Positions 1 through 64,000 of a stretch of DNA of 64,000 nucleotides are shown in pieces; position 1 is the first letter of the stretch, and the number at the start of each line of letters is the position of its first letter. The notes under the pieces were generated by a model, which was not told the origin of the DNA, did not search any database, and worked only from the letters and a program-made list of their open reading frames with translations. Both the position numbers and the translations under genes were made by a program. This stretch comes from Polyangiales bacterium (GTDB lineage Bacteria; Myxococcota_A; Polyangia; Polyangiales; Ga0077539), in assembly GCA_044229975.1 (NCBI GenBank), contig JBGARZ010000005.1, positions 64,001-128,000 on the forward strand, written 5' to 3'.

Positions 1-1032
1 ATGCTCGGCACGGCCACCCCGCTGTATCGACTCATGTACGAGCTCCTCCCGGGCGTGAGGGCCTTTCGGATGCCGCCGCGGTACAGCGCCATCCTCGGCG
101 CCGCCGCCGCCATCCTCGCCGCGGGTGGGGCGTCGGTGTTGCCTCGCGCCAACATCACCGCGTGGGTGGCGATGGCGGCGGTGCTCGCGAGCCTGTGGCC
201 CACGTTGCCGCCGGGAAGGAGCGTGCAGACGAGACCCATCCCAGGCGGCGCGGCCCGCTACGCGACGCTACGCGCGCACCTCGATGACGTGGAGTCGTCG
301 TGGCGCGTACACGATGAGTTCGGCCTCGGGCTGCGCGCGGGCACCCGCTTCCACTTCCGCGACCTGCGCGGCTATCAAGACCCGCTCCAGCTCCGGCGCT
401 ACTCGCGCGTGATGAACGAGCTCGGCGGCCACCCCCAGCTCCTCGAACAGTTCAACGTCCGCTACCTCCTGCGCGGGCCGCACTTCCTCCACGGCACCGA
501 ACACCACTTCCTCCCCGCGGGTGCCGAAGCCTCCATCGCGCGCGAGCTCGGCGACGGCGTGTGGGAGACCCGCGCTCCACTGCCCGCGGCCTACCTCATC
601 GAGCACGCCGAGGTGCTCCCGTCGGGCGACGCCGTGTTCGACCGCCTCGTCTCCGTTGCCCCGTCGCCCGTATGCCTGCTCGAAGCCGACGAGGGCGCTG
701 CGCCCGCTGGCGCGGCGGGCGCTCCGGTGGCGGCGACCGCCGTCCGGCTCACGCCCGATACGCTCACGTTGCGCGTCGACGCACCGCGCGGCGGATGGTT
801 GGTGGTGCAGGAGAGCTGGTACCCGGGCTGGGTGGCCACCGTCGACGGGCGCCCGACGATCGTACGTCGTGCGAACTACCTCATGCGCGCGCTGCGGGTT
901 CCACCGGGTCGCCACGCTGTCGCGATGCGGTATGCGCCACCACGCTACCGCCCACTGGCGGCGGTCGCGCTCCTCGCGCTGGCCGTGTCGATCGCGCTGC
1001 TGGTCCGGCGGCCGAAGCGGTCGGCGGAGTAG
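1..1032 (+). CDS. YfhO-family membrane protein, 5'-partial
   Basis: C-terminal motif LVVQESWYPGWVATVDG...RANYLMRALRVPPGRHAV followed by a TM helix is typical of YfhO; ORF runs off the window start. Confidence 0.75.
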   Translation: MLGTATPLYRLMYELLPGVRAFRMPPRYSAILGAAAAILAAGGASVLPRANITAWVAMAAVLASLWPTLPPGRSVQTRPIPGGAARYATLRAHLDDVESSWRVHDEFGLGLRAGTRFHFRDLRGYQDPLQLRRYSRVMNELGGHPQLLEQFNVRYLLRGPHFLHGTEHHFLPAGAEASIARELGDGVWETRAPLPAAYLIEHAEVLPSGDAVFDRLVSVAPSPVCLLEADEGAAPAGAAGAPVAATAVRLTPDTLTLRVDAPRGGWLVVQESWYPGWVATVDGRPTIVRRANYLMRALRVPPGRHAVAMRYAPPRYRPLAAVALLALAVSIALLVRRPKRSAE

Positions 1033-1113
1033 AACGCCAGGCGGGCCATCGACGAGGGACTGCCGGCGCGCAATTGACCCACGCAACGAAGCGCCCGCAG
1101 CATCGCGGCCGCC

Positions 1114-2037
1114 ATGCAGGAGATCAACGTCCGGGGCACCTACCTCATCGCGACGATCGCGCTCTTCGTCGCGTCGGTTTGCCTGCTGGGCGTGGTGACG
1201 TCCGCGCTCAGCGAGACGACCCTCATCACGCTCGGTGTCAGCGCCCTCGTCGCCGGCGTACTCCTCAACTACGAGCGCCGACGCGACTCCCTCGCGCTCG
1301 CGCTCTACGCCGCCTGCGTGCTCCCCTTCGTCGCTCTCGTCGCGGGCATCATCTGGCGGCAGGCCGACGCCGGACCTTCGCAGATCGCGGTCGCCACCCT
1401 CGCCGTGTCCGTGGCGGGTTTCGTCGCGTGCGTGGCCTTCGTCATCCGCGAGCGCCGCAAGACGGACGTCGTCCCCAACGTGCTCCTCCAGCGCGTGTCG
1501 CCTGCCAGCGTCTTCGAGAGCGAGGGCGTCCAGTGGGCGTTCGCCCAGGGCAGCAGCGACCTGCGACGACCCAGCACGATCCAGGTCCTCCTCCAGAACT
1601 GCATCGACGCTCCGCGCCGCGTTCGCATCAGGCTCACCGAAGAGTCCGGCACGCTGCGCCGTCGCGGAGGCGTCCGCCTGCCACCGATCGGCGACGTCGA
1701 GCTCGCGGCCGGAGAGGTCGTCGCCGTCACGGTGCCCGTCTCCGCCGGCGCGCGCGAGTCCCGCTGCGTCGACGTGTACATCGAGCTGCGCGCGAGCGGC
1801 CCTGCGGGCGAGCGCCTGCGCGTGTTTCGCGGCCGCATCGCGTCGACGCGGGTGTCGGTCGTCATGCAGATCCTCGGCGCCTTCGCGGGCTACTTCCTGT
1901 GGGGCGGCGGCGTCTCGGTGAGCTTCGCCAACACTGAGCCCGTGGCCGACGATCACCCCCTCACCGCCCCCACGAGGGAGACCCTCTGGTCGATGCCGCC
2001 GCGCGATCTGCTGCCGCCGACGTCACCGGGTTCGTGA
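1114..2037 (+). CDS. hypothetical membrane protein
   Basis: ATG start, four N-terminal hydrophobic segments, GC3-rich codon usage. Confidence 0.7.
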   Translation: MQEINVRGTYLIATIALFVASVCLLGVVTSALSETTLITLGVSALVAGVLLNYERRRDSLALALYAACVLPFVALVAGIIWRQADAGPSQIAVATLAVSVAGFVACVAFVIRERRKTDVVPNVLLQRVSPASVFESEGVQWAFAQGSSDLRRPSTIQVLLQNCIDAPRRVRIRLTEESGTLRRRGGVRLPPIGDVELAAGEVVAVTVPVSAGARESRCVDVYIELRASGPAGERLRVFRGRIASTRVSVVMQILGAFAGYFLWGGGVSVSFANTEPVADDHPLTAPTRETLWSMPPRDLLPPTSPGS

Positions 2038-2043
2038 GGCCGG

Positions 2044-2820
2044 TCAGCGCTCGACGACGTAGACGAAGTACGCGCTCGTCACCGCGAACGACCCCGCCGC
2101 CTCGTTGCCCCTTTCGAGCGCCTCGATGCTGCGCTCACGCAGCGACTCCCACGCGCCCGGGATGTTGGTCAGTACCTTCTTCGAGAAGCGCCACACCGGG
2201 TGGTTGGTCGCCTGCTCGTCGAACCACGCCGCGGCTGAGTCCGCGCGAAACACCAGGCTCGTCTCGGTCGTCTCGGTCGTCGCGCCCTTCGCCGCAAACA
2301 GCGCCCGCACGCTCTCCGGATCCCACCACGGCGGCGGCGCACCCGGCGGCGTCGGTTGCAGCGCCGCGAGCGCCTGGCGCAGCAGCATCCCTGCCTCGGC
2401 GATGGCACCGTCCGCCGTCCACGCCGAGATCACGGCGCGCCCGCCCGGCGCCAACACCCGGACCACCTCCTCCGCCGCCCGCTCATGATCCGGCGCGAAG
2501 ATCACCGCGAAGACCGAGACCACCGCGTCGAAGGCACCGTCGCCAAAGGGCAGCGCCTCGGCCGACCCCACCACGCAGTCGATGGTCAGCCCCTCGGCGC
2601 GCGCCCGCTGCCCCGTGACCTCCACCAGCCGCGCCGCCGGGTCGATCGCCCGCACCGTCGCGCCCCGTCGCGCCGCCGCCAGCGCCGCGTTGCCCGTCCC
2701 GCAGCCCAGGTCGAGCACCCTGCGCCCAGGGCCCACCGCCGCGCGGTTCACCACCACCTCGGTCGCTTCGAGCAGCGAGCGCGCCGTGTTCTCGTAGGTT
2801 CCGTCGCCCCAGTCGATCAT
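2044..2820 (-). CDS. class I SAM-dependent methyltransferase
   Basis: VLDLGCGTG motif I, AEALPFGDGAFDAVVS, RVLAPGG; start taken at MIDWG. Confidence 0.85.
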   Translation of the reverse strand: MIDWGDGTYENTARSLLEATEVVVNRAAVGPGRRVLDLGCGTGNAALAAARRGATVRAIDPAARLVEVTGQRARAEGLTIDCVVGSAEALPFGDGAFDAVVSVFAVIFAPDHERAAEEVVRVLAPGGRAVISAWTADGAIAEAGMLLRQALAALQPTPPGAPPPWWDPESVRALFAAKGATTETTETSLVFRADSAAAWFDEQATNHPVWRFSKKVLTNIPGAWESLRERSIEALERGNEAAGSFAVTSAYFVYVVER

Positions 2821-2896
2821 GCGCGCCACGCTACCACCGCCCGAGACGGACGCGGCGCTGGCCTTCGCGACCGGGTTCGTGGCGTACTCCGAGGCG

Positions 2897-3886
2897 ATGG
2901 CGTCGACCGCGAACCAAGTGACCACGGGCCCGCGCGAGCGTCCGCTCTTCGGCGTCAACCTGCCGTGGTTCTTCGGGTCTTACGGGCACGACCTCGCGCC
3001 CAACGAGCACCACCCCACCTGGGGTCACCGCTTCGACGCCGCCCTCGCCGAGCGCTCGCTCCAGTCGGCCCGCGCGATGGGCTTCGACGCCGTTCGCATC
3101 TGGCTCTGTGAGCACGCCGAAGGGGTCGTCACCCGCGACGGTCGCATCGACGCCGTGCACCCGGCCCTGCTCGCCAGCATCGACGCCCTCCAGGGCATCG
3201 CCGCGCGCCTCGGCCTCCGCGTCTACTGGACCCTCCTCGACGCCAACTCGTGGAAGCGCGAGGGCGACGCGCTCACCCACGCCATCGTCGTCGACCCCGA
3301 CGCCACCGCGCGCTTCGCCGAACGCATCGCGGCCCCCATCGCCCGCGCGCTCGACCCGTCGCTCGCCGTCGCGTTGGAGGTGCTCAACGAGCCCGAGGTG
3401 ATGACCCCCGAGTGCCTCGCTCCCACCGACTCCTCCGTCCCATGGACCACCATCGGCCGCGCGCTGCACACCATCGGCGACGCCATCCGCGCCGAGCGCC
3501 CCGCCATCCCGGTGACCGCCGGCACGATGCACGTCTTCCTCCCGCGCCTCTGGGCGAGCGGCGCCGCGCTCGACGCCATCGACGTGCACCTCTATCACCC
3601 CGACGGCGGCCTGCCTCCGCTCGCTCACCTCGCGGACTACGTGGGCGACCAGCGCATCGCGCGCGGGGAGGTTCCGCTCATCGCGGGCGAGTGCGGGATG
3701 CCCGATGGGGTCGACGTCGCCGAGCACGGGCGCCTCGCCAACTACCTGCACAACGCCGCGCGCAACGACTACCGCGCGGCCTTCCTGTGGCGCCTCGAAG
3801 GTCCGTTGGTGCGCCGCGACGACGAGGGTTCGCTGACCGACGCCGGGCACCGCGTGCGCGACACGCTGGGCCGGGGCGTGCCGTGA
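2897..3886 (+). CDS. clan GH-A (GH5-like) glycoside hydrolase
   Basis: FGVNLPW, GFDAVRIW, LEVLNEPE (acid/base), DVHLY, IAGECG (nucleophile). Confidence 0.7.
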   Translation: MASTANQVTTGPRERPLFGVNLPWFFGSYGHDLAPNEHHPTWGHRFDAALAERSLQSARAMGFDAVRIWLCEHAEGVVTRDGRIDAVHPALLASIDALQGIAARLGLRVYWTLLDANSWKREGDALTHAIVVDPDATARFAERIAAPIARALDPSLAVALEVLNEPEVMTPECLAPTDSSVPWTTIGRALHTIGDAIRAERPAIPVTAGTMHVFLPRLWASGAALDAIDVHLYHPDGGLPPLAHLADYVGDQRIARGEVPLIAGECGMPDGVDVAEHGRLANYLHNAARNDYRAAFLWRLEGPLVRRDDEGSLTDAGHRVRDTLGRGVP

Positions 3887-4689
3887 GCGCCAACTCGGTC
3901 GAGCGGTGGGATGTGTTCTGGCGGTGGGAGAGCTTCCGTCGGCGGTGCGACCCGGTAGACGCGCGCCGCTGGAAGCGCGACTCGCAGCGCGAGCTCTGGG
4001 AGCGCTTCGGTGACCGCGACCCGCTGGTGCTGGACGCGACGCTCGGGCTCGGCGACCACGCGCTCAACCTCTGCGAGCTGGGCTTCCGCACGGAGGGCTG
4101 CGACGGGAGCGCGCTGGCGTTGTCGCTCGCCCGCGAGATGCTGGCGCGGGAGGGCGCGCGGGTGGAGACCTTCGAGGCGCGGTGGGCCTCGCTGGGCGCG
4201 ACGCACGCGGGTCGCTACGGGCTGATCTTCCACGACGCGCTGCACTGGATCTACGAGCGCGACGAGCTGCTCGCGGCGCTGCGCGGACTGCACGCGGCGC
4301 TGGCGCCGGGCGGGGCGCTGGCGTTCTTCTTCGCGGAGGCGAAGAAGCCCGAGGAGGGGGAGGCGCTGCGGGTGATGCAGTGGGAGCTCGCGCGCCTGGT
4401 CGAGCACGAGGACGTGTGGTCGCACGAGCGCGACGGGACGCGGGTGACGTGCACGCGGCGCAACGTGGTGGGGGCGGACTACATCGATCAGGCGTACTCG
4501 TTTGCGGTGAGCGAGCCGGGTGGGGCCACGCGGGTGGAGGAGACGACGTTGCGCCGGGTGTACCGATGGGACTGGTTCGCGCTGGGCGGGGTGCTGCGCG
4601 AGGCGGGCTTCGTGGATGTGCGGTCGGAGCAGTGCCGCAACGCGCTCGGGGATGGCTACGCGCTCAACCTGGCGTACCGGGCTGGGTAA
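3883..4689 (+). CDS. class I SAM-dependent methyltransferase
   Basis: VLDATLGLG motif, GCDGS, ALAPGG; GTG start overlaps upstream TGA (GTGA). Confidence 0.75.
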   Translation: MSANSVERWDVFWRWESFRRRCDPVDARRWKRDSQRELWERFGDRDPLVLDATLGLGDHALNLCELGFRTEGCDGSALALSLAREMLAREGARVETFEARWASLGATHAGRYGLIFHDALHWIYERDELLAALRGLHAALAPGGALAFFFAEAKKPEEGEALRVMQWELARLVEHEDVWSHERDGTRVTCTRRNVVGADYIDQAYSFAVSEPGGATRVEETTLRRVYRWDWFALGGVLREAGFVDVRSEQCRNALGDGYALNLAYRAG

Positions 4690-4729
4690 CCGCGCGAGCT
4701 TCGACGCATGGCCCGCAATGCGCGCGTCT

Positions 4730-4820
4730 GCCCAACGGCTGGCCGCTGTGCCACCGCAGTGGGCGGGGTGGGGTGGTGATGAGTGGAGTGGGAGCGGTCG
4801 GCACCATCGGCTTGTTGGGC
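4730..4820 (-). repeat. attC site 1
   Basis: Minus strand GCCCAAC-AAGCCGATGGTGCCGACCGC...GCGGTGGCACAGCGGCCAGCC-GTTGGGC, directly after the TAG of the cassette gene. Confidence 0.9.
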
Positions 4821-4821
4821 A

Positions 4822-5520
4822 CTAGCCACTGCCATTGATGACTAGCACTTTGCGCCCCGTTCCGCCATCCGCTTCCCAGCCGTATTTCGTCACACCTCGG
4901 CGTCCCAAACACTCGCAAGTTGCGGTGCCGCTCGCCGTTGCGTTCATGAACTCAACGATCAGAAGACTCCGCAAGGCCATTCGGGACACCAAGCTGTCGC
5001 ACATTCGGCCAAGCGCCTCGCCGGAGTAGTATTGCAGTACCTTGCGACAGACGATCAGGTCGAACGGGCCCGTTTCGACTGAGGCGTCGGCAATGTCGCC
5101 TCGAACAAAGCGAATGGTCCCACCAGCACGATACGGCGGAGTCCATACGCACTGTTTCGCGAGCTTGCCTTCTCTGTAGGTGTCATACCGGTGCTCGCGA
5201 ACCGTTGGCGCCGCGCAGTTCGCTTGTAGACGCAAGAGCGCTACATCCGAGATGTCTAGCGCTGTGACCTCTGCTCCCATCGCGACAAAGTCGAGAGGTT
5301 CGATCGAGACACCGTTACCGGCAAAGAGAGCCCGAGACACTGGCGTCGATTCAAAGTACTCCCGCATTTGGAACGCCAACGAGTAGATGGGGAGTGAATC
5401 GCCCGCATGGCTCGCCCACCACTTGTTCCACCATTCAGGGTTGCGAACCTCCTCGGCGTGGTGGCGACCACCTGAGGTGGCCTCTCTTCCCGAGAACAGG
5501 CTACGGATGAACGAAAGCAT
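4822..5520 (-). CDS. cassette gene: divergent class I SAM methyltransferase
   Basis: LFAGNGVS motif, VTALDISD, FVRGDI, GPFDLIVCR; lies between attC sites. Confidence 0.7.
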   Translation of the reverse strand: MLSFIRSLFSGREATSGGRHHAEEVRNPEWWNKWWASHAGDSLPIYSLAFQMREYFESTPVSRALFAGNGVSIEPLDFVAMGAEVTALDISDVALLRLQANCAAPTVREHRYDTYREGKLAKQCVWTPPYRAGGTIRFVRGDIADASVETGPFDLIVCRKVLQYYSGEALGRMCDSLVSRMALRSLLIVEFMNATASGTATCECLGRRGVTKYGWEADGGTGRKVLVINGSG

Positions 5521-5533
5521 GGTCCTCTGTATC

Positions 5534-5624
5534 GCCTAACGACTGGCCGATGTGCCGCCGCACCGGGCGCGGCGGGTTGGCAGTGGGTGAAGCGGGGGCG
5601 GTCGGCACCATCGGCTTGTTGGGC
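5534..5624 (-). repeat. attC site 2
   Basis: GCCCAAC...GTTAGGC on minus strand, same conserved arms, 91 bp. Confidence 0.9.
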
Positions 5625-5647
5625 ACGTCAGGTCGCATGCGTCACAT

Positions 5648-6127
5648 TCACAGGTAATCAAAGAACCGGATCCACCAAGTGATTCGTCCGTCGTTGAGCG
5701 CGCGGTTCTTGCCGTCGTAGATCTCGCCGAGTTCGTCTGCTGGCACATATCTCCAGCCTCGCAGTTCGACCACTGCCCTGATTCTATCCACCGGGTAGTT
5801 TGTCAGAGTGTCCGGCACGGCGCTGTAGATCGTATAAAAGCGCCCGAAGTTCGAGAACCGCACCGCGATCTCGGGAGTGAGGGCTACGACGCCATTCGCG
5901 CGAAAGCTGTCCGGATGAAGTCGGCGCAGTTCGTCGTGAAAGGATGCGTCTTGCACATACCCATCGCGGTCAAACGGCAGATTGAGTTCATTGCGTAGAG
6001 TTTCCTGAATGCTCCCAACGCTTGCCGCGAGTGCGTCGTACGGGAAGGCCGCCCAATTCTCTCCGGGCACCTCGCAACCGACGGGGTCGTCAGAGTCGTC
6101 GAGCAGTTTTCGAAGCGCTGGATTCAC
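5648..6127 (-). CDS. cassette gene: hypothetical protein
   Basis: ORF fills the inter-attC space; probable GTG start (VNPALRK) just after the R' site. Confidence 0.7.
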   Translation of the reverse strand: MNPALRKLLDDSDDPVGCEVPGENWAAFPYDALAASVGSIQETLRNELNLPFDRDGYVQDASFHDELRRLHPDSFRANGVVALTPEIAVRFSNFGRFYTIYSAVPDTLTNYPVDRIRAVVELRGWRYVPADELGEIYDGKNRALNDGRITWWIRFFDYL

Positions 6128-6135
6128 GGATACCT

Positions 6136-6226
6136 GCCCAACGACTGGCCGCTGTGCCGCCGCCACGTATCAGGTGACTGTTCCTCTGGCTGATTGGACG
6201 CGGTCGGCACCAGCGGCTTGTTAGGA
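6136..6226 (-). repeat. attC site 3
   Basis: TCCTAAC...GTTGGGC on minus strand, 91 bp. Confidence 0.9.
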
Positions 6227-6406
6227 ATGCTGAACCTTGCTGGCGACGCGATGGTGGCAGTGCCGGACGTGGGACGCAGGCCAACCGTGGTCGTTGCCGT
6301 GGTCGTTGCCGTGGTCGTTGCCGTGGTCGTTGCCGTGGTCGTCGCCGCGGCCGTCGCCCTCGCCGTCACTGCCCACTGCCTGGCCGTCACGTCGCTCGTC
6401 TCCCAT
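6221..6406 (-). CDS. possible cassette peptide with (DHGN)n repeats, His/Asp-rich
   Basis: 61-aa ORF whose TAA lies inside the R'' TCCTAAC; no clear RBS, so it may be non-coding. Confidence 0.35.
   Translation of the reverse strand: MGDERRDGQAVGSDGEGDGRGDDHGNDHGNDHGNDHGNDHGWPASHVRHCHHRVASKVQHS
6285..6356. repeat. 12-bp tandem repeat (CCGTGGTCGTTG)x4 plus 2 degenerate copies
   Basis: Read directly from sequence. Confidence 0.9.
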
Positions 6407-6518
6407 CGCTCACAGTTCGCTGCTCGAAGACCGTTGTCCGTTGTCGGACGCTTGCTTCCTCGCCGATCGTGGCCCGATTCGTGCTCTTCGCAGGGCGCCG
6501 CTCGTCGCTCTCCGAGCT

Positions 6519-6609
6519 TCCTAACGGCTGGCCGATGTGCCGCCGCAATGAGCGGGAGATCCGTTCCTGAGGCTGAGTGCGAGCGGTCGGCACCATCGGC
6601 TTGTTGGGC
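6519..6609 (-). repeat. attC site 4
   Basis: GCCCAAC...GTTAGGA on minus strand, 91 bp. Confidence 0.9.
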
Positions 6610-6699
6610 ACGCCGCCCGCTGCCCTGTCCACGCGCATGTGCGACGTCACGCCATTGCTCTCCGTGAACTCCGTAGCGCCGGACCCAAGACGATCGGCA

Positions 6700-7251
6700 T
6701 CAGTCGCGCTTCCATAGCGAGAGGAATTCCGCGGCTACCACCAACGTTCGGCCGCTGTCGGAGAACCCGAATGCCCGTAGCTCGGGCCAATCCTTGACCA
6801 ATAGGAACTCCCTGTCCGATTCGCTGGATGGGTCGTCGTAGGGGACTTTGAGCACCAAGCTCTCACAAGGCCAGTTGGGCGCGATTCGACGGACCTTCCA
6901 TCCGTCCGGGGTGAAGGCCTTGAGCCCTCCCCCCCACAAGCCAGCAACGGGGATGCGCCGGCCGGCGAGCGGCCCGATGCCGACAACCGACACGGGGTAA
7001 GGGTCGTGCTCGCCCTCCGCGTTGCCGCTGTGGCCAGGTTCGTCGGCCAAGGTGTCGCCCGTCTTGGCGTCGACCACGGTCAGTCCGTCGTGGGTCAGCA
7101 CAACCAGCCACTCGGTGCCCGGTGCGAAACCCATCGCGACGGGCATCTCGAAAAATCTCTCCACCGACACCCGCGCCCAAGGGGGCGGCGGATTGACCCT
7201 CTGGCGACTTCGCCACTCTGCACGAATCTTTCGGATGCGCTCATTGGTCAT
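6700..7251 (-). CDS. cassette gene: hypothetical protein (beta-rich)
   Basis: 183-aa ORF filling the inter-attC interval. Confidence 0.7.
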   Translation of the reverse strand: MTNERIRKIRAEWRSRQRVNPPPPWARVSVERFFEMPVAMGFAPGTEWLVVLTHDGLTVVDAKTGDTLADEPGHSGNAEGEHDPYPVSVVGIGPLAGRRIPVAGLWGGGLKAFTPDGWKVRRIAPNWPCESLVLKVPYDDPSSESDREFLLVKDWPELRAFGFSDSGRTLVVAAEFLSLWKRD

Positions 7252-7316
7252 TGAGTCTTCGGCCCTGATCGAAGGGCCTTGTCGCTCTCACGCTGCCAAC
7301 CCGTGGGGCCGAGGCT

Positions 7317-7407
7317 GCCCAACGACTGGCCGATGTGCCGCCGCAGCGGGCGCGCCGGGTTGGCGGTGGATGAAGTGGGAGCGGTCGGCACCATCGGCTT
7401 GTTCGGC
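7317..7407 (-). repeat. attC site 5
   Basis: GCCGAAC...GTTGGGC on minus strand, 91 bp. Confidence 0.9.
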
Positions 7408-7441
7408 CAAAGTGGTCGCTGCGACGGCAAGATGGCAGCCA

Positions 7442-7810
7442 TCATGCAATCCAGCATTTTTCCGAGGTGATCTGCTGAACGCTGCCATCACGGCCGAACG
7501 CGACGAACCACGTCCCACCATCACCCAACCCACCGCTAGTTACGCAGCCGAACGAAATCTCAACCTCGTCCGATTCAAGCGGTTTCGCACTCAAGTGGTA
7601 TCCGTGAGCCTTGCCTGTGTAGAAGATCGTGTCGAGGTCGAGGCCAGCTGTAAGTTCGCTGTGAAGAAGTTTGCACGCCAAGATGTGAGTTTCGGTGTCT
7701 GCACACTGGAGAAAGAACGCAGTCACCTTCTCATCGCCAAGGAAGCCTCGCGCCACCGCCACCTCTTTCTCCCGCCGTGTCTTGGGTGTTTTGGTCTTCC
7801 GTCGCTTCAC
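7442..7810 (-). CDS. cassette gene: hypothetical protein
   Basis: Probable GTG start with GGAGG upstream; fills the inter-attC interval. Confidence 0.65.
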   Translation of the reverse strand: MKRRKTKTPKTRREKEVAVARGFLGDEKVTAFFLQCADTETHILACKLLHSELTAGLDLDTIFYTGKAHGYHLSAKPLESDEVEISFGCVTSGGLGDGGTWFVAFGRDGSVQQITSEKCWIA

Positions 7811-7909
7811 AGGGCGTCCCTCCACAAGCATCCCGCTGCCAAGTCTGTGCTCGATCGCGGCGCGCTACCCAATCCTTACTTGCACGCAGCGGCACTCGTC
7901 GAGTCCGCT

Positions 7910-8000
7910 GTCGAACGGCCTGCCGATGTGCCGCCGCATCGGGTGCGACGGGTTGGCAGGGGGTGAAGCGGGGGCGGTCGGCACCATCGGCTTGTTAGAC
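7910..8000 (-). repeat. attC site 6
   Basis: GTCTAAC...GTTCGAC on minus strand, 91 bp. Confidence 0.9.
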
Positions 8001-8028
8001 CAACGGTATGTCATCTGGGTGTCGCTCG

Positions 8029-8529
8029 TCACTCGCCAGTCTCCATTGGGAGCAAAGGCGTTTCTGCCGAACGCCTGAAGTAGCCGGAAACGGCGGCGCC
8101 CGCGTTAGCGAAGAAGCGAGCGTCTTCCTCGTCATCCTCCGGCCGGGCAAGGCGCCACAGAGAGATTTGCCACTCCTGAAAAATGAAGGAAAAGCCGGGA
8201 TCGGTAATGGCACGATCAAATGGTGTGAAGATGTCGAGTGCAGGGATGAGGTCCGATGCTGGCGTCGCAAGCAGATCGTACCCTTGAAACATGACGGCGA
8301 CAGGGCCGCCACGGCACACCTCAATGAACTCCGCGGTGTCTGTCGATCGCTGATAGAACACCTGGAAGGAATTCCCGAACCAGGCATCGGCAAGTGGATC
8401 GTCCGCGAGCATGTTTTTCTGGAAGCTGACGGGAGTCGACCCCATAGCCGCTCGCACTTCCATCCGCGATGCACCCAATCTCACTGGACCGATGCCGACG
8501 AGGGGAATGATGTCAAAGCGAAGCTGCAT
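8029..8529 (-). CDS. cassette gene: hypothetical protein
   Basis: 166-aa ORF starting MQLRFDIIPLVGIGPVRLG, between attC sites. Confidence 0.7.
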   Translation of the reverse strand: MQLRFDIIPLVGIGPVRLGASRMEVRAAMGSTPVSFQKNMLADDPLADAWFGNSFQVFYQRSTDTAEFIEVCRGGPVAVMFQGYDLLATPASDLIPALDIFTPFDRAITDPGFSFIFQEWQISLWRLARPEDDEEDARFFANAGAAVSGYFRRSAETPLLPMETGE

Positions 8530-8649
8530 CGGCGTCCGTCACCTATCGTTTCGTGGCTCGCTACTCGTTGATCGCGGCACGCCAACCATGGCTCTCCGCT
8601 CTGGGATCGCGGCGCGGGTCTTGCTCTTCCGTAGGCCGCTGCTCTGGGC

Positions 8650-8740
8650 GTCTAACGGCTGGCCGGTGTGCCGCCGCACTGGCTGCGTTGGGTTGCCATT
8701 GAGCACATCGTGGGCGGTCGGCACCACCGGCTTGTTAGGA
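8650..8740 (-). repeat. attC site 7
   Basis: TCCTAAC...GTTAGAC on minus strand, 91 bp. Confidence 0.9.
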
Positions 8741-8828
8741 GGCAGCCTGCGCCCCGCCTGCCCGCGCCTCGCGCCTTGCTCATCCGGCGTCAGTGGCTGC
8801 TTGTCGTCCATTGCTCCGTCACCCCGCC

Positions 8829-9146
8829 TTACGTCGCTTCTCGCGAGGCTCTCGCTCGGCCGCCGGACAGTTCAAGCCACTCGACGATCACGTCGGCCGT
8901 CTCGACGAGTGACGTCGTCGTGACGCGCCCTCCGTGCTTGTCCGTCTCGACAAGGAACGGGCACGCGCCGGAGCTCGACTCGATCTGGACTTCGCCCGGC
9001 CGACTTGGAATCCAGAAGAACCACAGGCCGTCGTCGTCTGCGGTATGTGTGACTGACAACTGCTCCCATTCCACGTTGGGCAACCGTGCTCGCACCAGCC
9101 CGATCAGTTCCTCGATGTCCGGCGTTATCGTGGAAACAGTCCCCAT
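8829..9146 (-). CDS. first cassette gene: hypothetical protein
   Basis: ATG (MGTVSTI) with GGAG upstream; 105 aa. Confidence 0.65.
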   Translation of the reverse strand: MGTVSTITPDIEELIGLVRARLPNVEWEQLSVTHTADDDGLWFFWIPSRPGEVQIESSSGACPFLVETDKHGGRVTTTSLVETADVIVEWLELSGGRARASREAT

Positions 9147-9226
9147 TACTCCACCCGCACGCGGCTTGAACCCGATGGGAGACTTTCTCGTTCCAGACTG
9201 CCTCGAACCCTCGCCAGTGTCGCGCC

Positions 9227-9245
9227 GCCTAACATCTCGTTCACC
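9227..9245 (-). other. candidate attI recombination site
   Basis: Minus strand GGTGAAC-GAGAT-GTTAGGC = L site, 5-bp spacer, GTTRRRY; sits at the head of the array with no attC arm. Confidence 0.65.
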
Positions 9246-9279
9246 CCGCGCCCCATTGCCGAATCCCGTCTTTGGCGCT

Positions 9280-9363
9280 GCTCGCCCGCTTGCTACCCAA
9301 CTCCATATCCCCATTCGCGTAGTTCGCCCGCTCGCTGCCCAATTCCATAACCCCATTTCGGCG
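9280..9363. repeat. two degenerate 42-bp direct repeats
   Basis: gctcgcccgcttgctacccaactccatatccccatt / gttcgcccgctcgctgcccaattccataaccccatt. Confidence 0.8.
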
Positions 9364-9889
9364 CTCTTCGCCAGCCTCTCCTCTCCTCCGCCGCGTCGCC
9401 CTCCTCCCGACCCGCGCCGCGACGGCCTCGCCCCGCAGCTCGAATCCACCCGAGTTCGTCACGGCGCTGAGCTCGCGGCCCGGCGTGGCGACGTCGACCT
9501 CCCCCGACGCCCTCCGCACGAAGCTCCCCGGCGCCTCGACCCGCTCACGAGTCCACCCTCCAGCCCGCCGTCCACCACGCCGCCCAGGCCGCAGCCATCG
9601 ACCAGCGCCGCCTGCCATACCCCTGCCACACCCCTTCCCCGCCCCTTCCCCACCTCCAACGCCCCTCGTCATCCCCGACCTGCACCAGCGCCCCTCCCCG
9701 ATGACCCACGGTCATCCCCGCCCCGCATCTCCGCGACCTCCCCATGACCCGCCGTCATCCCCGACCAGCACCCACGCTCCCTTCGACCGCGCCGACCCAT
9801 CGGACACCTGCGTTCGCGCTCCCTTCTCATGGCGCTTGCCTATCGCCAGTCCCACCAGAGACAACCGGCGATCAAGGGAGGTTATGTTC

Positions 9890-10780
9890 ATGGGGAAGAA
9901 GAACGTTCCAACCAACGCTCCGGGTCATGCAGCGGGCGGCGACGGCGCGCCCCCGGTCGGCGACGCGCAGGCCGCGTACGAGTCGCGCAAGGCCGCGTGG
10001 AAGGCCCTCGGCGGCGTCGAGCTCGGTCCGCCGCGCGTCAACCTCGGCTTCGTCACGGCGCGGGTGCTCCAGATCGGCCGCGCGCTCGCGGAGCCCGGCA
10101 CGCTCGCATCCTTCGACGCGCTCGCCGCCGTGCCGCTGGCCGACGCATCCCCCTACGACGCAGGCGCCGTGCGCCGGCTCCCGGTCATCGCCCTGGCCCT
10201 GTGGCACGCGCGCTACTGCTACCTCACGGCCTCGGCGCAGGCGACGACCGTCGCGCTCCCGCCCGAGACCGTCGCGGCCGCCACGAAGCTACGCGAGGTG
10301 ATGCTCCGCGTCGTGGCCTACCACTGCGTCGACGCCAACAACCCCGACGACAAGGTCGCCGCCGACCTCGACTCCATCCGCGCGGTCGAGGGCCCTCGCT
10401 ATCTCGACCTCGCCACCGACCTCTCGCGCCTCGCGGCCTACTACCGCGACCCTCGCTGGCTCCCGGTGTTCACCACCGATACGCGGCACTTCCGCGCGTC
10501 CGACGGCGAGGCCGCCGAGAAGGCCGCGGCCGACATCCTCGCGCGGCTGCACCAGCGCACCGACGAGGCAGCGACGTGGCTCGTCGAGCTCTACCGCGGC
10601 TGGGCCGACCTCCAGCGCACCTACGACGTCGTGCGGCGCGGGGCGAGCTTCGTGTTCTGGGGCGACGAGGCGAAGGTGCCGCCGCTCGGGTCGCTCCGAC
10701 CGGCGGCGCGCAAGGCGACCAGGGCCGGGGAGACGGAAGAAGACGAAGACCCGATCACCCCTCCCCCGCCGACGACGTGA
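9890..10780 (+). CDS. hypothetical helical protein divergent from the cassette array
   Basis: GGAGG RBS, ATG, host-like codon usage; no tyrosine recombinase motifs. Confidence 0.8.
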   Translation: MGKKNVPTNAPGHAAGGDGAPPVGDAQAAYESRKAAWKALGGVELGPPRVNLGFVTARVLQIGRALAEPGTLASFDALAAVPLADASPYDAGAVRRLPVIALALWHARYCYLTASAQATTVALPPETVAAATKLREVMLRVVAYHCVDANNPDDKVAADLDSIRAVEGPRYLDLATDLSRLAAYYRDPRWLPVFTTDTRHFRASDGEAAEKAAADILARLHQRTDEAATWLVELYRGWADLQRTYDVVRRGASFVFWGDEAKVPPLGSLRPAARKATRAGETEEDEDPITPPPPTT

Positions 10781-10846
10781 CGTCGTCAGAGCGGCGGCCC
10801 GCTCCCCTCCTTCAAGCGGCCTACGGAGAGTCTGTCCGGTCGTGCC

Positions 10847-13072
10847 TCAGTGCCCGCCCTTGTTCAGCCGCCGCTGCGCCCGGTGGATGAACTCCGGCGC
10901 CCACCAGTTCCACTCGCCCAGCAGGCGCATCGTCGCGGGCACCACCAGCACGCGCACCACCGTCGCATCCAGCGTCACCGCGATGGCCATGCCCACGCCC
11001 ATCGCCTTCAGCAGAATCACGTCCGCCATCGCAAACGCCGAAAACACCGCCACCATGATCGCCGCCGCGCTCGTCACCAGGCGCCCCGATCGCTCCAACC
11101 CCTCGGCCACCGCGCGTGTGTTGTCGCCGTGCAGCGCGTGCTCCTCCTGCATGCGCGTGAGCATCAGCACCTCGTAGTCCATCGACAGCCCGAAGGTCGC
11201 GCAGAACATCACGATCGGCAGCGACGGATCGATCGGCCCCGGCGTGAACTTCAGCACCCGCTGGAAGTGCCCCTGCTGGAAGATCCAGACGAGCGCGCCA
11301 AACGACCCGGTGATGGACAGCAGGTTCATCAGCACGGCCTTGATGGGCAGCGCCACGCTCCCGAGCAGCAGCAGCAGCACCAGCATCGTCATGGCCACCA
11401 CGAAGCCGATGGCAGGACCCACCCGCGCGAGCAGGTAGGTGCCGGTGTCGAGGTCCATCGCCGTCTGACCGGTGACCAGCAGCGTGCCGTCGGCCACGCG
11501 CTTCTGCGTCCGCACCGCCCGCACCATCGCACGCGCTCCGTCGGAGGCGGGCGCGAGGTCGGTCACCGCCGCGAGCACCACGACGTGAGCGCCCACCGTG
11601 TCGCGCAGCAGGAGGTGATGGGCCTCGGTGTGCTGCGACGGGTCGAGGATGAGGTCGGCCAGCGCGTCGGGCTCCAGCGAGGGGTCGAGGTCGACGATGC
11701 TCTCCACCCGATCGACGCCCGGAATGGCCGCCACGCGCGTGCTCAACGCCCGCAGCGCGAGCACCCGGTCTCGTCGTGAGAGAGGCGCGTCGGGGAAGCG
11801 CGCGACCATCACCACGCGCGTCTGGGCGCGCTCGGCGAAGTGCTCGGCCATGAGCGCGTTGCCGCGGCGGGTCTCGGTGCGCGCGGGGAGAACGTTCATG
11901 TCGGGGATGGCGACCTTCAACGACAGGAAGGGGATGCCGAGCACCACCAGCAGCGTGAGCGTCGGCGCGAGCACCCACAGCGGGCGGGCCATCACCCAGG
12001 TGGCGAGCTTGTGCCAGAAGCCGTCGCCGCGCGTTGCTCCCAGCGACCCGATGCGCCAGCGGTTGACGTTGGGCCCCAGCACCGCGAGCAGCGCCGGCAG
12101 GAAGGTCAGCGCGTAGAGGACCGCGAAGGCGACGACGAGGGTTCCGCCTGCGCCGAGCGAGGCGAGGTACGACCCGCGGAAGAAGAAGAGCCCCGACAGC
12201 CCGATGAACACCGCGACGCCCGAGAAGGTCACCGCGCGCCCGGCCGTTCGCACGGTGTGCGCGACGGCGTCCTCGACGGACGCACCCTCCGCGAGCTCTT
12301 CGCGGAAGCGATTGACCATGAAGAGCGAGTAGTCGATGGCGACCCCGAGCCCGACCAGCGACACGATGTTGATCGCGTACTGGGCCATCTCCATGCGCCG
12401 CGAGAGCAGCATCACCCCGGCGATGCCCGCCGCCACCGCGAGCCCGCCAATTCCCGCCGGTAGCATGGCGGCCACCACCGACCCGAACACCGCCAGCAAC
12501 ACCAGCAGCGTGAGCGGCGCGGAGAGCAGCTCGGCGCTCTGGAGGTCGTGTTCGAGCACCGCGTCGAGGTCGGCGCGGAAGGCACCGACCCCCGTGACCG
12601 TGACCGTGAGCGGACCGCCCACGATGCGCCGCCGCAGCGCGGGATAGCCGCGCGTGTCGAGGGTGGCTTCGTGGTGCAGCGCCACCGTCGCGATGGCGTG
12701 GTGCGAGTCGAGCGACTGCATCGTCGACGCTTCGGGCGGAGAGACGTCCTCGTCGAAGGGCGTCCGCACGCGGAGCACGGAGCGGTCGCGGCGCAGCGGC
12801 TCCATCGCGTGGCGCACGGCGTCCTGGAAGCGCGGCTCGTCGGTGGTCCACTCGGGGTGGGCGAAGATGACGGTGAGCCCGGAGGCGCCGGCCTGCGGCA
12901 GCTCGCGCTCGACGAGCTCCATGGCGACATCGGCCTCGATGCCGTGGATGCGCCCCGTGGTCAGCCGCCCGCCCTGCGCCAGCGCCGCCAGCGACGCAAA
13001 CAGGAACACCACGCTGACCATCAGCACCGCCTTCCGGTGCCTGAACACCCAGCGGCCCCACTTCTCGAACAT
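10847..13072 (-). CDS. MMPL family (RND superfamily) transporter
   Basis: GLGVAIDYSLF..RFREE, FGLSMDYEV, DATVVR..LVPA, WNWWAP. Confidence 0.92.
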   Translation of the reverse strand: MFEKWGRWVFRHRKAVLMVSVVFLFASLAALAQGGRLTTGRIHGIEADVAMELVERELPQAGASGLTVIFAHPEWTTDEPRFQDAVRHAMEPLRRDRSVLRVRTPFDEDVSPPEASTMQSLDSHHAIATVALHHEATLDTRGYPALRRRIVGGPLTVTVTGVGAFRADLDAVLEHDLQSAELLSAPLTLLVLLAVFGSVVAAMLPAGIGGLAVAAGIAGVMLLSRRMEMAQYAINIVSLVGLGVAIDYSLFMVNRFREELAEGASVEDAVAHTVRTAGRAVTFSGVAVFIGLSGLFFFRGSYLASLGAGGTLVVAFAVLYALTFLPALLAVLGPNVNRWRIGSLGATRGDGFWHKLATWVMARPLWVLAPTLTLLVVLGIPFLSLKVAIPDMNVLPARTETRRGNALMAEHFAERAQTRVVMVARFPDAPLSRRDRVLALRALSTRVAAIPGVDRVESIVDLDPSLEPDALADLILDPSQHTEAHHLLLRDTVGAHVVVLAAVTDLAPASDGARAMVRAVRTQKRVADGTLLVTGQTAMDLDTGTYLLARVGPAIGFVVAMTMLVLLLLLGSVALPIKAVLMNLLSITGSFGALVWIFQQGHFQRVLKFTPGPIDPSLPIVMFCATFGLSMDYEVLMLTRMQEEHALHGDNTRAVAEGLERSGRLVTSAAAIMVAVFSAFAMADVILLKAMGVGMAIAVTLDATVVRVLVVPATMRLLGEWNWWAPEFIHRAQRRLNKGGH

Positions 13073-13090
13073 CCTAGACCTCTGCTCCTC

Positions 13091-13876
13091 TCATCGCGTG
13101 AGAGCGCGCGCTGCGGAGGCGATCAACATCGCCGCGGCCAGCATCGTCGCCCGGCGATCTGCCACCGGAACCTCGCGCGCCTTGGGCTGAGTTGCCAGCA
13201 CCATCAGCCCGATCGTCGGCAGCGCCGGGACCGCTCTCTCCAGCCACAGGGCGATGGCGCCCGCCGCAAAAAGCCCCACTCCGGTTGCCAGCGCCATGCG
13301 TCCGCGCGGCATGCCGAAGCGCGCCGCCGCCGCGAGGTACAGCGCGATGAACACCGCGTCACCGACCCCGATCGCGGGCCTCGGCTCGCGCAGCGGCGGG
13401 ATCGACACGCTCACGGTGAGCAGCCGCACCATGGCGGGCGACCGCACGATGTGCCGCGTCGGACCCGACGGCGACGTCACGCTCCAGAGGTCGACGGCGG
13501 CGGAGACGAGGGCGACGGCGGTGAGGTGACCGGGCGCCTCCATGCGCGACCCGATGGCGCCGCCGAGCACGCACGCGACGGCGAGGAGTCCGAGCGACCC
13601 GGCGAGGCCCGACACGACGGGCGGGAGGCGCAGCGCGAGCGCGACGAGGGCGAGGCCGACGAGCACGGTGACGGCGACGACGCGACCGGAGAGGGCGCGC
13701 GACGGCGCGGCGAAGAGGCCACCGGCGATGGAGATGGCGACGGCTGTGAGGGCGACGAGCGCGGCCGCGACGGGGCCGACGTGGACGGACGGAGCGACGG
13801 CGGCCATGAGGGCGAGCGGGGCGAGCGCGACGACGGCGGGGCGCAGGACGTCGAGGGCGATCGGGCGAAGGGCCAT
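13091..13876 (-). CDS. multi-TM protein, putative GxGD intramembrane aspartyl protease (presenilin/SPP-like)
   Basis: VDLWSV, IGVGD and VPALP motifs in the expected order within hydrophobic helices. Confidence 0.6.
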   Translation of the reverse strand: MALRPIALDVLRPAVVALAPLALMAAVAPSVHVGPVAAALVALTAVAISIAGGLFAAPSRALSGRVVAVTVLVGLALVALALRLPPVVSGLAGSLGLLAVACVLGGAIGSRMEAPGHLTAVALVSAAVDLWSVTSPSGPTRHIVRSPAMVRLLTVSVSIPPLREPRPAIGVGDAVFIALYLAAAARFGMPRGRMALATGVGLFAAGAIALWLERAVPALPTIGLMVLATQPKAREVPVADRRATMLAAAMLIASAARALTR

Positions 13877-13917
13877 CGGTGTGCGCGGAGGATAGTCAAT
13901 CGGTGGGGTGTTGCGGC

Positions 13918-14670
13918 ATGTTCGGCGCGTTGCGACGACGAGGCCGAGAGCGTGTGTGGGGTTGGGTGCTGGCTGCTCTGTGCGTGGGCGGGTGCCGCGC
14001 GCCCTCCGCGCGACGGGTGAGCCGCGCCGCGGAGGTGAGCGCCGCGGGGTTGTACTGGGGGCGGTGGGCGGAGGTTCCGGAGGGGATGCGGGTGGCGGTG
14101 TGGCTGCACGAGGACGGCGACGTGCTGCGCGGGAGCTGGGATCTGGTCCCGTGGCACGGCGAGGTGGCGCTGCGGCGTACGGCGACGGGCTACGAAGGGA
14201 GCTGGCGCGAGGAGGGCACCATCGCCATCCAGCAGGGGCGCGAGCGGCGGGTGCGGTTGCTCCGTGATGGGCGCGACGGGTCGCTGCGCGAAGAGGGCGC
14301 GCCGGCCGGTGAGCCCGTGGTGTTGCAGCGCGCGGGGCGGCCGACGTCGGCGCTGCGCGAGGGGCTGTGGCTGGGGCGCTGGACGGGCCTGCCGACGGGG
14401 GTCGCGGTGGAGACGCTGCTGACGCCGCTGGGCGACGGGCGATGGCGCGCGACGTACCGCTACCAGGAGCGCGAAGGCACCTTCGACGGCGACGCGTTGC
14501 CGGGCGGCGGAATGACCATCCGCTGGCGCGAGGTGTCGCCGCGCGATCAGATGGCGCGCGGTCGGGGGCAGTTGTTGCCCGATGTGTTGGGCCTGCGCGG
14601 AACCTACGGCGTGGACGAGCAGTCGACCGGAACGGGGTTCTGGGCGCTGGAGGCGTGGAGGCTGCCGTGA
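13918..14670 (+). CDS. hypothetical lipoprotein
   Basis: Hydrophobic N-terminus ending VGGC; beta-rich duplicated domain. Confidence 0.6.
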   Translation: MFGALRRRGRERVWGWVLAALCVGGCRAPSARRVSRAAEVSAAGLYWGRWAEVPEGMRVAVWLHEDGDVLRGSWDLVPWHGEVALRRTATGYEGSWREEGTIAIQQGRERRVRLLRDGRDGSLREEGAPAGEPVVLQRAGRPTSALREGLWLGRWTGLPTGVAVETLLTPLGDGRWRATYRYQEREGTFDGDALPGGGMTIRWREVSPRDQMARGRGQLLPDVLGLRGTYGVDEQSTGTGFWALEAWRLP

Positions 14671-14969
14671 GCGACGGGACGGCGCGGAGGCTGCGGGCCT
14701 TGGTGGAGGGCGACGCGCTCGCGGTAGCGGAGGCGCTGCACGCCGACGTGGTGTTCGTGCAGGGCGACGGCACGACGCACTGCGGGGCCGAGGCGGTGCT
14801 CGCGGTGTTTGCGGGTGGGGACGGCGGCGTGCGCTACGCGGTGGTCGCCGCGACGCACGGAGCGGTGGAGGTCGAGCTGACGGTGGAGGGACTCGCTGGT
14901 GCGGTGCGCTTCACACTGCGCGGCGAGAGCGAAGGCGAGCGGCTGGTGCGGGTGATGGTCGAGGCGTGA
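14667..14969 (+). CDS. small NTF2/SnoaL-like hypothetical protein
   Basis: GTGA coupling; GDALAVAEALHADVVF...HCGAEAV pattern. Confidence 0.5.
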   Translation: MSDGTARRLRALVEGDALAVAEALHADVVFVQGDGTTHCGAEAVLAVFAGGDGGVRYAVVAATHGAVEVELTVEGLAGAVRFTLRGESEGERLVRVMVEA

Positions 14970-14997
14970 GGGGCCAGCGACCGTGACGGGGCGGGGT

Positions 14998-15261
14998 TCA
15001 GCCCCCGTTGGCGACGCGCGCGAGCGGCATCACCGGGGCGGCGGGCGCGACCCCTTCCTCGTCGGCGCGCGTGACGGAGAGCACCTTCATGTCCGGGTGC
15101 TGCGTCACGGCATCGCGCGCGGCCTGCGCGGCGGTGCGGGTCTCGATGAACACCGATACGGTGGACGCCTCGCGCTCGCGCAGCGGACGCATGCTCACCT
15201 CGAAACGATGACTCCAGATTCCTGCCAAGACTCTGACCTCCCGTACGGGCCAAGACTGCAC
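14998..15261 (-). CDS. small hypothetical protein (start uncertain)
   Basis: GC3-biased ORF convergent with upstream operon. Confidence 0.4.
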   Translation of the reverse strand: MQSWPVREVRVLAGIWSHRFEVSMRPLREREASTVSVFIETRTAAQAARDAVTQHPDMKVLSVTRADEEGVAPAAPVMPLARVANGG

Positions 15262-15666
15262 GAACGATGAGGCGAGCGGAAGTGCTCGTTGTGATCATTC
15301 CGTGTCACGACCTCGGCCATGGCCGCATTGGGCAGCAGGTGAAGAACCGCAATGGGAAAAAGGCGGTGACCCTGTGGAGGATCACCGCCCTTTGAAAAGA
15401 TGTCCGTACCGCGCAGACCGTGGGAGCGTACAGAACCCCTTGGACACGCCAAGGTGGGAGCCGGGTATCGCGACTTAAGGCTTCCCGGTGAAAGATCCGG
15501 GCCTGCACACCGCCACGAGGTTTAGCTCCCGGGTTCGTGAAAAAAGAGGGATTTTGTACGCGACCTTCACCTGTCCGCGCAGAGGGACGATCGCTACCGT
15601 GAGCCTTCGCGCCGCGCACTTCAAGGCTGCCGAAAAAAGATTCTTCGGCGTACTCTTCGCCGCGCG

Positions 15667-16704
15667 CTACGGGGTCGGCGCGGGCGTCACGACGGGTGTC
15701 GCCGGAGGCGGTGGCGTGGGGCCCGACCACTCTCGCGCGCGAGCGGTGCTGAGCTCGTTCTCACGATCGCTCACCATCCACTCGACCTCCGACTGAACGT
15801 CCTGATCGGTGGGCGGCCAGTGCCCGTACCGCGGCGCTTCACCGGGCCCCGAGTAGTCCGTCCAGAAGGCTCCGCCCTCCTGCGCGTCGCGCGTGTCGAG
15901 GTGCACGAACACGCTGTTGGGGTAGTACCCGACGCCCGCGTCGGGGAGCGTTCGCGCGTAGTCCCGCACGTCCTCGTGGCGCACGCCGCGCAGTCGCAGA
16001 TCGAGGGCGCGCGCGTGGGCGTGGCGGCTGTGCCCCTCGCCCGGTCGGTAGCCCGACACGATCTCCGCGGTGCGCCCCGGGAAGCGATCGAAGAGCCCCT
16101 GCATCAGTTGGATGACCCGCGGGTGCAGCACGCGCGCGTTGCGGGTGAGCATGATGACCGGGTCGTGCGTGAGGCGGTCGCGCTCGATGGTGGGAGCGGG
16201 CGTTCGTGCGCGGACGCGGGTGCGCGGTCGGGGCGCGGCGTCGTCGGCGAGCGCGAGGCCCGCGGCGGGAGCAACGCGTCGGAGGTCGCGCATGGCGGCC
16301 TCGACATCGAACTCGGTGAAGCGACCGGGCTGCGCGAGGAGCGAGACCGCGGCGAGGGCGGCGAGCGTGGGGCGACCGGTGCAGTCGGTGAGCGAGCCCG
16401 TCCAGGTGGGCATCTCGCCGTTGCGGAGGCGGCGCACAGTGACCACCGGGCGCAGGCACAGGCGGGCGTTGCGCGCGTCGCGGGCGACGGTCTCGGCGGG
16501 GGTGGCCGGGGCGCTGCGTCGCGCGCGAATCTCCACGCGGGGGACGATGACCTCATCGATGGCGCTCTGCGTGGCGGCGAGCGCGAGGCGGCCCGGCGGG
16601 CTCGGTCGCGCGGGCGCCGTCGCGGGTCGCGGCTGGGCGCCGACCACGGCGGGAGCGCAGAGCCCGAGGGCCACGAGCGCGCATCGGAGGATGTGGCGGT
16701 GCAT
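15667..16704 (-). CDS. DUF882/YcbK-like peptidase M15 family protein
   Basis: Signal peptide; IVSGYR, SRHAHARALD, GVGYYPNSVFVHLD. Confidence 0.85.
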   Translation of the reverse strand: MHRHILRCALVALGLCAPAVVGAQPRPATAPARPSPPGRLALAATQSAIDEVIVPRVEIRARRSAPATPAETVARDARNARLCLRPVVTVRRLRNGEMPTWTGSLTDCTGRPTLAALAAVSLLAQPGRFTEFDVEAAMRDLRRVAPAAGLALADDAAPRPRTRVRARTPAPTIERDRLTHDPVIMLTRNARVLHPRVIQLMQGLFDRFPGRTAEIVSGYRPGEGHSRHAHARALDLRLRGVRHEDVRDYARTLPDAGVGYYPNSVFVHLDTRDAQEGGAFWTDYSGPGEAPRYGHWPPTDQDVQSEVEWMVSDRENELSTARAREWSGPTPPPPATPVVTPAPTP

Positions 16705-16809
16705 GGCCCGACCGGTGGCAGATAACGCCGACCGCGGGCAACTAACTGACGATGGGAGGGTAGAGAGGCGGAGGAGGGAGCGAGCGGAGGGGAGAGGCGA
16801 GGCGAGCGA

Positions 16810-17151
16810 TCAGTGACCGCCGACCTTGCCCTGGAGGAAGTACGCGATGAGGAGGGCGTACAGCACCAGCGACTCGATGAGCGCGAGGCCGAGAATCATC
16901 GGGGTGCGGATCTTGGCGTCGGCGCCGGGGTTGCGGGCGATGCCTTCGAGGGCGGCCGCGGCGACCTTGCCCTGACCGAGCGCGCCGCCGAGGGCGCCGA
17001 GGCCGATGGCGATGCCGGCGCCGAGCGCGGCGGCCATCTGGGCGTCGAAGGTGTTGGCGCCGGGGGCGGCGGCGGCGCCGTCCTGGGCGAAGGCGGCGAG
17101 GGTGTAGAAGGTGACGAGCAGGGCGCTCGTGAGGGCGGTGATCTTCTTCAT
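16810..17151 (-). CDS. atpE: ATP synthase F0 subunit c
   Basis: [28 protein letters not shown]. Confidence 0.95.
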
Positions 17152-17227
17152 GTGACGGTCTCCTTCGGTTCGAACAGTTGGTGCCCCAACAGCGGGGCGG
17201 TGGAACAGTCTTGGTGGGGCGCCGACC

Positions 17228-18130
17228 TCAGTGGCCGTGCGCCGTTTCGACGGCGTGCCCATGCGCCGCGTGGGCGTCGCCATGGTCGTCGCTGTGCTCG
17301 ATGGCGAGCTGGAAGTAGATGGTCGAGAGCAGGCAGAACACGTAGGTCTGGAGCACCACCACCAGCACGCCCAGCACCATGATCGGCACCGGCACGAGCA
17401 GGAACGCGAGGCCCGTGAACACCGCCACCACCATGTGGTCGACGAAGAGGTTCACGGCGAGGCGGATGGCGAGCGACACCGGGCGCACGAGGTGCGAGAT
17501 GATCTCCAGCGGGAGCATCAGCGGCGCGAGCGCGGGCATCGGGCCGATGAAGTGCTTGAGGTACGCGGCGCCCTGGTGCTTGAGACCGTAGAAGTGCGTC
17601 GCGAAGAAGATCACCAGGCCACACGCGAGGGTGACGTTGAAGTTGCTGGTGGCCGGCGCGAAGCCCGGGATGAGTCCGAGGGCGTTGGAGAAGAAGATCA
17701 GCAGCGCGCAGGTGCCGATGATCGGGAGGAAGTGACGCGCCTCCTTCTTGCCGAGCACGTCGGCGAGGAGGTCATAGAAGGTCTCGACGAAGTTCTCGGT
17801 GAACGACGCGACCGTGAGGTTGCCCTCGGGCACCACGGCTTCGGAGGTCTTCGCGAGGCGGCCGCGGGTGATCATCACGAAGGCCGCGATGAGCAGCACC
17901 ACGAACAGCAGGATGGTCGTGTACTCCAGCGTGACCGGCGTGTTGGCGGGGTAGCTGAAGTGGTTGGGCAGCTCCTGCGCGGGGGTGCCGCCGGGGCACA
18001 TCCCACCGGCTTCCATCGCGATCTGGGCACCGTTGGCGTCGACGCAACCGTAGTGGTTGAACATCGCCCAAAGCGCCCGGAAGTTCGGGAGCGCCAGGAG
18101 GTACGTGAACCATGACGTGTGGTCGGGCAT
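17228..18130 (-). CDS. atpB: ATP synthase F0 subunit a
   Basis: [36 protein letters not shown]. Confidence 0.95.
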
Positions 18131-18582
18131 CAGCGCTTTCCTTCGTCGGAGTCGGAGGCAATCTCAGGCTTCGGGCTGACGGCGTCCCAGAGCCCGCCAC
18201 CGGCAATGGCCACGACCACCGCGGTGATGCCGGCCATGAAGCTCCCGCCGTGGACCCATGACTGCCGCAGCAGAAGGCCCACACCCACGAACAATGCGGC
18301 GGTCTTCGCCAGGAGCAAGACCATCGCCGTGCCCTTGCCGGCATCGACCCTGGGGTCGAGCAGGCGGGTCACCAGGCGGGCCAGCACCCACAGGTTGAGC
18401 AGGCCCACCACGGTGCCGATGGCCGACGACACGCCGCCCATCACGCCGAACTGCCGCCCCATCAGGTAGACGCTGACCAGGCCCGCGAGCACGGCCACGG
18501 TGCCAACGCGGCGCGCGAGGCCGCTGTCGGACTCGATCGAGTCGACGGACGGAGCGCTGGTCGAGGGGTCGGTGCTGCTCAA
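18130..18582 (-). CDS. atpI: ATP synthase I chain-like membrane protein
   Basis: Four TM helices, LLNLWVL, directly upstream of atpB. Confidence 0.7.
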   Translation of the reverse strand: MSSTDPSTSAPSVDSIESDSGLARRVGTVAVLAGLVSVYLMGRQFGVMGGVSSAIGTVVGLLNLWVLARLVTRLLDPRVDAGKGTAMVLLLAKTAALFVGVGLLLRQSWVHGGSFMAGITAVVVAIAGGGLWDAVSPKPEIASDSDEGKR

Positions 18583-18824
18583 GGGGTGCTGGTCGGGGGC
18601 TTCGGGGGAGCGTTTTTCGGGGGCTTGGGGTCGTCGCGGGTCGCGAAGCGGTACATCGATCGGAATCCTGCCGCCGTCCCGATGACGAACCCCACCAGGA
18701 GGAACGTTTCACCGGTGTGGAACTTCGCATCCAGCCAGCGCCCGAGCGCCCCCATCACGACGATGGAGAGGACGAACTCGAGCCCCAGCGAGAGCCCGGC
18801 GACATCACGGAGAGGAAGCTTCAT
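18579..18824 (-). CDS. atpZ: AtpZ/AtpI family protein
   Basis: SLGLEF..GALGRWLDAKFHT..G..AGFRSMYR. Confidence 0.8.
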   Translation of the reverse strand: MKLPLRDVAGLSLGLEFVLSIVVMGALGRWLDAKFHTGETFLLVGFVIGTAAGFRSMYRFATRDDPKPPKNAPPKPPTSTP

Positions 18825-18926
18825 GCGATCTCTCTGTGGTGCGGCCGGTGACCCATCAAGGCGTCGACCGATCGGCGCGGCTTCTATCACCGCGCCGTTT
18901 CGCGGGTCAAGCCGTGGAAACGCCCC

Positions 18927-20801
18927 TCAGGGATCGTCGTGTTCGGAGAGCTGGAGCACCCCTGGATGCAGGTGTTCGTAGGCCGCCTGCGCCCGCCTCG
19001 GGCCGACGCCCGTCACCGACGTCAGCTCGGCCAGCGTCGCCTCGGCCACCCCCGCCACGCTCCCAAACTTCCGCAGCAATGCCTTGGCCGCCATCGGCCC
19101 GAGACCCGGCAGCCCGTCGAGCTCGCTCCGCAGGCGCTTCTTGTGGTGCAGCGCCTCGCGCGTGCGGTTCGCAAACCGGTGCGCCTCGTCCCGCGCCCTC
19201 GCCAGCGGAACCAACGCCGGCCCGTTGTCCCGGATGGTCACCGGGTTCTTGCGGCCGGGCTGATAGACGCGGTCGACGACCTTCTCGCCGAGGACGTTCT
19301 CTCGCTCCTTGGCGAGCGAGCACACCGCGAGGTCGGTGACGCCGAGCTCCTTCAGCACCGTCATGGCGATGCCGAGCTGACCGCGTCCGCCGTCGACCAC
19401 GAAGAGGTCGGGCAGCTCCCAGCCCTTCTCGTGGTTCTTGCCGCGACGGAAGCGCCGCGAGAGCACCTCGTACATGGCCTTGTAATCGTCGCCGGTGTTC
19501 TCGGTGCGGACGTGGAAGCCCTTGTACCCGCGCTTGTAGGGAATGCCGTCGACGAGGCACACCACCGCGCCGACGGTCTCGGCCCCCGCATGGTGCGAGA
19601 TGTCCACGCACTCGATGGTGCGCGGCGGCTCTTCCAAACCCAACGCGCGGGCCAGCGCCTCGGCCTGCCCCCCGGCGCTCGCGACGGCCATGCGCTTCTC
19701 GCGGAAGGCGTGGCGGGCGTTTTCCATCGCCATGGAGAGCAGTGGTGCACCGCTCCCGTCGGTGGGCTTCACGATGATCTTCACGGGTTTGCCGCGCTGC
19801 TCGGAGAGCACCTCGGCGATGCCGTCGCAGCCTTCGGGTTCGAGCGGCAGCACCACCTCGTCGGGGATGGTCGCTCCGTCGCCCGCGTAGCGCCCGGTGA
19901 GCACCTGCGAGACGAGCTCGTCGTCCGGGAGCTCCGACCGCGCGAACACCATCGACTGCGTGTCGCGCACGAAGCCGCTGCGCACGATGAGCAGCGTGAT
20001 GACCACGCCGTCGCCCTCGCGGTAGAGGCCGAACACGTCGCGATCGAGGTCGCTCACCTCGGCCACGCGCTGCGCCTCGGTCACCTGCGCGACGGCGGTG
20101 ATCTGATCGCGCAGCCTCGCCGCGCGCTCGAACTCCATCGCATTCGACGCCGCGCGCATCTCCTCTTCGAGCGACCCCACGAGCTCGCGGGTGCGACCCC
20201 CGAGGAACATCTCCACGTAGTCCACCTGCGCCGCGTACTCCTCCGGCGGAACGGGCAACACGCACGGCCCCGAGCAGCGCTTGATCTGGTGTTCGAGGCA
20301 CGGCCGCGTGCGCTGCGCGAACTCGTCGTCGTCGCAGGTGCGGAGCTGGAAGTGGCGGTTGATGGTCTTGAGCGTGCGCCGCGCCTCGGTGGAGCTCGGG
20401 TACGGCCCGAAGTACGCGGCGCCGTCGGCCTTCGGGCGACGAACGACCTCCAACCGGGGCCACGCGACGCGCTTGTCGAGGCGCACCGAGAGGTAGTCTT
20501 TGTCGTCGCGGAGCCGGACGTTGTACTTCGGGCGGTGCTGCTTGATGAGGGAGTTTTCGAGCAGCACGGCCTCCTTCTCGGAGGCGGTGACGACGGTCTC
20601 GATGTCGCCGAGCACGCGGTCGAGCAGCGGGATGAAGTACCGGTAGTCCGAGCTGTTGGGCTGGAAGTACTGCCGCACGCGCTGCCGCAGCGAGCGCGCC
20701 TTGCCGACGTAGACCACCACCCCCTTCTTGTTCTTGAAGAGGTAGCAGCCGGGGGACGTGGGCAGCGTGTCGAGCCGGGCCCGGAGCTCTTCTTCTTGCA
20801 T
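18927..20801 (-). CDS. uvrC: excinuclease ABC subunit C
   Basis: GIY-YIG N-terminus (PGCYLFK..YVGKA), IECVDISH, DGGRGQ, RDEAHRFA, C-terminal HhH. Confidence 0.97.
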   Translation of the reverse strand: MQEEELRARLDTLPTSPGCYLFKNKKGVVVYVGKARSLRQRVRQYFQPNSSDYRYFIPLLDRVLGDIETVVTASEKEAVLLENSLIKQHRPKYNVRLRDDKDYLSVRLDKRVAWPRLEVVRRPKADGAAYFGPYPSSTEARRTLKTINRHFQLRTCDDDEFAQRTRPCLEHQIKRCSGPCVLPVPPEEYAAQVDYVEMFLGGRTRELVGSLEEEMRAASNAMEFERAARLRDQITAVAQVTEAQRVAEVSDLDRDVFGLYREGDGVVITLLIVRSGFVRDTQSMVFARSELPDDELVSQVLTGRYAGDGATIPDEVVLPLEPEGCDGIAEVLSEQRGKPVKIIVKPTDGSGAPLLSMAMENARHAFREKRMAVASAGGQAEALARALGLEEPPRTIECVDISHHAGAETVGAVVCLVDGIPYKRGYKGFHVRTENTGDDYKAMYEVLSRRFRRGKNHEKGWELPDLFVVDGGRGQLGIAMTVLKELGVTDLAVCSLAKERENVLGEKVVDRVYQPGRKNPVTIRDNGPALVPLARARDEAHRFANRTREALHHKKRLRSELDGLPGLGPMAAKALLRKFGSVAGVAEATLAELTSVTGVGPRRAQAAYEHLHPGVLQLSEHDDP

Positions 20802-20963
20802 TGGAAAGCGGCAGTCTACGGTCGTCCCGCGCATCGGTCGATCGTTCGTGCGTCGGGGTTGAGGTTGTCGCGGGCTCTCTGGCATCCTGCGCGCGGACAA
20901 GCCGGGGAGCAGGGAGTTCGCCCTCCTGTGATCGCGGCCCCCATCACACGAGGTGACCTTCTG

Positions 20964-21956
20964 ATGTCTTCCGCCCGCGCTCCGTCGATCGTGCTCTCCC
21001 TGGGTCTGGTCGCCGCGTGTTCGTCGCGCCCGCCGCCCCGCCCGGTCGTCGTGGCCCGGCCGCCCGACCCGGTCGCCATCTCGCTCGGCGAGGTGCGCGT
21101 CAACCACACGCCGTGGACGGCGCCCACCCCACCGCCCTTCCCCCCGCCGCCGCGTCGCGCGCCCCGTCGCGTGAGCATCCCGATGGACGTCGCGCAGCCC
21201 ATCCTCGCCTCCACCAACGCCCCGGTGCGCGCTTGCTACAAAGCCTTCCTGGCGTTTTCGCCGCAGGCCGGCGGCTCCATCGTCACGCTCATCACCGTCG
21301 GCCCGGGCGGCTCCGTCAGCGACGTCGAGACCGTCGGAACGCCCGACCCCTCGCTCGCCATCATGTCGCAGTGCGTGCTCACCGCCCTGCGCACGCGGCG
21401 CTTCCCGGCGCTCGGCGCGCCGTCACTGATGTCGTTTCCGTTCAGCTTCCGCAGCGGCGAGGTCAACGGCCAGACGCTGCCCGCGCCGACGCTCCCGGAG
21501 CCCCGCCCCGGCGAGATGCAGGTGCCCAACCCCGAGAACGTCACCGTCAACCCGTGGCGCCCCGCGCTCATCCCGGCGAGCAACCCGGTGCCCGTGATGA
21601 CCCGCGAGCTCGTCGACACCGTCATCCCCGACGTGCAGTCGCTCGCCGACACCTGCTACGCCGCCACGCTCGTGATGAACCCCGCCGCCGAAGGCGACTT
21701 CACCCTGCGCGCCGCGGTCGAGCCCTCGGGCAACGTCAACCGCCTCGACATCACGCCCGCGGACTTCCCGTCGCCCATGCGCGACTGCGTGGTGACGCTC
21801 GGTCGGCAGCTCCACTTCCACCCGAGCCTGACCGGCGCCGTGGTCACCATCCCGGTGACCCTCCATCGCGTCGAGCCCGAGGCCCCCGGCACCACCAACG
21901 CCCCGGCCTCACCCGCCACCGCAGGCGGCTCGATCGTCCCCGTCCCCGCCCGCTAA
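20964..21956 (+). CDS. lipoprotein with two TonB-C/AgmX-PglI-like domains
   Basis: LVAAC lipobox; VRACY...QCV...FP..FPF and TCY...DCV...F..IP repeats. Confidence 0.7.
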   Translation: MSSARAPSIVLSLGLVAACSSRPPPRPVVVARPPDPVAISLGEVRVNHTPWTAPTPPPFPPPPRRAPRRVSIPMDVAQPILASTNAPVRACYKAFLAFSPQAGGSIVTLITVGPGGSVSDVETVGTPDPSLAIMSQCVLTALRTRRFPALGAPSLMSFPFSFRSGEVNGQTLPAPTLPEPRPGEMQVPNPENVTVNPWRPALIPASNPVPVMTRELVDTVIPDVQSLADTCYAATLVMNPAAEGDFTLRAAVEPSGNVNRLDITPADFPSPMRDCVVTLGRQLHFHPSLTGAVVTIPVTLHRVEPEAPGTTNAPASPATAGGSIVPVPAR

Positions 21957-22621
21957 CCCCGCAACCGTCGGTACGCCGCGATCACCGCGCGCAGCCGCTC
22001 CGCCCGCGACGCATCTCCTGCGTGGCGGTCGGGGTGCAGCGCCATCACCAGCTCCTGGAAGCGCCTTCGCAGGGCCACGGTGCCCGGGTCGCGGTCGAAG
22101 CCCAGCGCCGCGAGATCGCTCACGCGCGCGGGGTCGACGGACGAGTGATCGCGACGTCGCGGCCGGCCGTGGAAGGTCTCCGACGCGAGCAACGGCGCCT
22201 GCTCGGCGGTGCCCTCGGGCAGCGCTCGCGCGGAACGAAAACGCAGCGATGCCGCACCCACGCGGTAGAGGGATTCGAGTCGCGAGAGGCGCTGGGCGTC
22301 GAGCACACGATCGCGGGTCGAGGCGCTCACCACGCGCCGCCAGACGAGCGCCTGCCCGATGCGAAAACCTCGCGCGCGCCCTTCTCCCCACGCACGCTCG
22401 ACGGCGCCTCGATCGGCGACACCCGCGGCCACGGCCACGTCGCCGAAGCGACGCGCATCGGACGGCGACTCGACGGCCTGCACGGCACCACCGCGGAGAT
22501 GAACGTGATGGGTGCGGTCGGACTCGACGACCTCCAGGGTGCCGGTGGCGTTGGCGCGGTGGAGGGCAGCGAGCAGGTCGCCCAGGGTGGTCTCACCGAG
22601 CTGCGAAGGGAGGGTCATCAC
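21953..22621 (-). CDS. DUF4388-like domain plus C-terminal J domain protein
   Basis: LGDLLAAL..ATGTLEV N-terminus; LHPDR J-domain motif. Confidence 0.75.
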   Translation of the reverse strand: MMTLPSQLGETTLGDLLAALHRANATGTLEVVESDRTHHVHLRGGAVQAVESPSDARRFGDVAVAAGVADRGAVERAWGEGRARGFRIGQALVWRRVVSASTRDRVLDAQRLSRLESLYRVGAASLRFRSARALPEGTAEQAPLLASETFHGRPRRRDHSSVDPARVSDLAALGFDRDPGTVALRRRFQELVMALHPDRHAGDASRAERLRAVIAAYRRLRG

Positions 22622-22672
22622 GGCGCGACGAGACGTAGCAGCAGGGCGCGCGGCACCCGAAGTTCGCGGCTG

Positions 22673-23437
22673 CTACGGGCGAAACAGGTCGACCGCAATC
22701 TTGACGACGAGGCAGAGCACCACCGCGAGGACGACCCACCGCACGAAGCGATCGCCGCGCTTCACGGCGAGGCGCGCACCGAAGGCGCCGCCGAGAAACT
22801 GGGCCGCGGCCATGGGGAGCGCCACGCGCCAGCGCACGTCGCCGTGGAGGGTGAAGATGGCGAGGGCCGCGAGGTTGGAGGCGAAGTTGACGACCTTGGC
22901 GTTGGCGCTCGCGCGGGCCATCGGCTCACGCAGCCAGGTCACGTACGACAGGATCACGAAGGTCCCGGTGCCGGGTCCGAAGAGGCCGTCGTACGCGCCG
23001 ATGATGTAGGCGATGAGACCCGCGCGCAGCTTCGGGGAGGCTTCGGGCGGGAGCGATTCGGTGGGCCGCGCGACGTCGCGTCGGAAGGTGAGCACGAGCG
23101 CGACGAGCACCAGCAGCACCAGCACCATCGGACGCAGCAGGTGCCGCGGAACCTTGTGCGCGACGAGCCACGCGCCGCCGAGCGACCCGACGAAAGCGAA
23201 GCCGAAGGAGAGCAGTACACGCGAGCGATCGATGGCACCGAGGCGCCAGAAGTTGATGAGCGCGCTGAGCGAGCCGAAGGTGGACTGACCCTTGTTGGTT
23301 CCGAGGGCGAGCGGCACCGGGAGGCCCGCGGCGAGGAGGGCCGGAAGCGTGATGAGGCCGCCACCGCCGGCGATGGCGTCGACGGTTCCGGCCGCGAAGG
23401 CGGCGGCCACGAGCGCGGCGGTGACCGGGAGGTCCAT
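22673..23437 (-). CDS. TSUP (TauE/SafE) family transporter
   Basis: DAIAGGGGLITLPALL, LGTNK, YDGLFGPGTGTF. Confidence 0.9.
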   Translation of the reverse strand: MDLPVTAALVAAAFAAGTVDAIAGGGGLITLPALLAAGLPVPLALGTNKGQSTFGSLSALINFWRLGAIDRSRVLLSFGFAFVGSLGGAWLVAHKVPRHLLRPMVLVLLVLVALVLTFRRDVARPTESLPPEASPKLRAGLIAYIIGAYDGLFGPGTGTFVILSYVTWLREPMARASANAKVVNFASNLAALAIFTLHGDVRWRVALPMAAAQFLGGAFGARLAVKRGDRFVRWVVLAVVLCLVVKIAVDLFRP

Positions 23438-23440
23438 CCG

Positions 23441-24988
23441 CTAGGCGAGCGCGCCGACGGCGGCTTCGACGGCAGCGAGCAGCGAGCCGTCGACGATGGA
23501 TCGATCGGCGAGCGCGAAGTCTGGCGCGAGCGCGCGATCGCCGGAGAGCGTCGCGACCATCGAGCGCAGGTGGGCGTGCGCCGCGGCGACGCCGCGACCG
23601 GCCTTGAGAGGGAGTCGCGCATCGAGGCCCTGGGCGGCGGCGAGCATCTCGATGGCGACGGCCATGCGCGCGTTGCGAACGACCCGCGCCGCCTTGATGG
23701 CCGAGATGGAACCCATGGACACATGGTCTTCTCGGCCCGCCGACGAGGGGATGGAGTCGACGCTGGCGGGGTGGCAGAGCACCTTGTTCTCGCTGACGAG
23801 GGCGGCCGCGGTGACCTGGGCGATCATGAAGCCCGAGTCGAGGCCGGTGTGCGGTGCGAGGAAGGGAGGCAGGCCCGACGAGAGTGCCGGGTTGACGAGC
23901 TGCTCGACGCGGCGCTCGGAGATGTTGGCGAGCTCGGCGCAGGTCATGGCGAGCAGGTCGAGCGCGAAGGCCAGCGGCTGCCCGTGGAAGTTGCCACCGG
24001 AGACCACCTCGGCGCCGCTCTCTCCGACGAACACCAGCGGGTTGTCGGTGACGCTGTTGGCCTCGCGGGCGAGCACCTCGCGCACCCAGCGCATGGCGTC
24101 GCGCGAGGCGCCGTGCACCTGGGGCATGCAGCGCAGGGAGTACGGGTCTTGGACCTTGCCGCAGTCGCGGTGACTCTCGGCGATCTCGCTCTCGATGAGC
24201 AGCGCGCGGAGGTTGCTCGCGGAGGCCAGCGCGCCGGGGTGGGGGCGCACGGCGACGACACGCTCTTCAAAGGGGTGGCCGCTGCCCTTGAGGGCTTCGA
24301 GCGACATGGCCCCGGCGACGTCGGCGCAGCGCGCGAGGGTCTCGGCGTCGTGGAGAGACAGTGCGCCCGAGGCGAGCATGAGCTGCGTGCCGTTGATGAG
24401 GGAGAGGCCCTCCTTGGCTTCGAGCGAGAGCGCCGTGATGCCCGCGCGGGACATCGCCTCGGCGCCAGGCAGGATGGTTCCGTCGAGCTCGGCCTGACCT
24501 TCACCGATGAGCACCGAGGCGAGGTGCGCGAGCGGGGCGAGGTCGCCCGATGCACCGACGCTCCCCTGCGAAGGGATGATCGGATGCACGTTGCGATTGA
24601 GCATCGCGAGCAGGGTGTCGACGACGACCGGCCGAACGCCCGAGTGCCCGAGCGCGAGCACCTGGGCGCGCAGGAGCATCATCGCGCGCGTGACTTCGGC
24701 GGACAGCGGATCGCCGACGCCGCACGAGTGGCTGCGGAGGAGGTTGTGCTGGAGGCTGCGGATGTCTCCGGGCGAGATGCGCGTCTCGGCGAGCGCGCCG
24801 AAGCCGGTGTTGACGCCATAGACACGGGGGGAGTCGTCGCCCCCGGCCGCGATGGCGTCGATGGCGGCCCGCGACGCCGCGACCTTCGCGCGAGCGCCTT
24901 CATCGAAGGTCACCGGTCGGCGCAGGCGCGCCACCGCGACGAGATCTTCCAACGACAGCATCGCCCCGACCCGCACCGGCTCACTCAT
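23441..24988 (-). CDS. hutH: histidine ammonia-lyase
   Basis: [25 protein letters not shown] (MIO), [22 protein letters not shown]. Confidence 0.95.
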
Positions 24989-25040
24989 GACGTAGAGGGG
25001 TCTACACCAGATCGTGCACGGCATAGGATCGTCTCGACCC

Positions 25041-25871
25041 ATGACGACGAGGCGGTGGCTGCTGCTGGCGGTGCTCGGAGGTTGCACCGACGCGCTTCCG
25101 TCGAGCTCCACGGTGGATGTCCTGCGCATCCTCGCGATGACGACTGCGACCCCTGAGGTTCGACCTGGCGAGGGGATCACCGTGCGAGCGTTGTGGTTCG
25201 ACCCGGTGGGTGGGCGTTTGGTGCGGTGGCGTTGGCGGTTGTGCGACGCGGGCGTGGCCGACGACCCGCGCGTCTGTGCGCGGGCGACGGGCGCCATCGA
25301 GCTGTCGAGCGGCACGGCCGATCAGGCGGAGATCACGGCGGCGACCTTGGGAACCAGCGACCGAACGTGGGTGGTCTACGCCATCGCGTGCTCTGGGATG
25401 GACGCGACCATCGACCCGCGCGAAGGGCGACTGGTGTGTCCCGAGGGGGTTGGCTCGGAGGCGTTTCGGCGGGTGACCGTTCGGACGACGGGCGAGCTCA
25501 ACCGACCGCCCGCGATCGCACGCTGGACGCTTGGCCACGCGGGTCAGGAGTTCGCGCTGGAGGATGGTGCGACGGTCGCGGTGGGTGGTCTCAGCGCCTG
25601 TGATGGGGATTGTCCGTCGCTCACGTTGACGCTCACTCCGGCGACCGATGCCGCCGAGGCGACGGAGTCACTGCTCGGCTCGGTGTACGTGACCAGCGGG
25701 GCCGTGGCTCCGCCGCGGGCGGTCAACGACCCCGGGCGGGTGGCGCCGATGGTCTTGCGGTGGGTTCCGCAGCGGGTGGTGGTGGGGAGCGAGGTGGCCC
25801 GGGTGTGGGCGGTGCTGCGCGATCAGCGGGGCGGGGAGTCGGCGCGGTCGGTGATCGTCACCGCGCCGTGA
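25041..25871 (+). CDS. hypothetical lipoprotein
   Basis: LAVLGGC lipobox; [16 protein letters not shown]. Confidence 0.75.
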
Positions 25872-25874
25872 GGG

Positions 25875-26888
25875 TCACTGGCAGCGTGCGTTGACGCAGG
25901 TGAGACCCGCGGTGCAGTCCGCCGAGCGCATGCACTGGGGGTTCTGCTCGTTGGAGCTGGTGCAGAGCGAGCGGCCCATCGCGTCGGGCGCGGCGCAGCG
26001 ATCGAACTGCACGTCGACGGTGAGGCAGGCGCCGTCGGTGCCCACGCCCGGCATCGGGCAGAGGCGGCGGCACGCGCCGTTGTTGCAGACCGAGCCGCTG
26101 TTGCACTGCGAGTCCATCGTGCAGAACGGCCGCGGGCGGGTGTCGACGCGGCACACGCCGCCGAGGCACACGTTGCCGCTGCCGCACTGGGCGTCGGCGG
26201 TGCAGGTGGCGAGGCAGGTTCCGCTCACGCAGAGCTGGGCGCTGGTGCAGCGACCGCCGCAGTCGTTGTTGTTGGTGGGATAGGTGCAGCGGCCGCTGGT
26301 GCAGACCTGACCCGCGGCGCAGACCGTCGCGACGTTGGCGGCGGTGCAGCCGGTCACGATGCACTGACCGTCGACGCACGCCTGGCCCGAGCCGGTGCAC
26401 TGGTAGTCGAAGGTGCAGCGGTTGGCGTCGGGCTGGCACGTGCCACCGAGGCAGACCGGGGTCGACCCGCTGCACTGGGCGTTGGTGGTGCAGCCGCCGC
26501 CCGGGACGCAGCGGCGCGAGTTGGTGTCGCAGACGAGGCCCACGGTGACCGCGATGCACTGGGCGTTGGTGCTGCATCCCGGGACGCAGGCGCCACGCGA
26601 GGTCTCGCAGTACTGGCCGGTGGGGCAGCCCGCCGTGCTCGAACAGGTCTGGGTGGCGGTGCAGCGGCCGGTCGCGGTGTCGCAGTAGCCGCCGGGGCAC
26701 ATCGTGCTGCTGGTGCAGGCGCGGGGACCGCTGTCGACGGTGCCGCTGTCGACGCCACCGGCGTCCGTCACGGGGATGGTGGTGTCGGGGCCCATGGCCT
26801 CCTCGCTCCACACCGGGCAGCCGAGCAACCACGCGCCAAACGCGCCGACGATCGAGAAGGATTGAAGAGAGATGAGGTGCTTGCGCAT
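25875..26888 (-). CDS. Cys-rich repeat lipoprotein
   Basis: LLGC lipobox; many CxxxxxCxxGxxC repeats. Confidence 0.85.
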   Translation of the reverse strand: MRKHLISLQSFSIVGAFGAWLLGCPVWSEEAMGPDTTIPVTDAGGVDSGTVDSGPRACTSSTMCPGGYCDTATGRCTATQTCSSTAGCPTGQYCETSRGACVPGCSTNAQCIAVTVGLVCDTNSRRCVPGGGCTTNAQCSGSTPVCLGGTCQPDANRCTFDYQCTGSGQACVDGQCIVTGCTAANVATVCAAGQVCTSGRCTYPTNNNDCGGRCTSAQLCVSGTCLATCTADAQCGSGNVCLGGVCRVDTRPRPFCTMDSQCNSGSVCNNGACRRLCPMPGVGTDGACLTVDVQFDRCAAPDAMGRSLCTSSNEQNPQCMRSADCTAGLTCVNARCQ

Positions 26889-27178
26889 GGTGACGCCTCC
26901 AGAAGCGGTAGAGCCCTACCGAGCGATCGGGTCTGTCGTGGTGTTGAGGTGGGGACGATGGTCCGTTTCAGCATCTCCCATGCCGAGGCTCAAGTCTCGC
27001 GAGAGTTCCGTCGGGCGGTCCGAGAGCAGAGTGCCGTGAATGAGCGTTCATAGGGTCCCCGTGAACGGCGCCGCGGCGGCCGGTCGCCCAATGAGGGGGG
27101 CGCGTGCGGTTGTTTCGACACCGCGGAGAGCAGTCTGTTATCGTCGCGCCGCCGCGTAGAAGAGGGCGGAACGAGCGC

Positions 27179-29548
27179 ATGGACGTCGTATGTGAACGCT
27201 GCAAGGCCGAGTACGAATTTGACGATGCGCTCGTTTCCGAACGGGGGACCACGGTCAAGTGCACGAACTGTAGCCACCAGTTCAAGATCTTCCGTCCGAC
27301 GTCCGAGAGCGACGCCGCCAAGGTGTGGAACCTCCGTCGACCCGACGGGACGGTGATCCCCTTCGACTCGCTCGCCGTGCTCCAGAAGTGGATCCTGGAG
27401 GGCAAGGTCAGCAAGATGGACGAGATCTCCCGGGCAGGTGAAGCCTGGAAGAGCCTCGGCGCCATCGCGGAGCTCGAGAGCTTCTTCGCCACTGCCGAAC
27501 TCCGCGCTTCGCAGAACGCCCCCGGCCGCGCCGGCCAGCGCTTCCCGAGCATGAACGGCGTGCGCGCGCCCACTCCCGCTCCGGGCACCGCGTCGCGCTC
27601 CAACCCTGCGAGCGGCTCCAAGACGTCGTCCCCCGCGCTGAGTTCGCCCACCATCCGCCCCGGCGGCGCGGCACCACCCCCGCCACCCCCGGTTGCCCTC
27701 CGCGCTCCGTCGCACGGGGGCTCTGGCTCGTCGGGGCTCCGTGCTCCGTCGCAAGGCGGCACGTCTTCGGGACTGCGCGCTCCTTCGCAGGGTGGAACAC
27801 CGCCGCCCGTTCCGACGGGATTGCGCGGTCCATCGGGCGTGAAGCCCGCGGTCAGCACGATGGTGCAGATTCCGCCGCCGCCGAAGATGCCCACGGAGAT
27901 GGGCCCGCCTTCTTCTCCCCTCCCCGCGGCCGACCGGCACGAGCCGCTCGTCGACGAGGTCGAGCGGGCGAGGCCGCGGAGCGTTCCGCCGAAGGTGGCG
28001 CTCCCGCCGCTGCCCACGCTCACGACGCCGCCGCGAGACCTCGTCGACGACCAGGCGCCCACGCGGAGCATGAACTCCGACCTGAAGCTCCCCCGCAGCG
28101 CTCCGCCCCCGCCAGAGCGGCGCAGCGGGCTGGTGCTCGGCCTGGTGGTCGGTGCCGTCATCGCCGCCATCGCCGTCGGCGTGTCGTGGCAGATGGGCGC
28201 GCTCGGCCCGGGCAACGCGACCGCCAACAACACCCCGCGACCGGCGGCGGACACCGCCCACCGCGACGCCATCATCGGGCGCGCCACGGAGAAGACCCGT
28301 CGGTACAGCGCCGCGGCCTTCGACGAAGCCCGCGAAGAGCTCAACACCGCCATCACCCTCAACCCCGCCGACGCCGTGCTCACCGCGACGCGCGCGGAGG
28401 TGCTCGCGGCCTGGTCAGAGATGCTCGCGCAGCAGGCCGACGACCTCGAAGCACAGGCCACTGCGCCCGGTGCCGACGTGGCCCGGCTGCGCGCCGAAGC
28501 GGATCTCCTGCGTCGTGAGAGCGGCACCCGGAAGGAGCGCGCGCGCGCCGACCTGCGCGCCGCCGAAGGGGCTCTCGACAGCGTCCCCGCGGGGGACCGG
28601 CCGCTCGTCGAAGCCCGCCTCGCCGACGCCGCGCGCGTCGTGGGCGAGAGCAGCGTGGCCGCCCACCTCGAAGCCGCACGGCGCACCACGCCCACCGCCG
28701 AGTCGTCCCTCTACCTCGCGCTCGCCTCGATCACGGACGACGCCACGTCGGCCACCGCGGGCCTCCGCGCGGCGCTGGCCACCGAGCCGCAAAACCAGCG
28801 GGCCCGCGTGGCGCTCGCCCGGCTCCTCAAGCGCCAGGGCGATGCGCGAGGCGCGCGAGAAGTCCTCGACGAGGGCCTGCGCGCGGATGCCAGCCACGAA
28901 GCGCTGCTCGGGCTGTCACGGTCCCTGGGTGCGGTGGTAGCCGTCAACAGTGACGCCGGTGTCACCGCGGTCGACGCCGGTGCGGCGCTCGTGGCCGCGG
29001 TGACGCCGCCAACCGTGGTGACGCCCACAGCGACGCCCCCGACGCCTCCGAGCACGGCGACCCCGATCGTGATTCCGGCCGAAGCACCTCATCACGGCGG
29101 CACGGCCGCCGAGGTCGGCGGACCGCTTCCACAGGGGTACGACCGTCTCGTGCAGAGCGGCGATCAGCTCCAGCACGCGGGCCGCAGCGCGCTCGCGCGA
29201 GAGCGCTACCAGGCCGCCCTCGCCGCGCGCCCCAACGGCTCCGAGGCGCTCACGGGCCTCGGCTACGTCGAGCTCGACGTCAACGCCGTGGGTGCGGCGA
29301 TCTCTCGCTTCCGCCAGGCGCTCGCCAGCAACTCCCGCTACTCGGAGGCGTACATCGGGCTCGGCGAGGCCTACAGCCACCAGCGCAATTACGCCCAGGC
29401 CGTGCAGGCCTATCAGCAGTACCTGGAGGTCAACCCGGGCGGGTCGCGCGCGGAGATGGCCCGTCGGCAGATCGAGTCGCTGCAAGAGCGCATCAGCTCG
29501 GCACGGTCGCCCGAGTCCGCCGACGCCGACGCCGCGACCAGCCCCTGA
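27179..29548 (+). CDS. zinc-ribbon (MJ0042-like) / TM / TPR protein
   Basis: CERC...CTNC N-terminus, Pro-rich linker, TM helix, C-terminal TPRs. Confidence 0.85.
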   Translation: MDVVCERCKAEYEFDDALVSERGTTVKCTNCSHQFKIFRPTSESDAAKVWNLRRPDGTVIPFDSLAVLQKWILEGKVSKMDEISRAGEAWKSLGAIAELESFFATAELRASQNAPGRAGQRFPSMNGVRAPTPAPGTASRSNPASGSKTSSPALSSPTIRPGGAAPPPPPPVALRAPSHGGSGSSGLRAPSQGGTSSGLRAPSQGGTPPPVPTGLRGPSGVKPAVSTMVQIPPPPKMPTEMGPPSSPLPAADRHEPLVDEVERARPRSVPPKVALPPLPTLTTPPRDLVDDQAPTRSMNSDLKLPRSAPPPPERRSGLVLGLVVGAVIAAIAVGVSWQMGALGPGNATANNTPRPAADTAHRDAIIGRATEKTRRYSAAAFDEAREELNTAITLNPADAVLTATRAEVLAAWSEMLAQQADDLEAQATAPGADVARLRAEADLLRRESGTRKERARADLRAAEGALDSVPAGDRPLVEARLADAARVVGESSVAAHLEAARRTTPTAESSLYLALASITDDATSATAGLRAALATEPQNQRARVALARLLKRQGDARGAREVLDEGLRADASHEALLGLSRSLGAVVAVNSDAGVTAVDAGAALVAAVTPPTVVTPTATPPTPPSTATPIVIPAEAPHHGGTAAEVGGPLPQGYDRLVQSGDQLQHAGRSALARERYQAALAARPNGSEALTGLGYVELDVNAVGAAISRFRQALASNSRYSEAYIGLGEAYSHQRNYAQAVQAYQQYLEVNPGGSRAEMARRQIESLQERISSARSPESADADAATSP

Positions 29549-29550
29549 CG

Positions 29551-32500
29551 ATGACCTCGGTGGCCGTGGACGACGAGAGCCTCGCCCCGCTCGGCGCGTT
29601 CGAGCTGGTGGGGACGACCGAGGGTGACTCGCCCGCGTTGGCGGCATTGCGCGCGGTGGGCGCTTGGGTCGAGGGTCCTGAAGGGGCCGTAGAGGTCGAT
29701 GCCCTGGCGAGGCTCGCGGAGACCTGGGCGGCCGCGGGCTGCGTGGGCCTGGAGCGCGATGCGCTCGCGAGCCTGGTCGCGAGAGCTCCGACCGACGAGC
29801 GGCGCCAGCGGCTGGTCGCGCGGCTGGTGCAGACCGGGCGATGGGCAGAGGCCGCCCGCACCGAAGAAGAGCTCGCCGATTCTGGTCAGGCACCGCCGTG
29901 GCGCCGATGGCTCGCGGCGGGATCGCCCGACGACGCGCGAAGGGTCGCTGCGAAGGCCGAGGCGTCACGGGTCGCGCTGGCGCTGCAAGCCCGGGACGAC
30001 GACGCCGAAGAGACCCTCGCCGCAGCCGCCGAGACGGCGCGGCGGGGTGGCGACGTCGAGGGGTGGCGGTCGCTCGCGGTCGACGCGTGGGTGGAGTCGC
30101 GCGGGGAGCGCGGCGGGCCACGACTGTTCGACGCGCTGCGGGCGGCGGGCCGGGAGCGGGCGGCGATGCTCGTGGCGCTCGATGAGTCGGCGCAGGCGCT
30201 CTCGCGCGGGGGAGACGCGGTCGGCGCGCTGCTGCGAGGGGCCGCGCTCGTCGAGAGTGATGGCGAGGCGCTCGCGGTGTGGAGCGTTCGGGCGCTGATG
30301 CCGGGGAGCGACTCGGCAGCGGCGCGCGAGACCCTGCGAGACCTCCTCGCCGAGCGCGGTCGGTCGGCCGAGCTCGCGGTGCGCCTGCGCATCGACGCGT
30401 GGTCAGCCCCCGCGGCGGCGCGGGCCGCGGCGTGGAAGGGCGTCGCCGCGATGGAGCTGCCGCACGACCCGATGCTGGCGTCGCGTGCGCTGGTGGAGGG
30501 CCTGCGGGCCGCGCCCGACGACGTCGAGGCGCTCGACCTGCTGCGTACCCTCGCGGCCGAGGCGAGCATCGAGGCGGCCGTGCGCGACGCCCTCTGGTCG
30601 CTCACGCGGGCCACCGAACTGAGCGCGGCCCAGCGCAGCGAGATGCTGCTCTGGCTCGGATCGCTGGAAGAGCGGGCGGGCGACCTCGTCGCGGCCGAGG
30701 CGGCGTACGCGCGCGTCGAAGACCCTGTCCCGCAAGCCTTCGAGGGGCTCGCGCGGGTCAGCGCGGGCGCGGCCCTCCAGCTCGCGGCGTGCGAGTCGGC
30801 GTTTGCCGCGGCGGTGTCGACGGACGAGGAGAACCGAGCCGCCGCCATCACCCTCGCGGTCACCCGCTGCGAGTCCACGCCCGGCGCCGTGGCGGTCGTC
30901 GCGCTCGCGATGGAGACGCTCGCAGGCGTCGCGCTCGGCGACGAGGCCGCGGCCACGCTGTGGTTGCGCGCCGCGCGCCGGGCGGTCGAGCGTGGGGCGC
31001 TGGCCGGGGTGCTGCGCGCGCTCGCGACCCGCAGCACGCTCGCCACGGTGCGGGCGCAGGGCCTGCGCGAGTGCCTGACGCTCGCGGAGTTTGCGGCGCG
31101 CGATGGCGCCGAGGCGGCCGAGCTGCTCCGCCGCTACGACGAAGACTTCCCGGGGGATGCCACCGTCGCCGCCGCGCTGGCCGCGCTGGCCGAGCGACGC
31201 GACGGCACCGCGTTGCGCGAGGTGGCCCTGCGCGCCGTCGCGGGGGCCTCCCCGGACGCCGCCGAGCGCGATGTGTTGCTGCGCTTCGCGGGCGTCTCGC
31301 AGGGAGCGTTCGAGCCCCTGGGCGCCGTCTCCGAAGAGCCGTCTGCGTCGGCCGAGCGCTCCGACCGGCTGCGTCGGCTGCACGACCTCCTCGGCGACTC
31401 GGTGACGCTGCTCGCGCTCCGAACCCGCGCCCTCATGGCCGCACCGGGCGGCGCCGACGAGGCCCTCGCGGTCGCGCGACGCTTCGTCGAGCTGGCGCCG
31501 TGGTCGCCGGAGGCGGTGTTCGCGTACGCGGGCCTCGCCCGCCTGAGCGACGACCCCGCGGACATCGTGACGTCCATTCGCGCGGCCGTGGGCTCGTGCG
31601 CTCGCCTGCCCGAGCTCGCGTCGCTGACGCGCGGCGCCCTCACGCGGCTCTCCGCCCTTGGCGCCGACGGGGCCGTGTCCGAGGTGCTCGACGTTGCGGC
31701 GCAGGCGGGCCTGCTGGCCGACCGCGGGCTCGCCGAGGTCGCGCTCGCGCGCACCGATGCCGTCGATGCGCGGGCCATCGCCCACCTGGAGATCGTCGTC
31801 GCATCGAGCGACACGCCCGACGCCGCGTGGGTGGAGCGCCTCGACGCGCTCCGTCGCGAGCGCGGTGACGCGGTGGGCGTGCTCGGAGCGCGGCTGAGGG
31901 TTCCGGGCGGGGAGCGGATGGCCGTCGCCGAAGAGCTCGACGCGCTCGCCGAGGGAGCGTCGGGCGACGATGCACAGGGGCGCTGGGTGCGGTGCGCGGT
32001 CGCGGTAGGCCACCCGGCGGTGGCGCTGCGATGGCTCACGCGCTGGGCCGACGGGCTGGGTGTCGGGGTCGACGCCGGGCTGCGCCTGCGCTGCGCTGCG
32101 CGGGTGGCGTGGACGGCGCAGCGTGACGCCGCGGTGGCACTCGCGTTTCTGCGCGACGCGGTGCTCGCCGACGCCGACGCCCACGAGGTGCTGCAAGACG
32201 CCGACGTGATCGGCCTCGGGGCGCAGGCCATCGAGCCGTTGCTGGGCATCTACGACGACGCCATGGCGCGCGCGGCGGGCGAGCACGGGCGGCGGGCGTT
32301 TGCGTACCGCCGGGCGACGGTGCTGGAGCGCGCGGGTCGCACGGTCGACGCCCTCGCGGCGCAGATCGAGCTCTTCAACGAGGCGCGCACCATCGGCGCG
32401 TCGCTGCGGTCCATCGAGCGTCTCGCGGGCGCCACGGGGCAGTGGGAGCCGATGCTCGAAGCCTTCGAGGTGCTCGCCGCCGAGGCGCCCTCGACCGAGG

Positions 32501-34455
32501 CCCGGGTGCAGTTTCTCATCCGCTGCGCCGAGGTGGCGCGGCTGCAGATGCGGTCGGCCGTGCGGGCCCTCGGCTTCGAGGTGCAGGCCTGGCAGGTGAG
32601 CCGCTCGCGCGCCCTTTGGGATCGCGTCATCGACCGGGCCCGCGCGCTGCGCCCGACGCACCCGGACGAGGCGCGCGCCGCCGTCCACGCGCTCATCGAC
32701 GGGGAGCTCGCCTCGGCGCAGCAGGCGTGGGACGACTCGGTGCGCGCGCTCCACTCGCTCCAGGCCCTCGACTGCGCCCTCACCGAAGCCCACGACGCCG
32801 AGCGGGCCCACGCCGCCATCGGGCTCTATGTGAAGCAGCACGAGGCGCCGCGCGCCGCCCGCGCGACGGTGCTGGAGATGATCGGTCGACCGGGGGTTCC
32901 CCCGGAGCTGCGTGACGCGCTGCTGGCGTCGCCGACGCTGGCCTCGGTGCCCCCGCCCGCGGAGCCCGCCGTCGACGTCACCACGCAGCCGCCGCGCTTC
33001 GGAACGCTCGAGCTCGTCATGGACGACGATGAGGAGCCCGCGCCCCGCCCGTCGAGGCGCTCGGTGGCGCCCAGGGCGCCGTCGAAGCCCGCGCCCGAGC
33101 AGCACGAGTGGATCTCCTTCGTGGCCGAGCCGCGGCCCGTCACGCCCGTCCCCAAGGCGATGCCCTCGCTGCCCACGGCCGATGCCATGCCGACGGTCAT
33201 CCCCACGGGTGACCTCGACGAGATCGAGGTCGACGAGATCGAGCCCGACCCCGCGTCGTTTGTCATCACGTCGCTGGCTCCTGGCGCGGCGCGGCGTCCG
33301 ACCCCGACGCCCGACCCCCGCGTCACCGACGCTCCGCCCGCCGAGTCGCTCCGTGACGCCGCCACGCGCGGAAACGACGCCGCCGCCGCCCTGCTCGCCG
33401 AGCGCCTCGCCGCCGAGCCCGACAACACCCACGAGGCCCTCGCCATCCAGCGCGCGCGCTTCGACGCCGACCCGACACGCTTCGACGCGCTCGACGCCAT
33501 CATCGAGCTCGTCAAGCGAGGCGACCGACGCGGCGAGGCGCTGGGCCTCTCGCAGGTGCGCGCCGTGCTCCGCGGCGAGCCCTCCGAGCTGCGCCCCCTT
33601 CATCCCGTCGAGCTCGAAGACCCGCCCGATGGCGTGGCGCGCGTGCTGCTCCCGGCGCGGCTCGGTCCCTTCGCCGAGCTCGGCGCGCTGCTCTGGGAGA
33701 GCGTCGGCGTCACCTGGCGCAAGGAGCTGCTGCGCGCCGCAGGGCGCGACGAGGGCGTGCGCGTGCCGCCCAACTCCTCGGTGGTGCGGCCGTTCCAGGC
33801 CGCGCTGCGGCTGCTCCAGATGCCCCGCACGACGGTGCTCGCGCTGCGCGACGGGCCCGTCGGGTCAGCGTCGGTCTCCGCGGCGGCCTCGCCCATCGCC
33901 CTCGTGATGTCCCTGGAGCAGGCGGCCGATACGCCCTCCGGGCACTTCGCCATGGGCCACCTCGTCGAGGCCGGGCGCACGGGGCACCTGCCCATCACGG
34001 CCGTCGCACCCGACGTCGCCGATCGCATGGTGCGCGCGCTGCTCTTCGCCTTCGGCGCGCCCTCGTCGGACAAGGTCGACCCCGCCGTGGCAGCGACCGC
34101 CGCGCAGCTCATGGACGCGACGCCCACCCGCCTGCACCGGCAGGTGCGCGCGTACGTCGAAGAGCTCGGTCCGTCGCTCACGCCCGCCCGCTGGCGTGCG
34201 GTCATCGATCAGGCGCGGGCGCGCGCCGGGCTGCTGGTGTCGGGTGACTTCCTCGAATCGACGCGGTGGCTGCTGTCGAGCGCGCCGCCCGAGGTTCCGC
34301 GCTCGCTCCCGTGGGCCTTCGTGGAGTGGGAACCCCTGCGTGACCTCCTGCGCTTCGCCGTGAGCGAGGAGTACCTGCTGCTGCGCTGGCCCAACACCGA
34401 CGGTCGCCGTCGGCGGGTGTCCTCGCGGCCCGCGCCGCCGACCGAGTCGCGCTAG
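29551..34455 (+). CDS. large helical (degenerate TPR-like) hypothetical protein
   Basis: 1634-aa GC3-rich ORF; C-terminal RAGLLVSGD...LLRFAVSEEY..LR. Confidence 0.75.
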   Translation: MTSVAVDDESLAPLGAFELVGTTEGDSPALAALRAVGAWVEGPEGAVEVDALARLAETWAAAGCVGLERDALASLVARAPTDERRQRLVARLVQTGRWAEAARTEEELADSGQAPPWRRWLAAGSPDDARRVAAKAEASRVALALQARDDDAEETLAAAAETARRGGDVEGWRSLAVDAWVESRGERGGPRLFDALRAAGRERAAMLVALDESAQALSRGGDAVGALLRGAALVESDGEALAVWSVRALMPGSDSAAARETLRDLLAERGRSAELAVRLRIDAWSAPAAARAAAWKGVAAMELPHDPMLASRALVEGLRAAPDDVEALDLLRTLAAEASIEAAVRDALWSLTRATELSAAQRSEMLLWLGSLEERAGDLVAAEAAYARVEDPVPQAFEGLARVSAGAALQLAACESAFAAAVSTDEENRAAAITLAVTRCESTPGAVAVVALAMETLAGVALGDEAAATLWLRAARRAVERGALAGVLRALATRSTLATVRAQGLRECLTLAEFAARDGAEAAELLRRYDEDFPGDATVAAALAALAERRDGTALREVALRAVAGASPDAAERDVLLRFAGVSQGAFEPLGAVSEEPSASAERSDRLRRLHDLLGDSVTLLALRTRALMAAPGGADEALAVARRFVELAPWSPEAVFAYAGLARLSDDPADIVTSIRAAVGSCARLPELASLTRGALTRLSALGADGAVSEVLDVAAQAGLLADRGLAEVALARTDAVDARAIAHLEIVVASSDTPDAAWVERLDALRRERGDAVGVLGARLRVPGGERMAVAEELDALAEGASGDDAQGRWVRCAVAVGHPAVALRWLTRWADGLGVGVDAGLRLRCAARVAWTAQRDAAVALAFLRDAVLADADAHEVLQDADVIGLGAQAIEPLLGIYDDAMARAAGEHGRRAFAYRRATVLERAGRTVDALAAQIELFNEARTIGASLRSIERLAGATGQWEPMLEAFEVLAAEAPSTEARVQFLIRCAEVARLQMRSAVRALGFEVQAWQVSRSRALWDRVIDRARALRPTHPDEARAAVHALIDGELASAQQAWDDSVRALHSLQALDCALTEAHDAERAHAAIGLYVKQHEAPRAARATVLEMIGRPGVPPELRDALLASPTLASVPPPAEPAVDVTTQPPRFGTLELVMDDDEEPAPRPSRRSVAPRAPSKPAPEQHEWISFVAEPRPVTPVPKAMPSLPTADAMPTVIPTGDLDEIEVDEIEPDPASFVITSLAPGAARRPTPTPDPRVTDAPPAESLRDAATRGNDAAAALLAERLAAEPDNTHEALAIQRARFDADPTRFDALDAIIELVKRGDRRGEALGLSQVRAVLRGEPSELRPLHPVELEDPPDGVARVLLPARLGPFAELGALLWESVGVTWRKELLRAAGRDEGVRVPPNSSVVRPFQAALRLLQMPRTTVLALRDGPVGSASVSAAASPIALVMSLEQAADTPSGHFAMGHLVEAGRTGHLPITAVAPDVADRMVRALLFAFGAPSSDKVDPAVAATAAQLMDATPTRLHRQVRAYVEELGPSLTPARWRAVIDQARARAGLLVSGDFLESTRWLLSSAPPEVPRSLPWAFVEWEPLRDLLRFAVSEEYLLLRWPNTDGRRRRVSSRPAPPTESR

Positions 34456-34475
34456 CGATCAAACCCGACCGAGTC

Positions 34476-35426
34476 GTGCGCGCCCAGGTCGAGCTCACCG
34501 CCGAGTGCCCCGAATGCCACACCCGTGGCGTGTGGATCGAGCTCTACGACCCGGTGATACCCGCGACGGCGCTCGGCCTCCCCGCGCAGGCGCGCTGTCG
34601 ACTCTGCGCCGCCGAACACCTCGGCGAATGCACCCCCGGCTCCGACGGGCTCACCGCGCGGGTACGACCACCCGGGCGGTGCCCGTTCTGCGCGCACGCC
34701 CTCGACGAGGCCGACCTCGCGGCGCACATGTGCAGCCGCTGCAAGTCGCACGCGGCGATGGTGGCGTCGCGAGCGGGCGACGACCTGCGCGACCCGGCGG
34801 TGCTGGAGCGTTCGGTGCGCGCGCTGATGGCCGCCGAGGGCGACGACGAGCTCGGTGACTTCGTGCAGCGGTGCTTCAACGTCCCCGACCTCGCGGCCCT
34901 CGGAGAGCGCTACGCCCAGGGCGGCCCCGTGGACACCTCGCTCGATGGCGCGGTGGGCTTCCTCTCTGGCGCGGTGTCGCGAGCGCCGACGACGCCCCCT
35001 CCCCCGGCGCCCGTCGCGGTGGCCGCGCACGGTGACGATCGGCGCGCGATGCTCCTCGCGTTGGTGAGCGTGCTGATGGCCGATGGGCAGCGCGACCCGC
35101 GGGAGACGCCGTTGGTGGAGGCGTTTCTGAAGGCGGAGGGACTTGCGCCGCTGGCGACCGAGGAGATGCGGGTGCATCGGCCGGTGGAGGTGGCGGGGAA
35201 GGTTCCGCCGGCGCGGCGCGAGGGGCTGCTGTCGCTCATGGCGCAGCTCGCCTACGCCGACGGCATGGCCGACCCGAGCGAGGTGCGGGTGCTGCGCGCC
35301 TTCGCCGACGCCTGGGCCATGGACCAGTCCGAGGTCGACCGCTGGCTGGAGACCTACCGCCTCGCGCGACGATCGCGGCGGCAGCGGGTGCTCGATCGGC
35401 TGCGGTCGTTCTTCCTGGCGGGATAG
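34476..35426 (+). CDS. zinc-finger plus TerB-like domain protein
   Basis: Four CxxC pairs; two ADG..DPxE TerB motifs. Confidence 0.75.
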   Translation: MRAQVELTAECPECHTRGVWIELYDPVIPATALGLPAQARCRLCAAEHLGECTPGSDGLTARVRPPGRCPFCAHALDEADLAAHMCSRCKSHAAMVASRAGDDLRDPAVLERSVRALMAAEGDDELGDFVQRCFNVPDLAALGERYAQGGPVDTSLDGAVGFLSGAVSRAPTTPPPPAPVAVAAHGDDRRAMLLALVSVLMADGQRDPRETPLVEAFLKAEGLAPLATEEMRVHRPVEVAGKVPPARREGLLSLMAQLAYADGMADPSEVRVLRAFADAWAMDQSEVDRWLETYRLARRSRRQRVLDRLRSFFLAG

Positions 35427-35448
35427 GCGCTACCATCGCGGCATCGCG

Positions 35449-36450
35449 ATGAGTGAGACGACGACGGTGGGGGTGGGCGGAGGCGCGCAGACGGCCGAGG
35501 CGCAGCGCGACGGCGTGGCGGGCTCCATCGCGAAGGTGCAGCAGCAGTTCGACCTGGTGATGGACAACGTTCGCCGGGTCATCGTCGGCAAGGACGACGT
35601 CATCGCGCGGCTGCTGGTGGCGATGACGGCGCGCGGGCACGTGCTGTTGAGGGATGTGCCGGGCGTCGGAAAGACCATGCTCGCGCGCAGCGTGGCGGCG
35701 TCGATGGCGTGCGTGTTCAAGCGCATCCAGTTCACGCCCGACCTGCTGCCGATGGACGTCACCGGGTCCAACGTGTTCGACATGCGGCGACGGGTGTTCG
35801 AGTTTCAGCGGGGCCCGGTGTTCACCAACCTGCTGCTGGCCGACGAGGTGAATCGCGCGCCGCCGAAGACCCAGAGCGCGCTGCTCGAAGTGATGGAAGA
35901 GCGGCAGGTCACCGTCGAGGGCGAGACCCACAAGCTCGACGAGCCCTTCCAGGTCATCGCCACCATGAACCCGCTCGACCACGAAGGGACCTATCCCCTC
36001 CCCGCGGCCCAGATGGACCGCTTCATGGTCATGCTCTCCCTCGGCTACCCCGCCGAGGCCGCCGAGGTGCACATGCTCGGCGTCCACCTCCAGCCCGACG
36101 CCCCCATCACGAGCCTCCAACCCGTCATCACCCGCGACGACTTCCTCGGCTGGCAACGAACCGTCCCCATGATCTTCATGAGCGACGAGCTCAAGCGCTA
36201 CACCGTCGCCGTGGTGCAGTCCCTCCGCGGCGACCCGCGCAACCTCCAGTCCATCTCGCCGCGCTCCACGATCCAGCTCGCCCGCGCATCCCAGGCCCGC
36301 GCCATGCTCAAGGGCCGCGACTACGTCGTCGCCGAAGACATCCACGCCGTCGCGCCCGACGTCATGGGCCACCGCGTGCTGCTCGCCGACGGGCGCGCGG
36401 GCCGCGAGTTCGTCATCGAGGCCATGCACCGGGTCGCCGTCCCGCGATGA
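35449..36450 (+). CDS. MoxR family AAA+ ATPase
   Basis: DVPGVGKT, RIQFTPDLLP, LADEVNRAPPKTQSALLE. Confidence 0.95.
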   Translation: MSETTTVGVGGGAQTAEAQRDGVAGSIAKVQQQFDLVMDNVRRVIVGKDDVIARLLVAMTARGHVLLRDVPGVGKTMLARSVAASMACVFKRIQFTPDLLPMDVTGSNVFDMRRRVFEFQRGPVFTNLLLADEVNRAPPKTQSALLEVMEERQVTVEGETHKLDEPFQVIATMNPLDHEGTYPLPAAQMDRFMVMLSLGYPAEAAEVHMLGVHLQPDAPITSLQPVITRDDFLGWQRTVPMIFMSDELKRYTVAVVQSLRGDPRNLQSISPRSTIQLARASQARAMLKGRDYVVAEDIHAVAPDVMGHRVLLADGRAGREFVIEAMHRVAVPR

Positions 36451-38135
36451 ACCCGCCTCCCCGCGGCCCCATCGCCTGGCTCGCCGCGCGGGTGCTCGCC
36501 AACACGCTGTTGCTCGCGTCGCTGCCCTTCATCATCGGCGGGCTCGCGGGCTTCTTCGCCGAGGTGTCGCAGGTCAGCGAGACGCTCCCGCGACTCATCG
36601 AGCGGGCCACCGTGGTGCTGCTCCCGCTCCAGGTGGTGCAGGGGGTCTGCGTCTTCGTGAAGGTGCGGCGGGAGCTCTCGCTCACCGACGCCACACCCAC
36701 GGCGCGCGCGGTGCTGGAGAGCGCGCTGCGGCACGTGCGGGTGATGACCGACAAGGGCTTCGGGCTCTTCGTCGGCGCGCTCGTCGCGGTGGTGCTCTCG
36801 CTCACGCTCAAGTTCGCCGAGCTCGGGGTCATCGCCGTGCTCGGGCTCAGCACCCTCTACGCCGTCGTCACCGCGGGCGTGCTGCTCAGCACCGTGGTGG
36901 CGCAGCGCTTCGAAGAGCGCCTCGCCGCGAGGGGCGGCGTCATCGGGAGGGAGTTTGCCCCGGTGGTGGTGGAGTCCGGCGAGAGCGTCGAGGAGCACTT
37001 CCATTTCGAGGGCGTTCCGGTGCCGCCGGGCTTCGTGGTGGAGGTGTTTCAGCGGTTGCCGGCGCGGCTCGCCACCGAGAGCCGTCACGTGGTCGGCGCC
37101 GACGTCTCCATGCGCCGCGTGACGCTGTCGCGCCCCCTCCACCGAACGCCCCGTGGCGACTACCGCATCCCCCCGGCGAGCGTGGCGTTTACCGACCTCT
37201 TCGGGCTCACGCGGGTAGCGATCGCGCAGGCGGCCGAGGCCCGGCTGAGGGTGCTGCCGCGGCTCTACCCGGTGGCGCTCACGGCGGCGCCGCGCTCGCA
37301 CGCCCGGCAGGAGGGCGCCCTCTCGGTGCTGCGGCGCGCGCCGACCGAAGACTGGTTTCGCGTTCGCGAGTACCAGTCGGGCGACGACACCCGGCGCATG
37401 CACTGGAAGCTCAGCGTGAAGCTCGGGCACCTCCAGGTGCGGCAGCCCGAGACGGTCCCGGTGGTGCGGCGACGCGTGCGGCTGGTGCTCGACACGTACC
37501 TCCCCGAGTCCATCGCCAAGGGCGAGGAGGTCGACCTGGTGCTGGGGGACGTTCTCGACCGGCTCGTGGAGCTGTGGATCTCCCTGGCGCGCACCCTGGT
37601 CGAGCGCGGCGAATCGGTGCAGCTCACGGTGGCGACGGGCGAGGCCGAGCGGCCGACCGAGACCATGGAGCTCACCCGCGGCGCGCAGGCACGACTGCTG
37701 GAGCTGGGCTCGCGGGTGCAGTGGCAGTCGCAGACGGACTTCACCCAGGTGGGCGACGCACCCGAGCGGGGGCAGTTCATGGTGGTGGTGACGGCGAGGT
37801 TTCTGCCGCTGCCCCAACTGCCAGCACCGGCGGGGGCGGCGGTGACCTGGGTGTTTCTGCCGGTGGCGGACGAGATTCCGACGGCGCTCCCGAAGCGGAC
37901 GTTGGAGAGCGTGCTGTCGTTCTTCACGCAGCCCTTCGCACCGGGCGCCGAGGAGAACTCGCTCGTCGCGTCGCTGCGCCGGGGCAACGCACGGCGATCG
38001 CTGGAGACCGTTCGCGCCCACACGGCGCACCTCACGGCCGAAGGGTCGGCCATCGCCGAGGCGACGCTGCGAGCGCGGGGCGAGGTGTTCTATCGGGTGT
38101 CGCGCAGCGGCGTGGCGTACATGCTGGGCGGCTGA
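36447..38135 (+). CDS. DUF58 domain membrane protein
   Basis: VREYQSGDDTRRMHWK; ATGA coupled to MoxR gene. Confidence 0.9.
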   Translation: MNPPPRGPIAWLAARVLANTLLLASLPFIIGGLAGFFAEVSQVSETLPRLIERATVVLLPLQVVQGVCVFVKVRRELSLTDATPTARAVLESALRHVRVMTDKGFGLFVGALVAVVLSLTLKFAELGVIAVLGLSTLYAVVTAGVLLSTVVAQRFEERLAARGGVIGREFAPVVVESGESVEEHFHFEGVPVPPGFVVEVFQRLPARLATESRHVVGADVSMRRVTLSRPLHRTPRGDYRIPPASVAFTDLFGLTRVAIAQAAEARLRVLPRLYPVALTAAPRSHARQEGALSVLRRAPTEDWFRVREYQSGDDTRRMHWKLSVKLGHLQVRQPETVPVVRRRVRLVLDTYLPESIAKGEEVDLVLGDVLDRLVELWISLARTLVERGESVQLTVATGEAERPTETMELTRGAQARLLELGSRVQWQSQTDFTQVGDAPERGQFMVVVTARFLPLPQLPAPAGAAVTWVFLPVADEIPTALPKRTLESVLSFFTQPFAPGAEENSLVASLRRGNARRSLETVRAHTAHLTAEGSAIAEATLRARGEVFYRVSRSGVAYMLGG

Positions 38136-38189
38136 GGTCACCATCATCGTCCCCTATGGCCGCACGCGCCTTCCGGTATCCTCCGCCGC

Positions 38190-39161
38190 GTGCGGACCTC
38201 GGGTGTCCTCCTCGCGCTCGCCTTGAGTCTGCCGCGCGTCGCGTGGGCCCAGGACGCCCTCGACCTCACGTGGACGTCCCCGGCGGGCTGCCCCACCCGC
38301 GGCGACGTGGTCGCCCTCGCCACCCGACTGCGGCCCGCGCTCGATCGCGATCACTCCGACCTGCATGTCGAAGCCACCGTCACCACGGCGCCCCGTTCTC
38401 GTTGGCGCGTGCGCGTCCGCACGGAGGCGGGCGGCGAGGTCGGGGTGCGGGTCCTCGAAGCCCGCACCTGCGCCCAGCTCGGCGAGGCGACCGCCGTGGT
38501 GCTGGCCCTCGCCTTCGACACGCTGCCTGACGCGCCGCCACCGCGTACCCGACCGACGCTCCCCGACTCGGTCGAGCAGATCGACGACCCCGAGGCCGCG
38601 CCCTTCCGTCGGCCCGTGATGCCTCTACCGCTCCCACCCCGCGGGCGAACGCGCTTCGACCTCGGTCTCCACGCAACCGTCGACCCTCTCACCTTCAGCG
38701 CGCTCGCGGTGCACGTCGGCCTGCACGGCGCTCTCTCGCGGGGAATGCTGCGCGCCGAGCTCGGCCTCGCGTGGCAGCTCCCGACCACCGCCGACGGGAC
38801 GCGCGCGGGCACCGGCGCGGAGGTGATGGCGGCCACCGTGACGGCGCGTGGGTGCTTGATGCGCGCCCGCGAGGTGGTGTCCGTGGGGCTCTGCGCGACC
38901 TTCGTGGGCGGGACGATGTGGGCGACGGCCTTCGGTCTCCAGCGCAATGACACCGCCCTCGTGCCGTGGGCGTCGGCGGGCGGCGGCGCGGTGCTGCGGG
39001 TGGCCGTGGCGCGGGGCCGCGTCGCGGGGCTGTTGCATGTCGACGGGGTGGCGCACCTGACGAGGCCGACCTTCGTGGTGCAGGGGCGAACGGATGACGC
39101 GGGAGCGATCCCGGCGCTCGGGCTCCTCGCGGGCCTCGGCGTCGAAGTGCGATGGCCGTGA
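38190..39161 (+). CDS. exported hypothetical protein with beta-barrel-like C-terminus (ECF operon)
   Basis: Signal peptide, W..P.GCP, alternating beta strands; overlaps ECF gene. Confidence 0.7.
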   Translation: MRTSGVLLALALSLPRVAWAQDALDLTWTSPAGCPTRGDVVALATRLRPALDRDHSDLHVEATVTTAPRSRWRVRVRTEAGGEVGVRVLEARTCAQLGEATAVVLALAFDTLPDAPPPRTRPTLPDSVEQIDDPEAAPFRRPVMPLPLPPRGRTRFDLGLHATVDPLTFSALAVHVGLHGALSRGMLRAELGLAWQLPTTADGTRAGTGAEVMAATVTARGCLMRAREVVSVGLCATFVGGTMWATAFGLQRNDTALVPWASAGGGAVLRVAVARGRVAGLLHVDGVAHLTRPTFVVQGRTDDAGAIPALGLLAGLGVEVRWP

Positions 39162-39748
39162 CGGAACCCTCCGTCCCCGGCCACTCCCCCGGCACGATGG
39201 AGCCTGCGACCGCGACGACGGAGCCGGTTGCCCGTGATTTCGATGCGATCTACCGCGAACACTTCCCTTTCGTCTGGCGCAACCTCCGGCGGCTCGGGGT
39301 CGCCGAGGCCCACGTCGAGGACGCCGCGCAGGAGGTCTGGGTCGTGGTTCACCGTCGCTTGAAGGACTTCGAGGGGCGGTCGTCGGTGCGGACGTGGCTC
39401 TTCGGCATCGCCATGCGCACCGCCAGCGACCACCGCCGATGGCGCCGCCGGAAGGACCCGCGTGACCGCGACGACGACGTGGACGCCGTGGCTTCGCACA
39501 CCCCATCGCCCGAGGAGCTCACCGAGCGAGCGCAGGCCGCGCGGGCGCTCGACCGACTGCTCGACGCCATCCCCGAGGAGCGGCGGGCGGTTTTCGTACT
39601 GGCCGAGCTCGAACAGATGTCGGCGCCCGAGATCGCCTTGTCGGTGGGCGTTCCGCTCAACACCGTCTACTCGCGGCTGCGGGTCGCCCGCGCTGAGTTC
39701 GAGGCCGCCGCCCAACGCTATCGCTCCACCACGGAACTACCGCGATGA
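39152..39748 (+). CDS. ECF sigma-70 factor
   Basis: EDAAQEV, FEGRSSVRTWLFGI, EIA...PLNTVYSRL..AR. Confidence 0.93.
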   Translation: MAVTEPSVPGHSPGTMEPATATTEPVARDFDAIYREHFPFVWRNLRRLGVAEAHVEDAAQEVWVVVHRRLKDFEGRSSVRTWLFGIAMRTASDHRRWRRRKDPRDRDDDVDAVASHTPSPEELTERAQAARALDRLLDAIPEERRAVFVLAELEQMSAPEIALSVGVPLNTVYSRLRVARAEFEAAAQRYRSTTELPR

Positions 39749-40383
39749 CCGACCTCTCCCCCGACACGCGAGCGCTCCTCGCCTCCCTCGCCGTGAGCCA
39801 CGACCCGCCGCCCGACGCCGCCGAGCGGGTTCGTGCACGGGTGGCCGCCCAGGCCGCCGTGGCCCCGACGGTCGGACCGCGCCCGTGGTGGCTCGCAGCG
39901 GTCGGTCTCGGTGTCGTGGCGGTGATCGCGGCGTGGTGGTCGACGCGAGCCCCCGCAGCCGTGCCCGTGGTTGCTGCTCCGCGAACGGTCGCGACGGTGG
40001 TGGAGCCGGCCGCACCGCCCGCGAGGGTGGTGGCACCTCCCGTGGTGGCAGCGGCGCCCGCGCTCGTTGCGCCGGTGGTGGTGGCTCCGAGGCCCGCGAG
40101 GGTGGCGGAGCGCGACGACCTCGCCGCGGAGCTGCGGCTGATCCAGCAGGCGCAGACCGCCCTCGCGGGAAGCGACATGGCGGGCGCGCAGGCGGCGTTG
40201 CGGAGCCACGCGCGAACCTTCCCGCACGGTCACCTGGTCGAAGAACGCGAGGCCCTCGGGGTGCAGGTGCTCTGCGCGTCGGGGCGGACGGAAGAAGCCC
40301 GGCGAGCGGGCGCGGCCTTCGTGGCGAGGCACCCGGGTTCACCGCAGGTGGGAAGGGTGAGGCGGACGTGCGCGGCTCCGTGA
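39745..40383 (+). CDS. putative anti-sigma factor (TM plus TPR-like C-terminus)
   Basis: ATGA coupled to ECF; single TM; H...FPHGHLVEERE. Confidence 0.7.
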   Translation: MTDLSPDTRALLASLAVSHDPPPDAAERVRARVAAQAAVAPTVGPRPWWLAAVGLGVVAVIAAWWSTRAPAAVPVVAAPRTVATVVEPAAPPARVVAPPVVAAAPALVAPVVVAPRPARVAERDDLAAELRLIQQAQTALAGSDMAGAQAALRSHARTFPHGHLVEEREALGVQVLCASGRTEEARRAGAAFVARHPGSPQVGRVRRTCAAP

Positions 40384-41657
40384 AGGGCGTACTCGCCACG
40401 CTCGCGCTCCTGTGCGGCTGCCGTTGGGACGTCGTGATTGGTTCCGATGGCCTCGCGCTGTCGACCGACGATGCCGGCGCGATGGACGCCTCGACCGGGG
40501 ACGTTGCACCCGCGGTCGATGCCGTCGACGTGGTCGCCGTCGATCGTGGGTTTGCGCCTGATCGGCCCGACGTCCCGGTGGTGGTCGATGTGCCGGAGGT
40601 ACCGATGGGGACCATCCGAGCGGTGGCGATCGGCGGCGACTTCCTGTGCATCGTGCGCTCGGAGGGCTCGGTGTGGTGCCGCGGCGACAACACCCACGGC
40701 GCGCTCGGCGACGGAACGACCGCCGCGACGAGCGAGCAGGTGCGCGTGCAGGGCATCGGCCCGGTGGCGTCGATGGTGGCGGGGCGGCGACACGCGTGCG
40801 CGATGTTGTCGGCGGGCGGCGTTCGGTGCTGGGGCGCCAACGACCGCGGGCAGCTCGGCGACGGCACCACCATCGACCGACCGACGCCGGTGGCGCCGGC
40901 GGGCATCCCGGATGTCGAAGCGGTCACCGCCGGGGCGGCGCACACCTGCGTTCGAACCGGCGTGGTGGTGCGCTGCGCAGGCGCCAACGAGCACGGCCAG
41001 CTTGGGGATGGGACCGGCACCGACCGCGCGACCTTCGTCCCGGTGAGCGGAACCTACGGGCGCGTGGAGGCGGGCGGAGCGTTCACGCTGGCGGAGACGG
41101 CCGGAGGGATGCTCGTCGCGTGGGGCGCCAATGACCACGGGCAGCTCGGCGACGGGACCACCACCGACCGCCCGATGCCGGGAGCGGTCGCGGGCGCAGC
41201 GGCGGCGGGGCGGGTGCTCGCGGTGGGTGACGCGCACGCGCTGGCGCGGGTGGCCGACGGGACGACCTACGCATGGGGAGACAACGCCCAGGGGGCATTG
41301 GGAGACGGCTCCACGACGGAGCGACGGACGCCCGTGGAGGTGGCGGCGTGGCGCGAGTCGACGTCGGTGCGGGCGGGGCGCGGGTTCACCTGCGGCGACG
41401 GCACTGCCGTGGCGATGCGATGCACCGGCGCCAACGATCTGGGTCAGGTGGGCGACGACAGCGGGATGGCGCGCAGCACGCCCGTGGTGGTGGCGGTGTC
41501 GCCACGGGGTCCCGTCGCGTTCAAGGCGGCGGGCTTCGACCGGGCGTGCGCCGCGCCATCGCCCGCGGAGCTGTGGTGCTGGGGCGACAACGCGCTCGGG
41601 CAACTGGGTCCGGCCGCGGAGACGCGACAGCTACGACCGGTGCTCGTCGGGCGCTGA
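40380..41657 (+). CDS. RCC1-repeat lipoprotein
   Basis: LLCGC lipobox; repeated CWGxNxxGQLGDGT. Confidence 0.88.
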   Translation: MKGVLATLALLCGCRWDVVIGSDGLALSTDDAGAMDASTGDVAPAVDAVDVVAVDRGFAPDRPDVPVVVDVPEVPMGTIRAVAIGGDFLCIVRSEGSVWCRGDNTHGALGDGTTAATSEQVRVQGIGPVASMVAGRRHACAMLSAGGVRCWGANDRGQLGDGTTIDRPTPVAPAGIPDVEAVTAGAAHTCVRTGVVVRCAGANEHGQLGDGTGTDRATFVPVSGTYGRVEAGGAFTLAETAGGMLVAWGANDHGQLGDGTTTDRPMPGAVAGAAAAGRVLAVGDAHALARVADGTTYAWGDNAQGALGDGSTTERRTPVEVAAWRESTSVRAGRGFTCGDGTAVAMRCTGANDLGQVGDDSGMARSTPVVVAVSPRGPVAFKAAGFDRACAAPSPAELWCWGDNALGQLGPAAETRQLRPVLVGR

Positions 41658-41707
41658 TCGGATCGCTGGAAGCTCCGAACCGACAAGCGGGTTCGCGACC
41701 CATCGTC

Positions 41708-42094
41708 ATGACCATGCCCTCCTGCGTTCGCTTCGTGCCGTCGCGTGTCGAGGGATGGCCCGATGTCCGCGAGGTTGTCTTCCATGGCGATCACCTCGAC
41801 GTCCTCTGCGGGGACGTCTGGCAGCGCATCGACTACGCCTCGATCGCGCGATCGCAGGAGCCGCGATGGATCGCGCTGTTGCGCCGAGCATTGGGACGTC
41901 GCCCGACGCCGCGATTGGTGGCCGACCGTGACTGGTTCAAGGCGCCACCTGATCGATCGCTGACCCTGTACACGCGGCCGCCGCTGCTCATCTGCATGCC
42001 CGACGACGAGCCCGTCGATCACGACGCGAGCTACTTCTGGCGGGTGCAGCAGGTCATCCGCGCCGGCGGGTACGTGACCTGGGACGGCGGCTGA
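41708..42094 (+). CDS. small hypothetical protein
   Basis: 128-aa ORF with somewhat atypical codon usage. Confidence 0.55.
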   Translation: MTMPSCVRFVPSRVEGWPDVREVVFHGDHLDVLCGDVWQRIDYASIARSQEPRWIALLRRALGRRPTPRLVADRDWFKAPPDRSLTLYTRPPLLICMPDDEPVDHDASYFWRVQQVIRAGGYVTWDGG

Positions 42095-42164
42095 CCAAAG
42101 ACCTGGTTGCGAAGACGGTGACTGCGGCTGCGACTCTTTTCCTGACGGTGGGAGTGGGGGGTCG

Positions 42165-42373
42165 GCGACGAGGAAGACACGAAGCCGCAAGGGCGCCAGG
42201 GTCGCAAGGAGTGAAGAGGCTTCCGACGGGCAGCAGGATGAGCCCATGGTCATCCACTTCACCAACATTGCGCTCGTCTCCGCTCCGTCTGAGTCACCCC
42301 CTCAACCTCCGTCGGAAACCTCTTCAGTCCTTGCGACCCTGGCGCCCTTGCGGCTTCGTGTCTTCCTGGTCGC
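42165..42373. repeat. inverted repeat element (65-bp arms, 79-bp spacer), REPIN/MITE-like
   Basis: Arms 42165-42229 and 42309-42373 are reverse complements with 3 mismatches. Confidence 0.9.
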
Positions 42374-42380
42374 TGCGCCC

Positions 42381-43142
42381 CAACTCCTCACCGACCTCAG
42401 CGACCGCACCGTCGGCCGCTGCGGCACCAACGCCGGCGAGGGCGGCGGCTGCAACGGCACGACGCCCTACTGCACGTCCTCGACCCTCACATGCAGCGAC
42501 AACGACATCCCCGAGAACGGGCTCTGCCAGAACGTCCGCGCGGGTGACATGCCTTGCGGGACCGGCCTCGTGTGCTCGGGCACCGCGCTCTCCGGGGGCA
42601 TCTGCCAGACCACCGCGTCGACGGGGGGAATGTGCAACCCGCTCACGCCGACCATCCGCTGCCCGGGCACCCAGGTGTGCGGTGCCGTCGCGTTCAACCG
42701 CGGCACCTGCGCGGCCGTTACTGGTGCCGAGACGGAGCCCAACGACTCACCGGCTGCCGTGATGGGCTCGCCCGTCACCACGACCACCACGCGCCGTGGC
42801 GCGCTCACCTTCGGCGACGTCGATTGTGTCGCCGTCACCGTCGCCGCGGGGGCCTCGGTCACCGCGTTCGTCAGCGATGGCAACGGTCGCTGCCCGGCTC
42901 CCATCGTCGGCGGCATCACGCTCGACCTCTACGGCACCGACGGCACCACCTGGCGCGGCACCTCGTCCAACTCTGCGCTCGGTCGCTGCGCCATGATCGA
43001 TGGAACCCGCGCGGCGGTGTTTCCGTACGCCAACGCCCTCCCGGCCGGAACGTACTTCGTCTGCGCCCGTGGCTTCCGCGACGCCACCACGACCACGGGC
43101 CCCATCTCCGACTACGTGCTCAGCGTCTCGACCTCGCCCTGA
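42381..43142 (+). pseudogene. 5'-truncated Cys-rich secreted protein with PPC-like C-terminal domain
   Basis: Coding-like sequence (Cys repeats, ETEPND) begins right after the IR arm; no signal peptide; the only upstream ATG is inside the IR spacer. Confidence 0.55.
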
Positions 43143-44272
43143 GCGGGCCTCCGAGGCACGTACGGAAACCACCGCTTGAGCTCGTTGATGGGGCGCTCCA
43201 ACGCAAACCAGCTCGCGCTCGCGGTGGCGACCACCGTCCCCACCGCCACCGGAAACCACAGCGCCGCGTCTGGCTCGATCGTCCGCAGCCACCGCCCCAC
43301 GACCGCGAGCCCCGGCAGCGCTCCGAGTCCGAACGCCGCCGTCCGTACGAAGGTGTGCTGCACGTAGATGCCGTAGCTGATCTTGCCGAGGTACCGAGGG
43401 ACGCGCGCTGCCAGCAAGCGACCGGTCACTCCCGGCAGCCCCCTCGCCGCAGCGTCGATCACCGCGAAGAAGCACACGCCCCCCGCCGTGAGCTGGAACA
43501 TCATCGCCAACGTCTCCGCGATGCTTCCCATCGCCCACGGCCCGAGCCACGGGAGCAGCAACACCACGGGCGCGCCCACCGCGAGCCCCACCGCACGCAC
43601 GCGTCGACGCACGCCATCGAGCGCCGCGGGGTCGTGCCAGCAGCACCCGAGCAGCGCGCCCCACACGAGCTGGTCGGTGCACCCGAAGGGGAGCATGCCG
43701 ACGGCGAAGGGACCCACCTCCAGCCCACGCAGATAGACCAGGCGCATGAGGGGACAGAGCACCAGCAACGACGCGATGGCGCGCACCAGCCAGCGCGGTG
43801 GAACGCACAAGATCACCAGCGGCCAGAGCAGATAGAACTGCTCCTCGACCGCGAGGCTCCAGAAGGGCGTGACGGGTCCGTCCCACGACCCACGGCGCGC
43901 GAAGTAGAGGTTGGACAGGTAGGTCGCGTGCCACGCGAACGATCGCCGCACCGCGGGCACACCGAAGGCGGCCGCCGCGAGCAGCACCGCGTAGTACAGC
44001 GGCCAGATGCGCAGGAAGCGGCGGGCATAGAAGGCGCGCAGCCCGCCGACGAGGGTCTGTCTGCCCGCGGCGATGTGCTCGCGCAGGTCGAGCAGGATGC
44101 GCGTGATGAGGAAGCCGCTGAGGACGAAGAAGAGCCCGACGCCGAGACCACCCGGGCCGATGCGACGAACGGTGGGCCACTCGCCCAGGTAGTGCTGCAC
44201 CAGCACGAGCGCGACGGCCACCGCGCGCAGCCCGTCGAGCTGGGGCATCGGCTGGAGCGCCGCCTTCGACAC
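43112..44272 (-). CDS. acyltransferase 3 (OafA-like) family
   Basis: LDGLRAVA, GVGLFFVLSGFLI, RRFLRIWP, WSLAVEEQFY. Confidence 0.92.
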   Translation of the reverse strand: MSKAALQPMPQLDGLRAVAVALVLVQHYLGEWPTVRRIGPGGLGVGLFFVLSGFLITRILLDLREHIAAGRQTLVGGLRAFYARRFLRIWPLYYAVLLAAAAFGVPAVRRSFAWHATYLSNLYFARRGSWDGPVTPFWSLAVEEQFYLLWPLVILCVPPRWLVRAIASLLVLCPLMRLVYLRGLEVGPFAVGMLPFGCTDQLVWGALLGCCWHDPAALDGVRRRVRAVGLAVGAPVVLLLPWLGPWAMGSIAETLAMMFQLTAGGVCFFAVIDAAARGLPGVTGRLLAARVPRYLGKISYGIYVQHTFVRTAAFGLGALPGLAVVGRWLRTIEPDAALWFPVAVGTVVATASASWFALERPINELKRWFPYVPRRPAQGEVETLST

Positions 44273-44276
44273 GCGA

Positions 44277-46322
44277 TCAGTCCTCGCCGACGGAGGCCGT
44301 CGAGCGCCACCACAGGCTCTCCAGGCGATCGACGGCGCGGCGCACCAGCTCTCGCGGAGTGGCAGCGCGCTCGATGGTCTCGCTCACCCAGGTCGCCCAG
44401 CGCGGGTCGTCCACCGGCGACCTCACCCGCGCGTGCGCCGCCTGCACCTTGAAGGCGAGCACCACCCGCTGCGCCGCATCGAGCGTCGGAACCTCGATGG
44501 GCTTCGCCTGGTGCAACCGCCGTCGCAGCATCGCCGCGTCCTCCGAGGGGAGCACCGTGCGCTGCTCGGCCACGTCGGCGAGCATGGCGTCGGCCTCCAC
44601 GCGCAGGCGTTCGAGCGCGTCGGGCGTGATCGCGAGCACGACGCAACTGCCGGGGAGGGTTCCGCCGGCGTAGTAGGACAGCGAGCGCAGGGCGGCGCGG
44701 CGCTGCGGGGCCGTGAAGGCGCGGAAGAGGTTCTCGGCTTCGTCCACGAGGATCACCGGCGCGAGGCATCCGTCGATGGTGGCGAGGAGTTCGAGCCAGA
44801 GCTGGAGGCGCTGCCAGGCGTCCTTGCGGTAGGCCGTCGACGCCGGCTTGTGCCGCAGGTCCGACGCGGAGAGGAAGGCTTCGAGCGCCGCGCCGGGTCG
44901 CTTCGTTCGCTTCATGCGGCCGAGGGCGCGCGAGGCGGCTGCGGCGGCGTCACCGGTTCCGTTGGAGACGGCGCCGAGCACCATGCGAACGCCATCGAGC
45001 TCGGTGGCGGTGCGGGTCCATGCGGTGAGGCGGTCGAGGGCGCTGGGCCGACCCGGTAGCGGGAGCACCGACTGATCGAGCAGGCGATGCAGGTGCCGCT
45101 GTGGGTGGCCGAGGTCGGCGTCGAGGTACTCCAGCGACAGGCGAAACACCGGGCGCTTCTCGGCGAGCGAGCGCGCCGTGAGGTGCATGAGCAGGTGCGA
45201 CTTGCCCGAGCCGTACACGCCCGACACCAGCGCGAAGACCGAGCTCTCCAGCGAGGCGTGGCGGAACAGCTCGTCGATGGTCTCGTCGATGCGCTCGTGG
45301 CCGACGCTGAGGCCGACGTCCGGGTCGAGCGGTGGCAGGCCGTGCGCCGCACGAAGGATGGCCCGCAGCCCCGACGCCTCGCCGCGCAGCGCGGGCAGCG
45401 GGATGGGGTAGGTCATCGGCTGCGTCCATCCCGGCGGCGGGGACAGGTCGACCAGCGGACGGTGGGGCGGAGGGAGCGCGGCCTCGGCCAACGGAGCGAG
45501 CACGCGAGAGGCGAGCGGTCGGCAGAGGGTGATGCCGCGGGCGCCGTCGTAGAGCAGGGCGGTGGCGCCGACCCAGAGCTGCGCCGAGACGAGGCCGCGG
45601 GCGCCGTCGGCATTGTCGACGAGCTCGCGGAGCACGGTGAAGGCGCCGTCGCGACGGGAGATGGACAGTCGGGTGAGGGCCTCGGCGCCTTCGAAGATGA
45701 GCACCAGGCCGCGGTGGCCGAGAGCGCGCACGAGGCGCGAGAACTCACCGAGCGCGCGCAGGGCGGTGGGGGCGGTGAGAGCGCCGAGGACGGTTCCGCG
45801 GGTCTCGGCGCGGGAGAGGTCGGTGCCAGAGAGCCACGCGTCGATGCGGGAGGCGGGGCGGGCCGGGCGGCTGGCGGCGTCGAGGTACTCGCGGGTGAGG
45901 ACGGCGAGGTCGCCATGGGCGCCGAGGGGAAGGGCGTCGCGATCGAAGGCAGCGAGCGCGGCAGCGGGCGCGGGGTGGCTGGCGAGGAAGGTATCGAGGA
46001 GGGCGGTCCAGCCGCGGGCGTCGGAGTGGGGCGGGCGCACGGACTGAACGAGGTTGCGCACGAGCCCATCGAGGGCATCGAAGCAGCGGTCGGACATCAC
46101 GCTGACCCGCGCCACGCAGAAGCCGCGCGACCACGCCACGGACGCGAGGGAGTCGAACCACGCGCTCGCCATCGACGCTCGCTTCGCGTTGATGAAGAGC
46201 ACCTCGGCGGCCCCGGTGACGGCGATGTCTTCCATGCCCTGCTGGGCACCACGCAGGAGCGCCGACTGCCACGCGGCCTCGGGGGACTCCGGAGGTTTGG
46301 ACGGATAGGGGGAGAGCGTCAC
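44277..46322 (-). CDS. tandem DUF2791/BrxD-like P-loop ATPase
   Basis: Second domain GVYGSGKSH and ILVDEAE; first domain degenerate (GHRGLVLIFEGAE, LRELVD). Confidence 0.7.
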   Translation of the reverse strand: MTLSPYPSKPPESPEAAWQSALLRGAQQGMEDIAVTGAAEVLFINAKRASMASAWFDSLASVAWSRGFCVARVSVMSDRCFDALDGLVRNLVQSVRPPHSDARGWTALLDTFLASHPAPAAALAAFDRDALPLGAHGDLAVLTREYLDAASRPARPASRIDAWLSGTDLSRAETRGTVLGALTAPTALRALGEFSRLVRALGHRGLVLIFEGAEALTRLSISRRDGAFTVLRELVDNADGARGLVSAQLWVGATALLYDGARGITLCRPLASRVLAPLAEAALPPPHRPLVDLSPPPGWTQPMTYPIPLPALRGEASGLRAILRAAHGLPPLDPDVGLSVGHERIDETIDELFRHASLESSVFALVSGVYGSGKSHLLMHLTARSLAEKRPVFRLSLEYLDADLGHPQRHLHRLLDQSVLPLPGRPSALDRLTAWTRTATELDGVRMVLGAVSNGTGDAAAAASRALGRMKRTKRPGAALEAFLSASDLRHKPASTAYRKDAWQRLQLWLELLATIDGCLAPVILVDEAENLFRAFTAPQRRAALRSLSYYAGGTLPGSCVVLAITPDALERLRVEADAMLADVAEQRTVLPSEDAAMLRRRLHQAKPIEVPTLDAAQRVVLAFKVQAAHARVRSPVDDPRWATWVSETIERAATPRELVRRAVDRLESLWWRSTASVGED

Positions 46323-46401
46323 CGCGGGAGACTCTACGACGGGCAGTCAGGGAGAGCGCGAGAGCTCTGCCTCCGCTCGTCCACTGGGAACCCGAGGTTG
46401 C

Positions 46402-46664
46402 GGAGCATGTGCTCACGTCCGCCCAATGCGCCTCACCGTCGCGTGGCGACGGGGCGACGGGTGGTCGGAGATGGGCCGCAAGGGCGCAAGGATCGCAAGG
46501 GCAGGAAGAAGTGAGGGTCGGCAACGGCCCACCAACGTTTCGCCGGACCGCCTACCTGATCACTCCCTTGCGATCCTTGCGCCCTTGCGGCCCATCTCCG
46601 ACCACCCGTCGCCCCGTCGCTACGCGACGGTGAGGCGCATTGGGCAGACGTGAGCACATGCTCC
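46402..46664. repeat. long inverted repeat element (100-bp arms, 63-bp spacer)
   Basis: Arms 46402-46501 and 46565-46664 are reverse complements with 2 mismatches seen. Confidence 0.92.
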
Positions 46665-46696
46665 CTCATCCCTCCGCTCCGCTGGTGGAAGGGGGA

Positions 46697-46948
46697 CTAC
46701 GGGATGGCGTCGTCCTCGTCGTCGGCGGCCGAGCGCGCATGGTCGACGGCCTCGCGGATGTCGTCGATGACGTCGACGAAGGGCGCGGAGAGCCACGGCG
46801 CGACGTCGTCGTCGAAGTCTTCGAGCGAGGTGGTGAAGCCCTCGCGGGCGCCGCTGATGCGGAGCACCGAGACGGCCACGCCGCGCGGGTCGACGGTGAC
46901 CGTGACGGTGTCGCCCTCGTCGGTGTCGCGGGACCAGGTGCGTGCCAT
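46697..46948 (-). CDS. small acidic hypothetical protein
   Basis: 83-aa GC3-rich ORF. Confidence 0.55.
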   Translation of the reverse strand: MARTWSRDTDEGDTVTVTVDPRGVAVSVLRISGAREGFTTSLEDFDDDVAPWLSAPFVDVIDDIREAVDHARSAADDEDDAIP

Positions 46949-46987
46949 GCGCGCGAACTCTACGACTGCGCGGTAGGGTACCGGCCC

Positions 46988-47539
46988 ATGATCGACAACG
47001 TCGAAGCGCTACGGGCGGCCGTGAGGGACGGGCAGAGTTTCCAGTACGAGCTTTTCTGGGGCCACCGTCCCTCGGCAGACGGGCGCATCGACGGCAAGTG
47101 CCTGTCACAGTGGTGGGCGTGCTCCTTCGTGGTCGACGGGGTGACGTACACGTCGACCGAGCAGTGGATGATGGCGGGCAAGGCGCGGCTCTTCGGCGAC
47201 GCGGAGACGCTCGCGGAGATCCTGGCGGTGACCGACCCCGGCGTGGTGAAGAAGCTCGGACGGAAGGTGCGCGGCTTCGACGAGGCGACGTGGGTGGCCG
47301 CGCGCTTCGAGCTGGTCACGCGCGGCAACATCGAGAAGTTCGGGCAGGACGCGCGGCTGCGGGGCTTTCTCCTGAAGACAGGCGATGCCGTGCTGGTGGA
47401 GGCGTCGCCGTACGACAGCATCTGGGGCATCGCGCTGGGGGCCTCGGACGAGCGAGCGACCGACCCGCTGCGCTGGGAGGGTCTCAACCTGCTGGGCTTC
47501 GCGCTGATGAGGGCGAGAGCGCATCTGCGCAACGGATAG
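46988..47539 (+). CDS. NADAR (YbiA-like) family protein
   Basis: CLSQWW, EQWMMAGKA.LFGD, KKLGRKV, LVEASPYDSIWGI, GLNLLG. Confidence 0.92.
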   Translation: MIDNVEALRAAVRDGQSFQYELFWGHRPSADGRIDGKCLSQWWACSFVVDGVTYTSTEQWMMAGKARLFGDAETLAEILAVTDPGVVKKLGRKVRGFDEATWVAARFELVTRGNIEKFGQDARLRGFLLKTGDAVLVEASPYDSIWGIALGASDERATDPLRWEGLNLLGFALMRARAHLRNG

Positions 47540-47555
47540 GCGCGACGGATGGCGA

Positions 47556-48218
47556 CTACGCCCGTCGGTAGCGCGCGACCCAGCGCCGCACCGGCGGATC
47601 TTCCCCGTCGCGCACATCCTCGAAGGACACCCGCACCAGCGGCGCCTCGCCCAGCGGCGCGAGTTCCTCCGCCGTCAGGGGCCACGGCGGACCGTTGGCT
47701 GCCTCGCTCGCGTCCCTCGCCCGCGCGATGACCAGCAGCGTGCCGCCCGGCGCCACGAGCGATCGCAGCGACGCCATCGCCACGACCCTCGCGTCCGCCG
47801 GGAGCGCCTGCAACGTGTACGTCTCCGTCACGAAGTCGAAGGCACCGAGGTAGCGCGCGGGCGGCGCCAGCAGGTCGGCCACCTCGTAGCGCACCGCGCT
47901 CGTCGGGAAGCGCTCACGGGCACCTTCCACGGCGGTGGGCGCGACGTCGAAGGCCGTCACGTCGAAGCCGCGCCGGGCGAGCTCCTCCGCGTTGTCGCCG
48001 AGGCCGCAGCCCACATCGAGCGCGCGCGTGCCGGTCACCTCGTCGCGGTGCGCGTCGAGCCAGCGCACCATCATCGGGTTGGCCGTGCGGTCGTCCCACG
48101 GAACACCCGTCGTCCCCTGGCGCGCCTCGACGTAGAGCTGCTCGAACCACCCCGTCGGGTTGCCCTGCGCGATAGAGGCGTGGGCGAGCTCGCGGGCGCG
48201 GGGGCGATGGTTGGTCAT
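47556..48218 (-). CDS. class I SAM methyltransferase (TPMT-like)
   Basis: ALDVGCGLGD, VTAFDVA, GPPWPL. Confidence 0.85.
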   Translation of the reverse strand: MTNHRPRARELAHASIAQGNPTGWFEQLYVEARQGTTGVPWDDRTANPMMVRWLDAHRDEVTGTRALDVGCGLGDNAEELARRGFDVTAFDVAPTAVEGARERFPTSAVRYEVADLLAPPARYLGAFDFVTETYTLQALPADARVVAMASLRSLVAPGGTLLVIARARDASEAANGPPWPLTAEELAPLGEAPLVRVSFEDVRDGEDPPVRRWVARYRRA

Positions 48219-48227
48219 GGGTGTGGG

Positions 48228-49028
48228 TCAGTCGTTGAGCGACGGGCGGGAGACACGCTCTTCGCGACGGGCGCGGCGGCGACGGGTGATGGTCACGGCG
48301 CTCTCGACGAGGCCGAAGACCAGGTAGCAGCCGAGCAGCCACGGCAGCGCGAAGGCCGCGCCCCAGCGCAGGCCCACGAGCGCGGTGCTGGTGACGCCCG
48401 CGGCGATGATGACCAGCGGTCGCCACCCGGTGAGCCGCACGTCCTTGAACGACCGAAACTGCACCGTGCTCACCATGAGCGCCGAGAGCGAGACCATCAG
48501 CGCGGCGACGGCGGCGGGGTGGGCGAAGAGGTTGCCGCGCACCGAGTGGTTGGCGAGCACGAGCGCGATGAGCATGCCCGCGGCGCCGGGGATGGGCAGG
48601 CCGACGATGTACTTGCCGGGCTTGGTGGCGACGGCCGTCTCGCGGGTGGCGATGACATTGAAGCGCGCGAGGCGGATGGCGCCGCAGGCGACGTAGACGA
48701 AGCACGCCGCGATGCCGAGGTCGCCGAGGGGTGACAAGGCCCAGCGCCACGCGAGCATGGCCGGGGCGAGGCCGAAGGAGATGACGTCCGCGAGCGAGTC
48801 GAACTGGAGACCGAAGGCCGACTGGGTGCGGGTGAGGCGCGCCACGCGGCCGTCGATGATGTCGAAGAACATCGCGAACACCAGCAGCAGCGCGGCGAGC
48901 TGGTAGCGCGTGGGGTCGACCGCCGGGGACTCCGCCGTGGAGAGCACCCTGATGGCGTTGAAGCCACAGAAGATGCTGGAGACGGTGAAGAGGTTGGGGA
49001 GGATGAAGAGGCTCTTGCGGAGGTCCAT
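48228..49028 (-). CDS. pssA: CDP-diacylglycerol--serine O-phosphatidyltransferase
   Basis: LPNLFT, DIIDGRVAR...FG.QFDSLAD.ISFG.AP, RLARFN. Confidence 0.93.
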   Translation of the reverse strand: MDLRKSLFILPNLFTVSSIFCGFNAIRVLSTAESPAVDPTRYQLAALLLVFAMFFDIIDGRVARLTRTQSAFGLQFDSLADVISFGLAPAMLAWRWALSPLGDLGIAACFVYVACGAIRLARFNVIATRETAVATKPGKYIVGLPIPGAAGMLIALVLANHSVRGNLFAHPAAVAALMVSLSALMVSTVQFRSFKDVRLTGWRPLVIIAAGVTSTALVGLRWGAAFALPWLLGCYLVFGLVESAVTITRRRRARREERVSRPSLND

Positions 49029-49032
49029 GGCT

Positions 49033-50544
49033 TCAACCGGGGTTCGTAGCACCAGACGACGCAGGGGGTGGAGTGGGGGTCGCGACCCGTGACAGTCGGT
49101 CGAGGTGCCACCGACACAACGCATCCAGTGGGAGCGACGTACCCATCCAGGCGAAGGTCGCGCGCGTTGGCGCTGGCAGGTCACCCACGCACAGACCTGT
49201 GCCCTCGAACGCCTGCTCGTTGAGCCGCCACACCGCCGCGGAGAACTCGTGCACCCGCTCCGGCGGGATGCAGCACCGCACCGACGGATCGACGTACGGC
49301 AGCGCATACGGGGCGCGCCCGATGCCACCATCGGGCAGGGCGATCACCAGGCCGCCGTCGTCGGATCCGAGGAGGAAGTCGCGACTGTCGGCCACGTCCT
49401 CACCGGGCTCCTGGGTGAGTGCGAGCCGCGTCTCCCCCACACGCACCGTCGACGGCAGCAGCGCACGCACCGCGTCGAGCGTCGCCCCGCTCACCCGATC
49501 ATCGTCGCGCAGCGCGTAGTCACCCGGAGCGAGCGCGCTCACCTGCTCGGCGAGGGACGCGTAGCCGGGGCGCGCGACGTGGCCGAGTGACTCGTACCCA
49601 CCGGGCGCGAAGAGACGACTCAGCGCGACGTTGCTCGCGGCCGGAAACATCGGGTCGAGGCTGATGACGGGGACGTCGTCGACGGGCTCTTCCCAGGGCG
49701 CGACCCGCACCGCGACCGTCGATGCGAGCAACGCGCGGAGGCTCGACTGGAAGCGCGCGAATCCCGCGAGCCCGAGCGTCCGCACCGCCCGCGCGTCCTC
49801 GACGCGGAGACAGAGACGACCCCGCGCGGGAGGAGACCACACGGGAGCACGGAGCATTCGCGATGAGGCCGGGTGGTCGCCATCTGCCCACAGCACTCGC
49901 GGATGATGGCCCAGGCGTGCGCGCCATCGGTCGAACTCCGTCGACGCACCCGGTCGGCCCACCACCACGCACCCGCCGCGCTCGGTGAACGCCAACGCGA
50001 AGCGCGCGTTGTCCCCGCCGCACACATAGAGCACCTCGACGCGCGGGTCGACGTGCGCCCGGAGGTACGTCCGTAGCCGCGCCGCGACGTCGGTGAAGTT
50101 CACGGAGACGCGGCGGTGGAGGGCTTCCCAGGGGTCGACGGAGAGCCAGTCGCTCGTCGCCACCGCCTCGGCGCACTCGCGCAGGCGCACCGACGCGGGC
50201 ACCGCGCCCGCGCCGCACTTCAGGCGGAGGTAGTCGTCGTGCCCGGGCGAGAGGTAGCCGCCGACCACGGTGTAGCCAGTGGCCTCGGCCGCGTCGCGGG
50301 CGTGCTCCATCATCGCGAGGTGGCCCGCGTGCACCGGACAGAACCCGCCCGTCGAGAGCAGCACGACGGGGCGCTCACCGGAGACGAAGCGCTTCGGTCG
50401 CGGGGTGCAGTGCCAGTCGACGTCGTCGAGCGCGGCGTCGTCGGGGTCGTCGTCGAAGAAGAAGCCGGCGTCCCACACGGCCTGCTCACCGAGCCGGGCA
50501 GCGAGCGGAGCGAGGTAGGGGTCGCGGGCGATCTTCCAGTGCAT
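49033..50544 (-). CDS. NMN/NaMN adenylyltransferase-like protein with C-terminal PRTase-like motif
   Basis: GGFCPVHAGH (HxGH), VGGYLSP.HDDY, VDPWEA; C-terminal LRDDDRVSGATL. Confidence 0.7.
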   Translation of the reverse strand: MHWKIARDPYLAPLAARLGEQAVWDAGFFFDDDPDDAALDDVDWHCTPRPKRFVSGERPVVLLSTGGFCPVHAGHLAMMEHARDAAEATGYTVVGGYLSPGHDDYLRLKCGAGAVPASVRLRECAEAVATSDWLSVDPWEALHRRVSVNFTDVAARLRTYLRAHVDPRVEVLYVCGGDNARFALAFTERGGCVVVGRPGASTEFDRWRARLGHHPRVLWADGDHPASSRMLRAPVWSPPARGRLCLRVEDARAVRTLGLAGFARFQSSLRALLASTVAVRVAPWEEPVDDVPVISLDPMFPAASNVALSRLFAPGGYESLGHVARPGYASLAEQVSALAPGDYALRDDDRVSGATLDAVRALLPSTVRVGETRLALTQEPGEDVADSRDFLLGSDDGGLVIALPDGGIGRAPYALPYVDPSVRCCIPPERVHEFSAAVWRLNEQAFEGTGLCVGDLPAPTRATFAWMGTSLPLDALCRWHLDRLSRVATPTPPPASSGATNPG

Positions 50545-52217
50545 CACGAGCGCCCGTCGGGAACCGCTTCGTACACCACGTCGGCGCGGATGATGGTGCG
50601 CTCGCCCGGTCCGTCCCAGCGGGCGACGTCGTGGCAGAGACGGTGGTCGAAGACGAGCGCGTCGCCGCACACCGGGTGCACGGCGGCGATGACCTCGTCA
50701 TCGCGGGTGTCGCGGCTCCAATCGCCGTAGTCGCGCTTGTCGGTGGGGAGGTGCTCCTGCCCGTCGCGGACGAAGCGCGTGGCCCCGCTCGCGGGCGCGT
50801 CGGTCAGATAGAACACCACCGACATCAACGTGCGCCGCCCGTCGCCGTAGTCGTAGCCCGCGTCGTAGTGGCAGAGGTGCCTGCCGCCCGGGTCGTAGCG
50901 CATGAAGCGCAGCAGCGGCGAGAGTCCCACCACGCGCCACGATCGGCGGCCCGGGGCATCCGTGTGGTCGCGCGGGCCCACGAAGCGCACCGACGGGACC
51001 ACAGGCGCCAGTCGTTGCCACAGCGCCGCCGCGAGCGCTGGGGACCAGGCCGTGGCGCGCACCGACCCGACGCCGTAGCTGTCGCGAACGCCGGTGACGC
51101 CGACGGGTTCGGCGCAGCCCGAAGCCGCCATCGCGTCTCGGAGGCGACGCGCATCGTCACGGGTGAGCGCGCCGTGGAGCACCCTTGCGATGCCGGCAAC
51201 ACCCACCACCGTCGTCCACGCGGGCAACCCGACGAGCGGGTCGAGTTCGATGGGCGGCGGGTCCCACGCGCCCGGTATGGCGCCCGGTGGTGGGCGTCGC
51301 TCGGTGCGCCCGGCGAGAGCGGTGTTGTCCCATCCGCCGGGGACGCCACGCGGCATCACGTCGAGGTGCACCGCGGGCGAACCGACGCGGTACTTGTGGG
51401 CGTTGACGGCGTGCAGTCGATCGACCGCAGCGGTCGCTTCGTGTCCCGCGAGCGTGGGGTCGCGACCGAGCTCACGGAGGCGCAGCACGGCCTCGACCAC
51501 GTCGTACGGGGCGCCGATCATGGCCTCGTCGGAGCGGCCGTCGAAGACGTCTCCCGAGGGTGTCGCGTCGACGACCTCAGCGGGGACTCCGAGGCGGAGA
51601 GCGAGCGCGCGCACCTCGGACTTGTGGAGGTCGGAGATGGGCTGGAGGTCGACCATGGCGTCCGACGCCTTCCCGAAGAAGCCGAGGTAGGCACCCTCGT
51701 CGCGGTTGGTGGTTCCGACCACGACGGCGCGGAGGCCGTGGGCCTGGAGGAGGGCCGCGGCCCCGTAGAGCGCGGGCGTGCGAACCACGCTCAAACACTG
51801 CCCCTCCGACCACGCGTCGAAGGCCATCCCCGACGCGCGCGAGAGCGACCCGACGATGGCCGCGAGCCCGTCGGTCAGCGGCGCCTCCCACGCCTCGGCA
51901 CCCAGCGCGGCAGCCACGCGACGACCCCGCTCGGTGGCCTCGGTCTGCGCGGTGGCACCACGACCTCCGACCGGCATGAGCAGCGCCACCACGCGCCGCA
52001 GGGGAGAGCCCTCCAGCGAGGCCACCGCGCGAAGGAGAGCGAGCACCAGCGCCGAATCGACCCCACCGCTGACGCCCACCACCGCCGCGTCGAGGCCCTG
52101 CTCCACGAACCAACGAGCGATCCGTCCGACCTTCGCGGCGGCGACCTCGGCGGCGTCGAATCCCCGCACCACGCGGAGCCGATCGACGACGCGCGTGGAG
52201 GTCTGCCCCTCGCTCAT
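50544..52217 (-). CDS. nadE: NAD+ synthetase (NadE-like) fused to 2OG-Fe(II) oxygenase domain
   Basis: VGVSGGVDS, GTTNRDE..LGFFGK..D, PISDLHKSEV; C-terminal RFMRY..G..HYD, VFYL, GATRF, GDALVFDH..H, RAD. Confidence 0.8.
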   Translation of the reverse strand: MSEGQTSTRVVDRLRVVRGFDAAEVAAAKVGRIARWFVEQGLDAAVVGVSGGVDSALVLALLRAVASLEGSPLRRVVALLMPVGGRGATAQTEATERGRRVAAALGAEAWEAPLTDGLAAIVGSLSRASGMAFDAWSEGQCLSVVRTPALYGAAALLQAHGLRAVVVGTTNRDEGAYLGFFGKASDAMVDLQPISDLHKSEVRALALRLGVPAEVVDATPSGDVFDGRSDEAMIGAPYDVVEAVLRLRELGRDPTLAGHEATAAVDRLHAVNAHKYRVGSPAVHLDVMPRGVPGGWDNTALAGRTERRPPPGAIPGAWDPPPIELDPLVGLPAWTTVVGVAGIARVLHGALTRDDARRLRDAMAASGCAEPVGVTGVRDSYGVGSVRATAWSPALAAALWQRLAPVVPSVRFVGPRDHTDAPGRRSWRVVGLSPLLRFMRYDPGGRHLCHYDAGYDYGDGRRTLMSVVFYLTDAPASGATRFVRDGQEHLPTDKRDYGDWSRDTRDDEVIAAVHPVCGDALVFDHRLCHDVARWDGPGERTIIRADVVYEAVPDGRS

Positions 52218-52269
52218 GACCGGACCACCGACCCAACCTGAATCCACCACCGCGCGGGCGCTCCTCAGG

Positions 52270-53844
52270 TCAGGAGCATCCCTCATCGACGATGCCGTTG
52301 CAGTTGTCATCGCAGCCGTTGCACCGCTCGCGCGTTCCCTGGCTGCACGCTCCGCACGCCGGTGTTGGCGCGACCGGGGCGTTGGCCGCGGGCTCGTCCT
52401 GGGCTCCGGGATACCCCGTTTGCCGCTGCCAGTACCTCGGGCGACGACGCCAGGGGCGCGGCCCCGCTTCGACCTGCGGCACGGGCTCCGGGGCCACGAC
52501 GGGGGGCGGCGCCGGAAGCGGCGCGGGCTCGGGCTGCACCGCGGAGTACGGCGGCGGCGAGGTCGGCGGCGGAGCGGCCGGACGCACGACCCGCGGCGGG
52601 GTCGGTCGCGCTGCCGGTCGAGCGACGGGAGCGCGCGGTGCAGGCGCCGACGGTACCTCCACCGAACTCGGCGGCACCACCGGCGCCACCACCGGGGCGG
52701 GCGCTTCCACGATGGGCCGATGTTCGGTCACCGTGGGCGCGCTCGACGCCAGCGACGCGCGCGGCGGCGCCTCGGATCGCGTCGCCCGAACCACCGCCCA
52801 CGCCCCGAAGCTCAGCGCCGGAACCAGCACCGCCGCCGCAACCACCGCCACCGACCACGCACGCCGCGGTCGCACCGAGCGCGCGACGTCGCCCAGCACC
52901 GGCCGCCACGGAACCGACGGCTCCCCCACCGCCGTCGGCGCGACCGCCGCCGCCGACGTCGACAGCGCGAGGAAGCCCGCGATGCACGGCTCGGCGCTCG
53001 GATACCGCTCGGCCGCGTCCCTCGCCACGCACTTCGCAAACCACTGGTCGAAGCCCGCGGGCAGCTTCACCGCGAGGCCCAGCTCGGCGACGCGCACGCT
53101 CGCCGTCACCAGCGGCGCGGCGAACATCTCCATCAGCACCACCTGGAGCGGCGCGTCTTCGGTCGCGCACTTCCAGTACGAGCGCCCCGCGAGCAGCGCG
53201 AACCCGATGAGCCCGAGCGCCCATACGTCCGTCGCCGGGGTGATCAGCCCGCCGTGGGTCTGCTCGGGCGCCATCCAGAGCGGCGTGCCCAATCCCCCGA
53301 GCGTCGCGCCCGTGGCCCGCGTCTCCTGCATCACCTTCGCGATGCCGAAGTCGAGGATCTTCACCGTCGACCCGATGCCCTCGCGCCGCGTCTCCGCCAG
53401 GAAGAGGTTCTCCGGCTTCAGGTCTCGATGAACGATCCCCAGCCGGTGCGCCCTCGTCAGCGCGTGCCCTGCCTGCCGCATCACGTCCTGCGCCTCGCCC
53501 AGCCCGAACGCCCCGCGCTCCAACAACTTCGCCGCGAGGTCACTCCCGTGCAGCAGCTCCATGGCCATCCACGGGATGTCCATCTGCGGGTCGACTCCAG
53601 CACCGACCACCTCCACCACGTGGTCGCTCGCGATCTTCGCGCCGAGCCTCGCCTCCTGCGTGAAGCGCTCACGCAACGACGCGTCGTGGAGCATCCGCGG
53701 GTGCATCACCTTGAGCGCCCGCTGCTTCCCCGTGGAGAGCTGCTCGGCCACGTACACCGAGCCCATGCCCCCTTCGGCCAGGCGCTTCACGATGCGGTAG
53801 TCCCCCGCAAACACCGACCCGGGCATGAGCAGCGACGGCACCAT
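52270..53844 (-). CDS. Hanks-type Ser/Thr protein kinase, membrane anchored
   Basis: EGGMGSVY, ALKV, HRDLKPEN, DFG, APE; TM; C-terminal ERCNGCDDNCNGIVDE motif. Confidence 0.93.
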   Translation of the reverse strand: MVPSLLMPGSVFAGDYRIVKRLAEGGMGSVYVAEQLSTGKQRALKVMHPRMLHDASLRERFTQEARLGAKIASDHVVEVVGAGVDPQMDIPWMAMELLHGSDLAAKLLERGAFGLGEAQDVMRQAGHALTRAHRLGIVHRDLKPENLFLAETRREGIGSTVKILDFGIAKVMQETRATGATLGGLGTPLWMAPEQTHGGLITPATDVWALGLIGFALLAGRSYWKCATEDAPLQVVLMEMFAAPLVTASVRVAELGLAVKLPAGFDQWFAKCVARDAAERYPSAEPCIAGFLALSTSAAAVAPTAVGEPSVPWRPVLGDVARSVRPRRAWSVAVVAAAVLVPALSFGAWAVVRATRSEAPPRASLASSAPTVTEHRPIVEAPAPVVAPVVPPSSVEVPSAPAPRAPVARPAARPTPPRVVRPAAPPPTSPPPYSAVQPEPAPLPAPPPVVAPEPVPQVEAGPRPWRRRPRYWQRQTGYPGAQDEPAANAPVAPTPACGACSQGTRERCNGCDDNCNGIVDEGCS

Positions 53845-53945
53845 CCCACCCTCCGTAGAGCCGTCTCACGCTCAGCGCCATGGCGCGCCTGACCGCGGTG
53901 CTCACCACAAACACAGCGGTGAATCGACGACCCGCGCGGAGAGTC

Positions 53946-54554
53946 TCAGCCCGACCGCAGCAGCGCCTCGGCCAGCGCCGCCCGCCGCGCCCGCTGGGTG
54001 CCCGCCGCCAACACGATGGCCTTGAGCTCCTCCACGGCGACGTAGAGGTCGTCGTTGACGATGAGGTGATCGAAGAGGCCGTAGTGCGAGACCTCGCCGC
54101 GCGCGTTGCCGAGGCGCCGCTTGATGGTCTCGGCCGAGTCGGTCTGCCGATTCGACAAGCGTCCTGCCAGCACCTCCCAGGACGGCGGCAGGACGAACAC
54201 CGCCACCGCCTCGGGGATCGCCGCCTTCACCTGCCGGGCCCCCTGCACGTCGATGACGTACACCACCCCGCGGTGCGTCCGGCGAGCGTCGCGCACCCTC
54301 GCCATGGACGTCCCGTAGCGCTGGCCGTGGACGTCGGCCCACTCGCAGAGGTCGCCGTCCGCGATCATCCGGTCGAAGGCCGCGTGGTCGACGAAGTGGT
54401 AGTCACGCCCGTCGACCTCCCCCACCCGCGGCGCCCGCGTCGTGTTGGACACGCTCTGTACCAGCCACGGAAACGCCTCCAGCAGGTGGCGCACCAGGGT
54501 CGTCTTTCCCGCCCCCGACGGCGACGTCACGATGAGGTGCAGAAACCCGTCCAT
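53946..54554 (-). CDS. gmk: guanylate kinase
   Basis: SPSGAGKTT, TTRAPR.GEVDGRDY.F, YGTS, IDVQGA. Confidence 0.95.
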   Translation of the reverse strand: MDGFLHLIVTSPSGAGKTTLVRHLLEAFPWLVQSVSNTTRAPRVGEVDGRDYHFVDHAAFDRMIADGDLCEWADVHGQRYGTSMARVRDARRTHRGVVYVIDVQGARQVKAAIPEAVAVFVLPPSWEVLAGRLSNRQTDSAETIKRRLGNARGEVSHYGLFDHLIVNDDLYVAVEELKAIVLAAGTQRARRAALAEALLRSG

Positions 54555-54558
54555 CGCC

Positions 54559-55425
54559 TCACTCCACGTTCTGCGCCTGCTCTCGCATGCGCTCGAGGTC
54601 AGCCTTCAGCGCCACCACGCCCGTCGTCACCGCCGCGTCGGTGGCCTTCGCGCCCAGCGTGTTGGCCTCGCGCGCCATCTCCTGCAGCAGGAAGTCCATC
54701 CGCCGACCGATGGCGCCGCCCTCCGCGAGCAGCAAGCGCATCGCCTCGACGTGCGCCCGCAGCCGCGTGAGCTCCTCGGTCACGTCCGACCGCTCGCTCC
54801 ACAGCACCACCTCCTGCACCAGCCGCGACTCGTCGACCGACACGCCCGCCAGCGCCGCCAGCACCCGCTGCCGCGCCCGGTCGCGCAGCCGCGCCGTCAT
54901 GCCCTCCGCGCCCGCAGCCGCCGCCTCGACGCCGCGCGCCACCGAGTCCAGCAGCCCCTCCATCGCCCGCAGCAGGTGCGCCCCCTCGCCCACGCGGCTC
55001 TCCTCGAAGCGCGCCACCGCCGCCGTCAGCGACGCCTCCAGCGCCTCACGCGCCTCGCCCGGCGCAAAGGCCGACGCCCCACCAAACAGATCGGGCACCG
55101 CGCCCAGCACCGACAGCGGAACCCGCTCGGCGTACCCCAGCGCATCCGCCATCCGCTGCATCGCGTCGAGCGTCGCCCGCGCCCGCGCCTCGTCGAATCC
55201 CGCACCACCCCCCAGCGCGCCTTCGAGGTGGCCGCTCACGTCGACCCGACCGCGCGACAGGTGCGCCCGCACCCGCTGCTCGACGAAGACGCTGTGCTCG
55301 ACGAGCTCGCGCGGCAAACGAACGCGCACTTCGAGGTAGCGGTGGTTCACCGCACGGAGTTCGAGCGAGACCTTCGCGCCGCCGAGGGGAGCGCCACCCG
55401 CCCCGAAGCCGGTCATGCTCCGCAC
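54559..55425 (-). CDS. yicC: YicC/YloC family endoribonuclease
   Basis: SMTGFG, AVNHRYLE, GRRMDFLLQE..REANT, REQAQNVE; adjacent to gmk. Confidence 0.92.
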   Translation of the reverse strand: MRSMTGFGAGGAPLGGAKVSLELRAVNHRYLEVRVRLPRELVEHSVFVEQRVRAHLSRGRVDVSGHLEGALGGGAGFDEARARATLDAMQRMADALGYAERVPLSVLGAVPDLFGGASAFAPGEAREALEASLTAAVARFEESRVGEGAHLLRAMEGLLDSVARGVEAAAAGAEGMTARLRDRARQRVLAALAGVSVDESRLVQEVVLWSERSDVTEELTRLRAHVEAMRLLLAEGGAIGRRMDFLLQEMAREANTLGAKATDAAVTTGVVALKADLERMREQAQNVE

Positions 55426-55439
55426 GGGTCAGTGACCTC

Positions 55440-56378
55440 TCAGGCGCTGACGGGGTTGGCGCGGTACCAGTCGATGGCCTTCTTCAGACCAGCGCGCAGG
55501 TCGAACAAGATCTCGTACCCGATGAGCTTCTGCGCCGCCGTGATGTCGGCCAGCGAGTCGCGCACGTCGCCCACGCGGCCGGGGCCGTACTCGGGCGTGA
55601 CGTTGGTGCCGAGCTCTTCGTTGATGAGCTTGATGAGCGAGTTGAGCGACACGCGCGCGCCGCAGGCCACGTTGACCACCTCGCCCGCCGTGGTGGCCTT
55701 GGCCGCCAGGAGGTTGGCGCTCACGGTGTTTTCGATGAAGCAGAAGTCACGCGTCTGCTCGCCGTCGCCGAAGATGATCGGCCGACCGCCGTTGAGGATG
55801 GTCGTCACGAAGCGCGGGATGACCGCGGCGTACTCGCTCTTCGGATCCTGCCGCGGACCGAAGACGTTGAAGTAGCGCAGCGACACCGTCTCGAAGCCGT
55901 AGATGCGACCGAACACCGAGACGTAGTGCTCGCCCGTCAGCTTGCTGATGGCGTAGGGGCTCATCGGCCGCGGGGTCATGGTCTCGACCTTCGGCAGCGT
56001 CGGCGTGTCGCCGTAGGCGCTGGAGCTGGCGGCGTAGACCAGCTTGCGGACGCCCGCGAGCCGCGCGGCGTTGAGCACTTCGACGGTGCCGCCCACGTTG
56101 GCGCGGTTGCTCGCCACCGGGTCGGCCACGCTGCGCGCCACGCTCGGAATCGCCGCCTCGTGAAACACCAGCTCGACGCCGTCCATGGCGCGGCCGATGG
56201 CGTCGGGGTCGCAGATGTCGCCCTCGAAGAAGGTGATCTGCTTCTTCACGCGCTCGATGTTTTCGCGCTTGCCGGTCGCGAAATTGTCGATGACCCGCAC
56301 CTCGGCGCCCTGCGTGAGCAGCGCGTCGATGAGGTGACCGCCGATGAAGCCCGCCCCGCCCGTGATCAGCACCTTCAT
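55440..56378 (-). CDS. NAD-dependent nucleotide-sugar epimerase/dehydratase (extended SDR)
   Basis: TGGAGFIG, ASSSAYG, SPYAISK, LRYFNVFGPRQ. Confidence 0.92.
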   Translation of the reverse strand: MKVLITGGAGFIGGHLIDALLTQGAEVRVIDNFATGKRENIERVKKQITFFEGDICDPDAIGRAMDGVELVFHEAAIPSVARSVADPVASNRANVGGTVEVLNAARLAGVRKLVYAASSSAYGDTPTLPKVETMTPRPMSPYAISKLTGEHYVSVFGRIYGFETVSLRYFNVFGPRQDPKSEYAAVIPRFVTTILNGGRPIIFGDGEQTRDFCFIENTVSANLLAAKATTAGEVVNVACGARVSLNSLIKLINEELGTNVTPEYGPGRVGDVRDSLADITAAQKLIGYEILFDLRAGLKKAIDWYRANPVSA

Positions 56379-56389
56379 GCGAACGCCCT

Positions 56390-56707
56390 CTACTGCTTCT
56401 TCGGGGCGAACAACGCCGCCAGCTTCGACTTCGCCTTCAGCTCGCCCTCGTTGCTGCCGGGAGAGCCGTTCTTGAACGTGAAGAACGAACAGAAGTTCGC
56501 CGCCTCACGGTCGGGGATGTACTCGGTGATCTTCTCGCGGCACTGGTTGTGGGCGCTCACGTCCCAGTACTCGCAGTTCTTGCAGCACTGGAGGTCGGCG
56601 CCGCAGTGCGTGCACTGGTCTCGGCGGCCCATCTTGACCTCGAAGACCAGCTCGTTTTTGCACTTGTGGCAGAAGTGCTTCTTCTCATCGACCTTGGGAA
56701 TCCACAT
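56390..56707 (-). CDS. small Cys-rich (zinc-binding) conserved hypothetical protein
   Basis: CHKC, CTHC, CKNC, ANFC. Confidence 0.8.
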   Translation of the reverse strand: MWIPKVDEKKHFCHKCKNELVFEVKMGRRDQCTHCGADLQCCKNCEYWDVSAHNQCREKITEYIPDREAANFCSFFTFKNGSPGSNEGELKAKSKLAALFAPKKQ

Positions 56708-56730
56708 GGCGGTGGTCTCAGCTCTCGTGA

Positions 56731-57243
56731 TCAGGTGAGGCCGCGACGGCGCTTCACCTGCTCCGTCACGCGCTGATATTCAACCTCCCAGGTGCGGGTG
56801 CCCTCCTGGAAGTTCTTGATCTGGTCGCGGACCTCCTTGTCGAGCTCCTCGTCCGCGGCCATGTGACGCTCCAGCACCTTCTTGCACTTGCGCCGGATGA
56901 CGTCGTCCTCGGAGAAGACCTCCTCGATGTGCGGCGACCGCATCATGAGCTCGAGGATCTGGTTGAGGATGTACGAGATCGCGTCGCCGCCGAGCCCGAT
57001 GTTGCGCTGATCGGCCAGCGTCTTCTTCACCCGCGAGATGTCCTCGCGACCGCCGCCGAGCTGCTCCACGCGGTCTTTCGCCTTCTCGGTGAGGTCGCGC
57101 TCCATGCGGAGGTACTCGCGCAGGACGGCCTCGATGTCGGCCTCGGCCTCGCGCGCGTTGGAGACCTCGACGTCCTTCTCGGCGGTCAACACCCGCACGA
57201 TGTCCATCGCGATCACCGGAACCTTGCTGGAATAGAGCTTCAT
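56731..57243 (-). CDS. DUF507 family protein
   Basis: MKLY.., LDKEVR..I...EGT..W..EY....KRRRGL. Confidence 0.8.
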   Translation of the reverse strand: MKLYSSKVPVIAMDIVRVLTAEKDVEVSNAREAEADIEAVLREYLRMERDLTEKAKDRVEQLGGGREDISRVKKTLADQRNIGLGGDAISYILNQILELMMRSPHIEEVFSEDDVIRRKCKKVLERHMAADEELDKEVRDQIKNFQEGTRTWEVEYQRVTEQVKRRRGLT

Positions 57244-57315
57244 GCAGGCGAAATCGTATGCCCCGCAGCCCCGGCGGGTGTCAACGCGCGAGTGACGTAC
57301 TTCGCACCGTCGTAG

Positions 57316-57996
57316 CTACGGCTGCACCGCCCCGGCCTGGCCCATGTTGGCGACCCGCTGCCGCAGCCGCCGCAGGAGCTCGGGGAAACCCCGATCGCGG
57401 ATGATGCGGGTGTATGCCTCGCGGTAGCTCTGCACCAGCGACGACCCGTTGGTGACGAGGTCGTGGACCACCCACCCGGTGCCCCGCGCCGACAGGCGGT
57501 ATTCGATGTTGACGGGGGTCGCGCGGGGGTTGGTGCGCGAGCGGGCCACGGTCCGAACCACCATGGTGTTGTTGGGCCCCGCCTCGGCGGGCGAGTAGTT
57601 CACGGCCCAGTCCAGGGTGGAGTCGAGGTTGTTGCGGTAGTTGCGCTCGATGAGCTGCCGCAGCAGCGAGACGAACTCCGTCTGGTCGGCGGGCGTCTGC
57701 TGCTCGAAGTGGGGCGCGAGCGCCGCGCGACCGAGGGCCTCGACGTCGAGCATGTCGTTGAGGATGCGCGCCACCTGCGCGTCCCTCGTGGCGATGGCAG
57801 CCGTGCCCGCATCGGCGCCCGTTCGTAGCAGGCGACTGACGGCGGCGTGCCGGGTCTCGACCCAGCGTCGCGCATCCCCCGCGGCCGCGGTGGGCGGCGT
57901 CGGCGGCGCGGGCTGCGCCGAGGCGGGCAGCGCGGACAAGAGCAATGCGGTCGAGAGCAGCGCGGACTTCAAGCATCGGGGAAGGATCATCGTCAT
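57316..57996 (-). CDS. MlaC/Ttg2D-like phospholipid-binding protein
   Basis: Signal peptide; IEYRL...W.VHDL..NGSSLV.SYR; GGAGG RBS. Confidence 0.85.
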   Translation of the reverse strand: MTMILPRCLKSALLSTALLLSALPASAQPAPPTPPTAAAGDARRWVETRHAAVSRLLRTGADAGTAAIATRDAQVARILNDMLDVEALGRAALAPHFEQQTPADQTEFVSLLRQLIERNYRNNLDSTLDWAVNYSPAEAGPNNTMVVRTVARSRTNPRATPVNIEYRLSARGTGWVVHDLVTNGSSLVQSYREAYTRIIRDRGFPELLRRLRQRVANMGQAGAVQP

Positions 57997-58079
57997 CGGG
58001 TTGTACCTCCGAACTCGCGGTGGACGTACGACGGCCATCGGTGGATTCATCGCGACTGCGGTATGGTGCTGCCGTTGCC

Positions 58080-59219
58080 ATGACACCAGCGGGAACCCCG
58101 ACGCGCGCCCTCCGCGCGATGCTCGCCTTCTCCCTCGCCGGGTGCGGCGTTGACGCCGAGCTGCCGACCACGGACGAAGCCCCGCTCGTCGACGCGGTCA
58201 CCGTCGACACCAGCACCCCCGCGGCGCGGGCCCAGTACGACGCCAACGTGTCCTTCGCGCGGCGCTACCGGGCGCGGTGTGTTGCGGGCGCGTCGCCCCG
58301 CCCGAGGGTGCTCGTCACGGGCTTCGGGCGCTTTCTCGACAACGTCACCAACGTGAGCGGCGAGGTGGTGAGCGCGCTCGTCCCGGGGACGCTCTACCCG
58401 ATGACCGAACGCCCGCCCGTGGGGACGGTCGACGACCCCGCGCCGCAGACGGCGGTGACGCAGGCGACGGTGACCCTGCCCGGCGTCGGCGCCGTCGACG
58501 TGTGCGCCATGGTGCTGCCCGTGTACTGGGACCTCGCGGCCATCCTCGCGCTCAAGGAGGCGCAGACCTTTGCGCCCGACCTCGTGGTGATGAACGGCAT
58601 CGCCGGCCCCGCGCAAGACCTCTGGCTGGAGCTCGGCTCGGTCAACCGCGCGATGGTGCTGCGCGACGGGTCGGACACGCTGGTGCCGCGCGCGCCGACG
58701 GGGCGGTCGTACGCGAGGTTGGTTCCGTCGGCGCTGGAGAGCGACAACCTGCGGGGGATGTTGCTGTCTTGGGACGACGTTCGCGCGGCGGCGGAGCAGC
58801 GCATCGCGGCGGCAGCGGAGGTGACGAGCGACGGTCGCGCGCTGCGGGATGTGCTGCCCGGCGTGAAGTTCGGCGGCTTCCCGCGCGATGGCAACACGTA
58901 CCTCTGCAACAACATCAGCTACGTCGTGAACTACGCGATGGACCACCCGGGTCGCGCGCTCACGCTGTTGCAGGCGAGCGTCACGCGCCGCGGGGTTCCC
59001 AACCGGGTGACGGTGCAGGTCGACCGCGATCTGCGGCGGGTGCCGAGGGTCTTCGTTCACTGGCCGTCGCTGCTGGCGGGCGAGCAGATCAACGCGGGGG
59101 CCGATGTCCTGCGCGCGATGATCGACGCCCAGCTCGCGGCCCTCGACGGAAGAGGCTCCGCGCCCACCCGCGGCGACAACGCGCGGGCGGAGCTGATGGC
59201 GAGCGGCGAGACGTTCTAG
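58080..59219 (+). CDS. pyroglutamyl-peptidase I (C15)-like lipoprotein
   Basis: LAGC lipobox; VLVTGFGRF, TYLCN, FVHWP. Confidence 0.75.
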   Translation: MTPAGTPTRALRAMLAFSLAGCGVDAELPTTDEAPLVDAVTVDTSTPAARAQYDANVSFARRYRARCVAGASPRPRVLVTGFGRFLDNVTNVSGEVVSALVPGTLYPMTERPPVGTVDDPAPQTAVTQATVTLPGVGAVDVCAMVLPVYWDLAAILALKEAQTFAPDLVVMNGIAGPAQDLWLELGSVNRAMVLRDGSDTLVPRAPTGRSYARLVPSALESDNLRGMLLSWDDVRAAAEQRIAAAAEVTSDGRALRDVLPGVKFGGFPRDGNTYLCNNISYVVNYAMDHPGRALTLLQASVTRRGVPNRVTVQVDRDLRRVPRVFVHWPSLLAGEQINAGADVLRAMIDAQLAALDGRGSAPTRGDNARAELMASGETF

Positions 59220-59243
59220 CGACAAGCCTGAGGGAGAGACCCG

Positions 59244-61985
59244 GTGATGATTCGACGAAGGCTCGGTCTGGGGGTGGCGCTGCTCGCGCTCGTCGGCTGT
59301 GACGACATCTCGGTGGTCGGCAGCGACTCCGGTCCCCCCGATGTCCCCTCGGTCGATGTCGCCCTCGAAGATGTCCCGGTCGCCAAGGACGCAGGCTTCG
59401 ATGTCGGCTTCGATGTGGGGTTCGACGTCGGCTTCGACCTGGGCACGCCCGACACGGGCCCGATGCTGGAGTGCCGCGCGTCCGCTGACTGCGCCACGGC
59501 GCCCGGCGGCCCGGTGTGCGACCTCGCAAGCAACCGCTGCGTGCGCTGCACCGCCACCGAAGACGTCTGCGCCGTCGGAACCTACTGCGCGTCCAACGCG
59601 TGCGTTCCTGGCTGTCGCGGCGCGGCCGACTGCTCGGGCACCTCGGTCTGCGACGTCGCCTCGCACACCTGCGTCGGCTGCACCGTCGACACCGACTGCG
59701 CGATCGGAACCATCTGCCGCGCCAACGCCTGCGTCCCCGGCTGCGGACCTGGGCGCGCGTGCGGCGCGGGCTCGACCTGTTGCGGGACGAGCTGCGTCAA
59801 CACCGACTCCGACGTCGCCCACTGCGGCGCCTGCGCGACGGCCTGCGCCGCGGGCTCGGTCTGCTGCACCGGCGCGTGCGCCAACCCGACCAGCGACGCC
59901 ACGCACTGCGGCGCCTGCGGAACGCGCTGCACCGCCGCCAACGGCACCGGCGTCTGCACGGCGGGCGCGTGCGCCGTCGGCACCTGCAACCCGGGCTTCG
60001 GCGACTGCGACGGCAACGCGGCCAACGGCTGCGAGGTGGACCTCACCACGTCCGCCGCCAACTGCGCGACCTGCGGCAACGTGTGCCCCGCGCGCGCCAA
60101 CGCGGCGGCCACCTGCGCCGGGTTGACCTGCGGCATCGCGTGCAGCGCGGGATTCGGCAACTGCGACGCCAACGCCGCTAACGGCTGCGAGGTCGCGCTC
60201 TCCACGTCGGTCTCCAACTGCGGAGCGTGCGGCAACACCTGCATCGTCCCCAACGCGACGGCCGCGTGCGTGGGCGGGGCGTGTGGGGTGGGCGCATGCA
60301 CCACGGGCTTCGGCAACTGCGACGGCTCGGTGGCCAACGGCTGCGAGGTCACCACCACGTCGAACACCGCCCACTGCGGCGCGTGCAACAACCGCTGCGC
60401 CGCGGGCGAGAGCTGCATCGCGGGCGCGTGCACGCTGGTGTGCTCGACCCCGGCCATCGCGTGCGGGGCGAGCTGCGTCGACCCGCGCACCGACCTCAAC
60501 CACTGCGGCGACTGCGGCAGGGTGTGCCCCGCGACCCCGGCCAACGGCGCCGGAACGTGCGCGGCAGGATCGTGCTCGCTCACGTGCAACCGCGGCTTCG
60601 CCGACTGCGACACGACGGTGGCCAACGGCTGCGAGATCAACCTGCTGTCGGCGGTCGACGGCTGCGGGGCCTGCGGGCGGGTGTGCTCGTTCGCCAACGC
60701 CGCACGGAGCTGCGTCAACGCGGCGTGCGAGCTGGGCGCGTGCACTGCTGGCTTCGGCAACTGCGACGGCGCACCGGCCAACGGCTGCGAGGTCGAGCTC
60801 AACACCACCGCCAACTGCGGGGCGTGCGGTCGGGCCTGCGCGCTGGCCAACGCCACGGCGGCGTGTACCGCGGGCGCTTGCGCGGTGGCGGCCTGCACGA
60901 CGGGTTACGGCAACTGCGACGGCGCGGCGGCCAACGGGTGCGAGACGGACACCCGGACGAGCTCGCTGCACTGCGGAGCGTGCGGGCGGGCATGCGCCGC
61001 GGGGCAGGCGTGCGCGGCCGGGACGTGCGTGGCGATGTGCGCGCGGCCGACGGCGTTCTGCGCGGGCGGGTGCGTGACGCTGGCGACGGACGCGGCGAAC
61101 TGCGGCGCGTGCGGGGTGCGCTGCGGCGCGGGCGAGGTCTGCGCGAGCGGTGATTGTGTGGGCGCGCCTCCGGCCAACGACACGGTGGCGACGGCCACGC
61201 CGCTCGACCTGTCGCAGCCGACGGTGACGTTTACGGCGAGCACCGAGAACGCGACGAGCGACGTGGTGACGCCGTGCCTCGGCAGCAACGCCAACCGCGG
61301 CGGCGACGTCTTCTATCGGCTCACGCTGACGCAGCGCGAGCTCGTGTACGCCGACACCTTCGGCGGCGGGACCTACGACAGCGCGCTCTTCTTCGCCAAC
61401 GCGGCGGGAGTGGCGGTGACGGCGAGCCGCACGCCGGGCGACACGGTCTGCAACGACGACGCGGATGGTCCGTGCCCGGGCGTGGGCAACAGCGCGATGG
61501 TGGTCACGGTGCTCGATCCGGGCGTCTGGTACCTCGTGGTGACGGGCTACGGGTCGAGCCGGGGGACGGCTCCGGTGCACTTCGAGCACCTGCCCGCGGG
61601 CGCTGGTGTGCTCGCGGCGCTGACGGCGGGAACGAGCGCGACCGTGACGGGCGTGCTGGCGACGACGCCACCTGTAGGCGCAGTGACCAGCGGCACGTGC
61701 GGCGGCGCGGGACTGGAGAATGCGTACTGGTGGCGGACGTGTCCCGCGGCGCTCACGGCGACGCTCACGGCGCAGACGTGCGCGGGCGCGGCCTTCGACA
61801 CGGTGCTGCACGCGGCGCACGGCGACGGGACGCGGGCGTGCAACGACAACGGCGGAGGGAGCTGCGGGGCGCAGTCGTCGCTGACGTCGACGTACCCGCG
61901 GCTGGCGCGGCTGCACGCGCTGTACGTCGACGCCTTCGCGACGGGCACGGGCGGCGCGTACACGGTGCGGTACGCGCGACCGTAG
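59244..61985 (+). CDS. large Cys-rich repeat lipoprotein
   Basis: LVGC lipobox; repeated GFGNCDG..ANGCE and NCGACG units; two C-terminal beta domains. Confidence 0.88.
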   Translation: MMIRRRLGLGVALLALVGCDDISVVGSDSGPPDVPSVDVALEDVPVAKDAGFDVGFDVGFDVGFDLGTPDTGPMLECRASADCATAPGGPVCDLASNRCVRCTATEDVCAVGTYCASNACVPGCRGAADCSGTSVCDVASHTCVGCTVDTDCAIGTICRANACVPGCGPGRACGAGSTCCGTSCVNTDSDVAHCGACATACAAGSVCCTGACANPTSDATHCGACGTRCTAANGTGVCTAGACAVGTCNPGFGDCDGNAANGCEVDLTTSAANCATCGNVCPARANAAATCAGLTCGIACSAGFGNCDANAANGCEVALSTSVSNCGACGNTCIVPNATAACVGGACGVGACTTGFGNCDGSVANGCEVTTTSNTAHCGACNNRCAAGESCIAGACTLVCSTPAIACGASCVDPRTDLNHCGDCGRVCPATPANGAGTCAAGSCSLTCNRGFADCDTTVANGCEINLLSAVDGCGACGRVCSFANAARSCVNAACELGACTAGFGNCDGAPANGCEVELNTTANCGACGRACALANATAACTAGACAVAACTTGYGNCDGAAANGCETDTRTSSLHCGACGRACAAGQACAAGTCVAMCARPTAFCAGGCVTLATDAANCGACGVRCGAGEVCASGDCVGAPPANDTVATATPLDLSQPTVTFTASTENATSDVVTPCLGSNANRGGDVFYRLTLTQRELVYADTFGGGTYDSALFFANAAGVAVTASRTPGDTVCNDDADGPCPGVGNSAMVVTVLDPGVWYLVVTGYGSSRGTAPVHFEHLPAGAGVLAALTAGTSATVTGVLATTPPVGAVTSGTCGGAGLENAYWWRTCPAALTATLTAQTCAGAAFDTVLHAAHGDGTRACNDNGGGSCGAQSSLTSTYPRLARLHALYVDAFATGTGGAYTVRYARP

Positions 61986-62118
61986 GGGCTGACCACGTCG
62001 TGGTTGCGGGCGATAGCCGTCTTGAACGGCGGTCCTGAGGATATGGAACACAGCGGAGCCCGCCGGAGCGGGCGAAGGCGCGTTGACCGGTCCGGTTTCG
62101 GCGAGCACTCTGGGCGTC

Positions 62119-62334
62119 ATGGCTGCCGCGCGCGATGACTTCTCGTGGGTGCCCCGCTACCCCGCCCCGGTGACGTTGGCGGACGTGCCAGAGCACCTGC
62201 GCGACAACCCGCTGGTGTTGGCGGTCCTCGCGATGTCGCCCGACGAAGAGGCCACGCTCGAACGCACGGCGCGCAGCGACGAGGCCGACGACCCCGAGAC
62301 GGTCGCTATGCTCCTGGCAGACGCGCGCCGGTGA
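62119..62334 (+). CDS. small acidic protein, possible antitoxin
   Basis: 71-aa ORF whose TGA overlaps a GTG (GTGA) of the next gene. Confidence 0.5.
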   Translation: MAAARDDFSWVPRYPAPVTLADVPEHLRDNPLVLAVLAMSPDEEATLERTARSDEADDPETVAMLLADARR

Positions 62335-62709
62335 TCGTCGACGCGGGGGGCGTCGTCGCCGGCTAACCCCTTCATCGCTCGGCGGTATGGCCGGGTCCCG
62401 CTCTGCGACGCGGTGGCGATTGGCCCGTGCTTCGAGCGCGCGGCCCAGCTCGCGGGCGCGGTGCTGGCGGACGAGCCCGCCGCGGTGTTCTACGCGCTCG
62501 CTTCCAAACGCCGGGCTTTCCCGTTTGCCTGGAAGCTCATGGCGCGCCTCACGGCGGGCATCCAGGCGACGACCAACGGCCTCGCGCTCGACGCGCTGCT
62601 GGAAGACCTCGACGCGCTCTGCGTGGAGGTGCTCTACCAACGCGCGACCTGGCCGGATGTGCGGGCGTGGTTCGCGGCGAGACAGCGTCCGCCGACGTCG
62701 ACTCCCTGA
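62331..62709 (+). pseudogene. frameshifted, degenerate Doc/Fic-like protein
   Basis: GTG frame stops at 62364-62366 and the +1 frame continues to 62709; helix pattern PAAVFYALA...NGLAL...VRAWF resembles Doc. Confidence 0.4.
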
Positions 62710-62740
62710 ACGGCGTCCGAGTTAGCGATGGAGGTCGCTG

Positions 62741-64000
62741 CTACGTCGGCCCCAACAGCGGCTGCGTCAGCCGCTCGCCCATCTCGCCCGGGATGGTCAG
62801 CCGCTCGCCCGTGCGCTGCGCCGCGATGTCGTCGAAGTACTTCTTCTCGTACTCGCCGACGAACACCGTGTAGCGCGAGGTGATCGCCAGCAGGTGATAG
62901 AAGAAGTCCATGTCCTCCTGCGAGAGGAACGCCCCGCACAGCGCATATCCGAGCCAGCTCGCCTTCACCATCACGAGCATGTAGCGAGCCTCGGTCCACT
63001 GCTTCTTGTGGATGCGCTCCATGCGCATCTCGCACCAGCTCGCGACCACCCAGCACATGATGACCAGGTAGAGCCAGATGCCGAGGCCCACCACGCCCTG
63101 CTCGCCCAGCAATTGGTAGAACGACGAGTGCGCCACGTGGATGTCGTTGGGCACCGGCGCGTACTGCCGAAACCGCACGAGGAAGTTGCCGCTGCCGATG
63201 CCCCAGAGCGGGCGGTCCTTCGCCATGTTGCGCGCGGCGGCCCACGCGTTGAGGCGGCCGATGGCGCTCGCGTCATTCTGTGATGCGCGGCCGATCGTCA
63301 TGAAGCGCGCCGTCACCTCCGTCGGGAGGTTGGCCAGACCGACGAGCGCCACCATCACACCGACCACCACCAGCCAGCGCTTGTGGTGCAGTCGGTAGAG
63401 GAGATAGCCGCCGACGGCGCCGAGCCCCAGCATGCCGCCGCGCGAGAGGCTGAGGAGGATGGTGATGGCGAGCGGGAGGATCCAGAACCACGCGAAGGCC
63501 CGCACGAACATGCGCTTGGCCGTGAGCCCCAGCATGAACAGGAAGGGCACGGTCATCACCATGGTCATCGCCATCTCGTTGCGATCACCGGTGGCCCCTT
63601 CGAAGTTGTTCTCGTTGAGGTGGAATTTCCCCCAGCAGAAGCGCACCGCCACGGTGATGCTGGCGATGGAGATGGCCCAGTACAGCTCGCGCAGGTGCGC
63701 GTCGTTGCGCATGAACGCGCAGATCAAATAGTACTGGAGCAGCATCTTGTAATAGTTGTCGATCTGCACCAGCCCCGGGCCGAAGCAGGGGGCGTGCAGC
63801 ACCGAGTTCACGACGCTCATGAACAGGAAGAAGATCGCCCAGTGGAAGCGGTCGGACGTGAGCCGATACCGCTTGTAGAAGATGAGCAGCAACCCGAGCG
63901 CCACCGCGTAGTAGGTGATGGAGAAGCGCACCGTCTCCATCCCGAACTCGATGAACTCGTCGCCCGGTCGGATGGTGTCGCAGGCGACCATCCCGAACAC
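62741..64000 (-). CDS. O-antigen ligase/polymerase family protein, 5'-partial
   Basis: GDRNE, SLSRGG, SAIGRLNAW, GIGSGNF, AHSSFYQLLGEQG. Confidence 0.88.
   Translation of the reverse strand: MFGMVACDTIRPGDEFIEFGMETVRFSITYYAVALGLLLIFYKRYRLTSDRFHWAIFFLFMSVVNSVLHAPCFGPGLVQIDNYYKMLLQYYLICAFMRNDAHLRELYWAISIASITVAVRFCWGKFHLNENNFEGATGDRNEMAMTMVMTVPFLFMLGLTAKRMFVRAFAWFWILPLAITILLSLSRGGMLGLGAVGGYLLYRLHHKRWLVVVGVMVALVGLANLPTEVTARFMTIGRASQNDASAIGRLNAWAAARNMAKDRPLWGIGSGNFLVRFRQYAPVPNDIHVAHSSFYQLLGEQGVVGLGIWLYLVIMCWVVASWCEMRMERIHKKQWTEARYMLVMVKASWLGYALCGAFLSQEDMDFFYHLLAITSRYTVFVGEYEKKYFDDIAAQRTGERLTIPGEMGERLTQPLLGPT

Follow-up and report, generated by a model that had tools for sequence, protein, structure and literature searches.

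A seven-cassette attC array with an attI-like head and a broken integrase gene, likely still exchanging cassettes, in a Polyangiales bacterium

Seven repeats of 91 nt lie on one strand of the window, the 64,000-nt stretch of a Polyangiales contig analysed here. The original prediction took them for an integron-type cassette array without integrase, serviced in trans or orphaned. The locus raises three questions: whether the repeats are attC sites, what became of their integrase and whether cassettes are still exchanged.

attC sites of the array and their family

The seven copies align without gaps and are spaced by 804, 602, 383, 798, 593 and 740 bp (Table 1). Pairs of copies are on average 90% identical in their arms and 51% in their centres, in agreement with the predicted uniform sites of conserved arms and variable centres. 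When folded against shuffles, the + strand forms the described stem in 7/7 sites, upholding the predicted arm pairing on this bottom strand, but z lies between −0.5 and −3.2, and any one fold is thus just modestly above chance. The compensatory double arm changes claimed for sites 3 and 7 (counted by position) are present in the sequence; site 1 has uncompensated arm mismatches. A generic attC-geometry scanner reports 7/7 window sites and none across 600 kb of random genome, and no Rfam family matched positions 4500 to 10000.

Family sites carry RYYYAAC (R'') and GTTRRRY (R') cores, and pairing of L' with L'' leaves bases 16 and 23/24 extrahelical, separated by a 6-bp stem. The GTT and AAC triplets are invariant in 106/106 aligned 91-nt sites, all seven window sites included, although this set was picked for carrying both triplets. 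The first extrahelical base, at position 16 counted from the R'' end, is C in all 106 as well, and the second, at position 23, is T in 117/129 sites. The R'-L' spacer is 8 nt in 118/129 sites, and the R''-arm spacer is 5 nt. The arms covary, as 97.4% of cells are paired and 18 cells are changed on both sides; none of 500 shuffles was as high, and slid controls were 16–55% paired. The bottom strand is more stable than the top in 114/123 sites, and GC skew of the centre is positive in 117/123, making the bottom strand G/purine-rich.

A putative signature of recombination at G/TT is also present. The four bases after G/TT match the downstream cassette's own R'' more closely than the preceding one in 32 of 53 pairs, less closely in 1 and equally in 20; the six window pairs contribute 4, 0 and 2, respectively. 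With R and L boxes, two extrahelical bases, covarying arms and bottom-strand bias, the predicted attC architecture stands, and the seven are almost certainly real attC sites in a cassette array. An ORF precedes 37/42 attC sites of the genome, a count that we do not take as evidence because ORFs are abundant anyway at this GC content.

The genome holds 42 family sites at 10 loci, 39 of them within seven same-strand arrays. The family occurs in 14/18 genomes of the host family and in 0/12 from other families of the order. It is thus restricted almost wholly to one Polyangiales-like family, and lineage specificity, also predicted, is confirmed.

Table 1 Features of the array and its head
Feature	Position	Strand	Remarks
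attC of cassette 7 (most distal)	4730..4820	-	+ strand is the recombinogenic bottom strand
Cassette 7 ORF, 232 aa, SAM-dependent methyltransferase-like	4822..5520	-	Pfam PF13649, 28.8 bits, cut-off 27 (weak match)
attC of cassette 6	5534..5624	-	alignment, fold, geometry scan
Cassette 6 ORF, ~159 aa (GTG start inferred), no known family	5648..6127	-	copies in array C23a and G001
attC of cassette 5	6136..6226	-	alignment, fold, geometry scan
Cassette 5 ORF, 61 aa, doubtful	6221..6406	-	related cassettes in C23a, G002, G003
attC of cassette 4	6519..6609	-	centre unrelated to that of the homologous C23b cassette
Cassette 4 ORF, 183 aa, no Pfam family	6700..7251	-	copy in array C23b
attC of cassette 3	7317..7407	-	alignment, fold, geometry scan
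Cassette 3 ORF, 129 aa, no known family	7442..7831	-	ORF list and profile searches
attC of cassette 2	7910..8000	-	alignment, fold, geometry scan
Cassette 2 ORF, 166 aa, no known family	8029..8529	-	ORF list and profile searches
attC of cassette 1 (proximal)	8650..8740	-	alignment, fold, geometry scan
Cassette 1 ORF, 105 aa from ATG within cassette, no known family	8829..9146	-	
attI-like core	9227..9250	-	attI-like site at 9227-9233; predicted G/TT insertion point between 9233 and 9232
Leader	9251..9390	.	42-bp degenerate direct repeats at 9281 and 9323, partial at 9367
intI pseudogene remnant	9392..9622	+	intI nt 487-635 and 717-796

Array head and integrase genes

The attI-like core recurs at the heads of arrays C2, C23b, C28, C14 and C4 and of the complete integrons of genomes G014 and G002, and this match predicts an attI site at the array head. 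The leader behind it is 92% identical to that of C2 and 88% to that of C23b, and along 86 bp it shares 81% identity with the region upstream of the intact G002 intI. It is likely an accessory integrase-binding and promoter region. No promoter, sigma-70-type ones included, and no terminator turned up when the leader was scanned; a metagenome scan for it gave one match, unrelated and due to chance.

Next to the leader lies what is left of an integrase gene, divergent from the array as usual. The 5' half is absent, and the rest has an internal deletion and frameshifts. It was found genome-wide by nhmmer at E 4.8e-9, with a shuffle test also run in support; the second piece was found in a local search at E 1.7e-4 (reversed control, E 2.9). 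The remnant differs at 22/127 columns that are invariant in five full-length alleles. When each intact allele was left out in turn, the most distant one, G014, differed at 22% of columns and the other four at 1–6%. No remnant was detected behind the leaders of C2, C23b and C14.

The claim of no integrase holds for an intact adjacent copy, but the head carries a degenerate intI fragment and an attI-like site. As an account of origin it fails, given this head in the usual divergent layout. At least two clustered same-strand attC sites without an intact intI nearby make the array a CALIN and not a complete integron. Very probably, the locus is a decayed complete integron.

A single IntI above cut-off is encoded in the genome, on contig C4 (TIGR02249, 414.7 bits; cut-off 265), and array C4 adjoins it. 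It contains the catalytic-type motifs. With the genome 93% complete and a contig end at the start of array C23a, there may be a second intact intI.

Two other candidates were rejected. The recombinase next to array C19 scores 199.5 bits as IntI, below the cut-off, and the frame beside it is presumably an IS91-like transposase. For the upstream 296-aa ORF (9890-10780), none of 16 homologues has a Pfam domain, and neither attC nor intI lies near the G005 orthologue, so this ORF is not counted as an integron part.

Origin of the array and service in trans

The array is 62% GC, compared with 71% for the genome. One short minus-strand ORF per site had been claimed. This is clear for six cassettes, but doubtful for the 383-bp cassette 5, because a 12-bp tandem repeat (6285-6358) makes up most of its only ORF. 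Searches of the cassette proteins with NCBIfam and PADLOC gave nothing of note, and atlas matches for cassettes 4 and 6 were hypothetical-protein clusters only. In the own genome and fetched loci, cassettes 1, 2, 3 and 7 have no copy, cassette 5 has partial or distant copies only, and none of the seven has a copy exceeding ~95% identity.

Cassettes 4 and 6 differ from their copies in other arrays by a dS of 0.12–0.18, summed over both lineages; dS of a core gene between congeners is 0.48–0.53. Their dN/dS of ~0.25–0.36 shows purifying selection on both. Elsewhere in the genome, arrays C19 and C23a have one 99%-identical cassette in common, the homology beginning at G/TT with unrelated sites upstream. 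Incidentally, near-identical cassettes are often paired with attC sites of unrelated centres. Such homologous genes with unrelated centres show that a process beyond plain G/TT recombination also reshapes arrays.

We favour, with reasonable confidence, a seven-cassette array with an attI-like head and its own intI broken that is likely still exchanging cassettes through the C4 IntI. According to established integron biology, the + strand of each site would fold when single-stranded, IntI would bind the R and L boxes together with both extrahelical bases, and cleavage at G/TT would excise or insert cassettes as circles. Genomes of the lineage would each have carried several complete integrons, at loci that shift, and the window intI may have lost its 5' half and then decayed while the attI and attC sites stayed intact.

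Service in trans after the decay has somewhat better than an even chance. Judged by dS set against the changed columns of the remnant, the shared cassettes 4 and 6 look younger than the intI decay, which makes such service likely. This timing argument is weak, because the G014 allele also differs at 22% of columns and synonymous sites are constrained at 71% GC. Between trans service and orphanhood, both offered by the original prediction, the intact IntI on C4 and the shared young cassettes lean to the former.

The strongest rival, albeit an unlikely one, is a frozen relic: the local IntI built the array, which has not changed since intI broke, and selection on the genes keeps the cassettes. 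The purifying selection on cassettes 4 and 6 and the lack of copies above ~95% identity suit it, as do shared intI lesions that accompany stable arrays in Xanthomonas (10.1101/2025.06.18.660453, in excerpt). On the other hand, the attI core and all seven attC sites have stayed intact next to a heavily decayed intI, cassette dS is below the decay of the remnant, and the genome encodes an intact IntI of the same family.

It is rather improbable that new loci received copies of an already truncated unit of attI and partial intI, which were then loaded with cassettes in trans. Such copying would explain why the remnants of the window array and C28 begin at the same intI position (nt 483-487), where none of six remnant loci seen in relatives begins, and share the same base at 4/6 columns where both depart from all intact alleles. 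The similar leaders of the window array, C2 and C23b and the different loci of complete integrons in relatives also fit. However, in the relatives G034 and G035 two or three intI genes, long or full-length, lie apart from one another, so independent decay explains the pattern without copying. Moreover, the leaders of the window array and C28 are unlike in sequence and in the number of repeats, the deletion joint, flanked on each side by C-rich DNA, could arise more than once, and no empty leader copy was found in the genome.

A wider version is more doubtful still: attI platforms lacking intI would be copied to several loci with one integrase serving all, and left-arm exchange would swap attC centres and keep the family uniform. 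If true, it would be a natural system of one enzyme and many arrays, with a visible mechanism of attC homogenisation.

An origin de novo at a secondary genomic (attG) site without an integron platform is very improbable. The route has been demonstrated (10.1101/2022.09.11.507474, in its excerpted text) and the locus joins genes lying apart in relatives, but the head has the family attI core, leader and intI remnant rather than a bare GWT site, and the remnant largely refutes it. Dispersed REP-like repeats unrelated to integrons, the refuting alternative that the original prediction named, would be palindromic, uniform in length and numerous as the 42 copies are, but this reading has practically no chance with 39/42 copies in co-oriented arrays, one array adjoining an intact IntI and the G/TT chimerism.

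Significance and comparison with known systems

These findings leave the understanding of how integrons work unchanged. From an uncultured lineage of myxobacteria they add a multi-array integron system and an attC type specific to one family, although a published Deltaproteobacteria model may already cover that type; our literature search found no paper describing integrons in the host lineage. If the exchange of attC centres holds in more genomes, recombinational homogenisation of attC families, suggested in the excerpted text of PMC1382264, becomes testable.

Published systems are compared here as excerpts of the sources describe them. In Cury et al. 2016 (PMC4889954), CALINs are clusters of attC sites lacking an integron integrase, half of them in replicons encoding IntI; intI loss is one of four proposed origins, and an intI pseudogene was detectable near 15/279. 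The window array is a CALIN made by intI decay, an already known kind of element, being small, with mostly unknown genes and IntI elsewhere in the genome. It lies in what is likely a myxobacterial chromosome, of a lineage that has been little studied. It differs in that the remnant covers less than half of intI, likely under the 50% coverage filter of that study, yet the origin by decay is readable from the sequence despite the short remnant. It also keeps its attI, and the genome has six such arrays of one attC family plus a complete integron. The original 'sedentary' label does not suit it: Cury et al. require >19 attC sites or presence in all genomes of a species, whereas here there are 7, and the congeners fetched show no attC next to orthologues of the flanking genes.

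Xanthomonas offers a close parallel (10.1101/2025.06.18.660453). There, a lineage-wide integron has repeatedly suffered intI deletion or frameshift, and CALINs, which are described as open to mobilisation in trans, occupy other loci in about half of the genomes. Both lineages combine chromosomal integrons of inactivated intI with satellite arrays. Xanthomonas intI is, however, always at one locus, ilvD, whereas complete integrons of our relatives are at different loci, some of these genomes have two or three long intI copies, and satellite arrays keep their own attI heads.

The sites themselves resemble canonical attC (Nivina et al. 2016, PMC5027507) in the RYYYAAC/GTTRRRY cores, extrahelical bases 16 and 23, the 6-bp stem and the more stable bottom strand. 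They differ in C at position 16, usually G, and in the 8-nt R'-L' spacer, usually 5–6 nt, which is within the range of up to 10 nt in PMC7370490. A taxon-specific family of attC sequences is, on the other hand, in line with Ghaly et al. 2021 (PMC8352920).

Identity of the repeats as attC sites

The seven 91-nt repeats of the original prediction are present where it had placed them, with 90% identity among their arms and 51% among their centres. On the minus strand each site runs from R'' (RYYYAAC) through a 5-nt spacer and an L'' box of 8 nt to the variable centre, followed by an L' box of 7 nt and, beyond a spacer of 8 nt, R' (GTTRRRY). GC content is 62% in the array and 71% in the genome; the + strand is G-rich to its left and C-rich to its right. 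Among the seven cassettes, cassette 7 alone has a family match (methyltransferase), and the coding status of cassette 5 is doubtful. Relatives of cassette 5 recur in two related genomes, G002 and G003, and three of them lie in tandem at attI of the complete integron of G002 (locus L028).

Searching the genome for the arms, as had been proposed, revealed co-oriented arrays of the same family besides that of the window. A profile built from the seven window sites gave 45 matches, of which 42 with E ≤ 0.01 were retained and 3 discarded. The 42 sites are spread over nine contigs: three stand alone, and the rest make up seven co-oriented arrays (3, 5, 5, 6, 6, 7 and 7 sites). Together with relatives' loci there were 158 sites, and 129 unique ones were parsed, leaving out 28 without a core triplet and 1 duplicate.

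Reading the repeats as attC was borne out by stem covariation, bottom-strand bias and R'' chimerism. Stem pairs changed on both sides were more numerous than in any of 500 shuffles, a control that ignores relatedness, and the bottom strand was the stabler one in 114 of 123 sites. In 53 adjacent pairs, not fully independent because some cassettes are related, the four bases past G|TT are closer to the R'' of the cassette that follows in 32, closer to the preceding R'' in 1, and tied in 20. This chimerism is the strongest sign of integrase action. The sites match the attC features in the accessible text of PMC5027507, but differ from the canonical attC there in having C where G is usual, plus an 8-nt spacer. 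All 106 sites of 91 nt have C at position 16, counted from the R'' end.

Features of the window and of related loci
Feature	Position	Strand	Detail
Cassettes, G|TT to G|TT			577, 740, 593, 798, 383, 602, 804 bp
Tandem repeat in cassette 5	6285-6358		12 bp, 6.2 copies
attI-like core GTTAGGC	9227-9233		then motif common to heads of C2, C23b, C28, C14 and C4 arrays
intI remnant, piece 1	9392-9540	+	intI nt 487-635; E 4.8e-9 genome-wide
intI remnant, piece 2	9545-9622	+	intI nt 717-796; E 1.7e-4 locally, reversed control 2.9
Tandem repeat beyond intI remnant	9667-9772		43 bp, 2.5 copies, in C-rich stretch; possibly decayed 3' intI sequence
296-aa protein	9890-10780		no known family; 16 homologues, one labelled Polyangiales; two distant paralogues in genome
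Coding-type repeats	40830-41500, 59780-61160		period ~150 bp; likely repeat-domain proteins
Strong local GC skew	4001-5000, 9001-10000, 14001-15000, 21001-22000		both signs, to +0.28 and -0.31
Intact IntI	C4:248120-249070		414.7 bits, cut-off 265
attC-like palindrome heading C19 array (L001)	G000:C19:433338-433448		111 bp, unrelated sequence
Insertion splitting attI leader of G002 complete integron	L028:14486-15731		~1.25 kb; apparently an insertion sequence

Array head and integrase

The array head is, by its sequence, a decayed integron platform. The prediction of an array with no integrase stands in that no intact intI lies there, but an attI-like core and an intI remnant do. A stricter core pattern has six matches genome-wide, at four array heads and two unrelated places on contig C38, and the same core lies ~170 nt upstream of an intact intI in G014. 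Window 9323-9404 shares 81% identity with DNA immediately upstream of the intact intI in G002. A remnant on C28 (G000:C28:41971) has the same start within intI (nt 483-487), which suggests that the two go back to one deletion or that this spot is prone to deletions.

The proposed genome search for an integrase found one intact IntI, the sole one of 12 tyrosine recombinases above the integron-integrase cut-off. It lies on C4, divergently oriented next to an array of five sites that belong to the same attC family. The palindrome of C19 adjoins a non-IntI tyrosine recombinase and a transposase frame, which we take to be IS91-like. Cargo of the genome's other arrays (L001-L008) includes RelA/SpoT-region, HNH, protein kinase, SMI1/KNR4, Imm26, ParE, AIPR, GNAT and DUF5677 proteins, functions of defence and immunity type.

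Probable cassette movement and possible exchange of attC centres

Copies occur in the C23b array for cassette 4 (dS 0.13), and in C23a (dS 0.18) and G001 (dS 0.12) for cassette 6; between congeners, the MMPL gene shows a dS of 0.48-0.53. Homology of these copies spans G|TT to attC, and their outer neighbours are unlike. In the intI remnant, 22 of 127 otherwise invariant columns are altered on its own branch, more change than in cassettes 4 and 6 over two branches together, suggesting that cassettes may have moved after intI died. This argument is weakened by one distant intact allele, for which the test likewise gives 22% (1-6% for the other four). The C19 and C23a arrays have one cassette in common, 99% identical, with homology beginning at G|TT behind unrelated sites; IntI-type events are therefore likely to have been recent in this lineage.

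Twelve cassette pairs, some with a common member, are 88-99% identical over the last 300 nt. In 9 of these the attC centres are just 33-75% identical (background mean 59%), the extreme being cassette 4 (attC 6519-6609 versus L004:4483-4573; body 94%, centre 33%), and R'' tends to remain with its own gene. The mismatch suggests exchange inside the conserved left arm or repeated attC addition. Gene conversion among attC sites has been proposed in the accessible part of PMC1382264, and our literature search found no further integron paper on centre exchange. That one integrase serves copied integrase-less platforms, with swapping of centres, we consider rather unlikely.

Distribution and relation to known systems

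The predicted lineage-specific attC family was upheld, as 14 of 18 genomes within the taxonomic family carry the arm motif, against 0 of 12 from the order's other families. Among 185,579 species genomes, 55 stretches matched an exact two-arm pattern; 52 of them come from MAGs that carry the label Polyangiales, Myxococcota or Deltaproteobacteria, the other 3 from short contigs under other labels. Of 31 genomes, 5 have an IntI above the cut-off. Two full-length intI copies are present in G034; in G035 there are three long copies, of which two are cut by contig ends. Partial or frameshifted intI lies beside arrays in G004, G005, G011 and G018, and in G017 with no array detected.

No attC was found next to MMPL orthologues in stretches from four congeners, one of which covers <2 kb of the side in question, nor next to methyltransferase orthologues in stretches from three. 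DNA downstream of intI varies between genomes, save G002 and G004. The locus is evidently not conserved among the relatives examined, and, contrary to the prediction, the array is not a sedentary integron under the definition in the accessible text of PMC4889954.

The literature search found no account of integrons in Polyangiales, nor of this attC family, which the PMC8352920 and IntegronFinder 2 supplements may include. No cassettes were found in the Myxococcaceae genomes of PMC13616975, as far as its accessible part reports. The array is not a complete integron, as its intI remnant has no 5' half and a broken frame. By the accessible definition of PMC4889954 it is a CALIN, arisen by the third route given there, loss of intI. 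The closest precedent at the system level, judged from the available portion, is the Xanthomonas integron study (10.1101/2025.06.18.660453). The array is a real element of an ordinary, known kind.
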